From: Porphyridium purpureum | Taxonomy: Eukaryota | Direction of reading: 5' to 3' | Length of the DNA: 64,000 nt | NCBI GenBank assembly: GCA_008690995.1 | Contig: VRMN01000001.1 | Coordinates: 186,001-250,000 of the forward strand | Shown here: positions 1-64,000 of the stretch, piece by piece | How positions within the stretch are numbered: position 1 is the stretch's first letter | Layout: each line of letters opens with the position of its first letter | The notes under the pieces: model-generated | Told to the model about the DNA's origin: nothing | What the model saw: only the letters and a program-made list of their open reading frames with translations | Database searches by the model: none | Program-made: the position numbers and the translations under genes

Positions 1-31
1 GAGGTCCGGTGAAAAGGGAATATGAAGGAGG

Positions 32-1356
32 TCAAAACGGATAGGGGACACGGCACATTTCTGGCCATTACTCAGCCATAGAGAATCGGAATTGGTCGCG
101 GTTTCCTTGCACGCACGCGCCTCGAAGATACGCACAGTTAAATATTCGTTTCGGCAGCGACGCGTACAAATTGGCCATCACAGGCTGGTCCAAATCCTCC
201 CAAGCCAGTAAAATGGCATGCTTGATCTCTAGCACCGTCTGATACAGCCTTGCACCTTCGTGAACTTTGCGCGATAGTATCCCCCACAGATTCGCGATGA
301 TATTGAAGTCCGGCGAGTACGCTGGCCAGTAGAAGCTCCACATTCTCGTCATTCATGAAATTCTTAACCAGGCGACTTGTGTGCACTGGCGCGTTATCCT
401 GCTGAAAAACCATGTTCGGGCCGACTATCTGACGGCAGCAGTCCAGCACATTGTTCTCTCGAAGCATGGAAACATATTTTGCAGCCATAAATGACCCCTC
501 AATAAAATGAAGGTGAATCTTTCCTCTTGCAGAAATTGCACCCCAAACCATGCATCCACCGCCGCCGGAATGTCGCGACCAAACGTCTGGAACGTCCGCC
601 GCACGCTCAACCCACGTCTTGTGGAAATCATCGGGTCCGTCCAGGTTGAACTTCTTTTCGTCAGTGAACACATCTTCGGCCCAATTGGTCTGTTCCAGCT
701 GATGATGCCTGGCCCAGGCCAGCCTCTTGAGTTTGCAATTGAGTGTCAGTGGCGGACAAGCTGGAATTTTGCGGTATGCATGCGTGACACTCATTGCCTT
801 CCTGATTATCGTCAAACTTTGGATTGGTTTAGCTCCACGAATTCGCAGAGCTGCTTGAACCTGACGTGCCGTGTGAATGTTCGGAAGCTTAGCGATGTTA
901 AAAATCTTCGTTTTGACTGCCTCAGTCAGCTTTAAAGCGTTCACATTGGCATATTTCTGGCAGTAGTCGTTTGGAGCCGACAAATAGCGGGAAACCACGT
1001 TCTTCGAGCGCCCAATTTTGGTCGCAATGGCTCTCACGCTGTTGCTCGACTCTCGGAGACCCTGGATACGTCCTTTCTCCTCGCCCGTAAGGCCAATATT
1101 GCGCCCCATGGAGTCAAAATGGAGCTCTTCACGAGCTGCGATGGATCCGCACTTTTCCGCTTACACTGAACCGCCGACGTCCGAGATATTTCGCTTCCAC
1201 GCAGTGTCCCCTATCCGTTTTGAGCCACAAATTTCGTCGTAACCGTTGTAGACGAACCCCGCCGTTCTACTTTCATAGCAGAAGATTAAAATTTACTATT
1301 AATTAACTATTTTTTCTAAACATTTTGACTGTCCCCTATCCGATTTGGTCGCACCT
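32..1356 (-). mobile_element. Tc1/mariner (DD34E) DNA transposon, defective; left end lies outside the window
   Basis: A transposase pseudogene lies inside. TCAAAACGGATAGGGGACAC (32-51) is a perfect inverted repeat of 1204-1223. A second copy of the GTCCCCTATCCG core at 1331-1342 is followed by TA at 1357-1358 (likely right end and TA target). Confidence 0.8.
68..1109 (-). pseudogene. Tc1-family transposase, frameshifted near 329, catalytic Glu replaced by Ala
   Basis: N-terminal HTH (SVRAIATKIGRSKNVVSRYL), VFTDEKKFNLDG, MVWGAIS and FQQDNAPVH. WPAYSPDFNIIANLW follows in another frame (canonical SPDLNPIENLW). D-to-E spacing is 34 once the frameshift is repaired. Confidence 0.9.
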
Positions 1357-3434
1357 TATGAACCAGCATGTAAATGTCATAGGCCCAGCAGAGCTTCTGT
1401 ACAATGGTCTTGGTCTTGTAGAGCACTTTATGCTTTCACATTTTCTTTAATTCCGCACAGGGAGGGTTTGTATTTTGCTTTTCAATGTCAGTATCTATTA
1501 TGGCAGCCCCTGACCGGCTTCTGGCTGTTGAGATAGCAAGCTTGCGCCCAAACGCCCGTATATCCCGCCATTCACGATTTTGCTCAGTGCATTGCGCAGC
1601 ATTTCTCTCAACCTCTTCCATGTCAAATTCTGCACATCGCGAAGATCAGAACGACCATTGCTGTATGGATAGAATAAACAAAAGTCTCCGTGTCACCGAT
1701 TGCGAAGATAGACTTTATCTCTCCTAGTCTTGAAAAGTGAAAATCAGTGTAACGCCGAAACTACAGAGATTTGGTGTGAAAGTTTACAAAGCTGCACAAA
1801 ACGCGGGCAACTTTCAGTTCCGAGCTCCACTTGTTATACAGCTTTGCCGCTTGGCCTTTTGACAAATTCCACAGACAGAGGTACAGGGCACAGTTTCACC
1901 TCTCCGAATTTTGACATTGAAATTTCCTTTCTTTTGGGTTTGAAACTGAATCGACAAAATCCGATCACTTAATCGAAAATAGAAACGAAAAAGCGCCACA
2001 GTCGTGCCCGTCTTCTTCAATTCCTATTTCGCATGCTTTTGTCTCTCACAGACCTGGTATACATTAGCCAAATCTAATCCTTTGGTTTTCGTCGTATGCA
2101 GCTTCGGCGAGTACTTTATCCAACTTGCATGAATCACAACTTGATTATCTAACAATAAAACCATTGATTACTCTCCGTCATGGATACTGGGTAAGAATGA
2201 TAATCCATAGAATAACGAAACTTCCAACACTTCTTTCAGGGCGGCCAGCCCTGACTCTGAAGTCAGGGAACTCACGAATCGTTGCCGTCTTGAGGATCAA
2301 TGCACCAAATACTTGTAATTTCGAGCAATTAGATACGCTGGTGATTCAGAAATCAACACGTGACTCTCTCGGTAGCTTTAAATTCAACGGTCGAGTATCC
2401 AAGAATGCTCACCCCTCCAATACCTTGAGGCCTTCGAACACAAGATCCTTTAGTGCCTCCTGTAGTATTTTAACACTCAGTAGGACCCGCACTGTCAATC
2501 TCTCTGATGCCACATTCCACTTGTCGATGTGCCGGACAATCGTACCAATTGTATAGGAAATATCAGATCAAACTGTTCTGCATAGTCACAGTAGTCTCTC
2601 TATATCATTTAGAACCTTCATGGTATTCCAGATGACTTCAAAATGTTCTGTCTCACCCCTTCCCCTGGCTACCTCTCACTTCGCCATCTGATCATATCGC
2701 AGGTCTACGTCTTCGAATGAGCTTCTACCTCTTGCCGCAACAACACGGTACAGGGTAAGCCACTTGACCATAATATTTGAAAGATTCTTTTTTCACACTT
2801 GGGGGCATAGCACGAAGTCTCGTTCCTCGATGTTGTAGGGTTAAAAATGAATTCAGGACTTCTTTGTCTTCCTGCTTATCACATGATGACCTCACGGCAC
2901 ACAGTACGCGTCCAATATCCTTTTTAAATTCTCGAATGATATCATGGTGACACACATGATTCGCCGAACTCGCACTCCCATTTTCCACGGTAAATGTTGT
3001 CACCAAGAATTTTAATTATCCCCCGGCCGTCAGCATTCCTCGCGCTTTCTTAATGAGAGAATCTTGCTTCACTTTTTCGATGATTTCTTCGCGTCCCTTC
3101 TTCCGACAATTTAAAGGACCATCGCCCGCATAAAGAGCTAACAGAGCGATCAAAAACTTTCCAACGCCTCGTTGGACACACACGATCTTATTACTATGCA
3201 CAAAATTCCTGTCAAAATTTTGCAATTTCCTCCGGATATTTGTGAGAACTTTGAGCCGCTCTTCGCCATGTTCACATGTACCGTATGGTAATTCTGTCGA
3301 CAGGTACGATTGTCTGGTCCACAGCATGTCTTGAATTTACTTTGCGAAGAAATTCAGTGACGCACACTGAGGATAACTGATCTGATTTCTAAATTAACAG
3401 AAAGGACGAAGCATACCACTAGGAGCTCCAAGAC

Positions 3435-3797
3435 TCATGAGAGGTAGAGGCAGCGCCGTGGTGCGGATTGTAGTAGAAGGCCATTCTCTTTTTACTACAC
3501 CGAAAGACCTTACCTCTAAGCCTATCTCCAAGTGGTGCCGAGTCGCCAGGCGAGAGGAGGCTGGCGCTTAAATAGAGCCGCTGCACTGCACTTCGCTTCT
3601 GCCGTGCGGGCACGGCCCTGCGGAGGGGTCGCCCGAGTGGAGGTGAGGGGTCGCGCCCCCTCCCGCGTCTTCGCCGTCGGGCGAACTAGCTGCCCCAACG
3701 GAGCGTCTCCATCCAGCCCGACCGGTTGCGGCGCCCTGGTGACAGGGACCGAACCGCTGCCGGTCTCGCCGTTGGGGCGTACAGCGATGTCATCACA
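3435..3797 (-). repeat. 3' LTR of the copia element
   Basis: Direct repeat of 7834-8196. On the minus strand it begins TGTGATGA and ends TCATGA. Confidence 0.95.
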
Positions 3798-6065
3798 CGC
3801 CCCCTCGCTGGACGCCGCAACACACAGGATTCGTCCTCGATGAAGACCAAATTTGTCTGCGCTCAGCGCCTTTGTCATCATATCCGCGGTATTTTGCTTG
3901 GTTCCTACTCTCATCAACAAGAGATTCTTGGCCTGCTCTGTGAGCTCATGAAGCCATGCGAGTTCGACGCCGTGCGTCTTTGCCATGTGCAGGAGCTTGT
4001 CGGACCATCCCTTCTTCACGCTCGCGACCGCAGCTTCGTTGTCGCATCGAACGATCGGGGTGAAAGGCTTTGCATGGCATGATTCTCTTGCTTGTTTTCG
4101 CATATGCTCTTGGAGAAGCAAAATCGGCATCACACCCAGTTTTACAGTGTGCGTCAATGCCGCGAGTTCGGATTCTTTGGTACTTGTGCTGCAAGCTCGC
4201 TGTCGGCTCGAATGCCAATCAATCAGATAATCCACTTCACCCACCCGCGCAAATACCAGGAACCCAGAGGTTGACTTCCGAGTTTTCAAGCAGCCCGCGT
4301 AATCTGCGTCGCTATAAGCATCCACTTGCGCCATCGCAAGGCCCTGCTTCGTCGTTACCTGTGGCCGCTTGAACGGGATTCCGAGATTCGTATGCCAGGC
4401 TAGGTAACGCACGGTACGGTCAAGAGCCATTGCAGCTGCATCGTTCCACGCGTCGACGTGTCTAGCAATCCATGCCGCGGCGTGCGCAACATCTGGGCGC
4501 CCTGCTCTGGCCAGCCACATCAGTTGCCCAATCAAACTCCGCACCCATGGCTCGCAGCATGTTGAGTCAGAAGCAGTCGCGAGTTCCACCACTTCATCAT
4601 GAAGTGGGGTATGCACCTTCCGAGCGATGCGATGTTTGCCTACTTCCTTGTATCCGAGCTTTTTCATGGCGTCCTTGACGAAAAGTGCGCAGTAGTCGGC
4701 ACTGTCCAGAACCCACTCGTTTTGATTTTCTGCGCGCACGCGCATTCCCAAAAAATCCACCCTGCCGTTCTCGGATATACGCTGTACCGGCTTTGAGATT
4801 TTAAAAAGCTCGAGCATTTCTTGTATGGCGAAGCCCAATGCCGAAATGTCACCTGCCAAGAGGCCGTCATCTACGTACAACGCGAGCAGGACGTCGGCGC
4901 TTTCGAAAGCCTTGTGGTAAAGGTTCATATCGCTCTGCGTTTGATGCCAACCGCGTTCGGTGAGTCGGCGTCTAGCCTCCGCGCCGAAGTCTGCGCCGGA
5001 ACGCGGCAGTCCGGGCAATGCTTTCTGCATTGGAACGACTGGCCGCTCAAATCCTGCCCAGGCATCCGGTCGCACGCTTTCAGGCAGCTCAAGATAAGTG
5101 CGAGGGCCGCGTGAGTCTGCCGAGAGATACGCAGAATCGACATCGAACTTAGCAAGATCTCCTGCCGCTCTGCCATGAGCGAGCACATACCGCGATGAGC
5201 GGAGTCCGATTGGTCGCTCGTACTGAAAATCGTCGTCTCGAACGAGGTGTCCACTGCCATTAAAAAGAACACACCCTTGTGCAACCAAACGAGCTTTAAG
5301 TAGCTGTTGCGATGTATCCTGTTCAACATTCTTGCGTGCGACCATCATCTTTCCGCGCACGAATTGAGCGCTCGGGTCGGTACTTGCTTCACGGAACGCT
5401 ACCACTTTCTTTGGATCAAAGACGTGCATGGACATCACAGCGTCTAGCTCACGTTTCACGGCCTGGCTTGCCGCCTTAGAGTTCAACGTGATCTTGTCCG
5501 TGATCAGTTCTGCTACTAATGCACTTTGCCCTGGGAACAGATCGTTGAGTATCTCAGCCGCGTTATCGTGCGTGATGCCGAGCACTTCGGCACGTCTTTC
5601 TGCATCGATAGCGCTGCGGCCCCTTAACTCATCGCGCGCCACAATCCTATTCCATTCTCCCCAGCCAAGCGCGTGCAGGCCGGACGCAAGTGATAGATCT
5701 TCCTCAAAGGTCCACTCGTTCGTTGCAGGCTCTACATCTTCTCTTTCAACCGTATGCAGTCCCTCCTCGATCTGCGACGTTTGATTGCCATTAGTCTCCT
5801 CGTGCAACGGCTCAGACTCATCGCTGAGTATATCAATGCCAGGAGGACCGACCATTGTTTCTGCGAAGCGCCCTTTCTCTTGGATGCGCACGTTGGTGAC
5901 CTCCCCCACGCTGCCATTCAAGAGAATGCGATACACTTTATGTCGCTTTCCGTACCCTACCAACACCCCTTTCTGGGCGCGGGCATCAAGTTTCTCTGGT
6001 CCTGGCTCAAAGACGTAGGCCGGTGATCCAAGCACGCGCAAATGCTCGGTGCTGCTGGATTCGCC
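3522..6065 (-). CDS. Copia pol, second segment: integrase C-terminus, Myb/SANT-like domain, reverse transcriptase, RNase H; reads on into the 3' LTR
   Basis: HLRVLGSPAYV..KLDARAQKGVLVGY (integrase C-terminus). KARLVAQG, FDVDSAYL and LYVDDGL (RT). YSDADYAG..RKSTSG, CDNEAA and ADMMTKAL (RNase H). Same frame as the upstream ORF, directly after the TAA at 6066-6068. Confidence 0.92.
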   Translation of the reverse strand, partial: GESSSTEHLRVLGSPAYVFEPGPEKLDARAQKGVLVGYGKRHKVYRILLNGSVGEVTNVRIQEKGRFAETMVGPPGIDILSDESEPLHEETNGNQTSQIEEGLHTVEREDVEPATNEWTFEEDLSLASGLHALGWGEWNRIVARDELRGRSAIDAERRAEVLGITHDNAAEILNDLFPGQSALVAELITDKITLNSKAASQAVKRELDAVMSMHVFDPKKVVAFREASTDPSAQFVRGKMMVARKNVEQDTSQQLLKARLVAQGCVLFNGSGHLVRDDDFQYERPIGLRSSRYVLAHGRAAGDLAKFDVDSAYLSADSRGPRTYLELPESVRPDAWAGFERPVVPMQKALPGLPRSGADFGAEARRRLTERGWHQTQSDMNLYHKAFESADVLLALYVDDGLLAGDISALGFAIQEMLELFKISKPVQRISENGRVDFLGMRVRAENQNEWVLDSADYCALFVKDAMKKLGYKEVGKHRIARKVHTPLHDEVVELATASDSTCCEPWVRSLIGQLMWLARAGRPDVAHAAAWIARHVDAWNDAAAMALDRTVRYLAWHTNLGIPFKRPQVTTKQGLAMAQVDAYSDADYAGCLKTRKSTSGFLVFARVGEVDYLIDWHSSRQRACSTSTKESELAALTHTVKLGVMPILLLQEHMRKQARESCHAKPFTPIVRCDNEAAVASVKKGWSDKLLHMAKTHGVELAWLHELTEQAKNLLLMRVGTKQNTADMMTKALSADKFGLHRGRILCVAASSEGACDDIAVRPNGETGSGSVPVTRAPQPVGLDGDAPLGQLVRPTAKTREGARPLTSTRATPPQGRARTAEAKCSAAALFKRQPPLAWRLGTTWR
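3798..3806 (-). promoter_or_regulatory. Polypurine tract of the copia element
   Basis: GAGGGGGCG lies immediately 5' of the 3' LTR on the minus strand. Confidence 0.8.
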
Positions 6066-7829
6066 TTAGGCAACCGCAATAGGAATCTGTCCTCGTGAGT
6101 TCATTGAACGGTTTAGCACGTAGCATACCGCCGGAGCTAACTCCGGCCAAAGGTCCTTACTGATGTTCTTGGCGAGAACAACCGCCCGTACCTTTTCGAG
6201 GAGGGTTCTGTTGAAACGTTCAGCACGTCCATTCATTTCTGGGACGTAAGCAGGGCTCGGTCTCAAGGATATGTCACGCGCCGCTGCCCACTCTCGCACC
6301 GCGGAGTTCATGTACTCCGTACCCCTGTCTGTGCGGAGAGTCTTCGTCTGTTGCTTGCAAGCTGTCTCCATCATTGACACCATAGCCATTAATACAGCAC
6401 CGGTCTGACTTTTCCGGTGAATGGGAGTGCAAGCTGACAATCCTGTGGCATCGTCCACCAGAGTTACCAAGTAACGTTCTCCTTTCGCGCCTCGTGGAGT
6501 CACTTCGAGAACATCAGAGTGTATGACTTCAAGAGGCACTGAAGCACGACTATCGTTTGGCGGAAATGAACGCCTTGTGCTCTTTGCCAGTATGCATATC
6601 TCACATGGCAGAGATCTATCGTACGGATGGCATAGCCTCTCATGCAGCAGCTGGCTGCTGATCCCGCCCGCTGACATCGGCGAGTGATCCTTGGCAGACA
6701 GTGCATATAACCCGTCACGTAGTGTGCTCACAGTCGTCTCGCCCTTGTCCTCGACCAGACACTTTCCTTCTTCGAACATTACCTTGGCACCTTCAGCCGC
6801 CAACTTCGGGATTGATATCAGATCCAGCGCTAGTCCTGGAACATAAAGGACATTGCGGAGATGTAGGCCTTCAACCTGCGCGCATCCGGCTGCTGTAGCC
6901 TCCATCTCGCCATTGTTCGCGGTCCTTATCTTATGATTGCATGGTCGAACGTTCGAGAGCAGTTGCACACACCCCGTCATGTGCGCAGAGGCACCGGAAT
7001 CAAGAATCCAAAGCCTCTTGCCCCCGCGTACAGCGTCAGCGTACGAACGCTTTACGGTGTTTAGCGCAAACATAGCAATCTCGTTCGACTTGGTGCCTCC
7101 CTCTTCCTCTGTGGCTGTCGCATTGCCGCGCGCTCGACGAGTGCAGTTCCGGCGCGTACGCCCGGATTTTCCACAGTCCCAGCAAGAGCCGTCGAACTTC
7201 GCCCGCCTTACATTCGAGCGCTGGGCATCCGTCTGCCCCGCGAAGAGCGACCGTTCGTGTGCGCCCCCGATCGCGGCACCCTTGCGCCTGCCTACCTGGC
7301 GCTCGATCGCGAGCAGCATCGACTGAATGCTCTCAATTCCAGCCACTCCACCACCAGCAATCCATGCTTGTTCAGCGGCTGCAAAATCGTCCGGAAGCGC
7401 CTCGAACAAGGCATGGACATATTCAGGCTCAGACAATTCGACTCCCAGAGCGCCGAGCTCCCGGCGGAGCATTGTCATCAGACCAAGCAGTTCCCCTACT
7501 GCTTTCCCAGCATGCTCACCAAAGTTTGCCAAGTTCCTGCGGAGCTCGCGCTCGTATGTTGGCGCTGCCGACTTGGACATACCTTCAAGCCGCTCCCATG
7601 CCTCTTTAGATGAGCCCGCGTCGGCAACCACGTGCATCAGCATCTCATCAACCAGGGCCCCGATGAGCCCTTTAGCTTTCTCATCCTTGATAGAAAACCC
7701 GTCCGACTCCACAGAAATCCCACCCCCGACGACTCCCCAAACCTCTTTCTGGCAAAGCATCAGTTTCATCCTGATACTCCACGTGGGGTAATTGGCGCAG
7801 TCTGCCCGCAGCACATAGGCTGGGCTCAT
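6066..7829 (-). CDS. Copia gag-protease-integrase segment ending at an in-frame TAA (alternative in-frame ATG at 7883 inside the LTR)
   Basis: Gag NYPTWSIRMKLML..VW, degenerate knuckle CWDCGKSGRTRRNC, protease WILDSGASAHMTG, integrase HHCC and HSDV/LVDD/LRTDRGTEY/NGRAERFNRTL. Confidence 0.92.
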   Translation of the reverse strand: MSPAYVLRADCANYPTWSIRMKLMLCQKEVWGVVGGGISVESDGFSIKDEKAKGLIGALVDEMLMHVVADAGSSKEAWERLEGMSKSAAPTYERELRRNLANFGEHAGKAVGELLGLMTMLRRELGALGVELSEPEYVHALFEALPDDFAAAEQAWIAGGGVAGIESIQSMLLAIERQVGRRKGAAIGGAHERSLFAGQTDAQRSNVRRAKFDGSCWDCGKSGRTRRNCTRRARGNATATEEEGGTKSNEIAMFALNTVKRSYADAVRGGKRLWILDSGASAHMTGCVQLLSNVRPCNHKIRTANNGEMEATAAGCAQVEGLHLRNVLYVPGLALDLISIPKLAAEGAKVMFEEGKCLVEDKGETTVSTLRDGLYALSAKDHSPMSAGGISSQLLHERLCHPYDRSLPCEICILAKSTRRSFPPNDSRASVPLEVIHSDVLEVTPRGAKGERYLVTLVDDATGLSACTPIHRKSQTGAVLMAMVSMMETACKQQTKTLRTDRGTEYMNSAVREWAAARDISLRPSPAYVPEMNGRAERFNRTLLEKVRAVVLAKNISKDLWPELAPAVCYVLNRSMNSRGQIPIAVA

Positions 7830-7833
7830 AACC
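7820..7833 (-). promoter_or_regulatory. Primer binding site of the half-tRNAiMet type
   Basis: GGTTATGAGCCCAG follows the 5' LTR directly. It is complementary to the initiator-tRNA anticodon arm, the primer type of Drosophila copia and Ty5. Confidence 0.88.
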
Positions 7834-8196
7834 TCATGAGAGGTAGAGGCAGCGCCGTGGTGCGGATTGTAGTAGAAGGCCATTCTCTTTTTACTACACC
7901 GAAAGACCTTACCTCTAAGCCTATCTCCAAGTGGTGCCGAGTCGCCAGGCGAGAGGAGGCTGGCGCTTAAATAGAGCCGCTGCACTGCACTTCGCTTCTG
8001 CCGTGCGGGCACGGCCCTGCGGAGGGGTCGCCCGAGTGGAGGTGAGGGGTCGCGCCCCCTCCCGCGTCTTCGCCGTCGGGCGAACTAGCTGCCCCAACGG
8101 AGCGTCTCCATCCAGCCCGACCGGTTGCGGCGCCCTGGTGACAGGGACCGAACCGCTGCCGGTCTCGCCGTTGGGGCGTACAGCGATGTCATCACA
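7834..8196 (-). repeat. 5' LTR of the copia element, TATA-like TATTTAA at 7967-7973
   Basis: Direct repeat of 3435-3797, followed by the PBS. Confidence 0.95.
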
Positions 8197-9391
8197 AAGA
8201 CTGCTGTTTATTGATTTATATTTTTTCGCACCAAAAGTAGATATTGAGGTTTCAGCAATGTTTGCACCGAAATTCGTATTCTGGCTCGAATTATATTCTT
8301 GCCAAGATCCTTTCCTGTGCGATATATATGTGTTCATGCCTAAACCTTATCTTAGGGTCTGACACTGTGGTTACACCAAGAATGTTTTCTTAAATATTGT
8401 TGTATCCCAATCCTTTTCCTGTACATACAGTCTTGCGGGTCTATTGTGCAACATCTATCATTTTGCCAATCTCTAGAGAAAGATTATTTAAAGCCGATGT
8501 GCAGAGCCTTCTCCCCAATTCAATAATTGTCTCCCAAGAGATCATGCGTTATCCGTCAATCCCGTGGCTACCTAGTTCTGGCCGGAATCTGGCTAGAAAC
8601 GGGCTGGTGCATTGTCATTTTTCACACACTGCTACCGGTGACGCTGACGAACACGGAAAGCCAGTTTGTGTAAAGACGCAGAGACCCGCAAGCAGGCTCG
8701 GGGGTAGACAGGAGGGATGAGAAAAAGAGAGAGCGACGGGGAGAGGAGGAGAGGGAAAAAAGGAAGAAAGGTTGATAACCGGTAAATGGGCGACAAAGTT
8801 CAGTGCTCCCAAGCAACAACGACCGATAACAGTGGAACTCGAAAGGTCGTTCTTTCTGTTCGCACAAGCTTGGAATGTGAAGGAGTACAAAAGGACTACT
8901 CTTCAGGTCTAGAAAGGGGCATCAAAGCTGCCCATAAAAGATGAGAATGTTTACCAGCAAAGGAATTTGCCTGCCAATTTTTATAATTTCTCTTCCTTCT
9001 ATCTTGGATTTCTTGAGACCGAATGCTTTTGTGAAAACATTTAGGTAGGAGCCATATTGATCTGTTTCTACAGGCGGTATCCAGTGCGATGGAAACTGTG
9101 AAGAATAAGATTTAGCCTGTTCTTCGATCAGTCGGAAAGAATCTGGAAACGACTTTTCGCACAAATCGTCAAAGGAGGATAGAATTGAGAAAAGGCCTCG
9201 TTGTTGAGACCGCTTAAACACTTACTGCATCCTTGAATACATATCGGTTAAGGAAGAATGTCTAACGGAAATGGTAGCGCGGTGAGGGCTTGCGGCAGCC
9301 TTACGGCACCAAATGTCTCCCTTGACGAGCTCACTAAGCTTTGATACGAACAGAGCTTCAAACGTGACGCGTTCTGGGAGGCGTGCTCAGC

Positions 9392-9927
9392 TGTCACCAG
9401 AGTACATTTGCTGCAGCTCGTAAATCGAAATATTGAGAATAGAGCAGCGGAAGGAGAAATCGAAAAGATGGTGGTGAAGTGGGAACGACAGGACGGACCT
9501 GTATCATCGTCGGAGTTGTGGGCACGTTGGCCGCGGTGAGGCAGAGCAACTCGCCGCGGCGTAAGCCGCTCTCAGTGGGCCGCCGAGTAATCGAGCTGAA
9601 GGACGGCCGGTGGTGCCTGGTAGACGGCGTGTGGGTATAAAAGAGCGCCCGGGTATCCCACTGGGCGAAAAGAAAGAGAGAGAGAGAAGTCTTAAGCAAT
9701 TTAGAGAACGAAAAGGAAGAAAGAAAATTAACGGTAAAGAGTGCGGTTACAAAATCGAAAAACGTAACGGAAGGAGGGACTGTAGACGGTTTCAGAGCAG
9801 CTTTATGTGCTCTTGATCGTGAAGCCAAACGGTCACTGCCCCTTGGGTCAGGACCGTGTGTGCACGACCGTTCCAAGTTGAGGGATATATAACTAGCACG
9901 TAGCACAGTCTCCTATCCAGTCCGACA
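9392..9927 (+). repeat. Putative LTR of the downstream decayed copia
   Basis: Starts TGTC and could end GACA. Has GGGTATAAAAG near 9633 and a purine-rich tract, and sits upstream of gag remnants. No second copy or TSD found. Confidence 0.35.
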
Positions 9928-10699
9928 ATAAAGAGAGAAGGGCAAGAGACAAGCCCAGTTAAAAGCATTCACAAAACCCCTGCACTAAGGAGCAGGGTAT
10001 TGGAGTGGCGACGCTCTCTTCACAGATTAAGGGGATTAGAGTAGATCAAGTCCTTCCTGATACTTCAACATATTTTAATCCTTACGCCCGCACAACTGGT
10101 CACGCTGAAAATATTTCAGCCTGAAAATGGCGTTCAAGAACGTTTTGGACGAGGCCTTAAGATTCACGTGGCCTCGCACAAAGTGCAAATACCGCAGCCT
10201 CCTGTTGAAAAGTACCAGCGTCCCCTGAATGCAGCAACAGCCACATTCCGGCAGCAAATTTGCCTCAAAATGCAAGCGGGAAAGCTGAAGGACTTTATAC
10301 GGAACGAGATGACTTAAAGGCCGCCAAAGAACTCATCAAAATGTACATGCATGCGGCCAGAAGTACGGAGGAGGGATTAATATGTCACAGAAACCAGTGT
10401 TTCGAGGTTTCGCACCCCAGGATGATTGCAATAGCGCAGGGGAAAATGTCGACGAGCCGGAAGTAGATTCACCACGATGGACTAGTCTTCGGCTTCACAG
10501 GAGGTTACCTTTGACGGCTTTGTAATGATATTTCACGCGAAGGATAAGGTCCTTTATTTTCCCAATGCTTAATTTCTGCGTTTCAACTTTTTCCCCAAGC
10601 ACGACCCTCGAAAAGTGGGGCCAACTATTCATGCGAACGGTGCAATCTACACTAGAAACCTGCCTGCGGCGATAGACAATTCTAGACGCAGCAGAAAGT

Positions 10700-13600
10700 G
10701 ACTGTCTCGCGTCATGGAAAAACACGTCGGGCGGTGCTACATGCAGGCGTACAGTTCGGGGTTAGACAACAAAGGACCTCATATGGCTTCTAGAAGACTA
10801 TCGCGATGATTGCGACGCCCTTGAAGCCAGCGCTCAACTTCGCACGCACATAGTGCACGTCCTGGTCAAGGGCGCGCCATGTCCATTTTATCTACACCAT
10901 ATCAACGGTTTGACTCGTAGTTTTGACAAGGCTAAGCAGATGATGCGCGCGCACATCTTCACACAGGACCGTGAGGACCGCGTTCTTGAGCTGAGGAATC
11001 TACTATCTTTTCGTGGCATGCAGCCGGATACATACACAACCACAGTAGAAGCATTCAAGAGATTGGTGGAACGCGCCCAGCTCTTGCAGAAGTACCTGCC
11101 GAGGAATTATGGTAGCGATACCATTCTGTGTGACCGTATTCGTACAAACGTGAAAGAAGCATCCTGATCTCGCTTTCTCTCCATTAAACCCGCCAAGAAT
11201 TCGTATGAACTGGAGGAGCGAATCAATGTGGCGAGAGCCAGCGGGACAGATGAAGATAAAGGAAGCACGTCGCCTACGTACTAAAATCGCAAGTACGAAG
11301 GCCGGCGAGGCCCGGTGAAGAAGACCCCTGTAAAGAATGGAAAGCGTGTGCTTTGCCATGCGTGTGGGTCTGAATGGCATTTGATGAATGCGTGTAAGAA
11401 TGCAAAGCCGTAAAGGTGGGCTCTGCTGATCAATACAGTGAACTCGGGTCTCCGTGACGAACACGTACCGGAAGAAGGATGCAAGACAGAGACGGCGACA
11501 ATGGAGCCGGCGGGAACACCACCCTCCAAGCACAGTGTAAAGAAGTATGCTTCGTCGACGGGTTGCGGTACCAGTCATGAAATGAGAGTGAACAAAAATA
11601 CGATGATGACTCCAGAGATTGAAACGCGCGGGGTTGCGATGATGTCAAGGTGTTTTATGCATCTCGTGACGCGCACTGCATGGGAAAGATTGCTCGAAAT
11701 CAAAATTTATTTCTGGGTTGCTGTGAGGGCAGTAGAGCACCAAGGTCCGTGGCTGGGCGCAAGCCATTTGAGGCGTATGCGTTCGTCACAAGACACAGTC
11801 GCGCAAAAGTTAGAGCGAGCAAGATGATTTTCAAGTTCAGAGACAAAGTCTTTTCTGGAAAAGGAATGCATCGCGTACGTGTTCCAATGGCAGACGCCAT
11901 GGTGGCGCATGATGTCCATGTAGTTGACGTCGACTTACTTATGCTGCTACGCCAGGACTTCTTCCGCAAACACAATATCAAGGTGGATCACGGCAAGAAT
12001 CTAGTGCAGACCGGTGAAGGAACGTACCGAGTGCAACTCTCGGAAAACGAAGGACATCTTCACTTCCCTGTCCAGGACGTGCTATTTACGCGGAACGAAG
12101 CAAGTCACGTCCAGAATTATTTAAGCTATGTCAGTAGCGAAAAATCGTGAAACTTGCGTGCAATGCGCAGCCAGAGAACGGAGAAGCAGGATTCGCACAA
12201 CTGAGGAAGCTTGTAGATGAAATCAGTTCGAAATACGACGTGAACCAGCTCAGCGATAAGGCACCACTTCGCTCCGCACTTGCGGAAGCCTGGCCTGATG
12301 AAATTTGGTTCAATCTTGAACTACTTTTGGGCGGGTCCCATACAGAAAATACCGAATAGGCACGGAAGCAACCAGCACTACACGTGGTGGGCATTGAGAC
12401 AAAGTTAGTACTGCTGGCTTTTTGGAAACTGAAACAGCAAGTGAATTAATAGATGCATTTGCCAAAGAATAGGTCTGCCATCACGAGCTTCTAATTAAGG
12501 TGCGTATTGAACAGGGGATTGAATTGATGTCGATGTAGTGCTCGAACGCCACGATGTCGACGGATTTTGAATCAATGCAGATCGGCAGAGTGCCACTGGG
12601 CACTAGATGCGGGCGACAGGAACCATACTCTCCTTAAGCGTAATCACGAGACGCTGATGAAGGACTTTGCAATGGAAAAGTGACGTAGTGTCGTCAATGG
12701 CAGCCTAGGCAATAAATGACCTGATGGATCTGGACGGATTCGTGCCAAATTACCGGGCTTTTGGATTTATACCGCGGCTACTCGTCGGGGATGATATCAT
12801 GTCCTCTTGTTCTGTCTCACCCGTCCTCCCTCTCCCCTTTTCATTCCAGCCTAACGTGTCTCCTTTTCTCTTCGCGGCCGCCGTTCACGACGGACTTCAA
12901 CAGTAGAAGAGCGGGCACTATCCAAACACTTCCTGCGGAATGAATTGATGACGAAAGATGATCGAGTGCGCTTGTATGAATACGATGAGCGCAAGTGAAA
13001 GGGCCCATTGTTTTGAATGATGTGGATTGCAAAAGATACTTTACTTGACATTCAGTCAAAAATGTGCGACGGCTACTTTCGCCAGCAATGGTGAGGCCTA
13101 AGTGTAAAAAACCGGCGTGTCTTATGCTCAAGCATGACTCTGGCTGCCCAACCGTGGAATCAGACACAGCAGATGCTAACAGGGCAGCAAAGCGAGTGGA
13201 GATAGCAGGGCTGCATGACTTGAAGAGTATTTTTCAAGAGTTGTCTGGCGAAGACTTGCTGCATAGAGAGAACATCATGGAAACAAAGAGAGCGCTCACA
13301 GAGACGGTAAAGGATGGTGGCAGTTTGCTGCAAAATGCGCGCTCCAAGGTGCTGAGTAATTTGGATCAAGAGGAAAAAGCAATGGGTCGGGACAAGCCAC
13401 TTGTGCATACCATCTCGATTCGGATGGCCCTCGCTGTCACGGAGATGAGATGCTGGAAAATGCGGACCCGGACTGGAAAGGAATTGTGCTGCTGACTCGA
13501 AAAGCAGTTTGCAGAAATTAAGTTTCTGCGTCTGCCCAAAGAAGACCACCGACACAGAAATATAATCCTACAATTGCCGTCTCCTCTATATGGCCTGTCC

Positions 13601-13850
13601 GATAGAGGAATCATTTGCGTTGCGACATCTTCGGACGCAACCCAGCAAGATGCTGTAGCAAGCCAGTTGTTTGGATCTACATCTTTTGGGTGCAGACCAC
13701 GCACCAATGGCATTGCAGATTGATGACATACTTTGCGTCGGCGACGCAGCTTTCGCGCAGCGCGTGGAGAAGCCTATCGTGCGATCTAAAAGAAATGCCA
13801 AGAATACCATCCTGTTTGTTTTGGTGGAATGACAATTGACTCTGGTCTAC
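10700..13850 (+). mobile_element. Decayed Ty1/copia (GalEa-like) remnant: gag, protease, integrase, partial RT
   Basis: Knuckle CHACGSEWHLMNAC (11354-11395). Protease-like APRSVAG..FKFRD..VHVVDVDLLMLL. Integrase-like PALHVV. RT-like SIRMALA and PLYGLSDRG (from 13583). Many stops and frameshifts. Confidence 0.75.
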
Positions 13851-14278
13851 GCGGCTTGCTTTGTATGCATCAGCGTTCGTACAAAGTGTGATTGCTGGAA
13901 CCGGACAATTCCGAGCTGACGCCAAGCTTGAGACCCAGACTATTTTGGGGCTTAAGCTTTTTGCCCCTTCTTTCCCCATGACACGAGGCGCATCTTTAGC
14001 GAATGGCCTCCCTCTTCATCCTGTTTGCCGTGGAATAGGATGTACGAGCCGACGATGTTTGCCTTACTAAAAATTTTATTGCGCTGTACCTCTTTGTGTC
14101 GCTTGTCCTACCATTGCGCCAGTTCCTTCAGCAGGGCTTAGTTGAACGGTGCCAGACATATTTCACTATTAATGGCAGAGCGATAAGAAAATGGCTTACC
14201 ACCGAACAACATTTTGATAGTCTGCAGCTCGTTCAACGTTATGGCTGAAAGGATATCAATCAGGCGTCATGAGGCCAT

Positions 14279-16743
14279 TTAGCGTCGCTCGAAGTGGACC
14301 ACATGCGCGGTGGATTGTTCATCACTTGCGCCCTCCGAGGCGGAAGGATCGTCGAGAGTCACGCTCTTAGTTCCGCACGGCAAATGACAGCAAAGAGCAT
14401 AATCGTAATCGGCGTCCAAGTTGGTTACAAGCGCGCTATCGTCGTCGTCTTGATCTTGTGTCTCGTCAGAGCGTGACGCCAGGTTGAACGCGTTTTCGCT
14501 CTCGTCAGAGTTGGAACCCAACGAATCATGTTCGCGCGAAAACTCTTCCGCAAAGTCTGATATATCTGGTGATAGCTGAGGAGAAGCTCCCGTGATATGT
14601 TCGAGCGCAATGAAGCGACCACCTCCGCGAGTTTGTGAGATAACCACAGGGACCCCGGCGCCTGTACTGTTCATGACGGTGCCGTCTTACCATGTTCCGA
14701 GACGCTCTTTGAAATATTTCAAGTCATACATCACTCTTTAATCGGTGGACATGCATGTTCGCCTCACAATAGTCGCATGGCAGAGACTTTGCCGCATGCA
14801 ACGTGCGTCGCGCTTTGGGTTTCTCTTCGCGGTGCGTGGGATCGGCGTCAAGAAGGGCAAAGAAGCTACGTGGACCGAGATGAGTTGCATAACCTCGGTC
14901 AATTTCGAAGCTGGTCGCTGTTTGGAAACCTCGTGCGATGTTGCTCATGAATGCAGCTTGAGCAACAAGTTAGCTTTTGGGGGCATTGGTGAGAGCCTCC
15001 GCTTGTCTCATATAATCATTTCCTCAACTCGTGGTGCTTGTGCTAAAATGCACTGGGTTTTGCGTGTCGGCGTGCTGCCATCGGAGCCAACCGAAGATCT
15101 TGGTGATTGCACAAGGTGCGGAAGCTGGATGACTCAAATTCACGATCGCATGTCACTATGCCTGGGGCACCGTGCGCGTAACCCTGCGCTGAAGGGAAAT
15201 TTTCGGTCACTGGCGTTTCGCGAAGTGAGGCCAGCACAGCTGCATCTCACTACACAGTTGCCCTGTCAACAGTATGCAGGACGAGTATTTCAGATTCTCA
15301 TTATGCACAAGGTGCAGAATGTCCAAAGCCATGCGCTCACCAAAAGCAGCTACGGCATGTGCGAAGGTGGGCCGCCGGTTTGGGCTTGGTAGCAGTGTGC
15401 GGAACCATCCAGGACTATTCTTAAACTGCTCTGTCAAATATTGACGCGCTGCATCGTCCAAGGGCGCGTCTGCTCGGTTCCCCTGACGAGCAGCTTCTAA
15501 ATATGGACGAGAGAGTGATGTGTGCGGCTCTCGAGCTGCGGAAAGAATCTGACCAGATCCAGGTCTGCGTGTATCGCTTCAGTTATTCACGTGATCATGA
15601 CATATTGCAACCCGACGCGCTCTGTCCTTGGTAGCTGCTTGCCATTGGTAAAAGGTGTGACATTATTCCACACAGGGACATCGCGTCGTAGAATAGCGGG
15701 AGAGCTGCTTTCGATAACAAGAAAACATGCTTCTGTTGAGCTGCTAATAGGCAGTCGTGTTGCTCCACAATCTTTGCTTGAAGGTCGGCGTTCAGGTCGT
15801 ATTCGAATTCGTGGAACTGAGGGTCATTAGTCATGACTCTTATCACGACAAGGCTCGTTTGACGGGTCTCTTGTGCGCCACAGGTGCTATTCTGAGCGCC
15901 GCTGTCAGAAAGCACCGACTGTGTGTTGCAACGTGGCGCTGGATCCTGGTTGTCATCGTCTACATGCTCGACCCTCGACGTGATGGTGGACAGTGAACAA
16001 GTATGGGCCGTCGTCGTGGCAGAAGCGGCATGTTTGATATCCGTGGCTTCGAAAAAGGCCGAATTATTTGCTGCTGCTCGAGGTGCATCCGGCTTTTATG
16101 TTCTCATGGTTTTGCCACGAAAAAGGATCATTTCAGACAGCGAACCGGTGCGTCCAGGAACGAGTCGTCGGGAATGGGAACTTCACGCCGTCCTGCGCGG
16201 ACCCATCCTGGGTCGAGGATGCATTCGCGCTGGCTGTCCCCTATCCGACATCATATCGCGCCAGCAAATCAAAGCTTCGTTTGCTGACCTGCACGTACAC
16301 ATGCCATCAGCTCCTTGCGTGGATAAGAAGAGCAAGTGATTGCACTGACAAGTGCTCCATACACGAGGCGCAAGCCGAAGATTTCGTGAAGAAAGAGAAT
16401 TGAGAGTCCTTCTTCAATCAAGTTGGAGCGGGCGCGATCGAAAAGCGAGACTTACGTAAACAGCTTCTCGAACCATTTGCGCTCCACCCGGAAGAGGTCC
16501 TTCGGCATGGTCATACCACGCTCGGCTTTCGCATGCGTGTCTAGTGGGTCAAATATGTCGAGCCAATTTCGTAGGCCGGAGAGTAGCGACTTCTGTACTG
16601 AATCAGAGTCACGTATGAGATCTGCGTTGCCCATCAGGCGAGCGCAAGTACGTGCGATGCCAGTGATGATCAGGTTGAGGTGGAAAGCTTGCACGTTTCG
16701 CGCCAGTGCGGATCGACGACGACCCTCGTTTGTTGAACGCATG
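14279..16743 (-). pseudogene. Fragmented coding-like sequence of unknown family between the copia remnants
   Basis: Five collinear minus-strand ORF pieces with protein-like composition (16452-16748, 15595-15915, 15207-15461, 14724-14948, 14279-14674), separated by stops or frameshifts. No recognisable motif. Confidence 0.35.
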
Positions 16744-17419
16744 GCCATCGAGCAGAGCTCGTTCCACTGGGCGATCTATCGACGCCATGCCGCCTTGCTG
16801 CCATGCTGACCCGGCCAGACGTGCGCGGAGAGGAAAGCGGGTCGCCGTTCGCAATCATTGAGTTCTAGATTGCCGGGTACCCAACTTCAAATGACTGCAT
16901 GACGCAGAATGCATGATCTCGTTCCTTGCAAACTAAATTTTCTTTTCTTCTACAGTAACTCCCTTCAGGGGGAGGACATGTAAACGGACGAAAAGGAGAA
17001 TGCTCTTCCACGAGGCACACTTTTCTAGGCGAGTGGAGTCGCGTGGTGAAGTGAAGGAGTCGCACAAGACTGGCTTATGGTGTAATCAGCGAGCCGTAAT
17101 TCAGAGTCGGCGCACCTAGATTAAGAGTGCTTTCAGATCATGCTACTCTTCGTTCACCAATTCCATAAACTACGAAACACTTGACTATTTTTTTCCGACA
17201 ACTCTTTAATGACGAAATTGCCAGCACTCGCGACGGGCATGCACAACTCTTTCGCGGTACTCACAATCACTCAACTTTTCTTCTTTCTTTTCTTTAACAC
17301 TCAATTGTTCTTCTTTCCTTGAAGGTCCCCGCATCAGCCGTCCAGCAGCGAGTCAGGCTGCCTTTCTATATGCCACGTGCAGGAGCCTGGCGCCAATTGC
17401 TTTGCCAGCTTTGTCTTCT

Positions 17420-18230
17420 AGCATTCAAAGATTTTCGTTTTCTTGACTGGCGTGTGTTGGCATTGTCATTGTGTACGAACACAAGGTAAATGTAGGGGTG
17501 TGGGGCAGACGAACGGATGTGATAACATGCGAACAAGAGATGCGCAAGATGCGTGGCAGGTGCACGGAGGCAAAAACACCACTTGGGACAACACAACGAG
17601 CATGCTGGCATATGCCAGGTCAATAAGATGAGATTCTGTAACAACGCGATTGGAGGGGACGCAATATGTTTTGAAGCAGAGGAGAGAACAAGTAGGTTTT
17701 TCAAACACAAGTTCCTGACAACAGTTCCGTCCACTTTCAATGGGCGTCAAATTTATGCAGACCACCGGCCTTCCGCCAAGTCGCAAGCCAGGAAGCGATG
17801 TGGATGTGGGCACCACACAAGAATGCGACAATGCTTCTAATTCACTTCGAAGCGCAGGAGGCAAGATCGCTTACATTGCATCGCAAACAAGACCGAATCT
17901 GTTCTGCTAAAGTGCAAAGCTGTCACAACTTATTGTGGATAAGCTCAAAAATTCGAACGCAAACATGCTAAACGAAGCTATGACAAACTTGAAGGTTGAT
18001 AAGAGATTGGGAATTCTTCGATATGATTCTGTTAACCAAAAGTCACTCCGCCTGCGAGTATTTGCAGACGCTGCATGCGCATGTAACGATGATGCGGCGT
18101 TCTAGCTAAGATTGGCCATCTTCTTGGGAGACGAAACGGAGAAGTTCCACTTCCTTGTGGCACACTTTGCAAGGCACGGCAAAAGATCCATTCCGTGGTC
18201 GGAGCAAAATTGTTCTTGCTCTCTTTAGTC
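17420..18230 (+). mobile_element. Decayed copia RT C-terminus and RNase H fragment (GalEa-like)
   Basis: IAYIASQTRPNL from 17866. LRLRVFADAACACNDDAAF*LRLAIFLGD near 18046-18132 resembles the F.DASFANN.D.SSQ.G..I.L.D RNase H start. Confidence 0.7.
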
Positions 18231-20260
18231 CTCTGTGATTACGAATGGGATTTGATTTGCTTCACTTACAAAGCGGATAGGAAGCAACCCTTTCATCTGT
18301 GTTGCTTGTGAAAAGATGGACGAGCAAGACATCATTGAAATTTCATTTCTGCGGAGTCCTTATCAATCTCTTACACTTTATTGCATATTTATCTGGTTCT
18401 CACTTGCTCGTCATGTGCACAGATAGAGCATGCCGCGCTCTGAGCATCATTGTTTGCCTCGCTCAAAGAAAGAGAAGGTAACAAAGTTGAAGAAAGTCTT
18501 TTGTATTTCTGAATAACCGATTTCAACATCTACCGACTAAACTGTGTATCCTTCGAGACAGAATCGAGAAACTATCGTTATTTTCCCTGTAAGCAGTCCG
18601 TCGGGCCGTAGATGAGCTACTTCTGCTAAGCTTTTGACTTTGCGAAAGCAGTACAACTCAGCCTGCTGCAATTAGAAGTACCACTCTAGATCTCTTTGTG
18701 CACGGACTCGAAACAAGCCTACGATGCGACTGCTCTGAGCACAGTGATTCAAGAGAAAATGTAGAAGGAATGCATGCTGTTGCTCAGAGAATAGTTGCCC
18801 GACCTCATGATTCAGGAATTGAACTTGCTTCCAGATTCCAAATACAGCAGATGCCCTTTACGAAGATGAAACATCGTGTGTTGTACAATAGAGTGCTTAG
18901 AACGGCATTGCTTGGGGACTTTTCTTTGTCAAAATCCTTTCTTCATTGGGACTGAAGAAGCGTTACTCAGCGGAAGAGGGAAGAGAAACAGGCGAAGTTC
19001 AAAATGTGCGACAGTGTGTAATAATGCGTAAGCATTGTGCACTTTTGATGCAGCCAGGACATTTGCATGTTAGTGCAAGTCTTAGAGCAGTGAGACGAAT
19101 GCCAGAACTGTGGAAGCCCTTGTGTGCAATGCGTAAGTTTCAGTAGCTTCTTCACTTTCTTTACACTTGCACAGTAATTCCACGCCATTCTTGGCACTCT
19201 CACATTTCTACTGCCGCAGTCCGCAACCTGCATAAATAGGTCGCATGTCCGCGTGCGAATGCCGCACGCTCAGAGAAAAGGTAACCATGAGAGCAAAAAA
19301 GACATAAAGACTTTGGACAAACCCGGTCTCCAATACATACATGCGCGCAGTCAAAGAGTCGAGCTTTCATTCACCTGAGCTCATCATGGCCGGCTCGCGC
19401 TCCATACGAAGCGGATATCAGAAGCAAGATATCAAACAGTGGTGGGAATTCTTCCCAGCGCAATGTTTTGTGCTTTCTACGCATTGACTAGACACCAGAG
19501 GCGTGCCTGAAAAGAGGCGCTATTCTTTTAACATTCGCACGCACACGTAAACCCTTGCGAGCCGCGTGTCCAACGTGGTCACATGAAGTTTCTCACCTGC
19601 ACTGGCTTCCGCCTTCCGGCCGTGTCGGGTTAAAGAGCAGGTAGCTAGAGGCGAAGGGCTTCGCTCTTCGAAAGACCATGAAAAGGCAGACCAAATACTT
19701 TATGAGTCGAAAGTAAATACCTTGGGAACCCTGCTGGTGAGGAGAGAACGGACGCCATCTCATGCCTCCCTTAAGCTGGCGCTCTCGTCGGGAGGCTTGC
19801 CAGCCAGAGGTCTCGAGACGGATCATTTGCTCACACTAGAACCAGTTTCCCTTTGACAAGGGCACGTTAGACACAGAAGTTTGCGTGGCTGCAGACAGGC
19901 GCGGCACATAGAATACTAAAGTATCATGCACAAGCAATGGCCCGACCAGGAACCAATGTGGGTACCCACAGTGCGCGCAGCGAACGGAAAGCCGCCCTCT
20001 CACGAACCACCAGCTGGCAAATGGCGTGGCATTTCCTGATTTTGATTGATTGCAATTCGTGTTCGGGACAGCGATGGCGCGCAACGCTGAGCGGTTAAAA
20101 CTGAGCGACTCTGCTGAACTTTGAGCGGGAAAGGAGAGCGACGCGCCCGGTGTGTCTGTACGGGAACGTGAGACCAATTGGTGTTTCGACAAAGGTTGAG
20201 GGGTGTGAACGTGTCTATCTTGGTCAATACGTGGAGAGGAGCGGGGCAAAGCAGAGCGCC

Positions 20261-20956
20261 ATGGCGACTTTTGTGTGGGTGGCAGTGTTCATGCTGCTGC
20301 TCGTTGAAATCGGCGTGCTCGTGTTGTTCTCGTTCCAGCCGACTGCGCGCGTGCTCGTGCAGGCGCTCGAGAAGAACGGGCTTACGGGACGGATCAAAGG
20401 GGTACTCAGGTTTATAATTTTTGGGCTTGTCATTGGTTTGTGGGATAGTATCACCACCGTGCAGCGGATGAACTCCAAGGAGGCTGCCATGGGAATCGGC
20501 GCCAAATCTGGTACGGGGATGCTAGATGCGGCCAGCTTTGTGCACTACTCGCAAGACCGCCCGCGCAAGTTTCGGGCAGAGAGAAATGTGTACTTGTCTG
20601 CGTTTTGCCTTGCCTTGCTCTGGCTGATCCGTGTCCTCTTCTTTCTGACCAAAGTCATGATCGAAAAGGACGAACTTATAGCTCGACTTCAAAAGGCACC
20701 GCCGCAGGCGATTTCGCCGCACGGTCAGGTCGACGAATCTACGAGCGCCAACGAAACCGCGTCTAGATCACAAGACAACGTGTCTGATCCCCCGACGCAT
20801 GACCAAGCGATTGAGCCTGTCGATCCTGTCCACGAGGAAAGTGAAGAGCCAGTGCCCATTTCTCTCAATGAACATGAAAGGGTCAGGAGCGCGCATTCCG
20901 ACCGAGCTCGCAGTGACACAGCGGCCTTGCGCCATCGGAAGCCGATGCCGGCATAG
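20261..20956 (+). CDS. BAP31: BAP29/BAP31 (Yet1/Yet3)-family ER membrane protein, 231 aa
   Basis: Three N-terminal TM segments and KFRAERNVYLSAF, matching the family FR/YAQRN.Y..GF motif. Short coiled coil and low-complexity tail. Confidence 0.85.
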   Translation: MATFVWVAVFMLLLVEIGVLVLFSFQPTARVLVQALEKNGLTGRIKGVLRFIIFGLVIGLWDSITTVQRMNSKEAAMGIGAKSGTGMLDAASFVHYSQDRPRKFRAERNVYLSAFCLALLWLIRVLFFLTKVMIEKDELIARLQKAPPQAISPHGQVDESTSANETASRSQDNVSDPPTHDQAIEPVDPVHEESEEPVPISLNEHERVRSAHSDRARSDTAALRHRKPMPA

Positions 20957-21728
20957 TTTGACATTGATTTTTAGGAAATGAAGACATGCATTGCTTTGTG
21001 TCAGGAGCGAGGAGATGCAACGGACTTATGAAGTCCACATTAAGTGCTTGGCAGGAACGCTGCGGCTCTCCGGATGGAATGTATTTCTCACACCAAAGTC
21101 AAAATATCAAGTTTCTCGCAAAACCAATTCGTTCGCGGTGCCTCTGACTCGATAGTCACTGCGCTTCAGCGGGTCGCTGGACTAAAAGTGTTTGGTACCA
21201 GAGCCAGCGGCTAGCTTGCTGACTCTAAAGGCCTCAAAACCTCGCCCACAATGTTCCCAGTGCCGATGACATCCTGGTCTTCCATTGCGTAGTCGGTCCG
21301 GGACCCACACATTCTGAACTGAATACTATCCAAACTGGCCTTGACGACCCCGCAGACGCTCTAAATGCTGAACATACGTGCCTCAATGACTGGCACTAGC
21401 TACCCACAGCTTCAATGCTTCATGACGCAGCTCACACAAACTAAGATTAGGCGTTCACGTGTTCACGCTTCATGCGGCTCATGTTCATGCGCGTCTATAT
21501 CTCTTCCCGCTGGCTGAAGGAGGGGCGAGGAACACCGCAACGACGGAAAGACATAGCCTTGCTACCTTGGTGGTCCTGTCCACTCGCGCAGTAAGACCGG
21601 CCACTTTAATTGCCACGGCTTCCACACGGTCTACAGCTTTAACCTTTCGAAGCCACATTACGCGAAGGCCTGGACGAAGAAAGCGACGGAGGGACGGCAA
21701 AGGTTCATGCTTGTGGATTTGTGGAAGC

Positions 21729-22709
21729 ATGGAGCCTGTGATGACGCCAGGAGAGCTAGCGGCGTTATTGAAAACGGAGCGCAGGCCATGCGTGATTCAT
21801 TTCTACGCGGACGACGCCGCGGCGCTGTGTGAGCAGGTGGACGGCGTGCTGTCGACTCTGGCCAAGCGGTACGACGCGCCAGAAATGCTGCTGTTTCTGC
21901 GTGTGCGCGCGGGCAGTCAGACAAAGCATCTGTGCCGGAGCTTTGAGGTGCGCGCCGCGCCCACCGTGCTGCTGGTGGACGAGAACTTGAACGTGGTGGA
22001 GCGTGTGCAAGGGCCCGACGCGCCACGCATCACACAGTACGTGGAGCGCTTGGCCGAGGACGCTGCGGCTCGGCTAGAGAAGCGAATCAGCGCCATCATT
22101 GCGAGTCATCGCATCATGCTCTTCATGAAGGGCACCCACCCAGACGATGCCAAGTGCAAGTTCAGCCGCGAGATTGTGTCGATTTTACGAGAGCACGGCA
22201 TCGCCTTCGGCACGTACGACATTCTGTCGGACCGCAGCGTTCGTGAGGGTCTGAAGAAGCGCGCCCAGTGGCCTACGTATCCGCAGCTGTACTGTGCAGG
22301 TGAGCTGATCGGCGGCGTTGATATTGTGCGCGAGATGGCGCGCAACAACACGCTGCGCGAGGAGCTCGGCGGGTCGGACGTGCCTTCTGACGAACAAGCG
22401 CGCGACGCGCTGAATGCGCGGCTGGAAAAGCTGATCCGCCAGGAGCGCGTGATGCTTTTCATGAAGGGCGATCCTGAGACGCCGCAATGCGGCTTCTCTG
22501 CGAAGACCGTGGCGATTCTGCGCGCGCACCAGATCGCGTTCGGCTCGTTTGACATTCTGCGCGACGACGACGTGCGCCAGGGCCTCAAGGCGTACGCGAT
22601 GTGGCCCACGTATCCGCAGCTGTACGCGAACGGCGACCTGGTTGGCGGGCTCGACATTGTGCAGCAGCTCGCAGAGACCGGCGCCCTCGAGAAAGAACTG
22701 GCCGGTTAA
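21729..22709 (+). CDS. GLRX3: Multidomain monothiol glutaredoxin (Trx-like domain plus two Grx domains; PICOT/GRX3/GRXS17 type)
   Basis: Trx-like N-domain. Two repeats of MLFMKG..C(K/G)FS..DIL.D..VR.GLK...[14 protein letters not shown]. Confidence 0.95.
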
Positions 22710-22754
22710 CATGCGGCGCCCGTCGCTCGTCTCTAGGGTTCCTCCCTCATAAAC

Positions 22755-22836
22755 AACTGAACCTGCAGCTGAACCTCCGACGGAACTGAACCTCCAACTG
22801 AACCCAAAGCTGTACACCCGCTGATGGAGCTGAACC
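22755..22836 (+). repeat. Five copies of A(A/G)CTGAACC in the glutaredoxin-copine spacer
   Basis: Copies start at 22755, 22767, 22784, 22796 and 22828. Confidence 0.8.
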
Positions 22837-22942
22837 GCCGCGCCAGGCTGAGTTGGCGAGCAGCGGCAGAGCGGTTGGGGGATATCTTCTCCTGCGGTGT
22901 AGAGAGGGACTTGAGGCCCGTTGCGTGTTGAGCGGGACTGCG

Positions 22943-25039
22943 ATGGAGTACCCGCTCTCGCAGCTGGACCTGCGCTTTGCGGTGCGCATTCCGCCGCTCA
23001 GTAAGCGCGCGGGCTGCTTTCTCGACGTGCAGCATCAGGACGAGCGCGCGCTGGAGCGCGGCATGGCGTTCGACTCGCTCGGGCGCTCAGAGCTGTCGTC
23101 CTGCTCCTTTGCCGCGTCGGCGCCGGCCGCGGAGGCACGCATCGCGTTCCAGAAGGTATACTGCCTGCCGCACTTCTTCGAGCGGAGGAAGAAGATTCGC
23201 GTCATCGTGTTCTTGGAGAAGCTTCTCGTCCGAGAAAGCATGCTTCAGCTCAGCTCAAAGGTGCGCCACAACGAACAGTTGCTGCTCGCGTGCGGCGAGT
23301 TCAGTCTCAAGGACATGGTCGCGTCCAAGGCAGAGCCCTTCACCGTCGCGCTTGACATGCAAGAGACGCCCGAAGCCAAGCACTGGCTTCGAACCACAGA
23401 CGATGCGAAGCGGGGTGTGGACGTGTTGGTCACGTTCACAGAACGGACGTCCGCACGGATGATTGCAAGCATACACTTCATGGGTCGCGATATGCCCTCA
23501 AAGTCATTCGTGCTGTCCAAGCGCAGGTCGCTCACGCGCTCGTTTCGTAAGTTCCTGTCGACGGCAGACACCCCCTACGAGAGCACTGACGAGTATGGCG
23601 GCTCGGCGCTGGGCGGTCGAAATTGGGAGCAAGAGAACGCATTGTCGCTGGTGGTTCAGCGCCCACTGCAATCAGATGTGTGGGAATCGGTGCTGCGCTC
23701 AGCTCCAATTTCGGCAGACAGCAAGGGCGGAGCCGACTTTGGCCCGCTCACACTATCGCGCCACCAGCTCAATGGCGGAGAAGATGGACGCACGATTCGA
23801 ATTGAGCTACAGCGGCTTTCCTTAGGCGAAGGGTTTGTGCGCGTTGCGTATGCGGAGACCACGTTGCGGCGGCTACTTGACTTGGGCAGAAGTCGTCGCT
23901 TAGTTCTCGTGAGCATCGCAGACGGCAAGCTGCAGCCGTGCGGCGAGCTTGAGCTTGTATCTGTGAGTCTATCCCCATCGCCATCTTTTCTCGAGTTTCA
24001 CCGTTCTGAATCCGTCATTATTGATACGACCGTAGCTATAGACTTCACGGCCAGCAATCTCGACCCGTCGATTGCACAGTCGCTGCATAACTCTTCGGCA
24101 CGGGTGAGTCTGACAGGCAGCGGCACGAATGGCGACGAGGGCACGTTGAATCCATACGAGCGCTGCTTGTGTCAGGTTTACGAACTACTGAGCCCGTACT
24201 CTGCGAGCGGAATGAGCATGTTTGGCTTTGGTGCGCGCATCCCGCCATTATGGGGCACGTCGCATTGCTTCTCACTCAGCCCGGGAGGCGCATACACGGC
24301 TGCTTCCATGTGTGGCGGTGGCAAACAGGGACAGCCTTTTACCGACCTGACCTGCACAGATCGCGAAAAGGTACTGTATGCTTACCGGCGGGCGGCGCAC
24401 CAAGTGGCTTTCGCCGGTCCAACACTGTTCGCTCATTTCATCCGCATGCTGCGCATTCGCTCAGAAAAGTTTGTCGCCGAGCGTATACCGGCGTATACGT
24501 TTGCCATTATCCTGACGGACGGTGTGATGAAGGATTTGGTAGAGACGGTCAGTGAACTCATCCAACTGTCCAGCTTGGGTTGCTCGGTGGTGATCATGGG
24601 CGTGGGTTCCTCGAATTTCGCGCCCTTGGAAGCGCTAGTTCGCAACATCAGCGGGGCTGGCGGATACCAGAATGCTCTGGTTCGCAATATGGTACAATTC
24701 GTAGACGCGGGTACTCTTCGAACGGAGAGCGATATTCTGCGCTTACAAAGCGCCATCGGCAGGCTGCCACATGAGTTCATGGAGTTTATGCGCACAGAAA
24801 ATGTAGATCCCGCTGCAGCAAATCGCACGTGGTCGCGTGCGGACCTGAGCGCCAGTTTTCGAAATATAGGCATTGTCCCGAGTCCTGAACAGATGAGCGC
24901 GGTCAGTGCAGAGTCATATCGAAACGTCGCGATTGAGGAACACGTACGTATGCTTGTGAATTCGTCGACGAGAATACAGGAGCCGTCTGGTGAAGTGTTA
25001 GCGCGCCGCCCTGCCGTATCTTCGCGCGATGATTCATGA
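22943..25039 (+). CDS. Copine-family protein (divergent C2 domains plus copine vWA domain)
   Basis: VAIDFTASN, SLH, NPYE, FGFGARIPP, SHCF, GPTLFA, ILTDG, SVVIMGVG and RNMVQFV. Confidence 0.92.
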   Translation: MEYPLSQLDLRFAVRIPPLSKRAGCFLDVQHQDERALERGMAFDSLGRSELSSCSFAASAPAAEARIAFQKVYCLPHFFERRKKIRVIVFLEKLLVRESMLQLSSKVRHNEQLLLACGEFSLKDMVASKAEPFTVALDMQETPEAKHWLRTTDDAKRGVDVLVTFTERTSARMIASIHFMGRDMPSKSFVLSKRRSLTRSFRKFLSTADTPYESTDEYGGSALGGRNWEQENALSLVVQRPLQSDVWESVLRSAPISADSKGGADFGPLTLSRHQLNGGEDGRTIRIELQRLSLGEGFVRVAYAETTLRRLLDLGRSRRLVLVSIADGKLQPCGELELVSVSLSPSPSFLEFHRSESVIIDTTVAIDFTASNLDPSIAQSLHNSSARVSLTGSGTNGDEGTLNPYERCLCQVYELLSPYSASGMSMFGFGARIPPLWGTSHCFSLSPGGAYTAASMCGGGKQGQPFTDLTCTDREKVLYAYRRAAHQVAFAGPTLFAHFIRMLRIRSEKFVAERIPAYTFAIILTDGVMKDLVETVSELIQLSSLGCSVVIMGVGSSNFAPLEALVRNISGAGGYQNALVRNMVQFVDAGTLRTESDILRLQSAIGRLPHEFMEFMRTENVDPAAANRTWSRADLSASFRNIGIVPSPEQMSAVSAESYRNVAIEEHVRMLVNSSTRIQEPSGEVLARRPAVSSRDDS

Positions 25040-25353
25040 GACTGGCGGATGGCTGCTAGCTTTGGAGTTCAGGCGCGCGTCATGATGCCCCTTCAACATT
25101 CTAACTTCTGCATGTTGCTGCTTTCTTTGATTTTTTTTTTTCCCTAGGAGCGTATTATAATTGGATGTGACAACAAGCTTTCGCTTCATGCATCGCTGCC
25201 AGAGGACAGGTGCCGAGCAAAGCGGTGGCCCTCAGAGATGAAAGCCGGGCTCATATGATGACGACTGTTAATCTAGTCGTTTGAGAACTTGATCGTATCT
25301 CGCTGCCTAGGAAGCACGCCTTGGAAAGGAAACCGTATTTATCTCTCTTCCCT

Positions 25354-25373
25354 AACAACAACAACAACAACAA
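25354..25373 (+). repeat. (AAC)n microsatellite
   Basis: AACAACAACAACAACAACAA lies between two convergent genes. Confidence 0.9.
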
Positions 25374-25568
25374 GAACAAAACATTTCTGCTCTCGTGGAC
25401 AACTAATCTCTACCATTCAATGTTCGACATCTTGAAAGTAAAATAGAAACGTCATGGGCCCAATGGTAAATGCAAGGAAAGGAAGAGAGGACACTCGCGA
25501 CACGCCTTGACAAGTGCTCAACAATACGGTCATGGACAAATCCTCAAGAACAAAGAAAAGAAACCCTC

Positions 25569-27362
25569 TTACAGGGACCCTGAAGCAAAGCAGAGCTGGC
25601 CTCCCTGCACATACGTATCTGCCGGGAACCGAATGCCATGCGCTTGTATGTCAAACACAAGCAGTACCTCACCTGGTGCCGTGGCAAAAAGGCTTGTCAC
25701 GTCCAAGATACCGCTGCTCTCCCAGTTGGCGCAGTCGTCAGGGGCCGAGTCAACCTGGCCTGCCGGGACATTGCGGTTGATCTGCATGACTCGCTGAGTC
25801 GCCCCGCTGACCGGGTTGAAACGCCACACAGACGCCTCCTCACCGCTAATAGTGCAAAACTCGTTCACGGAACGGTCTTCCTGAACAAAGACCATACCTG
25901 TCGTTGGCGACCAATCAAGGTTGTCAGGCGAACGAATGCCAAAGTCTCGGTTCGCCGGCTCATCGCCGTCGTATACAATGGTCGCGCTGCACACAATCTC
26001 AGAAATGCTCTGCACATTGCCTGCCAAAGCCGCCTGCAAGGAAGCGTCATCGATATCGAACGTGTACAGAGTTCCCCAAGAATCCTCCGGGAAAAGTGAC
26101 GGGCGTCCCGTCGACGCCATAATGAAGCGGGTGCCATCTGCCGGATCCTGCGATACATCCTCTGGACGCGAAAAGCGAAAGGCGCCGACATTATCAGCTT
26201 CCGCGTCGAGCTCGGCCATAGTCAAGAAAGAACCCGTGGCAGTGTTATAGTTAGGAACCACCACAAACTTGCCCTGCTTGGTGGTCTCGCCAGTCGCCAG
26301 CCACTCCCCTGGCGTGCGAACGCCGTCGTCCGCCACCCACATAAGCAACACACCATATCCGAATCCATTCCTCACCAGGAATGGCGGAGCATTATACGGA
26401 CCTGGCGCCTGTTGTCCCTTTTGGCCAACGAACAAACGCATAGCCACACCCTCACGGTCGTCACCAACCGCGTAGACAATCTTGTCTGTGCCGAACTGTT
26501 CCAGCGAGACCAGGTTTTCGTACCCGGCACGCCCAATCATGGGAGCGACATAGATTGAGTCTGTGCTTACTTCGATAATGGCAGCCAGTCCATCACTCGT
26601 TTCCTCACCTGTGATGTACATATCGTCCAAGGCGCCGTTTTGGCCAGCCATCACAACTGCGCCCGAGCAGAAGCGGTTGAACTCAAATTCAGATCCAGGA
26701 ACCATCACGGAGCCATCCTCAAGGTACACTGTACGGTACGCTAGCTCGACGTCCAGGACTTTACGAGTCACACGATCCATCACAAACTTGTGCACACGCG
26801 AACCGCGTACGGACGCGCCGCTGTCCATGGTCATGAGGAAGCCCAGCCCAGCCCCGATCTCGCTGTTCACATAAAGGAGCACATTATCTCCCTGCGGCAC
26901 TGCACCAATGCCGTCCAGAATTCCTGTCACAGCGTATCCAAATGCGTTCAGCGATTCTTGCGTCCCCACGGTGAACACACACTCCACGTTCCAACCTGCC
27001 AAACCAGTCATCATGGCGGCATCCGAAGGCGCGAATTGAAGCGCTGAAACTTGCGAAGTCAATGGCGGGCACGCAGCGACGGTGCGCGCTGCCTGCTCAC
27101 ACAAAGGCGACGACGTGAAGAAGTATACAAAAATATCGAGAGTGTCGCACAGCAAGTCACCCTCTGTGTCATCACAAATGCATACCGCTTGCTCTGGACT
27201 GCGCAACTCACAGGCCTCCAGCTCGGGGGCCACTGGAGAAATGATTTCCAGTTCAGGCGCACGGCGGCATCGACACTGCTGCGCTGCAACCATTGGAGCA
27301 CAAGCGACGGTCACCACCAGCAGCAGCACTGCTGCGACTGCAAATCGTCGAGAAGGAAACAT
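25569..27362 (-). CDS. phoX: Secreted PhoX-like (DUF839) alkaline phosphatase with an N-terminal Cys-rich module
   Basis: Signal peptide, then RFCSG, GEE, GRAGYEN, RPED, SPDNL, QED, WESSG and DIQAH in the order typical of PhoX beta-propellers. Confidence 0.85.
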   Translation of the reverse strand: MFPSRRFAVAAVLLLVVTVACAPMVAAQQCRCRRAPELEIISPVAPELEACELRSPEQAVCICDDTEGDLLCDTLDIFVYFFTSSPLCEQAARTVAACPPLTSQVSALQFAPSDAAMMTGLAGWNVECVFTVGTQESLNAFGYAVTGILDGIGAVPQGDNVLLYVNSEIGAGLGFLMTMDSGASVRGSRVHKFVMDRVTRKVLDVELAYRTVYLEDGSVMVPGSEFEFNRFCSGAVVMAGQNGALDDMYITGEETSDGLAAIIEVSTDSIYVAPMIGRAGYENLVSLEQFGTDKIVYAVGDDREGVAMRLFVGQKGQQAPGPYNAPPFLVRNGFGYGVLLMWVADDGVRTPGEWLATGETTKQGKFVVVPNYNTATGSFLTMAELDAEADNVGAFRFSRPEDVSQDPADGTRFIMASTGRPSLFPEDSWGTLYTFDIDDASLQAALAGNVQSISEIVCSATIVYDGDEPANRDFGIRSPDNLDWSPTTGMVFVQEDRSVNEFCTISGEEASVWRFNPVSGATQRVMQINRNVPAGQVDSAPDDCANWESSGILDVTSLFATAPGEVLLVFDIQAHGIRFPADTYVQGGQLCFASGSL

Positions 27363-28219
27363 CTCGTGCTTTTCCAGTCTCCTGTACTATTTTCAGTCCC
27401 TTCCTAGCCGGTCTCCTTGCTTTACCTACCTTGCACTGACGACAAAGCCATTCCGTTTGGCGAACACATTCGCGGGCGATCCTTAAGTACCCTTGATAGC
27501 GCTTGAAACGACGACGCGATTCGCTCGTGCCAGGTATCCGCCATTCGAACTTCGCGAGCAGATCGAATCCGAATCTTGTTCCGAGCATCGAACACGCGTG
27601 CGTGGTATTCACTTGCAAAGGACGCACCTGCGTAGAGCCCGCCTGCACACGATCTGCGTGCAACGGATCTGCCTGCATAGAGTGCCCACCGGTCGCAGCA
27701 GATCCGCATGCATCGGACCCGCCTGCATAGAACACAGCTACAGTAAACCCACCTGCACAGCGCCCGTTGTGCACAAAACACGCCCGTAGCGGACCCCGCT
27801 GGCCAGGACGCGCCCGCGTCGGACCCGTGTTCACGGGCACCCAACTCGTCGGCTCATCACCCTCACCTCTCCGGACATGTTCGGCGCCGGACCCGCGCAT
27901 ATGAATCCATCGGCACAGCGGAGGAGCAGCGGCACAGAATCCACGCAGATTCCCACGCACCGCATGACCTCGGTCGGCGCACCGGCACCGCTCCGCCTCC
28001 GCACTGCGCGCGCGCCATGGCCGTGTGCCAACGGATATTTCCGTCGGCCTGTTCAGGACTCGTCATTCACGTACTGACAATGACCGCCGCCAGCACGCGC
28101 GCGCGCACGCGGCGGGAGGGGAACAGATGAGTCGCCGTTCGCTCTCTCTCTCTCCTTCCGATGCGCACACGCGCAGAATCCCAAAGATGCGCGCGCCGCT
28201 CAACCCCGAATCTCCGCAA

Positions 28220-28271
28220 GCGCTAGGGTTTCTCCGTGCGCGTGGAAGCACAACGGGAGAAACCCTAGCGC
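28220..28271. repeat. 16-bp perfect inverted repeat containing telo-box motifs
   Basis: GCGCTAGGGTTTCTCC (28220-28235) pairs with GGAGAAACCCTAGCGC (28256-28271), with a 20-nt spacer. Confidence 0.9.
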
Positions 28272-29769
28272 CCTTGATGTACGGCACCACCAAAACGCGC
28301 CGTTTGGGTAGAGACGCGCAGCGTGACTATGAAAAGGGGCGCGTTTGCATAGGAGTCTGAGCGAGGCGCGCGGTGCGGAGTGTACCTCGCACTGTACCGC
28401 GGGCTGCGCGCGCGGGGTGTGGGCTTGGGGAGGAGAGAGAGGCCGGCAGGGCCGGTGCGGTGCGGCGTTGCCAGGTTTTGGAGCGCGGCGCGTGCCGCTT
28501 CGCGCGGTCGTGAGTGTGGCCCGGCCAGGTGCGCGCGGCGGCGCGTGAGAGTGGATGTAGACTGGAGCGCCCGGACAGCGTGCGTGATGAAGATCGTGCA
28601 GAGTCGCACGCGGCGTGCGGCGAGATGAGCGGCCGCGTGTGTTCGTGCGGTCAGGCGCCCGTTTCTCTCCGATTCCGCGATTCTACGCGACGGAAAGCGC
28701 GTTCGCCTCGAGGAAATCGGGCGCGTCGGGGCAGGCGCGTGGAACGTGCCTTGCGACAGCGGCAACGGTGGATTCCCGTCGCCTCCGGCGACACCGTGTC
28801 CATTTCGCGTGGGAAACCCGCATCTGCGCCGTTTGGTAGTTTTATGTACCGGGCCCTGGCGCCTGGCTCTGGTTTGCCCGTAAATAGTTATGACTCACAG
28901 GCCTACGTCGGCTTGCCAAATATACTGTTCGCGCCACATGCAAGCCGGCGCGATGCAGCGACTCGTGATAGGAACAGTCATGTAAGGCCATCCCCGGGCC
29001 GACTGAAACCCGCTCGCATACAGGCGAGCATGTGGGCGGGCACTGCAAACGCGCGCTTCGCAGCGGTCTGCCGAGCATCTCTGTTGTCGCGGAACACAAC
29101 TCCATCCTTGCTGTGGCGTTGACACCCAGCGTGTTACGTACGAGTGCTTCAGACACCGAGCGCGTGCGCGTCTTGAACACGACGAAGGCTGCTGAGTTCT
29201 TCACGATGCTGGTCGCTGCGGGGTGATGACAGCCAACTGTGCGATGTGTGACAATGATGAGGCCCTCAAGGACCGGGTCCGGCCGCCTGCGATGCACACA
29301 CTGACCTCTCACATGAGCCGGTGCGACACTGCGCGTCTCGACCTGGCATTCTTGGTCTGACCTGCGGCGGCAGACTGTTTCTGTGCACAACACCTCCAGC
29401 TACCCAGACCCGTACCGCTTTTTGCCACGCGGCGCGAGCGCATCCACTGCATTTGCGAGGCAGCGCCGTGGCCACCTTCCAAGCTCACGTTCCGGAATCG
29501 CTGCTGCCAAAGCCCCCGCGCATTGTCCGCGCGCCGTATCCGCCCCCTGTCCACCACCCTTGCTTCTCCGGCACTGTCACTTGATCAACCGGTTTATCGG
29601 TTTATTGGGTTATCGGTTTTTATCCGTTGTGGCAGGGAATTTCGGAGAGCGGGTGTTCAGTATAAACTGTACTGACTGTACTAACTGTACTCAACGGTTA
29701 CGAGTCGCGGTCGGCAGCGCGCCTGTGCGGCGACTGGCAGAGGGAGAGGGAAGGGACGGACGGTACGGG

Positions 29770-31292
29770 ATGGTTGTGTTCGGGGAGTACTACGACTCGG
29801 ACGACGAGTTCGAGCGCCGCGCGCAGGCCGGCGCGCTGTACGCCGCGCGCGCTGGCCGAGCGCTGGGCGCTGGGCGCACTGATCGGCAAGGGCGGGTACG
29901 GCGGTGCACCTCGCCAACGCAAAGGACGAGCGCTCCGTCGTCGCGGCCGTCAAGGTTGTCGAGAAGCGCCGCGCGCTCGCAGACCAGCGCAACCTGCGCA
30001 TGCTCCGCAGCGAGGTGGCGTGCCTCGCGCGCGTGCATGAGTTTGGCCCGCACCCAAACATCATGCGCGTGTACGAGATCACAGAGGACGTCAGCAATAT
30101 TTACATCGTGTCAGAGTATTTGGACGGCGGGGAGCTCTTTTCTCTGCTGGCGCACGCAGAGTCTGTCTTTGTCGAGGCCGAGTGCGCCGCGCTCATGTAC
30201 CACTTGCTCCATGCGGTGTCGTTCCTGCACTCGGTCGGCATCCACCATCGAGACATCAAGCCCGAGAACCTGATGTTCAGCAAGGGCGCAGGCGTGGCCG
30301 GCGTCAAGCTGATCGACTTTGGCGTGAGCTTCTTGGTTGAAGAAGCAAACCTCATGAACCGCATCAACATCGGCTCGGCGCTCTATTTGCCGCCAGAAAA
30401 CATTTACGGCGAGCCGTACACCTACAAGGCAGACATTTGGTCTGTAGGTATTATTGCGTTTATTTGCCTCACGGGCTCGCTCCCGTACGACCTGACCATG
30501 AGCGAGAATTTGCTCGACGTGGTGCTCGAGTTTGGGCCATCGTTCGACCTCAAGGATTTCAAGAGCTTACCGGCAGACGCACAGAATTTTGTCCGGCAAA
30601 TGCTTTCAACAGACAAGGAGCAGCGCCCCAACGCCGAGCAGTTGCTGAGCCACCCGTGGCTGCAGAAATTCATCACGTCGAGCGCCGCCAAGAAGGAGTC
30701 GAACAAGGTTTATACGGACCGTGCGCGCACGGGCATCGAGCCGCTCGTGACGCTGCTATCTCTGGAGAGCAGCAACGCGCGTAGGGACCTGCGCAGTATG
30801 CTGATACAAGAGCGCATCACCAACATTGCCCAGCTACCCGGCAATCAGCTATTGCTCACGGGTGAAGGCAGCGATCACCTTTCGGTGCATGGCGGAAGCT
30901 CATTTGCACCCACACCGAGCCGCAGCCCGGTACCGCACCAAGGCAACGGCTCGTTGTCGACTTCCTCTATCACGGGTGGCGAAGAGTCCGAATCGCCCGG
31001 GCAAAGTGGACATGCGATCAGTGCAAGCCGGAAAAGCAATAACTTGCGGAGCACGGTCATCGAGCCGCCTTCGAGCGCCCTGGAGCGACGCACCTCACGC
31101 GACCCGCGCACCTTTGTCAGAGCAGAGGGTCCTTCCACCTCGGCCGACGCGTCGCCCCTGGTGCGCAAGTTTGGATATGGTACAGCGCTGTGGTCCTCCA
31201 AAAATTTGGTGCGGTCCAACTTTCACATCCCGAGCTTGCTGGATGAGAGCAAAGTGACCACTCTGCGGAACTCGTCGCTTGGAGCCGAGTAG
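29770..31292 (+). CDS. CAMK/CDPK-like Ser/Thr protein kinase without EF hands; two apparent frameshifts near the 5' end
   Basis: IGKGGYG loop in a shifted frame, then AVKVV, HPNI, HRDIKPEN, DFG, GSALYLPPE and DIWSVG. TATAAA at 29661. Confidence 0.9.
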
Positions 31293-32244
31293 TGTTCGGC
31301 ACGCGGCTTGGGTATGCAGGTGCCTCGCAGCCTGTTTTGCAGTTTTGTCGCGTTCGTGAATAAATTATTGACTTGTAATCGTGGAAGCGTCACACAACGG
31401 CTTCAGCATCCGACCTCAAACTCGTCACCAGTGCGAGAAATTGGCGTTGCTGAAAGTCAGGCAGCGCATCGCGTGCGCCGCGGCCGGCGTCGGTATCATC
31501 GAGCTCACGGCAACCGCCCCTTTGCTCGGCGAGCAACTGGCTCCAGTCATTCGAGTGCGCCGCCAAACCGAGCACGAGTAGGTACCGAATCCGTCTCGTT
31601 GCCAGATCCAGAACGACAATTATCGTTGCAGCACAGAGTCGACTGACGCGTGTATGTGATTCTACACTGTGCGCACATCTGAAGGTGCCACGAAATGAGC
31701 GACCGCAGCCGCCGACCACCCTGCTCAGCCAGGTAGTTGCGCACTGCGCGCCAGCTTCAAGTTGGAGCTCACGGACACACAGGCACCGAGCATGCTTCGG
31801 TTCTGCCTCGTTGGGCACTCAGCACTGCTGGAATACGCGGTCTCTGACACGTCGTCGCGCAGTACAAACTAGAGACCGTGATGAATGAGAAAGATTGCGC
31901 CTTGAGCCCTCTGTTCGCCGCGGTGCCCGTCACCTGCTCCCATATGTCACGGACCGGAACCGTGTTGGGTCGACTGTCACACACCAGCGGCTAGCGGGCT
32001 TTCCAACTGGCCGTCGGTGCCCATGCATGCTCGCGCGCTGCAATAAAGGAGCATGTGGGGCTTGCAGTAGCGCGGTGTCGCCCTCGCCATCCGAACTAGT
32101 GCAATCTATGCGGGCATGTCCAGTCTTCATGTTTCAGATGGCCTAGAAAGACTCCTTCAAAAGCCTAAACGTTCAATCTGCAAGATCTCAGAGGCTTTGA
32201 GGTGCGAAAGGGCGAAGGGTGGAGAGAGTTTTCTTTGGGAAGCC

Positions 32245-34554
32245 ATGGGCGTCCACGCGCTAGCGGTTGTGGAGACTTCGCACGCAGAACACTTGGTTCT
32301 TGCCGCGGCGCCGCACGTGCAGGTCGCCGGGCACGCGGGATGGATGTCCACCAGTGCGGTGGGTATGGACTCGGCGCTGCAGACGCTGCGCCGCCTGCAT
32401 GTGCACGTTGAAGAGCAGCGAGCCAAGCAGGTGGACAGCATAGAGACGGTATGCGCGCAGTTCCATGGTCCGCCCTTTGTCGAGTATCAGATGGTGCGTG
32501 GCGGACCCGGATCCGGGCCCGGCGATCGTGGCGCTGCCGCTAAAACCGCTCCTCGACTCGACTTGTTTGGATCGAAAGCCGCGCAGAACGAGGCAATCTC
32601 CGTGCCGTTGAGAGTAGTCGCGATCTGGGACAATGAGCCCCATGAGTGGCACGCCCAAGTTCTCGCGCGGGAGTACCTGTCGCGCGCGTGTGCCGCTGTT
32701 GCAAAGGTGTACGCACAATTGCTCGCAAAAGAACCAGACGCAGTGGCCTTTGTCTACTCGGTGTTGTCCAGCACGCTTCGGGGAGAATTTAACGAAACCA
32801 TTCCCGACTCTGTGACCGTCTCGGCAAGGCCTGTACAAAAGCTACGCTCTTTGTTCAAACGGGGCAAGGCAAACAAGGCCTCCACACCTGGGCCCGCCAA
32901 GGAGAGCGTCCAAAAGAAGCAGAGCGTCAGGGTTTTGGCCACCGGGCTGACTGCGCAAGTGGTCACCGAGGAACGAGCCGACGATGTGCCCGACTCGTTG
33001 GCAAAGCGCAAGACCTCAACCGGACTGTTCAAGAAAAAGGCCTCAACAGTCGGGAAGGACGAATCAAGCGCCCCTGACGACCCGCCCCGTACGAGTCTTC
33101 AAAAACTGGCCTCAAAACTTAGCGGCAAAGCGCCCGCAAAAGATTTGGGCACGAGCGCCGCACGCAGCTCATCTGAGACGATGACTGCGCTCGCCCATGT
33201 GGCGGACCAAGTGGTAGAGGAAGAAAGCGTGCTCAAGCTTCCAGAAAAATGCTTTGACATGGCCAGAGTCGGCAAGCCCTTGGATGTGGCGATGGGGGAT
33301 CTCAAGTGGTTTGTACTGCTTCTGCAGAATGAATGGATTTCAGAGGAGCAAGAGGGCGTGCGCAACATTGAGCGGCGCACGGGAAACCTACTGCGCGGCA
33401 GTACGCTGCAGCGAAACGCTTCGATTGACGCTGAGCACGCAAACGCCGGCGTAAATCGGAATGCGCAGTATTTTGCGGCATTCGGGAACCAATTTCTGGG
33501 CCCGAAGCGATCCACCTACATGGGTGGAATGTTCCCCGCTGCGCAGTCAACTAATTTTGCGGGAGTGATGCAGCAGCAACGGCAGCAAGAGCAACAGCAA
33601 GCCGCACTTTTGCAAAGGAAAATGTCCTCCGGGGGGATGGCGCCCGTCCGTGCCACACCTGGTAACCACGTTCAGCAGCAGCAACAAATGATGAACGCTC
33701 AGCAACAGCAGGCTTTGCTACAAAAGCGGGCGTCAATGGGGGCATCGACCGGCCTTGGGCAGCCACGCGTACCAGCACCAGTGCAGCAACAGCAAGTAGC
33801 TGTGATTGCTGCGCAGCCGCCACAGGCAGTGAGGAAAATGGACCCTGCTCAAGCCAAGCAGCAAGAACAGCTCAAGCTGCGCGATGCCATGGCAGGGTGT
33901 CCTCCAAATACAGATCCAGTGCGCTTCAAAATGAACCAGTTTGCCGAGACGCTGCAGCAGGGCAAGCTTGAGCTCGCGCTGAAACAAGTTCAAGAGTCGC
34001 TCGTGGTGATCCGCAATGCGGGCGGCGGCGTCATCGAGCGGGAGAAGGAGACGCAGATGTGCGTGCGATACGTCTTGGGCGTCAAGCTCGCACTGCGCAT
34101 CCGCGCGCTCGACGCGGAGATGCGTGCGCATGTGGAATCAAGTCCAGAATTCCGCAAGCGCTTGCTTGAAGCCGCCGCGCTGGCCGCTTTGCTCGGAAGC
34201 CTGCCCCTCGTCAAGGTGCACCGCGGGCTGATGCTGCGTGTTGCGATTGAGAAGAACATGGCGGCAGGAAACTACGGGGTCGCGGCCAAGTTTATCCGTG
34301 AAATGATGGATATCATGCCAGCCGCGCAACAAGGCGACTTGATTCAGCAGCTTCAGCACTGCCAGCAAAATGGAGAGCGGGACACGCGTGTTGCACCAAC
34401 GCAGCGGATTTGCTACAAATCATTGACGCTCGTGGGATCGCCTGTGCTCAAGTGCAATTTTTGTCCCGCCCTGTTTTCGCCCCAGAAGGGCGCGGTCAGT
34501 GCGCAGCAGACATGCCCATTTTGCCTGCATGGTCTCATTCTACCGATGCAGTAA
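32245..34554 (+). CDS. TSET/TPLATE-related protein: TCUP/TML-like longin domain, low-complexity linker, TTRAY/alpha-COP-type Cys-rich C-terminal domain (769 aa)
   Basis: C-terminal LGSLPLVKVHR..LRVAIEKNM..NY, IC..S, CNFC and CPFC resemble the TWD40-1 and alpha-COP C-termini. N-terminal ALAV..VEYQMV..RVVAI..VYSVLSSTLRG resembles the TML longin. No WD40 repeats. Confidence 0.7.
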   Translation: MGVHALAVVETSHAEHLVLAAAPHVQVAGHAGWMSTSAVGMDSALQTLRRLHVHVEEQRAKQVDSIETVCAQFHGPPFVEYQMVRGGPGSGPGDRGAAAKTAPRLDLFGSKAAQNEAISVPLRVVAIWDNEPHEWHAQVLAREYLSRACAAVAKVYAQLLAKEPDAVAFVYSVLSSTLRGEFNETIPDSVTVSARPVQKLRSLFKRGKANKASTPGPAKESVQKKQSVRVLATGLTAQVVTEERADDVPDSLAKRKTSTGLFKKKASTVGKDESSAPDDPPRTSLQKLASKLSGKAPAKDLGTSAARSSSETMTALAHVADQVVEEESVLKLPEKCFDMARVGKPLDVAMGDLKWFVLLLQNEWISEEQEGVRNIERRTGNLLRGSTLQRNASIDAEHANAGVNRNAQYFAAFGNQFLGPKRSTYMGGMFPAAQSTNFAGVMQQQRQQEQQQAALLQRKMSSGGMAPVRATPGNHVQQQQQMMNAQQQQALLQKRASMGASTGLGQPRVPAPVQQQQVAVIAAQPPQAVRKMDPAQAKQQEQLKLRDAMAGCPPNTDPVRFKMNQFAETLQQGKLELALKQVQESLVVIRNAGGGVIEREKETQMCVRYVLGVKLALRIRALDAEMRAHVESSPEFRKRLLEAAALAALLGSLPLVKVHRGLMLRVAIEKNMAAGNYGVAAKFIREMMDIMPAAQQGDLIQQLQHCQQNGERDTRVAPTQRICYKSLTLVGSPVLKCNFCPALFSPQKGAVSAQQTCPFCLHGLILPMQ

Positions 34555-34611
34555 TCGAGAGAAAACTTGCGAGGGGTCACATGTGCATGCTTCAAACTGC
34601 AGGGATTTTTC

Positions 34612-35823
34612 TCAGGTCTGCTGCATCACCGAACGAACACTTTCTTGCACGGCTTTCGTGACAAATTCGATTTCTGCATCCGTCATATGAGAGCCAATCG
34701 GGATCGAAAAGACTGTGTGCGTGGCGCTTACCGTGTTGGGAAAGTCTTCAGCATTCAGTGTGAGTTGCTGAAACACAGGCTGGTCAAAAAAGCCGATAGG
34801 ATAGTAAACCGCTGTCCCAACACCACGTGCCTTGAGCGCCGCAACAATGTGGTCACGGAGTTGCGGCTCCGGAGATCCATCCGAGAAGTCAGCTAATCTT
34901 AGTGTGTAGACTCCGTACACATGCTCTGTAGTTCCCAATGCCGGTGGATGGGCTGCGCTGGTTATCAGTGGCTCCAGCTCTGGCACGACCAGCCGCTCGT
35001 TTAATTTGAACTCGGCGTTGTACTTTGCCGCGACATGCATACGAGCGGCTCGGTCATCTGGAAACTTTCGAAGTACTTCGCGAAGCACCGCAGCTTGCAA
35101 AGCGTCTAACCTCGAATTTGTGCCAACGATTAGGTGCGCTCCTGTCGCGGCGTCCTTGCCGTGTTGTCGCAGCATTCTCAGACGATCGTAAATCAACTTG
35201 TCGTCCGTAAAAACCGCGCCACCATCCCCGAGACATCCCAGCGGCTTGGTAGGGAAGAAGCTCGTGCATCCGATGGAACCCGGCCAGCCGCAGCTCATGT
35301 GCCCTTCGCGACTGGCGCCAAAGCTCTGAGCGCCATCCTCAATCAGAGCAATCTTTGCGCGACCTGCGCACTGGGCCGCATCCAACACACTTGCGAGCCG
35401 CGCAAGGTCTGGCATCTGTCCAAACAGACTAACAGCAATGACGGCCCTTGTGCGTGCGCTGATTTTACGACTCACAGCGTCAACATCGAGCAGGAACGTG
35501 CGCCTGTCAATGTCCACAAACACGGGCGTTGCGCCGACGAGGCAGATCGCTTCGGCTGAGCTGATCCACGAAAAGGGCGTCGTGATCACTTCGTCGCCTG
35601 GCCCGATCTCCAGTGCGCGCAGGGCAAGCTGAAGCGCGTCTGTGCCATTCGCGACCGCCACGCAGAACGGTACCCGCACGTATGCGGCCAGTTCTGCTTC
35701 CAGCTGCTCTACCTCTGGGCCGAGAATAAAGTGCGCCGAGTCGAGCACGCGGGCGAGTGCCGCGTCGATCGCTGCGCGATTCGCCGAAACGTGCCGGTCC
35801 ACTTGGAAAATTGGGAGATTCAT
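34612..35823 (-). CDS. DegT/DnrJ/EryC1/StrS PLP-dependent sugar-nucleotide aminotransferase (WbpE/WlbC-like)
   Basis: FILGPEV..LE, ANGTDAL, GPGDEVITTPFSW, IEDGAQSFGA, SFFPTKPLGCLGDGG (PLP Lys) and NSRLDALQAA. Confidence 0.95.
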   Translation of the reverse strand: MNLPIFQVDRHVSANRAAIDAALARVLDSAHFILGPEVEQLEAELAAYVRVPFCVAVANGTDALQLALRALEIGPGDEVITTPFSWISSAEAICLVGATPVFVDIDRRTFLLDVDAVSRKISARTRAVIAVSLFGQMPDLARLASVLDAAQCAGRAKIALIEDGAQSFGASREGHMSCGWPGSIGCTSFFPTKPLGCLGDGGAVFTDDKLIYDRLRMLRQHGKDAATGAHLIVGTNSRLDALQAAVLREVLRKFPDDRAARMHVAAKYNAEFKLNERLVVPELEPLITSAAHPPALGTTEHVYGVYTLRLADFSDGSPEPQLRDHIVAALKARGVGTAVYYPIGFFDQPVFQQLTLNAEDFPNTVSATHTVFSIPIGSHMTDAEIEFVTKAVQESVRSVMQQT

Positions 35824-35910
35824 CTGCGTGCAAGAACCCCAAGCTGGCACATGCAGCTCTTTCTTCTTCTTGTGTCCCGCCTACCCTATGGCTGGACCAT
35901 CGTTGAAGGT

Positions 35911-37536
35911 TTATTTATCAGAGTAGCGCATGGCCAGTCGGATGACGTCGTCGCGCTTCATGTCTGGAGACACCACCAAGAACACTTCCTGCACTTGCGT
36001 GCCCTTCCGGGCCAGCAGTTTCCAACCTTGGTCAGTAGGCACCGTCACGCGAAGATACAGGCCGGAGCGCCCGCGGGCATTGCTCTTCGCAGCGCCTACA
36101 CGCCCGGGCACAATGCTCTTCACGCCAGGTTCCTGGCACATACGCTCTAGCGTCCGAAGTAGGCTCGGAATGTGCGTTGAGTGGTTCACCACCAGCCGGC
36201 CGCTTTGCTCCGGGCGCAACGCAGGAGGCGAGGGAGACAGGACGGCAGTACCACCGTGTCCGACATCCACTGGCTCTGCACCTGATAAGGAGCCTTCGGC
36301 GCTCTTCCTAAGCTCAAGCATGGCGTCGAGCACTTGCTGGACGTGCCGCGTCGCATTGGGACCGGATGCTAGCACAGCGCGCACGCGCGCGGCGCGTGAA
36401 TCCTGCGTAAACTCGAGAATGTACGTCTTGCAGGATCCAAAAGCCTCAAAGTACCCGCCGCGCGAAGGCTGCTGCGATGGCTCGATCTGTTCGTCTTGCG
36501 CACTTTCGTCCACCACAATGCTGAACGGTAATGCCTTTAGGGCGTCAGCTTTGAGTTCGACGGGCGCGCGGCACACGCCAAGAATCGTCCATAAAGAGGG
36601 ACGGTACATCTCAGAGGCAAACTCACGCAGCATGTTCAGCCAGCTCATAGAAGCTGCACCAGATGCCCCTAGTCCACCTACCAATACGACCGTGCGCAAG
36701 CTCCCAGCCGCCATCTCAGCAATCAGCGCGTCGCCCGTACACTTTTCCTGGCGAAATTTGACAAGTCGTTTCAAAATGGCCAAGTCCACCTCGTCTCCTA
36801 CTTTGTATGTCGCGATCGGACGGGTCTCGCTCGCCATAGATCCCTTTGGTGGACGCGCCGAAAGCCGCGCTTCTTCGCTGGGCGCTGCCTGCGCTGGCTG
36901 TCCTCCACCAAGCCGACTGCTGCGCGACGGCTGCTTTCCGTTTGCAACGGGAGGCACAGCGGATGCAGCAGGCGCAGGGTCTTGTACTGGAGCTGGTCGC
37001 GGAGGCGGACGCGTCAGACTGAGCGCCGGCCCTCCGCGGTCCGAATCGCCAAACGCGTCGCCCAGTATGGCGTCTAAATTGGCCTGATCCTGATCATTTT
37101 GCGACGCATCGCTGGGTTTGGATGCCTGCAGGCCGCGACTTTGTTCAACCAAGAGTTCAGCTGCCTGTGCCTTTGGGTTGATTGCGCCCGAGTCGAGCCC
37201 CAACCTTTCGAGCTCGACCTGGAAATTCTCGTACGACACGTCTCTTCCCACCTGCAGACCTTTGTCCGCCCCGGCGCCTGGCTGCCCACGCGCCTGCTCG
37301 GCGCTCTCCGCCGCCTCCTCCTCAGCCTGCCTGCGCGCGTCGGCCTCGAGCTTTTTCTGCTTGACGACGTCCTCAAACGACACGTACCGCGCGTTGACCT
37401 TTTTCCTCTGGTTCTTCACGCGCTCCGCATCATTCCTCCTACTCGAGGACGCGTTCATGCACACATGCCCGCATCGCCTATTCTTCTGCCTGCACTTCAG
37501 CGCGCCCCACGCACCGGGCGCAAACGCACTGACCAT
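35911..37536 (-). CDS. Probable plastid protein with a Cys-less peroxiredoxin/thioredoxin-like domain and a C-terminal DUF2103 domain
   Basis: Transit-peptide-like start MVSAFAPG. Middle region YKVGD..TILGV..LPFSIVVD..EAFG..TYIL..HVQQVLDAM. C-terminal GRLVVNHSTHIP..PGRVG..LRVTVP..GWKLLARKGTQVQEVF. Confidence 0.75.
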   Translation of the reverse strand: MVSAFAPGAWGALKCRQKNRRCGHVCMNASSSRRNDAERVKNQRKKVNARYVSFEDVVKQKKLEADARRQAEEEAAESAEQARGQPGAGADKGLQVGRDVSYENFQVELERLGLDSGAINPKAQAAELLVEQSRGLQASKPSDASQNDQDQANLDAILGDAFGDSDRGGPALSLTRPPPRPAPVQDPAPAASAVPPVANGKQPSRSSRLGGGQPAQAAPSEEARLSARPPKGSMASETRPIATYKVGDEVDLAILKRLVKFRQEKCTGDALIAEMAAGSLRTVVLVGGLGASGAASMSWLNMLREFASEMYRPSLWTILGVCRAPVELKADALKALPFSIVVDESAQDEQIEPSQQPSRGGYFEAFGSCKTYILEFTQDSRAARVRAVLASGPNATRHVQQVLDAMLELRKSAEGSLSGAEPVDVGHGGTAVLSPSPPALRPEQSGRLVVNHSTHIPSLLRTLERMCQEPGVKSIVPGRVGAAKSNARGRSGLYLRVTVPTDQGWKLLARKGTQVQEVFLVVSPDMKRDDVIRLAMRYSDK

Positions 37537-37776
37537 CCTTTCCTGCACCACACGCAACACGCACAACACACAACACACTCACACTCCCGGACTCCCCCTC
37601 CAGTCCCACTGGCCCCAATGCTTCCGCCTTTCCCGCCGCGCTGACTCGCTCCAAACGGTTTCCCGGTTTCCCGGTTGCAGCCTTGACAGGTCCGGAAACC
37701 GATGAACCAAATGGACCTCTTGAGCCATTAAACCATAAAGCCCAAAATCCAAAAGTCCAATAAGTCTATCAGCCAT

Positions 37777-37831
37777 TTAGCCAGTTAGCCAGTTAGCCAG
37801 TTAGCCAGTTAGCCAGTTAGCCAGTTAGCCA
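37777..37831 (+). repeat. (TTAGCCAG) x about 7 tandem repeat in a divergent promoter
   Basis: Six full units and one 7/8 unit, all perfect. Confidence 0.95.
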
Positions 37832-37894
37832 TTAAACCGATGGAACGTTTTCTTCTTCAAGCCGGTGTTGAGCAGGTGGTGGCGGGGGGGATGG

Positions 37895-38344
37895 ATGGAT
37901 GAGGAAGGGACGATGGCGAGAGATGGAGAGGGATATGCGGCATTGGAGGATGAGATTGAGGCGCAGCTGAGACTCGTCGTGGAGCTGGAAGATGGGCGGG
38001 TGGTCATAGATGCAGGCAGGCGGGAGGAGCTGCGGTGCTGGCTGCAGGAGTGGGATGCGCGTCTATCGCAGCAGCTGCAGGAGACCATGCAGCACGCTGC
38101 ACAGCTGCAGGAATCGTGCGACGAAGAGCGAAAGGCGGTCGATGCGCTGCAGGAGCAGGTCGCTTGCGACCAAGACGCGCTGCGCATGCCGGACGATCTC
38201 GTGCCAGAGGTGGTCAGTTGGCAGCTGCCTCCGCGCGTTATGGGTCTCGCAACCCGAGCCGAACAGATCTACTGGCAGGCACGCGACGCGCGCGAACTGC
38301 TAGATGCGGGCTCCAGGGAAACACGTCCACAAAGCACCAGATAA
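37895..38344 (+). CDS. Small coiled-coil hypothetical protein
   Basis: Acidic, heptad-rich ORF with G/C third-position bias, filling the gap before an A-rich 3' spacer. No family recognised. Confidence 0.6.
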   Translation: MDEEGTMARDGEGYAALEDEIEAQLRLVVELEDGRVVIDAGRREELRCWLQEWDARLSQQLQETMQHAAQLQESCDEERKAVDALQEQVACDQDALRMPDDLVPEVVSWQLPPRVMGLATRAEQIYWQARDARELLDAGSRETRPQSTR

Positions 38345-38428
38345 TCGATTGCAGAAAGGAAAAAAAAATTCACTATTGACATGATCGCATAGAAAAGGAC
38401 CCTAAGAAAAGAAAGTCCAGCCTCGCAA

Positions 38429-39055
38429 CTACCGGAATCCTCCGCCTCGCGCCCCACGAGGCGAGAATCCGCCGCGGCCTCGCGGAGCAAAGCCGCCGCG
38501 AGAGAATCCCCCTCCCCGGCTCCCACCGCGAAACCCGCCACCGCGGGCACCAAACCCGCCACGGAATCCACCTGCAGCAGCAGCGCCACGTCCGGCGCCG
38601 GCGCCCTGTCCTCTCGGCGCGCGCTTTTTGATCCCCTTTGGCTTGGGCGGCTGCGGCAAGAAGCGCTGAAGTGGAAGTAGTTTTTCCGTGCTAATGTACA
38701 CCTTGTCTCCCTTCCTGAAGCTCGTGGCAACCACACCAGGCATGACTTTGACCGTAAAGTGCACGTCGTGGATCTGGCCAAGGATCTCCTCGACCTTGCC
38801 GATCTGCGTCTTGTTCTCGAGGTAGATCGGCGCATTAAAGTACGGGATCTTTTCATTCAAGCTGCGACACACCATTTCCGACTCACATTCATGCTCGAAC
38901 TTGCCCATCTCGACGACCTCGGCCGGCGGTCCCTCGTCATATCGTGCGCCTCCGCCGTACCCTCCGCCGCCGCGCCCCCCTCCTCCTCGACCACCGCGGC
39001 CCCTGAACCCGCCTCCGCCGCGTGGCGCACCTCGACCCCCTCCTCTGAAACTCAT
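38429..39055 (-). CDS. GAR1: H/ACA snoRNP subunit GAR1
   Basis: RGG boxes flank [49 protein letters not shown]. Confidence 0.98.
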
Positions 39056-39193
39056 CGCCGACCAGCACGTCCAAACACACACCGCACCAACCACCACGTC
39101 GCACTCTCTTCTCCCCGCAGGCGACACGCCGTCGGAAACTCTTCACATTCGGCTGGTACTGACAACCCCGACCATTTTCGTCATCCCGGCTGA

Positions 39194-40498
39194 ATGCGAG
39201 TCAGCGTGATGTCTCTCGGGTACGGAGTCCCGAACCCTCCGGCATGCGAGCTCGTGCAGCGGTCCAGACCGGCCGCAAGCACGTGCAGCAATGCCAGAAA
39301 CGTGGCTTGCAGACGGCGCAATTGCGCCACGAGGCGCGGCCTTGCAGGAGACGACGCTCAGCGGGTTTCTGGCGTTCGAGATGGAAGACTTCCGGCGGAT
39401 GTCACCACAAATGGTGTCTGCGGGAGGAGGGAGTGGATTGTATCGATTCTGCTCCAGCTCAGAATTCGAGCCATGAAATCTGCGCTGCTCCTGAGCTGCT
39501 CATTTGTCCTGCAAGGGAGCCCCGGACGTGCAGAAGGAAACTCTAGTTTTCGAGATTCTGGCGGTGCGAACGATACAGGAGGACACGGAACAGCGAAAAC
39601 GTTTTCCGGACGCACGTACACAAAAGACGGAACGACAATCCTTGAGTGGCAAGATTTGAACGGGGACATGCAAGTGGTCCGCTTGGGTGAGTTGCTTGGT
39701 CAAGGGAGCTCAGGTACGGTCTTTGCTGGCACACTCGTGTCGACCGGACAGGAATTGGTGGTCAAGATGGGCAAGTCGGCGAATTTAGCCACCGAGCGGC
39801 AAGCGCTCCTCTGGCTGGTGGCAGCGGAGCAAGAACGACGGATCCATCTCGAACCGTACGCGTCAGAGTCTGGCTCATCGAGCGATTCAGATTCTGATTC
39901 CGAAGCGAGCTCAGATTCAGACACAGAGTCATCCACAGAGGCTGCGGGTTCCATCGCTGTGGAAAAGCTCTTTCGGTTCGTCGAGTTGGAAGACGGACAA
40001 GCGGTACTTTTAAAAACACCAATATTGTCGTGCGGCCTGAGCGATGACAATACGCTGATCGAAAGCAGAAGCGCGACGTCGTGCCCAATTGTGCAGTCCT
40101 CATCCGCACTCGCTACCACGAGTGCCCGCCATTGTGCCATCGAAACGATTCTGCACACGGCGGCGCACTTGCTGGCGCATGGCGTTGCGCTGGTTGACGT
40201 GCAGTTCCTGATTTGCGGCTGCACGGGCACCGCGTTGCTGATCGACTTGAGCGAGGCACACCTGTTCGACCCGGAGGGCGCGCTCTCGCCGCTGACGCGT
40301 GGCTTTGTCCTGTCCTTCATTCAAGAAGTCAACGCGACAGCCAGCAGTGCCGGGCTTCCCGGGTCACCGACGTACGCCGACGACTCTGCATTTGTCCAGA
40401 AGACGTGGTCACGCGCGCTAGCCACGATGCGTCGCGCGCGGTCGCCACAGCTCTACGAGCAGGTGCGCGCCACCCTGCAGCTCGACTTGCGCGGCTGA
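39194..40498 (+). CDS. Atypical kinase-fold protein, possibly plastid/thylakoid-targeted (start 39194 or 39209)
   Basis: LGQGSSGTVF loop, VVKMG, helix-C Glu (ATERQAL), HGVALVD in place of HRD, and LLIDLSEA in place of DFG. The N-terminal extension has RR, a hydrophobic stretch and GRA-E. Confidence 0.65.
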   Translation: MRVSVMSLGYGVPNPPACELVQRSRPAASTCSNARNVACRRRNCATRRGLAGDDAQRVSGVRDGRLPADVTTNGVCGRREWIVSILLQLRIRAMKSALLLSCSFVLQGSPGRAEGNSSFRDSGGANDTGGHGTAKTFSGRTYTKDGTTILEWQDLNGDMQVVRLGELLGQGSSGTVFAGTLVSTGQELVVKMGKSANLATERQALLWLVAAEQERRIHLEPYASESGSSSDSDSDSEASSDSDTESSTEAAGSIAVEKLFRFVELEDGQAVLLKTPILSCGLSDDNTLIESRSATSCPIVQSSSALATTSARHCAIETILHTAAHLLAHGVALVDVQFLICGCTGTALLIDLSEAHLFDPEGALSPLTRGFVLSFIQEVNATASSAGLPGSPTYADDSAFVQKTWSRALATMRRARSPQLYEQVRATLQLDLRG

Positions 40499-40775
40499 AG
40501 CGAATCGGAGAGCAGCCGCGCACTGTACCTCCTGCTTGAACCGGTTCGCCCTTGCGGTGAAACCGATAGACCGGGACATTCCAGCGAGCGGATCTTGTTA
40601 GATTCAGCTCGTCGGCGTTCGCGCGATGGCCGTGTGCAGGCAAGAGATCAAGGGGATCGAGACGCTTGTCTGAGAGAAGACGCACCTTGGGCATTGGACA
40701 TTGGATATCCACCATTGACCATCGATCATTGGCTACCGACTTTTGATACATCGATCGATCGATCTTGGCCATAGC

Positions 40776-42155
40776 ATGGGAGAAAGAGGTGCGCTCCTGG
40801 GCGGAGCGCCGGGCGAGCGCTCGGCAAAGCACGGCGTCTCGTTTGGCGCGCGTCTGGGTGATATTGTGCGATACATCACCCCGCTGGGCGTGTCGGCGTT
40901 CGGCGGCCCGCAAGCGCACGTGGCGATCGCACACCGCAAGCTGGTGGATGAGGAGGATTGGATCGATGAGGATGTCTTTGTGGGTCTCTTTGCGCTCAGC
41001 AGCGCCCTGCCCGGTCCGTCCTCAACGCAACTGATCACGTCCATAGGCGCTTACAAGGCCGGCATGCTGGGCGGGTTCCTGTCCTTCTTCTTGTTCCAGG
41101 TCCCTGGGTTTTTGGCCATGCTTTTCCTCGGCCTTCTTGTCGCGCCCGCGGTTGAGCGTGGAGATACGTCTGTTTCGGGAGGACTCGCGCAGGCCGTTTT
41201 GCAGCTCTTTGATGCGATTGCCCCTGGGCTTGTCGCAGCCGCGTTCGCGCAAGTCGCGCTGGCCTCGTACATGATCTCGCAAAAGACGTGCGGGAAGATC
41301 AAGCTGCACTGGGCGCTCAACCTGGTCTCGACAACCATTGCTGTGCTGATTTCGCCGGAAGCCTCCGCGTGGGTGTATCCGCTCATGATGGCCCTTGGCG
41401 GCCTTGTCACCCTATGGGCCGTCATGTCTGCGAGAGCCCCCGCTGCGTCGTCCACGTCTCCTGCGAGGGATACGACGCAGAACGCCGAGTCACACGACAG
41501 CCTCGAGCAGCACCAAGAGCAGATGACCCGTGTCGGCGGAGCGTTTCTGTTGATGATCTTTATAGCGATCTCGCTCGCTTTGCTCTTTGTTCGAAGCTCG
41601 TCAATGGCGCTTCGACACACGAGGGCGTTTCAGCTAACGGAGGCGTTCTGGCGCATGGGTGGCACCGTATTCGGCGGCGGCCAGGTCGTGCTTCCCATGA
41701 TCTACAATGAAGTCGTGGCTCGCGGCTGGCTCGCGGAGAACATCTTCCTGTACGGCTTTGCACTTGTTCAGTGCATGCCCGGCCCGCTGTTCAACTTGTC
41801 TGTGTTCATCGGGGCGGCGTGCGCGGGCGTCCCGGGCGCGCTGCTATGTGCATTCGGGCTGTTTGCACCAGGAGTGCTACTCATCATGGGCTGTCTGCCG
41901 TTCTGGACGCGCTTCCGCAACTCGCCGCGCTTCCGCGCTCTCATGCTTGGCGTGAATGCGACCGCCGCAGGACTCATCAACGCCGCGCTTTTTGTCTTTC
42001 TTCAAAAGTCGCTCCCGAACGCGGGCACGTATGCCGTGGCTGTGATCGCAGGCGTCCTCAGCGTCGTGTTTGGTGTCTCTGCCCCACTCACGATCGTGCT
42101 GGGCGGTGTGCTTGGTTACTTAATGACTCTTCTGGGCCTCGGACGAGCGATGTGA
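40776..42155 (+). CDS. chrA: Long-chain chromate ion transporter (CHR family)
   Basis: Two homologous halves with FGGPQAHVA..LPGPSSTQL and FGGGQVVLP..MPGPLFN, and multiple TM helices. Confidence 0.95.
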   Translation: MGERGALLGGAPGERSAKHGVSFGARLGDIVRYITPLGVSAFGGPQAHVAIAHRKLVDEEDWIDEDVFVGLFALSSALPGPSSTQLITSIGAYKAGMLGGFLSFFLFQVPGFLAMLFLGLLVAPAVERGDTSVSGGLAQAVLQLFDAIAPGLVAAAFAQVALASYMISQKTCGKIKLHWALNLVSTTIAVLISPEASAWVYPLMMALGGLVTLWAVMSARAPAASSTSPARDTTQNAESHDSLEQHQEQMTRVGGAFLLMIFIAISLALLFVRSSSMALRHTRAFQLTEAFWRMGGTVFGGGQVVLPMIYNEVVARGWLAENIFLYGFALVQCMPGPLFNLSVFIGAACAGVPGALLCAFGLFAPGVLLIMGCLPFWTRFRNSPRFRALMLGVNATAAGLINAALFVFLQKSLPNAGTYAVAVIAGVLSVVFGVSAPLTIVLGGVLGYLMTLLGLGRAM

Positions 42156-42328
42156 GACGCGCTCGCGAGTGGAAGAGGGAACGTTTGGAAGAATGTCTTG
42201 CTCTGTTGGGGATATTAGATATCGTTTCTTTCCGATCTTCTTTGCAATCTCACGGTGACTATTTTATGATTTGACCTGCCAGCTCGGTTGGACCCCTGTT
42301 GAAGAAAAACAAGATTAAAGCCGTGTTC

Positions 42329-43195
42329 TTACTCCTGGACCGCCAGCCCAGCTGCCTGTACGAGTCTGGGTACTGTGTTATATGGCAATTCCGGCGTGTT
42401 CGCGCCCATGGGGCGCTTGTACGGCACCTCCTTGGGCGCCTTGGGCTTCCAGAACGCGCCCACCTTGGCAGCGACCACGTCGCCGCCCTCCACACCGTCC
42501 ATGTAGTCCATGGCGCCGATGGACTTGACAAACGGCTTGCCCGGGATCTCTGTCTGCGGCTGTCCGTCCCACGTGTAGCCCGAGATGGTGGCGATCTTTT
42601 CCTGGCCGGCCACGTTGGCCAGGCGCTGTCCCGATGCCGTCAGCAGCTGCGCCTCGCCCGAGTACAGACCATCGCGCAGGCTCGTGATGACACTGGCGGT
42701 AGCCGACTCGGCCTTGGTGATCATTGCGCCGCGCTCGGCCAGGACGGAACCTCGAAACTTGGCAAACGCCTCGTCCGCGACGGCCTCATCCGAAATGTCG
42801 GCGCAGGACGCGAGCGTCATGCTCTCATCGACGAACCCAGCGTCCCATCTCCACACCGCGCCGTCTGCCTCTGCGATCCGCGGGTCCACCATGGAGTCTG
42901 GCCCAAAGCCCAGCACCGGATCGTCGAGCTGCGGGATGCCAAACTCGGGCACGGCGACGGCGCCCTTTGCGGTCCTCCCCAGCACGGCGTCTCCTTCGGA
43001 CGCCGGCAGGACATTCCTGTTACCCCAGTCGGACCGCGAGCGCGCCTTGTCCACATAATACTGGTTCACGTGCCCCTTGGTCCTATCGGTCGAGTAGGAG
43101 TAGTCGCCGTACCCGCTCATTCGCAGCGCGCACAGCGGCGCCGACGCCTTTGCGCCCGCTGGCACTGCCACTCCCGCCCCGCTCACAAACGCCAT
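42329..43195 (-). CDS. LRC5: Nucleus-encoded phycobilisome rod-core linker, LRC5-like (288 aa)
   Basis: Red-algal transit peptide MAFVSG..LRM and strong codon bias. Sequence and length match my recollection of red-algal LRC5; not verified by search. Confidence 0.75.
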   Translation of the reverse strand: MAFVSGAGVAVPAGAKASAPLCALRMSGYGDYSYSTDRTKGHVNQYYVDKARSRSDWGNRNVLPASEGDAVLGRTAKGAVAVPEFGIPQLDDPVLGFGPDSMVDPRIAEADGAVWRWDAGFVDESMTLASCADISDEAVADEAFAKFRGSVLAERGAMITKAESATASVITSLRDGLYSGEAQLLTASGQRLANVAGQEKIATISGYTWDGQPQTEIPGKPFVKSIGAMDYMDGVEGGDVVAAKVGAFWKPKAPKEVPYKRPMGANTPELPYNTVPRLVQAAGLAVQE

Positions 43196-43450
43196 CTCGC
43201 CGCCTCCGCACTCCCCGCTCCACACCACACCACTCGGTCCACTGTCAAAGACCTCAGCTCTCTTCTCTTCTCTTCCCTCAACCCTTTCACCCGCCCATCT
43301 TCCGCTCTTGCCGCCTCATCCACAAAGTGGCCAGGGACCCGCATGTTCCTATCAAAACAGCAGCGTTTTACTAGGACCGCCATCCCCACCCTGCATCATC
43401 GGCCGAATCTCCTCCCCCGCCTGCTCCCCAGCGCGCGCGGAGGTGCAACA

Positions 43451-43534
43451 CAACAGAACACCCGAAGTACAGCGCACTGCAACAGAACACCCAAGGTACA
43501 GCGCACACATCACAGCAGAACATGTAAGGTACAG
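43451..43534 (+). repeat. Three copies of a unit of about 27 bp, CAACAGAACACCC(G/A)A(A/G)GTACAGCGCAC, upstream of the linker gene
   Basis: Copies at 43451, 43480 and 43513 (degenerate). Confidence 0.8.
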
Positions 43535-44749
43535 TCCGGTCACTGTACACTGCTGGTGGGTGAGTTGCGGTTGCCAGACTGGGTGGGGCGGGGTGTGGGT
43601 GGGAAGTGGTGGTCGTGCGGTTGGTGTGAGGGACGAGGCAGAGGTTTGGGCGTGGACGTGGCGCGGCGGTCGGTCTCTTGTGTCGAAGCGGCCACTCCAA
43701 TGGATACGATGGTTCTTCAATGGCGCCGAGTACAAATCGTCGAAAGTGTAGTCTCTGCCGAATGGCGGTCTGGCGTCGGTTGGACAAGCGCGTCGTCAGC
43801 CGGTCCCTTTTTGTTTTTGCACAACTCGAGGCCGGCGCTTGTTCCTGTCGCGCGTCGTGTGTGTGGATATCCACAGCGACACTGCGAGGAGCAAGCCAGG
43901 CGCGTGGATGTCTGGCAGACGCGTACGAGAACGCAACACGAAAGATCGGAGCAAACGCGCGCGCGTGCGTGTGATTGCTGGAGCGTACGAAGCCTGCTTG
44001 TGTCGTGTCTGGGACTCAACGGTCGCACCAGTGTCTTGCGCTCGCCAGGTGGCTTCCCACGAGCGGCCATTCTGCCACAACACGCCCACCAAACCTACCG
44101 GAAACCCAATAACCGTTTAGTCGTTTAGTCGGTAACCGTCCGAGAAGAACGCGGGTCGGTTCGGTTCGCTGGTTCCAGCCGCGTGACGGCATGACGAGAC
44201 GCGCGTTGTTGCGAGAGCGTGAGCAAGTGCCAGCGTGGGCGTGACGCGCCGCGGCAGCGAGCATTGTGCGCGCGTCGGCGGATGATGAGAGCCCGCATCC
44301 TCCGCCGGTCGAACGCTGCTGCCGCCGCCGCCGCGCGATGCCACGCCATCGTGCCTGACCACTACTCGATGCGTGCGCCGACAAGAAGGGGCGAGGCGAG
44401 CACGTGCGTGGCGCCGGGAGTTGAGCGCGATGTTGACCCGCTTTGTGTGCGCCGTGTGATGGTGTGTGACAGCGCGCGTTCGTGCGTGGGATCGGAGCGC
44501 CGCGTGCTGGCGGAGAGGGACGGAGAGAAAAAAAGAAGCGCGTAGAAAGAGGAATAGGGACGCCGCGCTATCGTGACGCGAGATGGGTGGGCGTGCGATG
44601 CGCATGACTTGCTGGAGGCATCACGCGGTGGTCAGACGGGGAGAGGGAGCAGAGAGGAGCTGCATGGTGTGTGGGTGGGTGTGCGGGCTGGAGGTGGTCA
44701 CCGTGGTGATTGGACGGTGCGGCTGCTGTTGAGACACGGTGGATGAAGC

Positions 44750-46216
44750 ATGCGGAACACGCGACAGGGCGGCGTGATGGTGGTGGTCGCGCTGGTGGGC
44801 GTGGCGTGGTTGGGTTGCGTGCTGTGGTGTAGAGGGGTGATGGCAGTTGGGCGTGACGGACAGGATGAGCAGGGCCTTGGGCAGGCTGGTGTGTTGCGTC
44901 CTGCAGCGGAGAGTCGCGCGCGCGTGCGACAGCTCGCCGCGCGCGTGGTGTTTGAGTACGGGCGTCCGCTTGAGGATGCGCGCGTGATAGACGAGCACGA
45001 GCCGCACCGGTCGCGCATGGAGGCAAAGTTTGACTCCCGCGTGCGGATGCTGCAACGGTCGCGTGCACGCGACGCCCTGCCAGACGCCGCGCGCTCGCAA
45101 TCGATTTTGGCGTCGCAGCGACAATCACAGGCCGAGACAGTGCAGGGCTCAGCGTCCGTGTTCCAGATTGCCTTCGCCGGCAGCGTGCCGAGCGACGCGC
45201 GCAACGCACTGCGTGAGGCGGTTCAGGCATGGGCCGACGTCTGGCCAGCGACAGACGGAGTCACGCTGCGCATAGAAATCGATTGGACCGTGTTGCCGAC
45301 CGGTGTGCTGGCCGCTGCGGGCTCGGTGCGCTTCGTGCCGGGCGACGGCGACCCGCTGCAGGACAACACAGCCTACTCCATTGCCATGGCGCGGTCCATC
45401 ACAGGAGATGATTTTGGACTCAGCAGCTCGCTTCCAGATGTATCCATAGCCTTTAATTCTAGAATCAACTGGAACACAGACACCTCGCGCGCGCCATCAG
45501 CCTTCGAGTATGACCTCGAGACCGTCATGCTGCATGAGCTCGCACACGGGCTCTTTATGGACGGTGCGGTGCAGCTCGACCCGCGCTCCAACGTGGTGGC
45601 GTTCGGCCGACTCGGCACACCCGCGCGCTACGATAATTTTCTCGGCGTGTTTACGGGCACAAACGAACCAGAGTCCTGCGAAAACGGCTCGACCACGGTC
45701 CCGGCGGACGCCATAACGAGTGATCGGCTGTTTTTTATGAGTAGCAACAGGTTTGGAGGTGGCAACTTTTCGCTGTACGCGCCTTCCACGTATCAGCCTG
45801 GCTCATCTGTGTACCACTTTGCGGAGGATGAGCGCGTGGTGCTGTCCGACTGCGAGGGCGCGGGCATTCCGAAGGAGAGCTGCTCAGACCTGATGACGCC
45901 TGCGCTCCCGCCGGGCTACATTCAACATGCCATCGGAAGAAACACGTTGCGCTTGATGAACTCGATGATCTCGACTGCCAACGCAACGGGCAACGGATTC
46001 TGTTTTGTGCCCGGTGGCGGATCCTCAGACTCGGATGATTCGCAAGCCACGCGCATCATTTTCATCTCGGCGGCCGCATTGGCTGGCGTGGTGGTTCTGC
46101 TCGTCGGCGCGCTTCTAATCAGGGGCCATGTGCAGAGAAAACGTGCGAAGGCCGAGCAAGATGAGCAGGAGCGTCACCGCGAAGCTGCGATGTACGCCGC
46201 AGGAGCTATAATCTGA
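44750..46216 (+). CDS. Membrane-anchored zinc metalloprotease (HExxH)
   Basis: Signal peptide, VMLHELAHGL, LYAP..PGSSVYH, DLMTP (Met-turn-like) and a C-terminal TM helix with a basic tail. Start codon uncertain. Confidence 0.8.
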   Translation: MRNTRQGGVMVVVALVGVAWLGCVLWCRGVMAVGRDGQDEQGLGQAGVLRPAAESRARVRQLAARVVFEYGRPLEDARVIDEHEPHRSRMEAKFDSRVRMLQRSRARDALPDAARSQSILASQRQSQAETVQGSASVFQIAFAGSVPSDARNALREAVQAWADVWPATDGVTLRIEIDWTVLPTGVLAAAGSVRFVPGDGDPLQDNTAYSIAMARSITGDDFGLSSSLPDVSIAFNSRINWNTDTSRAPSAFEYDLETVMLHELAHGLFMDGAVQLDPRSNVVAFGRLGTPARYDNFLGVFTGTNEPESCENGSTTVPADAITSDRLFFMSSNRFGGGNFSLYAPSTYQPGSSVYHFAEDERVVLSDCEGAGIPKESCSDLMTPALPPGYIQHAIGRNTLRLMNSMISTANATGNGFCFVPGGGSSDSDDSQATRIIFISAAALAGVVVLLVGALLIRGHVQRKRAKAEQDEQERHREAAMYAAGAII

Positions 46217-46698
46217 GCGTAAAATGTAATAACGTGGGGTTTACAGCCTCATACGCGAGCATCGACACGCGTCCAGACACTGTCAGCTCATTTCCCTCCC
46301 GCTGTCGTACGCGCTCCAAGCACGCGCCGGCTTTCTTGATGATGTCATCAGCCTGTCCTTTCGACCTTATAAATAGCTTCATGTACTATAAAGTGAGATG
46401 TCCAGCTTCTGGCGCACGCATCCCGTCCCGTCCCGTCCCGTGAGCCAGCCGCCGTCGGCCGCGCGACGCGTGCCATCATCTTCGGCCACCTCTGCATGCA
46501 CCGCCCTGTTCCCCGTCAAGAAATCCTTCCCTTTTTCTTTCGTGCGGTTGTCGTGATGCTCTGGCGGAGCACGTGGGATCACGGAGAGAACCAACTGCTG
46601 GGGCTTCACCTGTGACTCTGTCGCGGTCGCGGTCGCTGACTCTATCACGGTCGCTGTTGCCGTCGCTGCGTGGCCGCGCGAATGAGCGTGCAGGGAGG

Positions 46699-49600
46699 AT
46701 GGAAGGTTTGAAGGTGCAAGACAGCGACGTGCTGAACTTGACGGTGGTCGGTGACGGGCGCGGGAAGCAGGACGCTGCCGCCACTGCGAATGGAAAGGAG
46801 GAGGAATGGGAGGCGCTCGTCCGCGCGCCCGAACGCGATCTCCGCTCGATTGACACGCCCTTCCGACTGGATCAATCCGGCCTGCGGATGTACTATGGCG
46901 GAGCGCCGTTTGTTGGGGCGACATGGTTTGGGCCAAACGCCTTCTTGGTCGAAACGCTGAGCCGTAAGAAGCGAGGTTTCCAGATGAATGACCAGCGCGC
47001 GCGCGCGGGCGGGTTTCCGCAGGATCCAGCCGAGTTGGTTTTTGAGCTGCAAAGATTGATGCATCAAGATGACCAGAAACAGCTGCCATTGCGCAAAATC
47101 TTGCGCGTGCTGCGCTCGTTGACATATTACACGCCGCACTCCTACGTGCCACTCATGCCCGAGTTTCGCGTGCTGCTCGCAGTGGACCATCCGCACGTGG
47201 CGCGGCTCGCGCACTACTTTGTGCGCTGCTGTGCTCCGATTGAAGATGACGACGAGTATCGCGATATATATGAGGCACTCGAGGCCGAGGCGGCGTCGCC
47301 GTCCCCTGCGCGACGCGCCGCTGCGACAAAGTCGCTGGCGCGCATCACCAAGGCACGGGAGATGCGGCGCGCACAGGACTACATCACAGATGTGCTGCGA
47401 AGCGTCGGCGCCGCACTAACGGAAGAGGACAAGAAGAAGAAAAAGAAGAAGGAGAAAAGGCGAAAGAAAAAAGGGGGTGAGGATGCGGAGCAAGAAGCCG
47501 CGACCAAAGCAGCAAACGACACGGACGGTCAGGATGCCGCCTACGAAGGGGCGCGTATGATAGATGATGGCGCTGGAGGAGTGATCTACTCGAGCCGAAT
47601 GGAGGAAGCGCAAAAGGTCAAGTCCAAGCTTGGCAAAATGCTGGTGGGTCACGCAGTGCTGGGTGGGATGCGCAGGCTGCAGCGCGTCAACGTAGAGAAT
47701 ATTCGTGTGGAGGTATACTTCTTTGATCTGGGGCTCGCTTCAGTGTGCACCTCGACAGTTCGCCATGCCATGGCCATGCTCGAGGCTCGCACGTACGGCA
47801 GCGCCACTCCCGTCGCGCAGTACTTATTGCCGCGCCTCCCCCACAAGAACCCGCCAAAGAACTTGCGTCTCAAGCTTGAAGATTTGGGCGCCAAAGTGTA
47901 CTATGCGCGCATTCTCGGTATCCTGGCTCAGGATCCAGACTTCGCGCAGTATGTACCCGAAAAGAATGCGCTTCAGTGGCGGAAGGAGCAGCAGAGCTCG
48001 ATGATAGAGAAGGCTGCGCCGAGCAGCGCCATGGATGCAGCCGGCAGCAGTAACGCCGGTGACGGTACCGATACAGGCCCGGCGGCCAAACCAGAGAAGC
48101 GTGGCTTTTTCCGCTTCATCTTTAATGGTGGCAAGAAGCTTTTTGGGGGCATTCGCCGGAAACTGGGCCTGGAAAAGCGAATGCGCCCAAACGACCCGCT
48201 TGGAGTGGAGTTTGTGGAAGCATTGCTGCGATTGATTCAGAACCCGAGCAATCGTGTGCTTCTCGAGGTGGTACGCGGAGTCTCCCGGCGGCGATGGATT
48301 ACGTGGGCGAACGTGCCCGTACCACAGGCCGCTCTATTTGGATCGGCCGAACTTGAAGAGCCTCGGCAGCTTGACCTGAGTGAGTGGGCAAAGGAGGACG
48401 AGAACGAGAATGAAGTGAGCAGCAACGACGACGAGGACGGCATGGCAGCAGACAACATGGACGACGCCGACTTTTTTGATTGGGATCCCGACGCTGCCGC
48501 CGCAGAGGGTGGTAACCAGACGCAGCTGCTGGAGGATGAGGACGTCGTCGAGCAGGTCGAAATTCAGGTTGACGAACAGGTTGTCCGCGAAAACACGAAG
48601 AAGACGACATTTATTCAGCGCATGAAGGAGAAGCGCGCCACGAACCGTCAGAAGAAGTTTGACCTCAACACGCCGTTCTACCTGCGCCGCGTGGGCGAAG
48701 GTTCCGTCACTGCGCTCGAGGCGATCATGCGCCGCGTTTACGCAGCGATGAATAGTGACGAGACTACGCGCCGTCTCGCTGCGGCTGAGTCGGCAGTGCA
48801 CCTTGGGCGCGCTAAGCTCTACTCGGATACCGAAGAGGAGCGCGAGCTGTACAAACTCGCGAAAGAGAAAATCTTCAGTCAGGAGTCGAAAAAGACCGGG
48901 AATCGCCACGTTTTGGATGGGTCAGGCAACGCGTCAGCACAGCAGCAGCAGCAGCAGCAATCGACGCGTGCAGGTTTATTTGGACGCAGAAAAAGCGGCG
49001 CGCCGGCGTCCAGCATGGTGGCCGCGGCGGCTCAGAATATGATGGTACAGCAGCAAGAACAGGCTAAATTGGCGAACGGCGGCAAAGCGCAGCCAAAGGC
49101 TATCACGTCTGGCGCGCGCTTTGCTGGCCAGCAAGCGCTGGTCCCGGTGACTGTTCCGGACGGCGGTTCGGATCCGAATGGCGGGCTAGCTCTCGCAATT
49201 GCGAGCGTCGGAGTGGGTGGCACGGGTGCAGGAAACCTAAAGCCAGCGAGCGAGCTTGAGGATAGCCCTCTGGAGCCGCTGGTGATGCCGCTCAAAGATC
49301 TAATGGATGAGGACGTGAGCTTGGCTGTGCGCTCCGAGGCAGGCACTGCGCTCATGTTCTTTCTGGCGTCCGGTGCAGGCATCAAGGCCTTTGCCGCCCT
49401 GGCAGCTGCCGAGCGCGAGCGACGCTGGAACGATCCGGATGCGTTCGGCAAGGAAACGCTTGATGACTTTTACTCACCACCCGGCGAGCGCGTTGACTCG
49501 TGCATGCTGGTTCGCTACTTTGGTGCCTACCTGAGAGACCCCGCGCACGGTGCCGGCATTGGGTTTGAGAGCGCTGAGCGTGTGATGGACACATTGCTCT

Positions 49601-50592
49601 ACGAGATTCTGGAAGAGTCACCGTGGTTGGGCGTGGACGCTGTTGAGCTCGCTGAGTACTGGGCCATGAAGCATCCAAATGCCGGGCCTGTGGGCAAGCT
49701 TGGCCTGTTTTGGGAGGCACTTCTTTCTGTGGGCTCACAGGAGGCGGGCATCGCCGTGGGCGCATCAGTAACACGATGCTTACTTGTCGACCCTTCGCGC
49801 GAGCGCGTCGCGTGCGCGGCCGCGGTGTTTCTGCGCCGGCGCATCCTTGACATTGCCGTCTTGTCCGCGGGCTACGTGGACCGGCTGGGCTCTGGCATTC
49901 CCGAACCACTTCCGGAAGAAATCGGGGAGGAGATTGAGCGTTATTTTAGCGCGCTGTGGCACGGCGTCGTGCTCGGACCGTCGGCCGAGGCGCGCGCTTT
50001 ATGCGTTCAAGCGCTGGGTGGGGGCGCCGTTCTTGCTGGTGATCCTTTCCGCATTGCTACGTATGAGCGACTGACCGAGCTCGTGCGTGCGCGTGGATAC
50101 GGGTTGCGTCTCAGCGCAGAGACAGTCTTGGACAGCCTCGACACCATGTACTACACGCGCGAGCGTCTTGCCGAGGCGCGCGTCAAAATGATGCAGATGG
50201 GCCACGCTAGCAACTATTCCAAGTGGCTGAAAGGAGTTTGGAAGCTCGCCGCAGAGTCTGCATGCGCGGCGCAAGTCATCCTGGGGTGCCCGCCGCCGCC
50301 AGGCTGGGAGCCGCTAGGCCCTGAGGGCAGCCAGGTGGTTGCCGAGTCCGAAGCCAAGCATGGCAACTACCGGCTGCGCGAAGTGCGCGTTGCGAACGAG
50401 AACATAGACGAAATCTATGACGGTCCTAGTGGAGGTATGAACGGCGCAGATGGCTGGGCCAATCGCCTTGCAGCAGGCGCTGCTCCGCCGCCGCCAATGC
50501 TGCGTCTGCGCGACGGACCTCACGGCTATGCCGCAGAGCAGCAACCACAACAACAATCCATCCAAGGGCTCCAACTGAACCTCCCGCACTGA
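46699..50592 (+). CDS. TSET/TPLATE complex large subunit, TSAUCER/TASH3-like helical solenoid without SH3 (1297 aa)
   Basis: Collinear similarity to remembered plant TASH3 blocks: NPSNRVLLE (DPSDRVCFE), IMRR, AAAVFL, R..CVQAL....GDPFRIATYERL (GEPFRLQIYEFL), GL....VLDSLDTMY and WEPLGP. Confidence 0.75.
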   Translation: MEGLKVQDSDVLNLTVVGDGRGKQDAAATANGKEEEWEALVRAPERDLRSIDTPFRLDQSGLRMYYGGAPFVGATWFGPNAFLVETLSRKKRGFQMNDQRARAGGFPQDPAELVFELQRLMHQDDQKQLPLRKILRVLRSLTYYTPHSYVPLMPEFRVLLAVDHPHVARLAHYFVRCCAPIEDDDEYRDIYEALEAEAASPSPARRAAATKSLARITKAREMRRAQDYITDVLRSVGAALTEEDKKKKKKKEKRRKKKGGEDAEQEAATKAANDTDGQDAAYEGARMIDDGAGGVIYSSRMEEAQKVKSKLGKMLVGHAVLGGMRRLQRVNVENIRVEVYFFDLGLASVCTSTVRHAMAMLEARTYGSATPVAQYLLPRLPHKNPPKNLRLKLEDLGAKVYYARILGILAQDPDFAQYVPEKNALQWRKEQQSSMIEKAAPSSAMDAAGSSNAGDGTDTGPAAKPEKRGFFRFIFNGGKKLFGGIRRKLGLEKRMRPNDPLGVEFVEALLRLIQNPSNRVLLEVVRGVSRRRWITWANVPVPQAALFGSAELEEPRQLDLSEWAKEDENENEVSSNDDEDGMAADNMDDADFFDWDPDAAAAEGGNQTQLLEDEDVVEQVEIQVDEQVVRENTKKTTFIQRMKEKRATNRQKKFDLNTPFYLRRVGEGSVTALEAIMRRVYAAMNSDETTRRLAAAESAVHLGRAKLYSDTEEERELYKLAKEKIFSQESKKTGNRHVLDGSGNASAQQQQQQQSTRAGLFGRRKSGAPASSMVAAAAQNMMVQQQEQAKLANGGKAQPKAITSGARFAGQQALVPVTVPDGGSDPNGGLALAIASVGVGGTGAGNLKPASELEDSPLEPLVMPLKDLMDEDVSLAVRSEAGTALMFFLASGAGIKAFAALAAAERERRWNDPDAFGKETLDDFYSPPGERVDSCMLVRYFGAYLRDPAHGAGIGFESAERVMDTLLYEILEESPWLGVDAVELAEYWAMKHPNAGPVGKLGLFWEALLSVGSQEAGIAVGASVTRCLLVDPSRERVACAAAVFLRRRILDIAVLSAGYVDRLGSGIPEPLPEEIGEEIERYFSALWHGVVLGPSAEARALCVQALGGGAVLAGDPFRIATYERLTELVRARGYGLRLSAETVLDSLDTMYYTRERLAEARVKMMQMGHASNYSKWLKGVWKLAAESACAAQVILGCPPPPGWEPLGPEGSQVVAESEAKHGNYRLREVRVANENIDEIYDGPSGGMNGADGWANRLAAGAAPPPPMLRLRDGPHGYAAEQQPQQQSIQGLQLNLPH

Positions 50593-51229
50593 ACTGTACT
50601 TTTTGTCATCAAAACGGGCGCGTTTTGATATGAACCACGCGGCTTATCGGTTCAAGTGCGCACGTTGGCGGCAATTGAGCGGGGGTGTGTTGCAGCTGTC
50701 GACACGGGTCGAACCTTGCCAACTGCCAACGCATCCAAAGACTATTCCGGAATCGGGACTCGCATCGCGTGGCCGACATCATCGAGATGCTTGCTTCTTG
50801 GATGGGCCCACCGGCCTGCTCGCGGTGTCATTGGCGCAGTTGCCAAAGTGTAGAGAAAGGGCACAAACAGGGGCTGACCGCGGATCATTCTCATGAGCTC
50901 GTGGCAACACAGACTACTTAATCTGTGTCTGGCTCTTTCAGTTTCGCCACTGCGCTGATCAGAATTGAGCAGGGGAGCCATTGCTGTCGTTCTGTATTGC
51001 AGCTGTTTGAGTGCGTGTCTGCTTGGCGTTCCCCTCCTTGCATCCTTGCACGAGATTGCTTTGTTCGTGTGTTTATGTGTACGTATGTGTGTCGGTGCGC
51101 GTGAGTGTCAGTCGATAGTGCGTTCGCAAACAGGCAGCGCGCAGGAGATCCAGCCGGTAGAAACCTCGATTCATTGCGATACGGTATTGTCCTGAACGGG
51201 CGCCAGGCAAAGCGATCGAGAATTGTAGT

Positions 51230-52570
51230 ATGATATCCAGCGTGTTTGGGCGAGAGCCCGCTGCGGCACATGCGAAAAAAGACATGCTTCTTTCGATGTG
51301 GAGCCTGTGGGAAAGCGCAACAAAGGCCACGCACCAAATAGCGAGCATGGATTCCAAGAAAGCGCGCAATGCACTGTACGGCTGGTCGCGCGCCGGTGTC
51401 CATCCGGCCAACTCGTTGTCTGTCCAGCGCAGTTTTGCCATGTTACTCCTCATGGTTTCTGTAGTGGCCATGATCACTGTGCTAGTGTCACGGCTTGGTA
51501 GCTTGCGTTCCAAGACTCCTTCGTGGTGCATGTCAAAGCGCCGTTGGATGCGCGCTGCGCTCTGGTTTGACTTGAGCTTTTACCTCTTTCTGGCTGCCAC
51601 CACCTTCGTACACGAAGCAGACTACTGGACATATGTTCACGCCAAATTCCCCGCGATCTTTGAAAGCCTGCACATCGCATTGGCAGTGCGCGCTCTTGTC
51701 ATTTCGTTACTGATTCTGGAGTGCCTTTTCGAATCGACCACGTCGGCCGAGAAGTATGCTTACTTTTTCGTGTTCGGTCTGTACGTGGTGGTGAACGGAT
51801 TGTACCTGTGCCTAGTGCTTCCGTCGCTGCTGGACGCGCGCGTGAACGCGCTCATCCCGCTTGGCCAGTCGCTTCGAAGTGCGCTCGGCATTCTATTGTG
51901 TATTATGTATCTTGCCGAGTTAAACGAGGAAGGATTGCGTGAGGGAGGGGTGTTCAAAGTATGGTCCTCATGGGAGCCCAACGGAGTGCCATGGCAGGCA
52001 TGTGACATTGTGTACGATGATCTCGAGAAGGGATACGGTTTCTCTTCCGCGTGTGGCGAGGCTGGCGCGCGGAACGACAGCCGTCTTCTTGTGTCGTGCA
52101 GTGATGATGCGTATTCCGATATGATTGAAACATTCGAGCGCCTTCCGGAGCGCGTCGAAATCGCGAGCCGGCGCAACGTGGGCTTGGAATTTCAGACAGA
52201 TGGCAGCGGCGCGTCCGCACGTGCAAGCCGAACGAGAGAGCACCATCGGCCTGCCAAAGGGGCATGCTCGCGACAGCAAGAGCTGGAGTCGCGGCGTCTG
52301 TTAAGCAGCCGCGCTACAAGACAGGGCGGGCCGAGTCCTGGGCGCCAATTAGTAACCACATCGGCGTCCTTGCTGGCCGAGCACGGCAGCGAGCACGATG
52401 GCGCGTCATCCGTTGCTGCATCATCGCCGCGCACGCGCCGGTGCATTGACTCGCTGCACGAAAGCGTCGAGGCCATGGCGTGCAGCGCAGGGCATCGAAA
52501 GTACTACTGCCGGCCTTCTGCCGACGCCGCAGGCACCGCAGACGCGCAGGCGCGCATCAGCCTGGTGTAG
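51230..52570 (+). CDS. Multi-pass membrane protein of unknown function (start uncertain)
   Basis: About five hydrophobic helices followed by a Ser/Arg-rich cytosolic tail. Confidence 0.65.
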   Translation: MISSVFGREPAAAHAKKDMLLSMWSLWESATKATHQIASMDSKKARNALYGWSRAGVHPANSLSVQRSFAMLLLMVSVVAMITVLVSRLGSLRSKTPSWCMSKRRWMRAALWFDLSFYLFLAATTFVHEADYWTYVHAKFPAIFESLHIALAVRALVISLLILECLFESTTSAEKYAYFFVFGLYVVVNGLYLCLVLPSLLDARVNALIPLGQSLRSALGILLCIMYLAELNEEGLREGGVFKVWSSWEPNGVPWQACDIVYDDLEKGYGFSSACGEAGARNDSRLLVSCSDDAYSDMIETFERLPERVEIASRRNVGLEFQTDGSGASARASRTREHHRPAKGACSRQQELESRRLLSSRATRQGGPSPGRQLVTTSASLLAEHGSEHDGASSVAASSPRTRRCIDSLHESVEAMACSAGHRKYYCRPSADAAGTADAQARISLV

Positions 52571-52874
52571 CGAAAACGCACGCGCCGATGCCCGCCTGCG
52601 TTTGAGCAGAGGTACAGTTATGACGCTCGCTCCTTGCGCGCCGTTTCTTATTAAAATGGACGCTTTTTATATGAATACAGAAACCCTAAGTTTGCGTTTT
52701 GTGTACAGTTTGACGCGCGCGATTCTGCAGGACGAACGCGGGCGACGAACAGGCAGCGTGCGGTAGGTCAAGGACGACCCGGAACGAACGAACGAGCAGG
52801 CAAGCAGGCAAGCAAAAGCGCCGCATCAAGTGGCCAGCTCGTAACACGAATCTCTGCTTGTCGAGCGCGTCGCA

Positions 52875-53717
52875 ATGTCGGCTTTCACGGCGCCGGCATG
52901 GGCGGGAAGCGAGGCGCCGTCGGACGTGTGTCTGGTGGTGCTCAAGGACGGCCTGATGTGCGAGCTCGTCGAGTTCAAGCCGCGCAAGCCGTTTCTTGTG
53001 TTTGGGCAGGATAAGCGCGCCGCGGATATCTTTCTCAATAATCTCAGCGCTGGCCCCGCGCACGCTGTTATGGTCTGGGATACGCGCGGCGCGCTCTTCG
53101 TCATGGATCTGGACTCCGAGCACGGCACGTTCGTGAACGGCGATCGGATCCGACCCAACGCGCGCGTCAAGGTGACCGAGGACGATGCAGTCGTGTTTGC
53201 CAAGAGCTCGCGCGAGTTCAGGCTGCACAGCGATCTGGCGCGAGCTCGGGAAGAGCTTGAGGAGGCCAAGCAGCTCTACAAGAAACGCAAGGAAGAGCGC
53301 GGTACAGACGCTGACGCGTCCAAGAGGAAACATGCAAAGAAGGAAGGCGCCCCGTCTAAACCGAAATTTATTCGCGTTCGCCATTTGCTTGTCAAGCACC
53401 GCGACTCGAGGAACCCATCCAGCTGGAAGAATGAGCACATTACCATTTCTAAAGACGAGGCCGAGGACCAGCTCCGCATGTACATCGATGAGCTCCGAGA
53501 TGCTGAGGCAAGCAACGAGCTCGAGTCCAAGTTCAAAGAAATGGCGTCCAAGCATAGCGACTGCTCGAGCTACAAGAGAGGAGGTGACCTGGGTCCCTTG
53601 GACCCGGCCAAGTTCGACAAGATCTTTGTTGCTGCCGCGCTGGAGCTCAAAGTCAATCAATTGAGCGGTGTAGTATTTACAAACTCTGGCGCGCATGTGA
53701 TATTGCGAATCGAGTAG
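52875..53717 (+). CDS. FHA domain plus Pin1-type parvulin peptidyl-prolyl isomerase
   Basis: FHA-like HA..MDLDSEHGTFVNG. Parvulin RHLLVKHRDSRNPSSWK, SDCSSYKRGGDLG and SGAHVILR. Confidence 0.93.
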   Translation: MSAFTAPAWAGSEAPSDVCLVVLKDGLMCELVEFKPRKPFLVFGQDKRAADIFLNNLSAGPAHAVMVWDTRGALFVMDLDSEHGTFVNGDRIRPNARVKVTEDDAVVFAKSSREFRLHSDLARAREELEEAKQLYKKRKEERGTDADASKRKHAKKEGAPSKPKFIRVRHLLVKHRDSRNPSSWKNEHITISKDEAEDQLRMYIDELRDAEASNELESKFKEMASKHSDCSSYKRGGDLGPLDPAKFDKIFVAAALELKVNQLSGVVFTNSGAHVILRIE

Positions 53718-53755
53718 AGGCGGGCGACTTGTGGTGGGCAACACTGAAAGTGCCA

Positions 53756-56700
53756 TCAGCCTGACTTTGCGCTAACCAGCTTCACGTCGGCGAGCGAGGC
53801 AATTGCGACCTTGGCTATGAGCTGAAGTTTCTGCAACATGCGCTCATATTCTCGCAAGACGTCTGTCCAAACCAAGGTGATCACGGCAGAGGATGGCTCC
53901 CGGACCATTCCCTTGCGCTCCGCCTCGCTCTCGTCCTCGCGCGAGAAAATGTTGAGCGTGCGCTGCGTGCGTACGGTCGGCGGAAAGATGACGTGCTGTT
54001 CTGTATTTGGCGGTTGTGCTAACCGCTCAGGAAGCAGCCGCAGCTCGCCCGCGGCCAGTTCGGTCAGCGAGTTGGCACACTTGACAACTATGCGAGCAAC
54101 GTGTTCCAAAGCCTCCATCACTGCATTGCTGCCCTTTTTCTTTACGATCAATCGCCGCATTTGCGCGAGACAGTACGCAAGCCATAGTATCCCGTACTCT
54201 GCAAGCATGTATATACGTTTTAAGGTCGCAGCGTCTCGTAGCTTTGCCCCATCTTCTTGCACTTTATCCCACGACATTTCCAGCATAAGAACCTGCTTGT
54301 TGAGCGTGTTTGCGCAACTTTCAGAGGATGCATCTTCAAGAAGAATCATCACCATATCGCCGATCTCACAGATCATCCTCATGTATTCAAAAGTATTCAT
54401 AGACGCAGCATCTGGGGAAGCAAACTCATGCATCGCTCGGGCCACGGTGTCGTTGCTTACCAGTGTGTCCAGGTGAACCCGCAGGGTGTCGATCCATGGC
54501 CGCATTCGGCTCATTGACTCGTCACTTTTCTCATCGTCAGCCGCGGTGGCTGTCGTCTTGGCATCCGGTCGTAGTAGGATACACGTTGCCGCGATTTTGT
54601 GTGCAAGAAGCAATGCTTCGAGCGTGATTTGCGCTTCACTCGAAATGGCTTCGCAGCTGCTCCCACCGGCTCCCGCGACCGCACCTGCGTCCTCATCGAG
54701 GGTACTCGATGCCAGCTGTTCGGCCTCAGCGCTGCCGATGTCGACATTCAGAACGGATTTCATATACTTCACACGCTCGTCGTCGGGGCCCTTTGGATCC
54801 CAAATCCCCAAGCAATCGCGATCGTCATTGCGTTTTAAAGCCGCACCCGAAGCACCGGGTTGTAGCACTAACACATCATCTGTCATGTCCAAGATAAATT
54901 GCGCCGCCCGGCGGTCAGTCTCGACTTCTGCGTCACGACTGCTGCTTCGGTGAAGTGCAAATGCAGTTGTGGCTGATCTCAGGTGAACGACCTGTGCGTG
55001 CTTGAAGACGGTTCCGCTCATCAGACGCCGGAAGAACCGAATGAAATCGGCGGTGGCGTCAAGCGAACCCGCACGGAGTGAGCGGATGATACCGTCTGGC
55101 ATGTCCCGCAGCGCTTCATCTTTCAGCGAATCAATGTCAGTGACGAGCTCCAAGCACTCGCGTGTAAGACCGAAATCCGAAACTGCCGCCAGCACCCAAT
55201 GGCTCATCGACGCAAACTGGACATGCTTAATATCCAGCGAGCGCCACACACCGTACGCCGCCCGGGCGCAGCCTAGCTGCAAAAGTAACTGGATCTGGCG
55301 CAGCTTGAAGTCAAAATTGAAGGGACTATACCGTAGTCCGATATCCAGGAGCGCAATCGAGCTCACCACGGACCCGAGCGCATGCTGGTTTGAGCTGACC
55401 GCGCTCGAGCTTTGATCACCATTTTCAGTGAGTGACGAACACGAAACCTCCTTGCCGTGCTGTGGCGTTGATAAGTATTCCACTGCGAGGAGCAAAAAAC
55501 TGTCGGAAGTTTGGCGTTCCGTGCTCTCAAGTTCAGGAACAAGTCCGCCAAAATAAATGTCCACCAAGTTCTGTGGTAACAGGTGCGTTTGGGCGACGTC
55601 GCTGGACAGCGGGAAGTCAGCAAACTTTTGCAAGCTGCGCAGCAAGAAATAGATATTGAATCGTCTTTGCAAGTGAGACCCTCCGGTGTTCGCATCGTCG
55701 GGGCCCTTCTGGGTTTCGTCACCACCCAGTTCTGAAACCCGATGTTCCAGCTCGCTTTGCACTTGCGCTCTACCTTCGCGGTCCAGAAGCCATATAAATT
55801 GTATCACGTCGTTTCCACAAACTGCTTTGGAACCAAAGCGCTCCAAGTAGTTCAGTAGAGCGGCGACCACCTTGGTGTTTGGCTCACGCTTGCGGAATAG
55901 AAGAAGTATGCGCGCCAAGAACGGCGCACGCGACGAGCGAGCCAAGGCACTTTCACATGCTTCATTCACCACTCGTTCAATGGCATCAACGCTACGTTCG
56001 CACATGAAGAGAACCACCCAGTACTGCCAATTATCAACATTGTGCTTGAGCAGCAGCGTCTCGCACGACTTTGCCACCTGAGCATGTTCATGCGCCGCAA
56101 GGTTTACCCTCAACATCATCTCCTCGCGCTCGCTGTCCAATTTGAACTTGTCTCCGTTCTCAGACAAAAGTTGCAGCGCCTTTCCCGGTTCCTGCAGCTC
56201 AATGAGCATCCCCACAACAAAACGCAACGCCTCGGCCCGGTTCATGTGGTCTGGGTGCTGCGTCCAGACTTTGAGCGCCATCGCTATGAGGAGCGGCTTT
56301 AGGCGGGCGTCCTTTTCGGAAACGTTTTCTTGCGTGACTTGCATATAGAGCGCAACAGTTGTGTACCAAATCAACAGTTCGTGCGACGTCCGCAGAGGAC
56401 TTTTGAGCATGCGCTGTGCAATTCTGTGCGCCGCGGAAGAGTCGCCATAGATAAGCGCGGTTGCGTAAGCAGTGTCCATGATGCGCAACGAGGACTTTGC
56501 GAGGTGCGACTTTGGCAGCGCCTGGATCGCGGTCAGCGCGCGATTGAACAGGTCCTCAAACATGCCGAGCATGCGTCCAATTTGGCGGGTATCTCTCAAG
56601 TACACTTGCAGATGAAACGCGGCGCACGGATCAATATGCTCGCGAAGGTGCGGATCGTCCAGCATCTTATGCACGAGCGCATCGGCGTGCGCGCGCGATC

Positions 56701-56938
56701 CCATGCGCAGGAACGCCATCGCCTTGAGCGCTCGTGCCGCGAGCTGGCATCCCAACCCATCCGCCCCCGCCTTGCCCGCGGCCTTGGCACTCCCACCGAC
56801 AGCCCTGCCGATCTCCTTCTCGTCGAGCTTGCTCGCAAGCCGCAGCGCCTGCTTGTAATTCAGCGCGCTCAGCGCATCCACCACGGGCCGCAACCGCCGC
56901 TCCACATCGGCGTCCATTGTGCCGGCCGCATTCTGCAT
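53756..56938 (-). CDS. NAA25: NatB N-terminal acetyltransferase auxiliary subunit
   Basis: ERRLRPVVDAL...NYKQAL, DNWQYW, RAPFLA, FGSKAVC and SPFNFDFKL..LG..LDIKHVQ. Confidence 0.9.
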   Translation of the reverse strand: MQNAAGTMDADVERRLRPVVDALSALNYKQALRLASKLDEKEIGRAVGGSAKAAGKAGADGLGCQLAARALKAMAFLRMGSRAHADALVHKMLDDPHLREHIDPCAAFHLQVYLRDTRQIGRMLGMFEDLFNRALTAIQALPKSHLAKSSLRIMDTAYATALIYGDSSAAHRIAQRMLKSPLRTSHELLIWYTTVALYMQVTQENVSEKDARLKPLLIAMALKVWTQHPDHMNRAEALRFVVGMLIELQEPGKALQLLSENGDKFKLDSEREEMMLRVNLAAHEHAQVAKSCETLLLKHNVDNWQYWVVLFMCERSVDAIERVVNEACESALARSSRAPFLARILLLFRKREPNTKVVAALLNYLERFGSKAVCGNDVIQFIWLLDREGRAQVQSELEHRVSELGGDETQKGPDDANTGGSHLQRRFNIYFLLRSLQKFADFPLSSDVAQTHLLPQNLVDIYFGGLVPELESTERQTSDSFLLLAVEYLSTPQHGKEVSCSSLTENGDQSSSAVSSNQHALGSVVSSIALLDIGLRYSPFNFDFKLRQIQLLLQLGCARAAYGVWRSLDIKHVQFASMSHWVLAAVSDFGLTRECLELVTDIDSLKDEALRDMPDGIIRSLRAGSLDATADFIRFFRRLMSGTVFKHAQVVHLRSATTAFALHRSSSRDAEVETDRRAAQFILDMTDDVLVLQPGASGAALKRNDDRDCLGIWDPKGPDDERVKYMKSVLNVDIGSAEAEQLASSTLDEDAGAVAGAGGSSCEAISSEAQITLEALLLAHKIAATCILLRPDAKTTATAADDEKSDESMSRMRPWIDTLRVHLDTLVSNDTVARAMHEFASPDAASMNTFEYMRMICEIGDMVMILLEDASSESCANTLNKQVLMLEMSWDKVQEDGAKLRDAATLKRIYMLAEYGILWLAYCLAQMRRLIVKKKGSNAVMEALEHVARIVVKCANSLTELAAGELRLLPERLAQPPNTEQHVIFPPTVRTQRTLNIFSREDESEAERKGMVREPSSAVITLVWTDVLREYERMLQKLQLIAKVAIASLADVKLVSAKSG

Positions 56939-57422
56939 CCTCCGTCCACTCCGATCCTCACACACTCGCCTGTCTCTCTCCCTCCTTCCTTCCCTTTCTC
57001 CCTCCCCTTCGCCTTCTTCTCCTTCGCCCCACTGAAAAACAAAAAAATGTTCCTCGCGCGGCGCAGCACTGTACACACTGTACCTTATTCCATTTCGTGC
57101 TATACACGTAACGCTACTTCAATAGACGTTTTCTGCGTGCGCCTAGTAATCACACAAAAGCACGTTTTAATAGCAACCATAAAAAAGTACAGTCGGCGTG
57201 TTCACCTTGCGACGGCGACAATCACAATGGACAAGTAACGCAGTTTTGTCAGATAAAGTACAGTGCGTACAGTGGCGGAACGGTTTGAGTCCGGGGGAGG
57301 GGGGCGGAGTGGGTGGCGGGTTGAGAGGGGGGCGTGGGTTGGTTGGTGCATGAGATATGGCGAGTGGGTGTGCCTGGACTGCGGTCGTGCGCGTCGTGCG
57401 TCGGTAGCGCGCGCGTGCGCGC

Positions 57423-58856
57423 ATGTGCGCGGTAGAGATGGACACGTACGAAAAGGTGGAGCGCGCTCTCGCGGCGCCGCTGCTGGAAGGCAGTGATGAG
57501 TGTGTTGGCGATCTCGACGCGCCGACGCGTGACTTTGAGCGGCGCGAGCTGCAGCGCGTGCGGCAATGGGCTGATGACAATGACAAGCGGGGTGTCAAAG
57601 AGCCAGGACGTGGTCTGTTTATGCTCGATCCGGCGGTCACTTTTCTTGCGCACGGAAGTTATGGCGCGGTGAGCGCGTGCGTGTATAATATCGGCGTGGA
57701 GTGGCGCTTGCTGATGGAGCGACAGCCCGTGCGATTCTTTTATGACACACTGTACCCGTATATAGTGCGCAGCCTGCGCAGTTTGGCCGCGCACTTCGGC
57801 CTGTCCCGGGCAAGCAATCTGGCGCTTGTGCCAAATGTCGAGTTTGGCGTGCAGAGCGTGCTCAGGTCGCTGCGGTTAGCAGCAGATGACCTCGTTGTCT
57901 CATGGAGTGATATTTTGTACGGTGCAAATATGCACATGTTGCGGGTTTTGCAACACGAGCAAGGTTTTCAGCTTGCCTTGTTCCCGATAGCTGCGCATGT
58001 GCCGCTCACGCGCAATGGGCCGGATGAGCAGGATGCATTCGTCGAATATGTGGTGGCTGAGATTCACAACGCGGTGCGGACAAGCGCTGCCAGCCAATTC
58101 AAGCGTGTGGTATGCTTCTTTGAGCACGTGTCCTCGCCTAGTGCGATTGTGTTTCCTCTCGCCAAGCTGTGCCGCGCGTTCAGAGAGCACGATGTCATTT
58201 CTGTTGTAGACGGTGCACATGCCCTGGGAATGTTCGCTTGGCGCGACACGCCGCTGGATGCGATGCACGTGGATTTCTATGTCACAAACGCGCACAAATG
58301 GTTGTGCAATTTGAGAGGCGCGGCAGTGCTATACGTGGCATCCGAAGAAATGCTTCGACAAGTTCGACCGCTTGTGATCAGCTGGGGATTTCCTCGCGGC
58401 TTTCAAAGTTCCTTTATCTGGACGGGCACGCTTGACTATACGCCGTTCATCACGCTGTGGGCTGCGCTTCGTGTGTTTGATCTGCTGGGAGGTGTCAAGA
58501 ATGTAACGCAGCGCAGTGCGCGGCTGCTCCATGATTCAGCTGCGCGAATGGTGCAGTTGGGTGCTATTACAGGCGTCCTGCAGTCCGACTGCGAAAGTTT
58601 GGCGATGCTCTGTGTACGCGTCGCTCCAGAGATCACAGCTTGGTGCGAGAAACAAGGCTCCACGGGCAATCTGCATGACATTCTGCTCGCGCGCTTTGCA
58701 ATTGAAGTGCCTGCATTCCAGTTTTTGGACAGAGGCCAGTTCTTGAGGCTGTCTGCTCACGCATACGTTGAGGAGCGCGACCTGATGCAGTTAGAGAATG
58801 CGCTGTGCAACCTGCTCAACGAATCGAGCGGGCGAGCAAATAGCGCTCATTCTTGA
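57423..58856 (+). CDS. Class-V PLP enzyme, Egt2 / L-cysteine desulfhydrase / isopenicillin-N-epimerase-like (start 57423 or 57438)
   Basis: FLAHGSYGA, EHVSSP, VDGAHALG, DFYVTNAHKWL, PLVISWG, WTGTLDY and LRLSAHAY. Confidence 0.9.
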   Translation: MCAVEMDTYEKVERALAAPLLEGSDECVGDLDAPTRDFERRELQRVRQWADDNDKRGVKEPGRGLFMLDPAVTFLAHGSYGAVSACVYNIGVEWRLLMERQPVRFFYDTLYPYIVRSLRSLAAHFGLSRASNLALVPNVEFGVQSVLRSLRLAADDLVVSWSDILYGANMHMLRVLQHEQGFQLALFPIAAHVPLTRNGPDEQDAFVEYVVAEIHNAVRTSAASQFKRVVCFFEHVSSPSAIVFPLAKLCRAFREHDVISVVDGAHALGMFAWRDTPLDAMHVDFYVTNAHKWLCNLRGAAVLYVASEEMLRQVRPLVISWGFPRGFQSSFIWTGTLDYTPFITLWAALRVFDLLGGVKNVTQRSARLLHDSAARMVQLGAITGVLQSDCESLAMLCVRVAPEITAWCEKQGSTGNLHDILLARFAIEVPAFQFLDRGQFLRLSAHAYVEERDLMQLENALCNLLNESSGRANSAHS

Positions 58857-61800
58857 ACGCAAAGGCGGTCCAGATAATCGCTGGATGTCTCTCCTTCACG
58901 GCGGCGGTCTCGACCTGAAAGCGCGAGCTCACCCTTGACTGCAATTCGATCAAGGATCTGCCGCCACTCATATGATTTCTGCAGGACAGCATCGGAGCCA
59001 AACATATACAGAGCAGACCGTGCGCGAGAACTTAGTACATTGATTCGGCGGGCATCGCATAGAAAGTTGGACGGCATATCCGTAGGCCGAGTCTTGACGA
59101 GACTGATGAGCACAACTTCTCTCTCCAATCCTTGATATTCGTCGACAGTGGCCACTTCAACAGCGGAAACTGTCTCAGCAAGACCATGGCAACCCTGCTC
59201 CGCCAGGTGCATCCAATGGCTCTCCAAATGTTTTCGTATGAGCTCCTTCTGCGCCCGGTACGGTGTCAGAATTGCGATTTCGTCCGGCGGAATCTTGCTC
59301 ACGACCACAAGAAAAGCGGAAAAGGAAACGATCTGGGCGCATTCCGCTGGATTTGTTTCCGACTCGAACCTCTTGCTCACGGGTGCTTCAGCCATCGCGG
59401 TGCACTTTGAGCACCCTGAGACTGTGGCGCGGTCGCTATTGATGAACTGCAAAAAATGCGAGACGTGCTCAGGATGCTTCCAATCAGAGCTACGGTTGAG
59501 ATCTTTCAAAGTCTGCGTTCCGCTCGAAACGCTGTAGCGGAATCGGTACAGGTTGGCTAGTTCATGGCGCGCGCGTGCTTGGTAGTCGAGCAGAATTGGA
59601 GGCACCCCGATGCGGCGAAAACGAGAAAAGAGCGGCTGCGCAAAATTCCCGTAGTCCCGAATGTGCTCGTCCACGACAAGCGGCGGAAGCTGTAAATCAT
59701 CTCCGACTAGCATCAATCTTTCTGGGCACAGTGCAAGTAAGGGGAAGCTTTCGAGTTCGTTTGCGCGCCCGGCCTCTTCAACTACCGCGGCGTAAACTCG
59801 CGCTCCAACTTGGCGCATCTTCTCATACTTGCCCGCCAGGCAAGCAAATGTTGCCGCGATGACCTGCGGTGAGTTTGAGCCCGAGAGGAGGGCGTTTTCC
59901 GCATGCCCATAGCGAAACTCGCGCATACTCCTTTTCGCCGCGGCGATCCGAATCCATACTCTCTTTAGCGCGGCAAAGTCTTCAAGCTCGTCACAGCCAT
60001 GCTGTCGCGTGGTCCCGGACGGGCGCTGAAGGAATTTAGCAAAATGCTCTATCCTCTCAAAGATTTGATCCTCGTCTGCTTCATTTTGACTGACAAGCAG
60101 AGCTTCCAAGTGTGCTCCTCTCGTTGAAGCGAGGAAAGAACCTGCTTCAAAGCTTGACACCTCACACGCGCTTCCGGACATGGTGCAAAGTGAGTCCAGA
60201 AGTGCACCCCATGCGTCGCACAATGGACATGCTCGCTCACAAAAATCGAGTTTGGACGCGAGCTCGATGAGAATGTCCCGGTCGCTTATCATCTGCTTTT
60301 TCAATACCTTTTGCTCGGCGTCGAGTGCAAAAGCTTCCGCCCCTGGGAGCACACAAAATCCTCCAAGACGAGTGATGACGTTCCGCGCAACCACCTTGTC
60401 GTCTTGTAGCAAATGTGCGGTGCGAAGAAGAAGCTGATCAAGAGCCAAATTGGATTGGGTAACAAGCAAGACAAAACATGGTCGTTCTTGCCGTGACACT
60501 TTGTGCTCTTCCAATAGGCATCTGAATGCGTGGCTGGCACAGTGCGCGGCAGTTAGCGTCTTTCCACAGCCAGGTGGTCCTATGACGACGGTTAGCTGCT
60601 GGTAGACACTCGAGTAAACGGCTTGCTGTTGCGCGTGATACAAGTCAGAAAGATGCAGGTTCGACTGGCGGACACGGGCAAGTCCGCCTGTTTTCGAGCG
60701 CACTTGAAGTTCATCGTTCAGGCTGTGGTCCTGTACTAGCCTTGCAGATATTTCAAAGGCCTCCGACAGCGAATCCATGTCAGACAATACGTCATTCGCT
60801 GTTGAAGAGTTGCAAAACGTGAGATATGCGCCGAATTCGCGCTGCGAGACGCTTGGATCTCGCACACGAAGCAGAAATCGCCATTCGTCGTCCGATGATG
60901 GGTTCACTTTGCCGAGGAATAACTTGGTTAATGGGAAGCGTGCGAGCTCGTCTTCCATTTCATTGTCGTAGAGACCTGCGCGGGCTCCTTGAGCTGCATG
61001 ATTGTGGAATAACGACAAGACCACCTGCACAAGGCGCCAGTACGTCGACCCGGCCGCCGCAGGTACGAGCTGTAGGTGAAGCACGTCCGAAGCGCTCTTA
61101 CAATTGTACACACATGCTTCGCTCGCACCATTTTCCAATTGACCCTGCTCAGAGCTACAGCGGTCAGTCCATTTTCGTAACTCCTGCAACTCATTCACGC
61201 TGTTCAGACGCATGCTAAAGCCTACTTGATCCTTGCGTGCCTGGCATTTGTGTACTTGAATGAGCGCAGGAATGAAAATTGGGTATGTTCCATCTTCCAT
61301 CTGCGTGCCGTTTAGAAAAATAAAGGAACTGTTCTTTCTTGCGAGCAAGGCATTCCACTCGCTTGGGGACAGCGTTGCTCGATGTTTGTCATTCAGAATG
61401 GTCATAGAAAAGTCTAGATCATCACGAGTCTCCGCCTGCGTAATGCTGCAAACAGGCGTGCGCATGTGGGTTTCCTGAGATTTGCTGTTCAATAGTTCCT
61501 GAACAAACAAAATTTTGGCCAGAATGAGCACGCGCATCAGATAATCTTTCACGCTTACAAAGTACGTTCCCAGTCTTGGCACGTACACGTCTTTGGCAAT
61601 CACTGCATTCACAAAGGCTGTACTCGCGAAGCCTGAATCACATCCAATAGCGTGGAGCCATTCTCTGTCATGCTTGGCCAAAACTGCTTCGACATGATCG
61701 TTTCTTGTGTGCACGCCGCACACTGCGCGAAGCGTCGAGGCCGCTGCGTACGAGCGTCGCGATGTATTGCCTGGATCTCTGTCACAAAAGTCTAAAATAA

Positions 61801-62857
61801 GGTTCAGCGCATCGTTAGCTTTCACCCTCTTGACCGCGTGCGAGGTTGGTGCCAAGTAGAGCTGCCATGCCAACATTTCGCCGGTCATGAATGAAGAGCA
61901 GATGTTAACAAAGCTTTCAATCGCCGGCGGGAATAGATTGGAGCGGCACTGCACCTTTGTCGCTTGCACGCTGGGAAGAAAGCACATGCATGTGCCCGGC
62001 GACTTGGATCCCACGTACTCGAGAATATCGTAAACCAGTATACCAAGTGGTGAATCAATGCGAGGCTGCCTAGTCAGCGCACTTACGAGAATGCTGCGCA
62101 ACGGTACCAGCACACGCCGAAGATTTTCTCGAACGTCATGTGAGAGCAAAAGGCGTGCCTGAACGCACATGTCCTGGTGCTTGATTTCCGGGTGAGGGGC
62201 CAGGAGACACAAAGTTTCTCCCATGCACGGAAAGCCATTTCCATCCGGGTCGCTGGCACTGAGGGAGCGTCGCGGAAGGACTAGCAGCGAACGAGCGAGA
62301 TCAAGGCAAAGGTCCTTCCCAAAAACGCCGGCGAGTTCGTTCCGAAGCTGAGAGTTGGTCTCCGATGCGTTAAAGTTCAGCGCACAGTCTTCGAGGAAGA
62401 CAACCAACTTGTGCACGAAAAGGCACGTTCGGACACCCACGCCTGCTGCCGTTTTCTTTCGCAGCCACGCAAAATGTGAGAACAGTAGCCAGAGTGCGGT
62501 CTTCCGCTCACTTTTGTGATCAAATCTGGCAGTCGAGGAAGCCAAGAGCCGCAAGTAGTGCAGCACGCGCTGCGGATTTACCACAACAAGACTCAGCGTC
62601 ACAAACAGCAAATGTGCACTCGGCTTTCTTGCAAACAGCGCCTCGTCTAGGATCGCCGGAACGCATATTCGCTCGACGAGCTCGCGTTTCTCCAGCACCG
62701 CCGCACGTGACGTCGCACGACCGCCATGCTCCTCTGGCACATGCAAGTACGCGTACACATGCTGCAAAAACTCTGTCGCGTTCGCTTGGTTTGACAACCA
62801 GTGCTCTGAACGCTCCAAGCGCGCGGCAATCTTTTGCACGCCCCACGGCCCAGCCAT
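58847..62857 (-). CDS. AQR: Divergent Aquarius/IBP160 spliceosomal SF1 RNA helicase
   Basis: GPPGCGKT, VTQSNLALDQL, EEAG, GDDLQLPP, TVDEYQG and RRINV. AQR-like blocks QPLFSRFRRIGVP..LDYQARAR..LANLYRFRY and PRLGTYFVSVKDYLMR. Confidence 0.8.
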   Translation of the reverse strand: MAGPWGVQKIAARLERSEHWLSNQANATEFLQHVYAYLHVPEEHGGRATSRAAVLEKRELVERICVPAILDEALFARKPSAHLLFVTLSLVVVNPQRVLHYLRLLASSTARFDHKSERKTALWLLFSHFAWLRKKTAAGVGVRTCLFVHKLVVFLEDCALNFNASETNSQLRNELAGVFGKDLCLDLARSLLVLPRRSLSASDPDGNGFPCMGETLCLLAPHPEIKHQDMCVQARLLLSHDVRENLRRVLVPLRSILVSALTRQPRIDSPLGILVYDILEYVGSKSPGTCMCFLPSVQATKVQCRSNLFPPAIESFVNICSSFMTGEMLAWQLYLAPTSHAVKRVKANDALNLILDFCDRDPGNTSRRSYAAASTLRAVCGVHTRNDHVEAVLAKHDREWLHAIGCDSGFASTAFVNAVIAKDVYVPRLGTYFVSVKDYLMRVLILAKILFVQELLNSKSQETHMRTPVCSITQAETRDDLDFSMTILNDKHRATLSPSEWNALLARKNSSFIFLNGTQMEDGTYPIFIPALIQVHKCQARKDQVGFSMRLNSVNELQELRKWTDRCSSEQGQLENGASEACVYNCKSASDVLHLQLVPAAAGSTYWRLVQVVLSLFHNHAAQGARAGLYDNEMEDELARFPLTKLFLGKVNPSSDDEWRFLLRVRDPSVSQREFGAYLTFCNSSTANDVLSDMDSLSEAFEISARLVQDHSLNDELQVRSKTGGLARVRQSNLHLSDLYHAQQQAVYSSVYQQLTVVIGPPGCGKTLTAAHCASHAFRCLLEEHKVSRQERPCFVLLVTQSNLALDQLLLRTAHLLQDDKVVARNVITRLGGFCVLPGAEAFALDAEQKVLKKQMISDRDILIELASKLDFCERACPLCDAWGALLDSLCTMSGSACEVSSFEAGSFLASTRGAHLEALLVSQNEADEDQIFERIEHFAKFLQRPSGTTRQHGCDELEDFAALKRVWIRIAAAKRSMREFRYGHAENALLSGSNSPQVIAATFACLAGKYEKMRQVGARVYAAVVEEAGRANELESFPLLALCPERLMLVGDDLQLPPLVVDEHIRDYGNFAQPLFSRFRRIGVPPILLDYQARARHELANLYRFRYSVSSGTQTLKDLNRSSDWKHPEHVSHFLQFINSDRATVSGCSKCTAMAEAPVSKRFESETNPAECAQIVSFSAFLVVVSKIPPDEIAILTPYRAQKELIRKHLESHWMHLAEQGCHGLAETVSAVEVATVDEYQGLEREVVLISLVKTRPTDMPSNFLCDARRINVLSSRARSALYMFGSDAVLQKSYEWRQILDRIAVKGELALSGRDRRREGETSSDYLDRLCVQE

Positions 62858-63582
62858 CCGCCTTGCTCAAGTCCGACGGCGCGCGCTTCGGCGCCACTAA
62901 ACACACTTCTGACGCCGCAGACGAAGAGGAAGAAGAATCATGTCACGGCGATCAAGCAAGTCTTGCGCAGCTGCAGGCGAAGGCACACGGGAAAATTCTT
63001 GCCTGCGCAGTCGTATTCCGCTTTGCGCGACGACGTAATTGCCGCTGCAATGGAATTGGCTCTTCCTGAAACGTACCTTCGGGATGCGACCGCTGTCGCA
63101 TTTGCTCTTTGACGATGACGGTGTTGCTGACGCCAGCCTTGTATGACTCGAAATGCAACGGAAGGGAGCTCTCTTCGGATTGCGGCCTTCGGAAAGATTG
63201 CATCCGGAGTTTTCAGATATGTTAGATTTATTCTTTGCACCCGTCCAGAGGTCTACGGCTTCTGCACGTGCGTCGGACTTGGCACGTGGCTCGAACCATG
63301 AACCGCAGGCAACGCTCCCTTTGGCTCGCCTTCGTTCAGGATGAGGAAAAGAGGTCAGTGCGGCTTTCAAGGTAGAGCAAATCTTGACGTTTGTACCTCA
63401 CTCCCCGCCTGGTCCGCCCATTTTGTGACTTGCCTCGCATGGATTCCGTACTTTCGGATCTACCAAGATGTCTGCTTCATCCAGTGCTCCTTCGCGATGC
63501 GCAGGCACGGCGTGTTCTCGAAAGCAAAGCGTCGATGATATTTCTCTCCGTACATGTAAAGTCATGAAATTGTACAAGGTTG

Positions 63583-63999
63583 TCACCAGCTCGCGGACTG
63601 CAGCACGAGACTAGCCAGGATGCTCTGGTATAGGACGCTGTCCTTGTTGGACTCGTCAACGATAGAGTCCACCAGCTGTTTGATGTCCGACGGAGACGCC
63701 TTGCGCGCGCGCTGCTGAGCCAGAAACTGTTCAGCGACTTGGCGCAGCCTTGTAATTGCCATGGACAAGTCACGGTGGATCGCATTGTCATTGGCTTCAT
63801 CGTCCTGCTCCTCTGTTCTCACCCCGCTCCGCCGGAGCGCATCGCGCGAGCGCAGAGCTTGAACGCGTGTATTGAGTGCCGCACTCATTTGTCCGTTAGT
63901 TGACAATGTGTTGTCCGTGATTTCTCCAGCTTTCGAAATCGCAACGGCTGATTCTAGTTCTTCATCCGTTGCATCTTGAAAGAAGCCAAAGGACGCCGA
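63583..63999 (-). CDS. 3' end of a gene that starts beyond the window; weakly FATC-like C-terminus
   Basis: The frame is open from the window edge (63999) to the TGA at 63583. The protein ends ..ITRLRQVA..VDSIVDESNKDSVLYQ..SW. Confidence 0.55.
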   Translation of the reverse strand, partial: SASFGFFQDATDEELESAVAISKAGEITDNTLSTNGQMSAALNTRVQALRSRDALRRSGVRTEEQDDEANDNAIHRDLSMAITRLRQVAEQFLAQQRARKASPSDIKQLVDSIVDESNKDSVLYQSILASLVLQSASW

Positions 64000-64000
64000 A

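Follow-up and report, generated by a model that had tools for sequence, protein, structure and literature searches.

A Myb-type domain between integrase and reverse transcriptase in Ty1/copia retrotransposons of Porphyridium purpureum

The retrotransposon and its surroundings

The window (the whole 64-kb stretch of Porphyridium purpureum DNA that was analysed) carries a complete Ty1/copia LTR retrotransposon of 4762 bp, which is the host of the domain described here (Table 1). Its domain order, Gag-PR-INT-RT-RNase H, is that of copia, with PF14223, PF22936, PF00665, PF25597 and PF07727 matched by Pfam in that succession, and the remaining hallmarks (LTR pair, target duplication, primer-binding site and purine tract) are in place, but the termini read TG...GA and not TG...CA. 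We take the primer-binding site to be of the internal initiator-tRNA type, as in Drosophila copia and Ty5. The identical LTRs, together with the 5-bp target duplication, point to a recent insertion. The reading frame extends beyond the purine tract and ends within the 3' LTR, at a stop at 3522-3524.

Table 1. Coordinates of the retrotransposon and its parts in the window (+, forward strand; -, reverse strand)
Feature	Position	Strand	Basis
Ty1/copia LTR retrotransposon	3435..8196	-	termini TG...GA; Pfam domains
5' LTR, 363 bp, no difference from 3' LTR	7834..8196	-	sequence comparison
3' LTR, 363 bp	3435..3797	-	sequence comparison
Target-site duplication, left copy, AAGAC on + strand, 5 bp	3430..3434	.	
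Target-site duplication, right copy	8197..8201	.	
Primer-binding site abutting 5' LTR; contains likely start codon	7820..7833	-	sequence
Purine-rich tract preceding 3' LTR	3798..3806	-	sequence
Copia-type Gag, PF14223	7287..7769	-	Pfam E 6.5e-16
Protease, PF22936	6789..7010	-	Pfam E 2.1e-14
Integrase HHCC zinc finger, shortened; 7 residues from second His to first Cys	6594..6644	-	
Integrase catalytic core, PF00665	6243..6536	-	Pfam E 1.1e-10
In-frame stop of the window copy, between integrase core and SH3, upstream of Myb	6066..6068	-	
Integrase SH3-like C-terminal domain, PF25597	5877..6056	-	Pfam E 2.2e-11
Acidic linker, unconserved among families	5715..5870	-	family alignment
Myb-type three-helix domain, 46 residues; TRF/telobox-like scaffold, altered recognition helix	5577..5714	-	
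Predicted fourth helix following Myb; alignable with P0004/P0057 only	5538..5561	-	
Reverse transcriptase and RNase H region, divergent clade; PF07727 at 4668-5321	3816..5522	-	

A second genomic copy, P0002 (KAA8496869.1, Porphyridium purpureum), is open throughout its 1451 residues. Near-identical element DNA is present in further DNA runs, where the stop codon of the window copy differs in X3, X5, X6, X7 and X8 and not in X1. Other contigs hold diverged relatives of the window LTR, with up to 26 differences per 232 bases, plus other junctions, and these strains hence contain related families of LTRs or solo LTRs; the 30-base flanks at these other element junctions are AT-rich.

The element lies in a block described as TE-rich in an earlier reading made from the sequence alone (the sequence-only reading); its flanks are gene-poor, with a GC content of 0.43 and 0.47 vs. 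0.58 for 21700-64000, and a Tc1/mariner-type transposase frame (DDE_3 and Tc3 HTH in Pfam) is found nearby at 138-1160 on the minus strand. Within 9500-14000, broken frames (10766-12150) resemble, by eye, the remains of another retroelement, with no convincing Pfam match. The 64-kb window contains neither tRNA genes nor telomere-like tandem repeats. A tandem array of 7.6 copies of an 8-base unit lies at 37771-37831, upstream of a minus-strand gene, and further 8-9 base arrays lie at 29590-29691 and 37656-37676.

A Myb fold with a TRF-like build

The sequence-only reading had proposed that the peptide encoded at 5580-5714 on the minus strand is a Myb/SANT-like domain set in the copia pol between integrase and reverse transcriptase, after an acidic linker. 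We located the domain at that place and in frame, downstream of the SH3 domain of the integrase. Its match to PF00249 (E 2.3e-4, 21.6 bits) covers profile positions 2-27 only and misses the curated cut-off of 24.4 bits, as does that of the sister protein P0007 (24.3 bits). Eight of nine family segments match PF00249 at E up to 1, the best at 6.9e-7, with P0004 as the sole segment lacking a Pfam Myb match. Among PDB sequences, the best match of the window domain is the Myb of human TRF1 (E 0.0024), gap-free across 40 residues, in line with the gap-free alignment to a TRF-type repeat claimed earlier. A profile built from eight sister-family domains, with the window family excluded, scored 26.8 bits on the window family, leave-one-out profiles retrieved each of the nine domains (20-83 bits), and a PDB search with the nine-sequence profile placed Myb proteins on top. 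None of five canonical copia proteins, nor P0005, P0058 or P0006, scored above zero with the full Myb profile. In the ESM Atlas, the top match scored 0.94, with PF00249 present in 14% of the members of its cluster. Two of the core Trp residues are present in the window domain, the third being Ala.

Modeling with AlphaFold on the single sequence returned a pLDDT of 55 and no meaningful fold match; with the nine family sequences, pLDDT rose to 84, with predicted Myb helices at 5667-5708, 5640-5654 and 5580-5612 plus the fourth helix of Table 1. The top six Foldseek rows were all TRF1 or TRF2 Myb, four of them at an rmsd of 1.2-1.3 A over 47 residues, with E-values (0.26-0.85) that are weak, as usual with a domain of this length. 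In VIA-align, where a Z under 8 is middling, the best row was TRF1 (Z 7.0, rmsd 1.9, 51 aligned), tied with Cdc5, WER, c-Myb and CoREST SANT2. In the Atlas model of P0007, all ten structure rows were Myb clusters, TRB and TRF included, and all lay below the bar at which the tool names a family. As judged by profile matches and predicted fold together, the segment is confirmed as a genuine Myb-fold domain with a TRF-like build.

SANT domains have the Myb fold without its base-reading residues, and an acidic histone-binding surface. Helix 3 of the element domain does not look specifically SANT- or SLIDE-like, as had been suggested: the SLIDE-type PF23588 was matched weakly (E 0.003) in one of nine segments, that of the window domain, the SANT rows in VIA-align lie within about 1-2 Z of TRF1 so that Myb and SANT are not separable by fold search, and the nearest sequences are telobox/TRF-like Mybs. 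In a search of 1.84 billion representatives, the best 150 of 4269 matches were mostly multi-repeat Mybs, and the closest non-element domains among these 150 were fungal and other eukaryotic telobox/TRF-like repeats as well as multi-repeat Mybs of Triparma; the sole new element-type domain among them was P0184, a further Myb-bearing fragment and again from P. purpureum. Single-domain relatives from other algae may rank lower than these 150. Two of the Triparma proteins among the closest non-element matches in these best 150 of 4269, P0064 and P0068, contain 4-6 Myb repeats in tandem, in which the loops are long and helix 3 is degenerate.

The element domains and the telobox/TRF-like Mybs have in common a long loop between helices 2 and 3 and the motif L-x-x-R-[ST] before helix 3. 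In helix 3 itself, a comparison of 10 element domains with the 30 best full-length non-element domains revealed the following: 1) the position of the third Trp is Ala in 9/10 element domains vs. 1/30; 2) a Gly four residues past this position is found in 9/10 vs. 0/30; 3) the telobox Asp is found in none of the ten vs. 20/30; 4) the last telobox Arg is retained in 2/10 vs. 22/30. The shared Ala and Gly favor a single origin of the element domains. In a free tree on 52 columns, the ten element domains fall into three groups, and a single clade was not rejected (AU p 0.37). We infer from these sequences that a telobox/TRF-like Myb gene was the source of a single, ancient capture. Of the earlier proposal of a captured host domain that steers integration, the TRF-like Myb and its conservation in sister families are supported, and the steering is a conjecture; the capture is not particular to the window copy or its family, and no Porphyridium donor gene came up among the sequences compared. 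A prokaryotic or phage origin is not favored, with no PHROGs match for the nine segments and GcrA appearing as a fold match only (Z 6.1).

According to the passages on Myb classes in PMC3789555, bases are read by helix 3, Myb classes are defined by motifs, among them telobox and SHAQKY, and the telobox helix 3 consensus is LKDKW(R/K)(N/T). This consensus is absent from all ten element domains, and the CCA1-like motif SHAQK(Y/F)F is complete in none, with its Ala common and S-H-A present in P0015/P0016; nine proteins gave no NCBIfam Myb match. Given the absence of both motifs, it is unlikely that telomeric repeats are read in the TRF manner, and with the base-reading residues of the telobox gone, the Myb would not read these repeats as TRF1 does. 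The N-terminal arm is neutral or basic (0 to +4) in eight domains and acidic in the window family (-3) and P0057 (-2); the net charge of the domain is -3 in the window family and -4 in P0057, within a range of -4 to +5 across families.

Distribution among families and position on the integrase tail

Ten clusters at 90% identity cover the integrase-RT junction in P. purpureum (P0001/P0002, P0004/P0057, P0005/P0058, P0007 and P0014-P0019), and the Myb is found at the same position in nine of them, the exception being P0005/P0058; in addition, P0038 retains a partial remnant, and P0026 stops short of the site. Identity of the Myb among families is 30-53% where measured, with the core residues kept and the surface residues of helix 3 variable. 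Myb segments beat shuffled sequences in 36/36 family pairs (z 2.7-36.9, with segment limits anchored on by-eye motifs, which favors Myb scores), vs. 2/36 pairs (z 9-10) for the 60 residues upstream of the Myb, with all remaining pairs at 2.0 or less. That the Myb recurs while the upstream linker is unalignable between most families indicates that the Myb has been selected. Neither outcome named in the sequence-only reading as contrary to it was observed: a Myb match and a three-helix fold were found, and the segment is neither absent from the sister elements nor, as judged by these comparisons, neutrally evolving in them.

The acidic charge and loss of the basic arm in the window family and P0004/P0057, together with the missing Pfam match of P0004, alone among nine, would be compatible with a Myb that was functional in an ancestor and is now a decaying relic in the window family. 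We find such decay very improbable, as evidenced by: 1) the identity of the window family to P0057, which is 40% in the Myb, vs. 15% (background) in the linker and 61% in the RT; 2) the confident predicted fold (pLDDT 84); 3) the identity of the two genomic copies, window copy and P0002, over the Myb; 4) the position of strain differences, with none of the 21 listed within 5250-6150 falling in the Myb vs. 3.2 expected, a count that excludes the stop codon, treats non-independent sites and leaves out one unlisted difference, in a 59-base X5 contig over 5678-5736, that may fall inside the domain. A putative RNA run, X15, has no contigs over 5250-6150, which says nothing either way on expression.

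In the RT tree, from which P0008, P0012 and P0013 were excluded as they do not have the anchor motif, the Porphyridium elements and the Myb-less transcript P0006 group in one clade (100/100) that excludes six canonical copia proteins. On the sequences compared, the Myb is common to a whole lineage of elements in the genome and is not peculiar to the window copy or family. A query comprising the linker, Myb and RT start recovered the window family alone among 1253 candidates of 735-2342 residues. Among viral contigs, 27 pattern matches yielded no confirmed case. None of 22 metagenome loci had a Myb match, and since only four of these score as the Porphyridium RT clade, with little integrase tail, they are no evidence that the Myb is absent there. 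These searches, which cover little of the RT clade elsewhere, found no Myb-bearing element outside Porphyridium.

In all nine families, the Myb comes after the SH3 domain and before the conserved start of the RT, a hydrophobic motif kept across families, from which it is separated by 3-91 residues; on its upstream side, it is borne on a linker that is 56-106 residues long and unconserved in sequence. P0005, P0058 and the canonical copia P0008 have an integrase tail that ends in a basic motif, and in P0004/P0057 the Myb is found upstream of this motif. In Ty1, the cut between integrase and RT falls at a hydrophobic stretch equivalent to the RT-start motif of Porphyridium. We infer from this arrangement that the polyprotein would be cleaved downstream of the Myb, which would then remain on the integrase. 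The contents of the tail vary, comprising the Myb alone in seven families, a Cys-rich motif plus the Myb in P0018/P0019, the Cys-rich motif alone in P0006 and neither in P0005/P0058, as expected for an accessory module. The Cys-rich motif, C-x2-C ... C-x2-C ... H ... C ... C-x-C (P0006 225-263, P0018 910-949, P0019 953-992), has no Pfam match and is probably a second, zinc-binding accessory module.

The zinc finger of the integrase is also altered in this lineage. The HHCC spacing is 6-7 residues in 7/9 Porphyridium integrases (in the other two, the pattern took an earlier His) vs. 25-29 in five canonical copia proteins, making the finger about 20 residues shorter in the Porphyridium families examined, Myb-less P0058 included. 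One could surmise that the Myb is part of intasome architecture, gripping the element's own cDNA ends or the target DNA without choosing a site and perhaps offsetting the shortened finger, a role to which the predicted three-helix HTH fold would lend itself and with which the short spacing in all Porphyridium integrases examined would agree. However, P0058 has the short finger and no Myb, the Myb is carried on a long linker of unconserved sequence, and the telomeric and Myb-site words tried are absent from the LTR except for a degenerate 5-mer that occurs twice (a weak test); we consider this architectural role unlikely.

P0014-P0016, P0018, P0019, P0026 and P0038 carry a Ty3/gypsy-type Gag and protease (PF03732, PF13975 and, in most, PF19259) before a copia-order integrase and RT, and are likely gypsy-copia mosaics by their domain content. 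The window family has a copia-type Gag and protease, yet belongs to the same RT clade as the gypsy-Gag elements. By integrase distances, the window family is nearer to canonical copia than is the P0007 group, with the reverse for RT distances; in the integrase tree, from which P0024 (mis-cut), P0023 (long branch) and P0038 were excluded, one clade was not rejected (AU p 0.113). Although the distances suggest an integrase swap between lineages, we do not claim one, given this test and the short zinc finger in common. The elements that carry the Myb fall in one RT clade but differ in Gag/protease (two types) and have very distant integrases, as if the Myb were inherited with the RT half, and it might be a protein-interaction module for another step, such as assisting the RT, nuclear entry or acting as a decoy of a host telobox-binding silencing factor. 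Protein-binding Myb folds (CPC/WER with EGL3, CoREST SANT2) rank level with TRF1 when folds are compared, and the window-family domain is acidic, both of which would suit such a module. Against it are the location of the Myb upstream of the basic motif of the integrase tail in P0004/P0057, the simple explanation of co-inheritance by physical linkage to the RT, and the lack of support for an integrase swap; a role in another step is, in our estimate, improbable.

Proposed role and comparison with known systems

As the likeliest role, from position and analogy and at a probability of about one half, we propose that the Myb, predicted to stay on the integrase as its tail in the Porphyridium copia lineage, would tether the integration complex to chromatin and bias the choice of insertion sites. 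After processing, the integrase would carry the Myb on its flexible linker; by binding target chromatin, the Myb would concentrate the integration complex locally, and this tethering would bias site choice on the model of the Ty1 and Ty5 tail motifs. From charge and helix 3 composition, DNA is the more likely ligand where the arm is neutral or basic and helix 3 is basic (eight domains), and a chromatin protein or histone surface the more likely one for the acidic window family and P0004/P0057. The gene-poor site of the window element and the AT-rich flanks at other junctions would be expected just as much if insertions in genes were selected against. Speaking against targeting are the lack of telomere-like tandem repeats and tRNA genes in the window, the persistence of the Myb-less P0005/P0058 in the same genome and the acidic domain of the window family, unlike DNA-reading Mybs. 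More tentatively, we postulate a copia counterpart of the chromoviruses, in which a telomere-protein Myb, captured once and fixed on the integrase tail, had its recognition helix re-tuned in each family, so that families sharing one very compact genome would each be directed to a DNA or chromatin address of their own, and some would combine the Myb with a new Cys-rich finger.

The sequence-only reading knew of no copia family with a Myb/SANT domain at this position, and we likewise found no report of one in an LTR-element polyprotein in the freely available full-text literature searched, so that a prior mention may exist elsewhere; the passage found in PMC3520747 is unrelated to such domains. 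An accessory domain on the integrase tail is an architecture of a known kind, the Myb on a copia integrase appears to be new, and the arrangement is well supported as a structure, with targeting suggested by analogy. To our knowledge, insertion-site choice of copia elements is known in detail for short yeast motifs only. The system is testable, as one small cultured alga has at least nine families whose Mybs differ in the recognition helix, along with a control family lacking the Myb and young copies whose LTRs are identical, and the 46-residue portable module would be a candidate for directing integrases.

Myb folds occur in other mobile elements, as exemplified by the N-terminal Myb of R2, the myb-like region of TRAS1 and the Myb/SANT protein of PIF/Harbinger, which bind target or terminal DNA; these are non-LTR elements or DNA transposons, and none is an integrase tail of an LTR element. 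That a Myb tether can work is suggested by an engineered fusion of the TRF1 Myb to the TRAS1 nuclease, which, in the part of PMC2868851 concerned, steers cutting to telomeric repeats. TRF1/TRF2, Tbf1 and the plant TRB/TRFL telobox Mybs provide the best matches in sequence and structure, with the same long loop and L-x-x-R-[ST] motif, but differ in having the telobox consensus given in the passages of PMC3789555, which is missing from the element domains. Ty1 and Ty5 are of the same copia superfamily and, in the relevant sections of PMC7459421 and PMC4700185, have swappable targeting motifs in the same region, the integrase C-terminus, that bias site choice; these motifs are short and linear, their partners are Sir4 or AC40 and their function has been demonstrated, in contrast to the folded captured domain of Porphyridium, whose role we propose by analogy. 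The chromoviruses (Ty3/gypsy, e.g. CRM) are alike in that, as a section of PMC10984392 describes, a folded chromatin-protein domain is fused to the end of the integrase across the lineage, with targeting of insertion proposed for the chromodomain; they differ in combining gypsy with a chromodomain, vs. copia with a Myb fold at an internal position before the RT. If our reading is true, a folded captured reader on a copia integrase would be the chromovirus solution, arisen independently with another fold.

What the first reader, a model, noticed from the sequence alone, without database searches (positions are those of the whole stretch)
32245..34554. Apparent fusion of a TSET medium-subunit longin domain to a TTRAY/alpha-COP-type C-terminal domain
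Seen: the N-terminal 180 aa or so (32245-32790) parallel plant TML as I recall it (ALAV/LALAL; VEYQMV..RVVAI/VVYRLV..YILGV; VYSVLSSTLRG/VYMALDIVLRG). The C-terminal 210 aa or so (33920-34551) parallel the TWD40-1 tail (LGSLPL..HR..R.AI..NM..NY, two CxxC). A Lys/Gln-rich linker joins them. There is no mu-homology domain and no WD40 propeller. Known: in TSET/TPLATE these domains sit on separate subunits. Inference: a rewired endocytic coat in which the outer-coat tail replaces the mu-homology domain.
Basis: partly seen in the sequence, partly recalled or inferred. Interest (0 to 1): 0.85.

Follow-up and report, generated by a model that had tools for sequence, protein, structure and literature searches.

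The report
Red-algal coat adaptor with borrowed tail
This gene, shared by several red algae, joins a vesicle-coat adaptor domain to a copy of a tail normally found on the coat's outer scaffold, and is likely the endocytic TSET coat subunit reported missing in red algae, rebuilt with a different end.

Summary
The fusion is real. One 769-aa reading frame (32245-34554) is covered end to end by sense RNA reads with no splice joints. Relatives in Chondrus, Pyropia and Bangiopsis have the same layout. The N-terminus has a longin fold (best Z 11.2, probably delta-COP; all top rows are longins). The C-terminus is an alpha-COP-CTD-type domain (Pfam E 1e-8, Foldseek E 8e-9) whose nearest relatives are tails of full-length TTRAY-type proteins, which keep them: the tail was copied, not moved. 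No mu-homology domain or propeller is present. The linker holds a conserved acidic tryptophan motif (26 of 28). A TSAUCER orthologue lies 12 kb away and is expressed, and a survey of 42 red-algal libraries found no TCUP. Which longin it is stays open: the match to plant TML is colinear but weak (P 0.01-0.04), and TSPOON looks similar by eye. Best reading (0.5): a TCUP-derived subunit whose mu-homology ear was replaced by a TTRAY tail that likely binds tryptophan motifs. Rivals: TSPOON fusion (0.25), another adaptin longin (0.15). New variant of a known complex; not found in my literature searches.

The parts
32245..34554 (+). Whole gene, 769 aa (P0001), no intron seen
   Evidence: Open frame; sense reads in every bin and no joints in 3 raw-read runs
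32245..32799 (+). Longin domain (aa 1-185) with two insertions absent from relatives
   Evidence: Model; VIA-align Z 11.2/11.0/10.2; alignment
32800..33234 (+). Basic, predicted-disordered linker, first half
   Evidence: pLDDT under 50 at aa 193-331; 12% Lys
33235..33354 (+). Conserved acidic tryptophan motif in the linker (aa 331-370)
   Evidence: Motif in 26 of 28 family proteins examined; aligned; pLDDT 54-65
33355..33909 (+). Gln-rich, predicted-disordered linker, second half
   Evidence: 18% Gln; low pLDDT
33910..34551 (+). TTRAY/alpha-COP-CTD-type helical tail (aa 556-769)
   Evidence: Pfam COPI_C, Foldseek, tree
34453..34524 (+). Two CxxC pairs, predicted zinc ribbon ending the tail
   Evidence: Present in 26 of 28 family proteins; metal binding inferred
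46699..50592 (+). TSAUCER (TASH3) orthologue, 1297 aa (P0123), likely partner complex subunit
   Evidence: Long near-identical stretches, by eye, to the Rhodella TSAUCER in PMC12167817 supplement file 3; sense reads in every bin

Best explanation
The gene encodes one protein with a longin domain, a long linker and a copy of the TTRAY/alpha-COP-type tail, and it is likely the red-algal medium subunit of the TSET coat, in which that tail has likely replaced the mu-homology domain. Shown: the fusion, both folds (as predicted models and sequence matches), the conserved linker motif, and an expressed TSAUCER in the genome. Inferred: the longin docks on the TPLATE trunk as TML does; the linker holds the tail out as a flexible ear; the ear binds acidic tryptophan motifs as the alpha-COP CTD does, possibly the motif in a neighbouring copy's own linker, which would link coats or recruit accessory proteins. 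The tail arose by duplication of the TTRAY 3' end early in red algae.
For: Fold: solved medium-type longins tend to score above small ones. A COPI chain of 201 aa that I take to be delta-COP gives Z 11.2 and delta-COP 10.2, against zeta-COP 8.3; most mu1-mu4 chains give 8.5-9.1, solved sigma chains 7.4-8.3. Profile match to six land-plant TMLs is colinear over 122-124 columns, P 0.038 and 0.011, reached by 3 of 100 column shuffles. By eye against query sequences in the supplement: same start pattern as four TCUPs and the same VY-6-LRG end of the longin. Layout (longin, long linker, terminal ear) is that of TML (10.1101/2024.10.07.616965). No TCUP was found in 42 red-algal libraries (PMC12167817). 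TCUP has lost or donated its muHD before (PMC4031984). Tail: fused tails form one clade (98/93) sister to 12 TTRAY-type rows (joint 98/96). Best structural hits are alpha-COP CTDs bound to tryptophan-motif peptides (binding site described in PMC10866661); the delta-COP muHD also binds Trp motifs (PMC7145657).
Against: The TML match is marginal (hhalign probability 1-4%), no TSPOON, mu or delta profile was available as a control, and the red profile gives no significant single-sequence hit to TML (best 2.6 bits). The linker motif does not align to TML (E 0.63). The second-best fold row is an AP-3 sigma homology model (Z 11.0), some mu2 chains score only 7.6-8.1, and most gaps are about 1 Z. TSPOON shares motifs by eye. 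No TPLATE was verified in this genome; the Chondrus row I saw in the survey's raw TPLATE file reads like beta-COP (my recognition). The Bangiopsis member lacks the Trp motif. Pocket residues for Trp binding were not checked.
Confidence: 0.5

Rival explanations
1. The longin is the small subunit TSPOON (LOLITA), extended by a linker and the TTRAY-type tail, and it pairs with TSAUCER.
For: By eye, Arabidopsis TSPOON in the supplement shares NLKGV with the family's LRGV and YIVY with YITY at similar spacing, and has short loops like the family. TSAUCER, TSPOON's partner, is present 12 kb away. The seven readable red-algal rows I saw in the survey's raw TSPOON file look like ordinary AP sigma subunits (my recognition), so a separate TSPOON is not assured. 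AP-3 sigma model Z 11.0.
Against: Known TSPOONs are mostly longin-only (PMC4031984). The start pattern and the end of the longin fit TCUP better by eye. Solved sigma and zeta chains score below delta and most mu chains. 0 of 14 family longins hit Pfam Clat_adaptor_s, though TML does not either.
Confidence: 0.25
2. The longin comes from another adaptin-family subunit (a diverged delta-COP or mu duplicate) and the protein is an accessory factor or works outside TSET.
For: delta-COP-type chains are the best solved-structure matches (Z 11.2, 10.2). The tail is a mobile module, also fused to EF-hand/UBA, RhoGEF/C1 and EH-domain proteins, so carrying it does not prove TSET membership.
Against: Only 12-13% identity to those chains, and the longin profile finds no delta-COP or mu chain in the PDB at E up to 10, unlike what a recent duplicate of these conserved proteins would give. 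The tail groups with TTRAY-type proteins.
Confidence: 0.15
3. The fusion is an artefact of assembly or gene calling.
For: No long read or single cDNA from this organism was seen; assembled RNA contigs run on into the convergent neighbour.
Against: Single open frame; continuous sense reads without joints; 11 of 11 proteins found with the longin profile alone carry the tail; the Bangiopsis member is a complete transcript-derived ORF.
Confidence: 0.01

Closest known systems
TCUP / plant TML (TSET medium subunit)
   Same: N-terminal longin, long disordered linker, terminal appended domain; weak colinear profile match
   Different: No mu-homology domain; ends in a TTRAY-type tail; longer linker (about 370 aa against 210); sequence match not significant on its own
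TSPOON / LOLITA (TSET small subunit)
   Same: Longin fold; a few shared short motifs by eye
   Different: TSPOON is normally longin-only; here about 580 further residues follow
TTRAY / TWD40-1 C-terminal all-alpha domain
   Same: Tail is homologous and groups with tails of propeller-solenoid proteins
   Different: No propellers or solenoid; the tail sits on a longin subunit while the TTRAY-type proteins keep their own
alpha-COP C-terminal domain (PF06957)
   Same: Same helical fold (Foldseek E 8e-9, about 20% identity)
   Different: Only profile positions 201-379 of 405 match; two CxxC pairs are kept; more distant than TTRAY tails
Muniscins (FCHo/Syp1) and Dictyostelium TCUP
   Same: Precedents for domain shuffling at the TCUP gene (muHD moved to an F-BAR protein, or lost)
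   Different: There the muHD moves or vanishes; here a scaffold-subunit tail appears in its place

Membership tests
TCUP/TML | N-terminal longin fold | tested here: met
   Chondrus orthologue TM 0.58-0.63 to Clat_adaptor_s and Longin clusters
TCUP/TML | Sequence orthology to TCUP longins | tested here: inconclusive
   P 0.038 and 0.011 against six land-plant TMLs, no rival profiles as controls
TCUP/TML | C-terminal mu-homology domain (also lacking in Dictyostelium TCUP) | tested here: not met
   No muHD hit where TML scores E 1e-12; no beta-sandwich in the model. Hence called TCUP-derived, not canonical TCUP
TCUP/TML | Long disordered linker after the longin | tested here: met
   pLDDT under 50 over most of aa 193-532
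TCUP/TML | Binds the TPLATE trunk | not testable with these tools
   No red-algal TPLATE sequence was obtained
TSPOON/LOLITA | Longin-only protein of about 150 aa | tested here: not met
   769 aa
TSPOON/LOLITA | Sequence orthology to TSPOON | tested here: inconclusive
   By eye only; two scans for a TSPOON locus found none
TSPOON/LOLITA | Binds the TSAUCER trunk | not tested
TTRAY/TWD40 | Two beta-propellers and an alpha-solenoid | tested here: not met
   No WD40 or solenoid
TTRAY/TWD40 | C-terminal all-alpha tail | tested here: met
   Tree and profile matches
alpha-COP | Full COPI_C domain with high score, propellers | tested here: not met
   34.5 bits, second half of the profile only; best COPI_C E among 109 of 109 non-self hits was 2.8e-13
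TSET complex in this genome | Other subunits present | tested here: inconclusive
   TSAUCER found; TPLATE, TSPOON and TTRAY could not be sought, as no genome is held

The most novel reading that the evidence does not exclude
Red algae run an overlooked TSET coat in which the medium subunit swapped its mu-homology ear for a duplicated outer-coat tail that reads tryptophan motifs in neighbouring copies' linkers, giving a self-linking lattice with two such ears per coat (one on TTRAY, one on the medium subunit).
Probability: 0.25. Interest if true: 0.8.

Novelty: new variant of a known kind. Interest (0 to 1): 0.64.

Why it matters
A recent survey concluded that red algae have a much reduced TSET, with no TCUP and one TSAUCER in 42 libraries. 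This family offers a candidate for the missing subunit, hidden because its longin is divergent and its usual ear is gone, and the same window adds a second red-algal TSAUCER. An inner adaptor subunit carrying an outer-scaffold domain is a layout I did not find described for AP, COPI or TSET coats. The tail's repeated reuse on other proteins, and its separation here from propellers, gives a direct way to test what the poorly understood TWD40-1 tail does.

Tried and rejected
Word-indexed search with the whole protein found only itself; a second search fell on the wrong length window, 1491-4255 aa, and found nothing. The longin-profile search covered 327-2000 aa only, so a standalone short longin of this family could not appear. 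The Atlas search with the window's own N-terminus gave nothing usable. Foldseek on the longin gave no hit at E up to 0.001, though most top rows were longins. Pfam and PDB sequence searches with the longin gave no longin family. The linker motif did not align to TML. Scans for a TSPOON locus were empty. Co-folding the longin with TSAUCER aa 100-560 was not available, so binding is untested. A wide fold search of the full model was not run. P0123 gave no useful Pfam or PDB sequence hit. Earlier scan notes held nothing. Five family and TSAUCER motifs were not found as contiguous red-algal strings in the held part of the survey's supplement (gapped alignments can hide them, and the file is cut). 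P0063 (311 aa) is treated as a shortened gene model of P0128, with which it shares both ends. Rejected: alpha-COP fragment, split gene, and the idea that TTRAY lost its tail.

Full report
Observation. The window holds one open frame at 32245-34554, 769 aa. No whole genome is held. In three raw-read RNA runs every bin over the frame has sense-strand depth (about 4-22 over the body of the gene) and no joints; strand direction is checked by the neighbours on either strand. Assembled RNA contigs begin at 32214-32228 and two span the whole frame, but run into the convergent neighbour, so they do not alone prove one transcript. The upstream ATG at 32116 lies in a bin without sense reads.

Family. 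A search of 1.84 billion representatives gave 110 hits at E up to 0.001 including self. The top full-length ones share the N-terminal domain, a mid-linker motif and the tail. Named members are from Chondrus crispus, Pyropia yezoensis and Bangiopsis (a complete transcript-derived ORF) and Pyropia vietnamensis; most are unnamed. These genera belong to three red-algal classes (my knowledge), and the window's protein branches deep among them, so the source is inferred to be a red alga. Of 129 proteins held, 35 scored above 15 bits with the N-terminal profile and 35 of 35 also match the tail (this includes near-duplicates and is partly circular, as most were found by the tail). Independently, 11 of 11 proteins found by the longin profile alone carry the tail, in a search limited to 327-2000 aa.

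N-terminal domain. The model (pLDDT 76.5) matches longins: Z 11.2 (rmsd 3.8, 132 aligned) to a 201-aa COPI chain I take to be delta-COP, 11.0 (3.0, 140) to an AP-3 sigma homology model, 10.2 (3.9, 130) to delta-COP, 8.5-9.1 to most mu chains (three mu2 chains 7.6-8.1), 7.4-8.3 to solved sigma and zeta chains, 9.2 to the VAMP7 longin. The Chondrus orthologue's Atlas model agrees. To test the TML idea I fetched 13 loci by a TML motif, aligned 6 distinct land-plant TMLs and compared profiles: colinear, but only P 0.038 and 0.011, with 3 of 100 column shuffles as high. By eye against the survey's query sequences, the start pattern and the end of the domain favour TCUP, while two motifs in the first half and the short loops favour TSPOON. 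No TSPOON profile could be built. The fold is settled, the subunit identity is not.

Tail. Pfam COPI_C E 1.2e-8 over the second half of the profile, PDB alpha-COP E 0.0003, Foldseek E 7.6e-9 to alpha-COP CTD bound to a tryptophan-motif peptide. None of the 109 non-self hits scores like a true alpha-COP (best COPI_C E 2.8e-13; the expectation of far higher scores is my knowledge). A tree of 57 tails chosen from the 129 proteins (most fragments and near-duplicates left out, no alpha-COP outgroup, bootstrap not fully settled) puts the 20 fused tails plus one fragment in one clade (98/93), sister to 12 rows of TTRAY type (99/95; joint 98/96). Dropping the three compositionally odd Bangiales rows and six others keeps this at SH-aLRT 89. 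Ten of the 12 are long proteins whose profile best matches alpha-COP propeller and CTD at only E 1e-15, and all keep their tails. They are unnamed; that they are red-algal is inferred from their position and a branching pattern like the fused family's. The tail thus looks copied from TTRAY. It is also mobile elsewhere: on EF-hand/UBA proteins of dictyostelids, a RhoGEF/C1 protein and an EH-domain protein.

Linker. Mostly predicted disordered. An acidic motif ending in D-L-x-W occurs in 26 of 28 family proteins, a basic amphipathic-looking motif in 20 of 28 (not matched in the window's own protein), and the two CxxC pairs in 26 of 28.

Context. ORF 46699-50592 shares long near-identical stretches, by eye, with the only red-algal TSAUCER in the survey's supplement and is expressed at similar depth. 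The survey found no TCUP in 42 red-algal libraries. The seven readable rows I saw in its raw red 'TSPOON' file look like AP sigma subunits and one Chondrus 'TPLATE' row like beta-COP (my recognition, raw files, a small part of them), so neither TSPOON nor TPLATE is assured for red algae. That weakens the use of 'missing TCUP' as a discriminator.

Mechanism. Most likely the longin sits in the TSET core as the medium subunit and the tail acts as a tethered ear in place of the muHD. The alpha-COP CTD binds single-tryptophan motifs and supports self-association (PMC10866661), and the delta-COP muHD binds acidic tryptophan motifs (PMC7145657), so the swap would exchange one motif-binding ear for another; the conserved linker tryptophan is a candidate ligand. 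In plants the TML muHD contacts membrane and AtEH proteins, functions that would be lost or rerouted. All binding steps are inferred; none was tested.

Literature. Searches returned no description of this fusion; the library lacks most subscription papers. Seen: PMC12167817 (passages, section 8 whole, rows of supplement files 1-2, searches and parts 187, 350, 352, 367 of file 3, which is cut before the red TTRAY alignments; mmc1.pdf unreadable, and these unseen parts may bear on the TTRAY and TSPOON statements); passages of 10.1101/2024.10.07.616965, PMC4031984, PMC10866661, PMC7145657 and PMC9915479; Travis 2019 only as a reference-list title; the others as search listings.

Verdict. A real, conserved, apparently undescribed red-algal fusion of an adaptin-type longin to a duplicated TTRAY tail. 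TCUP-derived 0.5, TSPOON-derived 0.25, other longin 0.15. New variant of a known complex; interest 0.64.

Noticed in passing
window 46699-50592 (+): TSAUCER orthologue with no Pfam hit, 12 kb from the fused gene; only one red-algal TSAUCER had been reported. Whether the closeness is conserved is unknown.
   Followed up: partly
P0086, P0101, P0054, P0066, P0102: The same TTRAY-type tail ends unrelated proteins: EF-hand plus UBA (dictyostelids), RhoGEF plus C1, EH domain, and a coiled-coil protein. The tail is a reusable trafficking module.
   Followed up: partly
PMC12167817 supplement file 3, parts 350-367 and near 162: Raw red-algal 'TSPOON' and 'TPLATE' rows seen look like AP sigma subunits and beta-COP, so the red-algal counts may include other adaptins.
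   Followed up: partly
window 34612-35823 (-): DegT/DnrJ/EryC1/StrS aminotransferase, a mostly bacterial family, convergent with the fused gene; their transcripts overlap at the 3' ends.
   Followed up: no
window 3522-7883 (-): Copia-type LTR retrotransposon frames (gag, integrase, reverse transcriptase).
   Followed up: no
window 40776-42155 (+) and 25569-27362 (-): Chromate transporter and a weak PhoX-like phosphatase match.
   Followed up: no
window 42329-43195 (-): Very highly expressed gene (about 750-fold depth against 5-30 for most neighbours), not identified.
   Followed up: no
window 31300-32150: Low-level reads of the opposite strand upstream of the fused gene, with no long frame listed; possibly a divergent or antisense transcript.
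   Followed up: no
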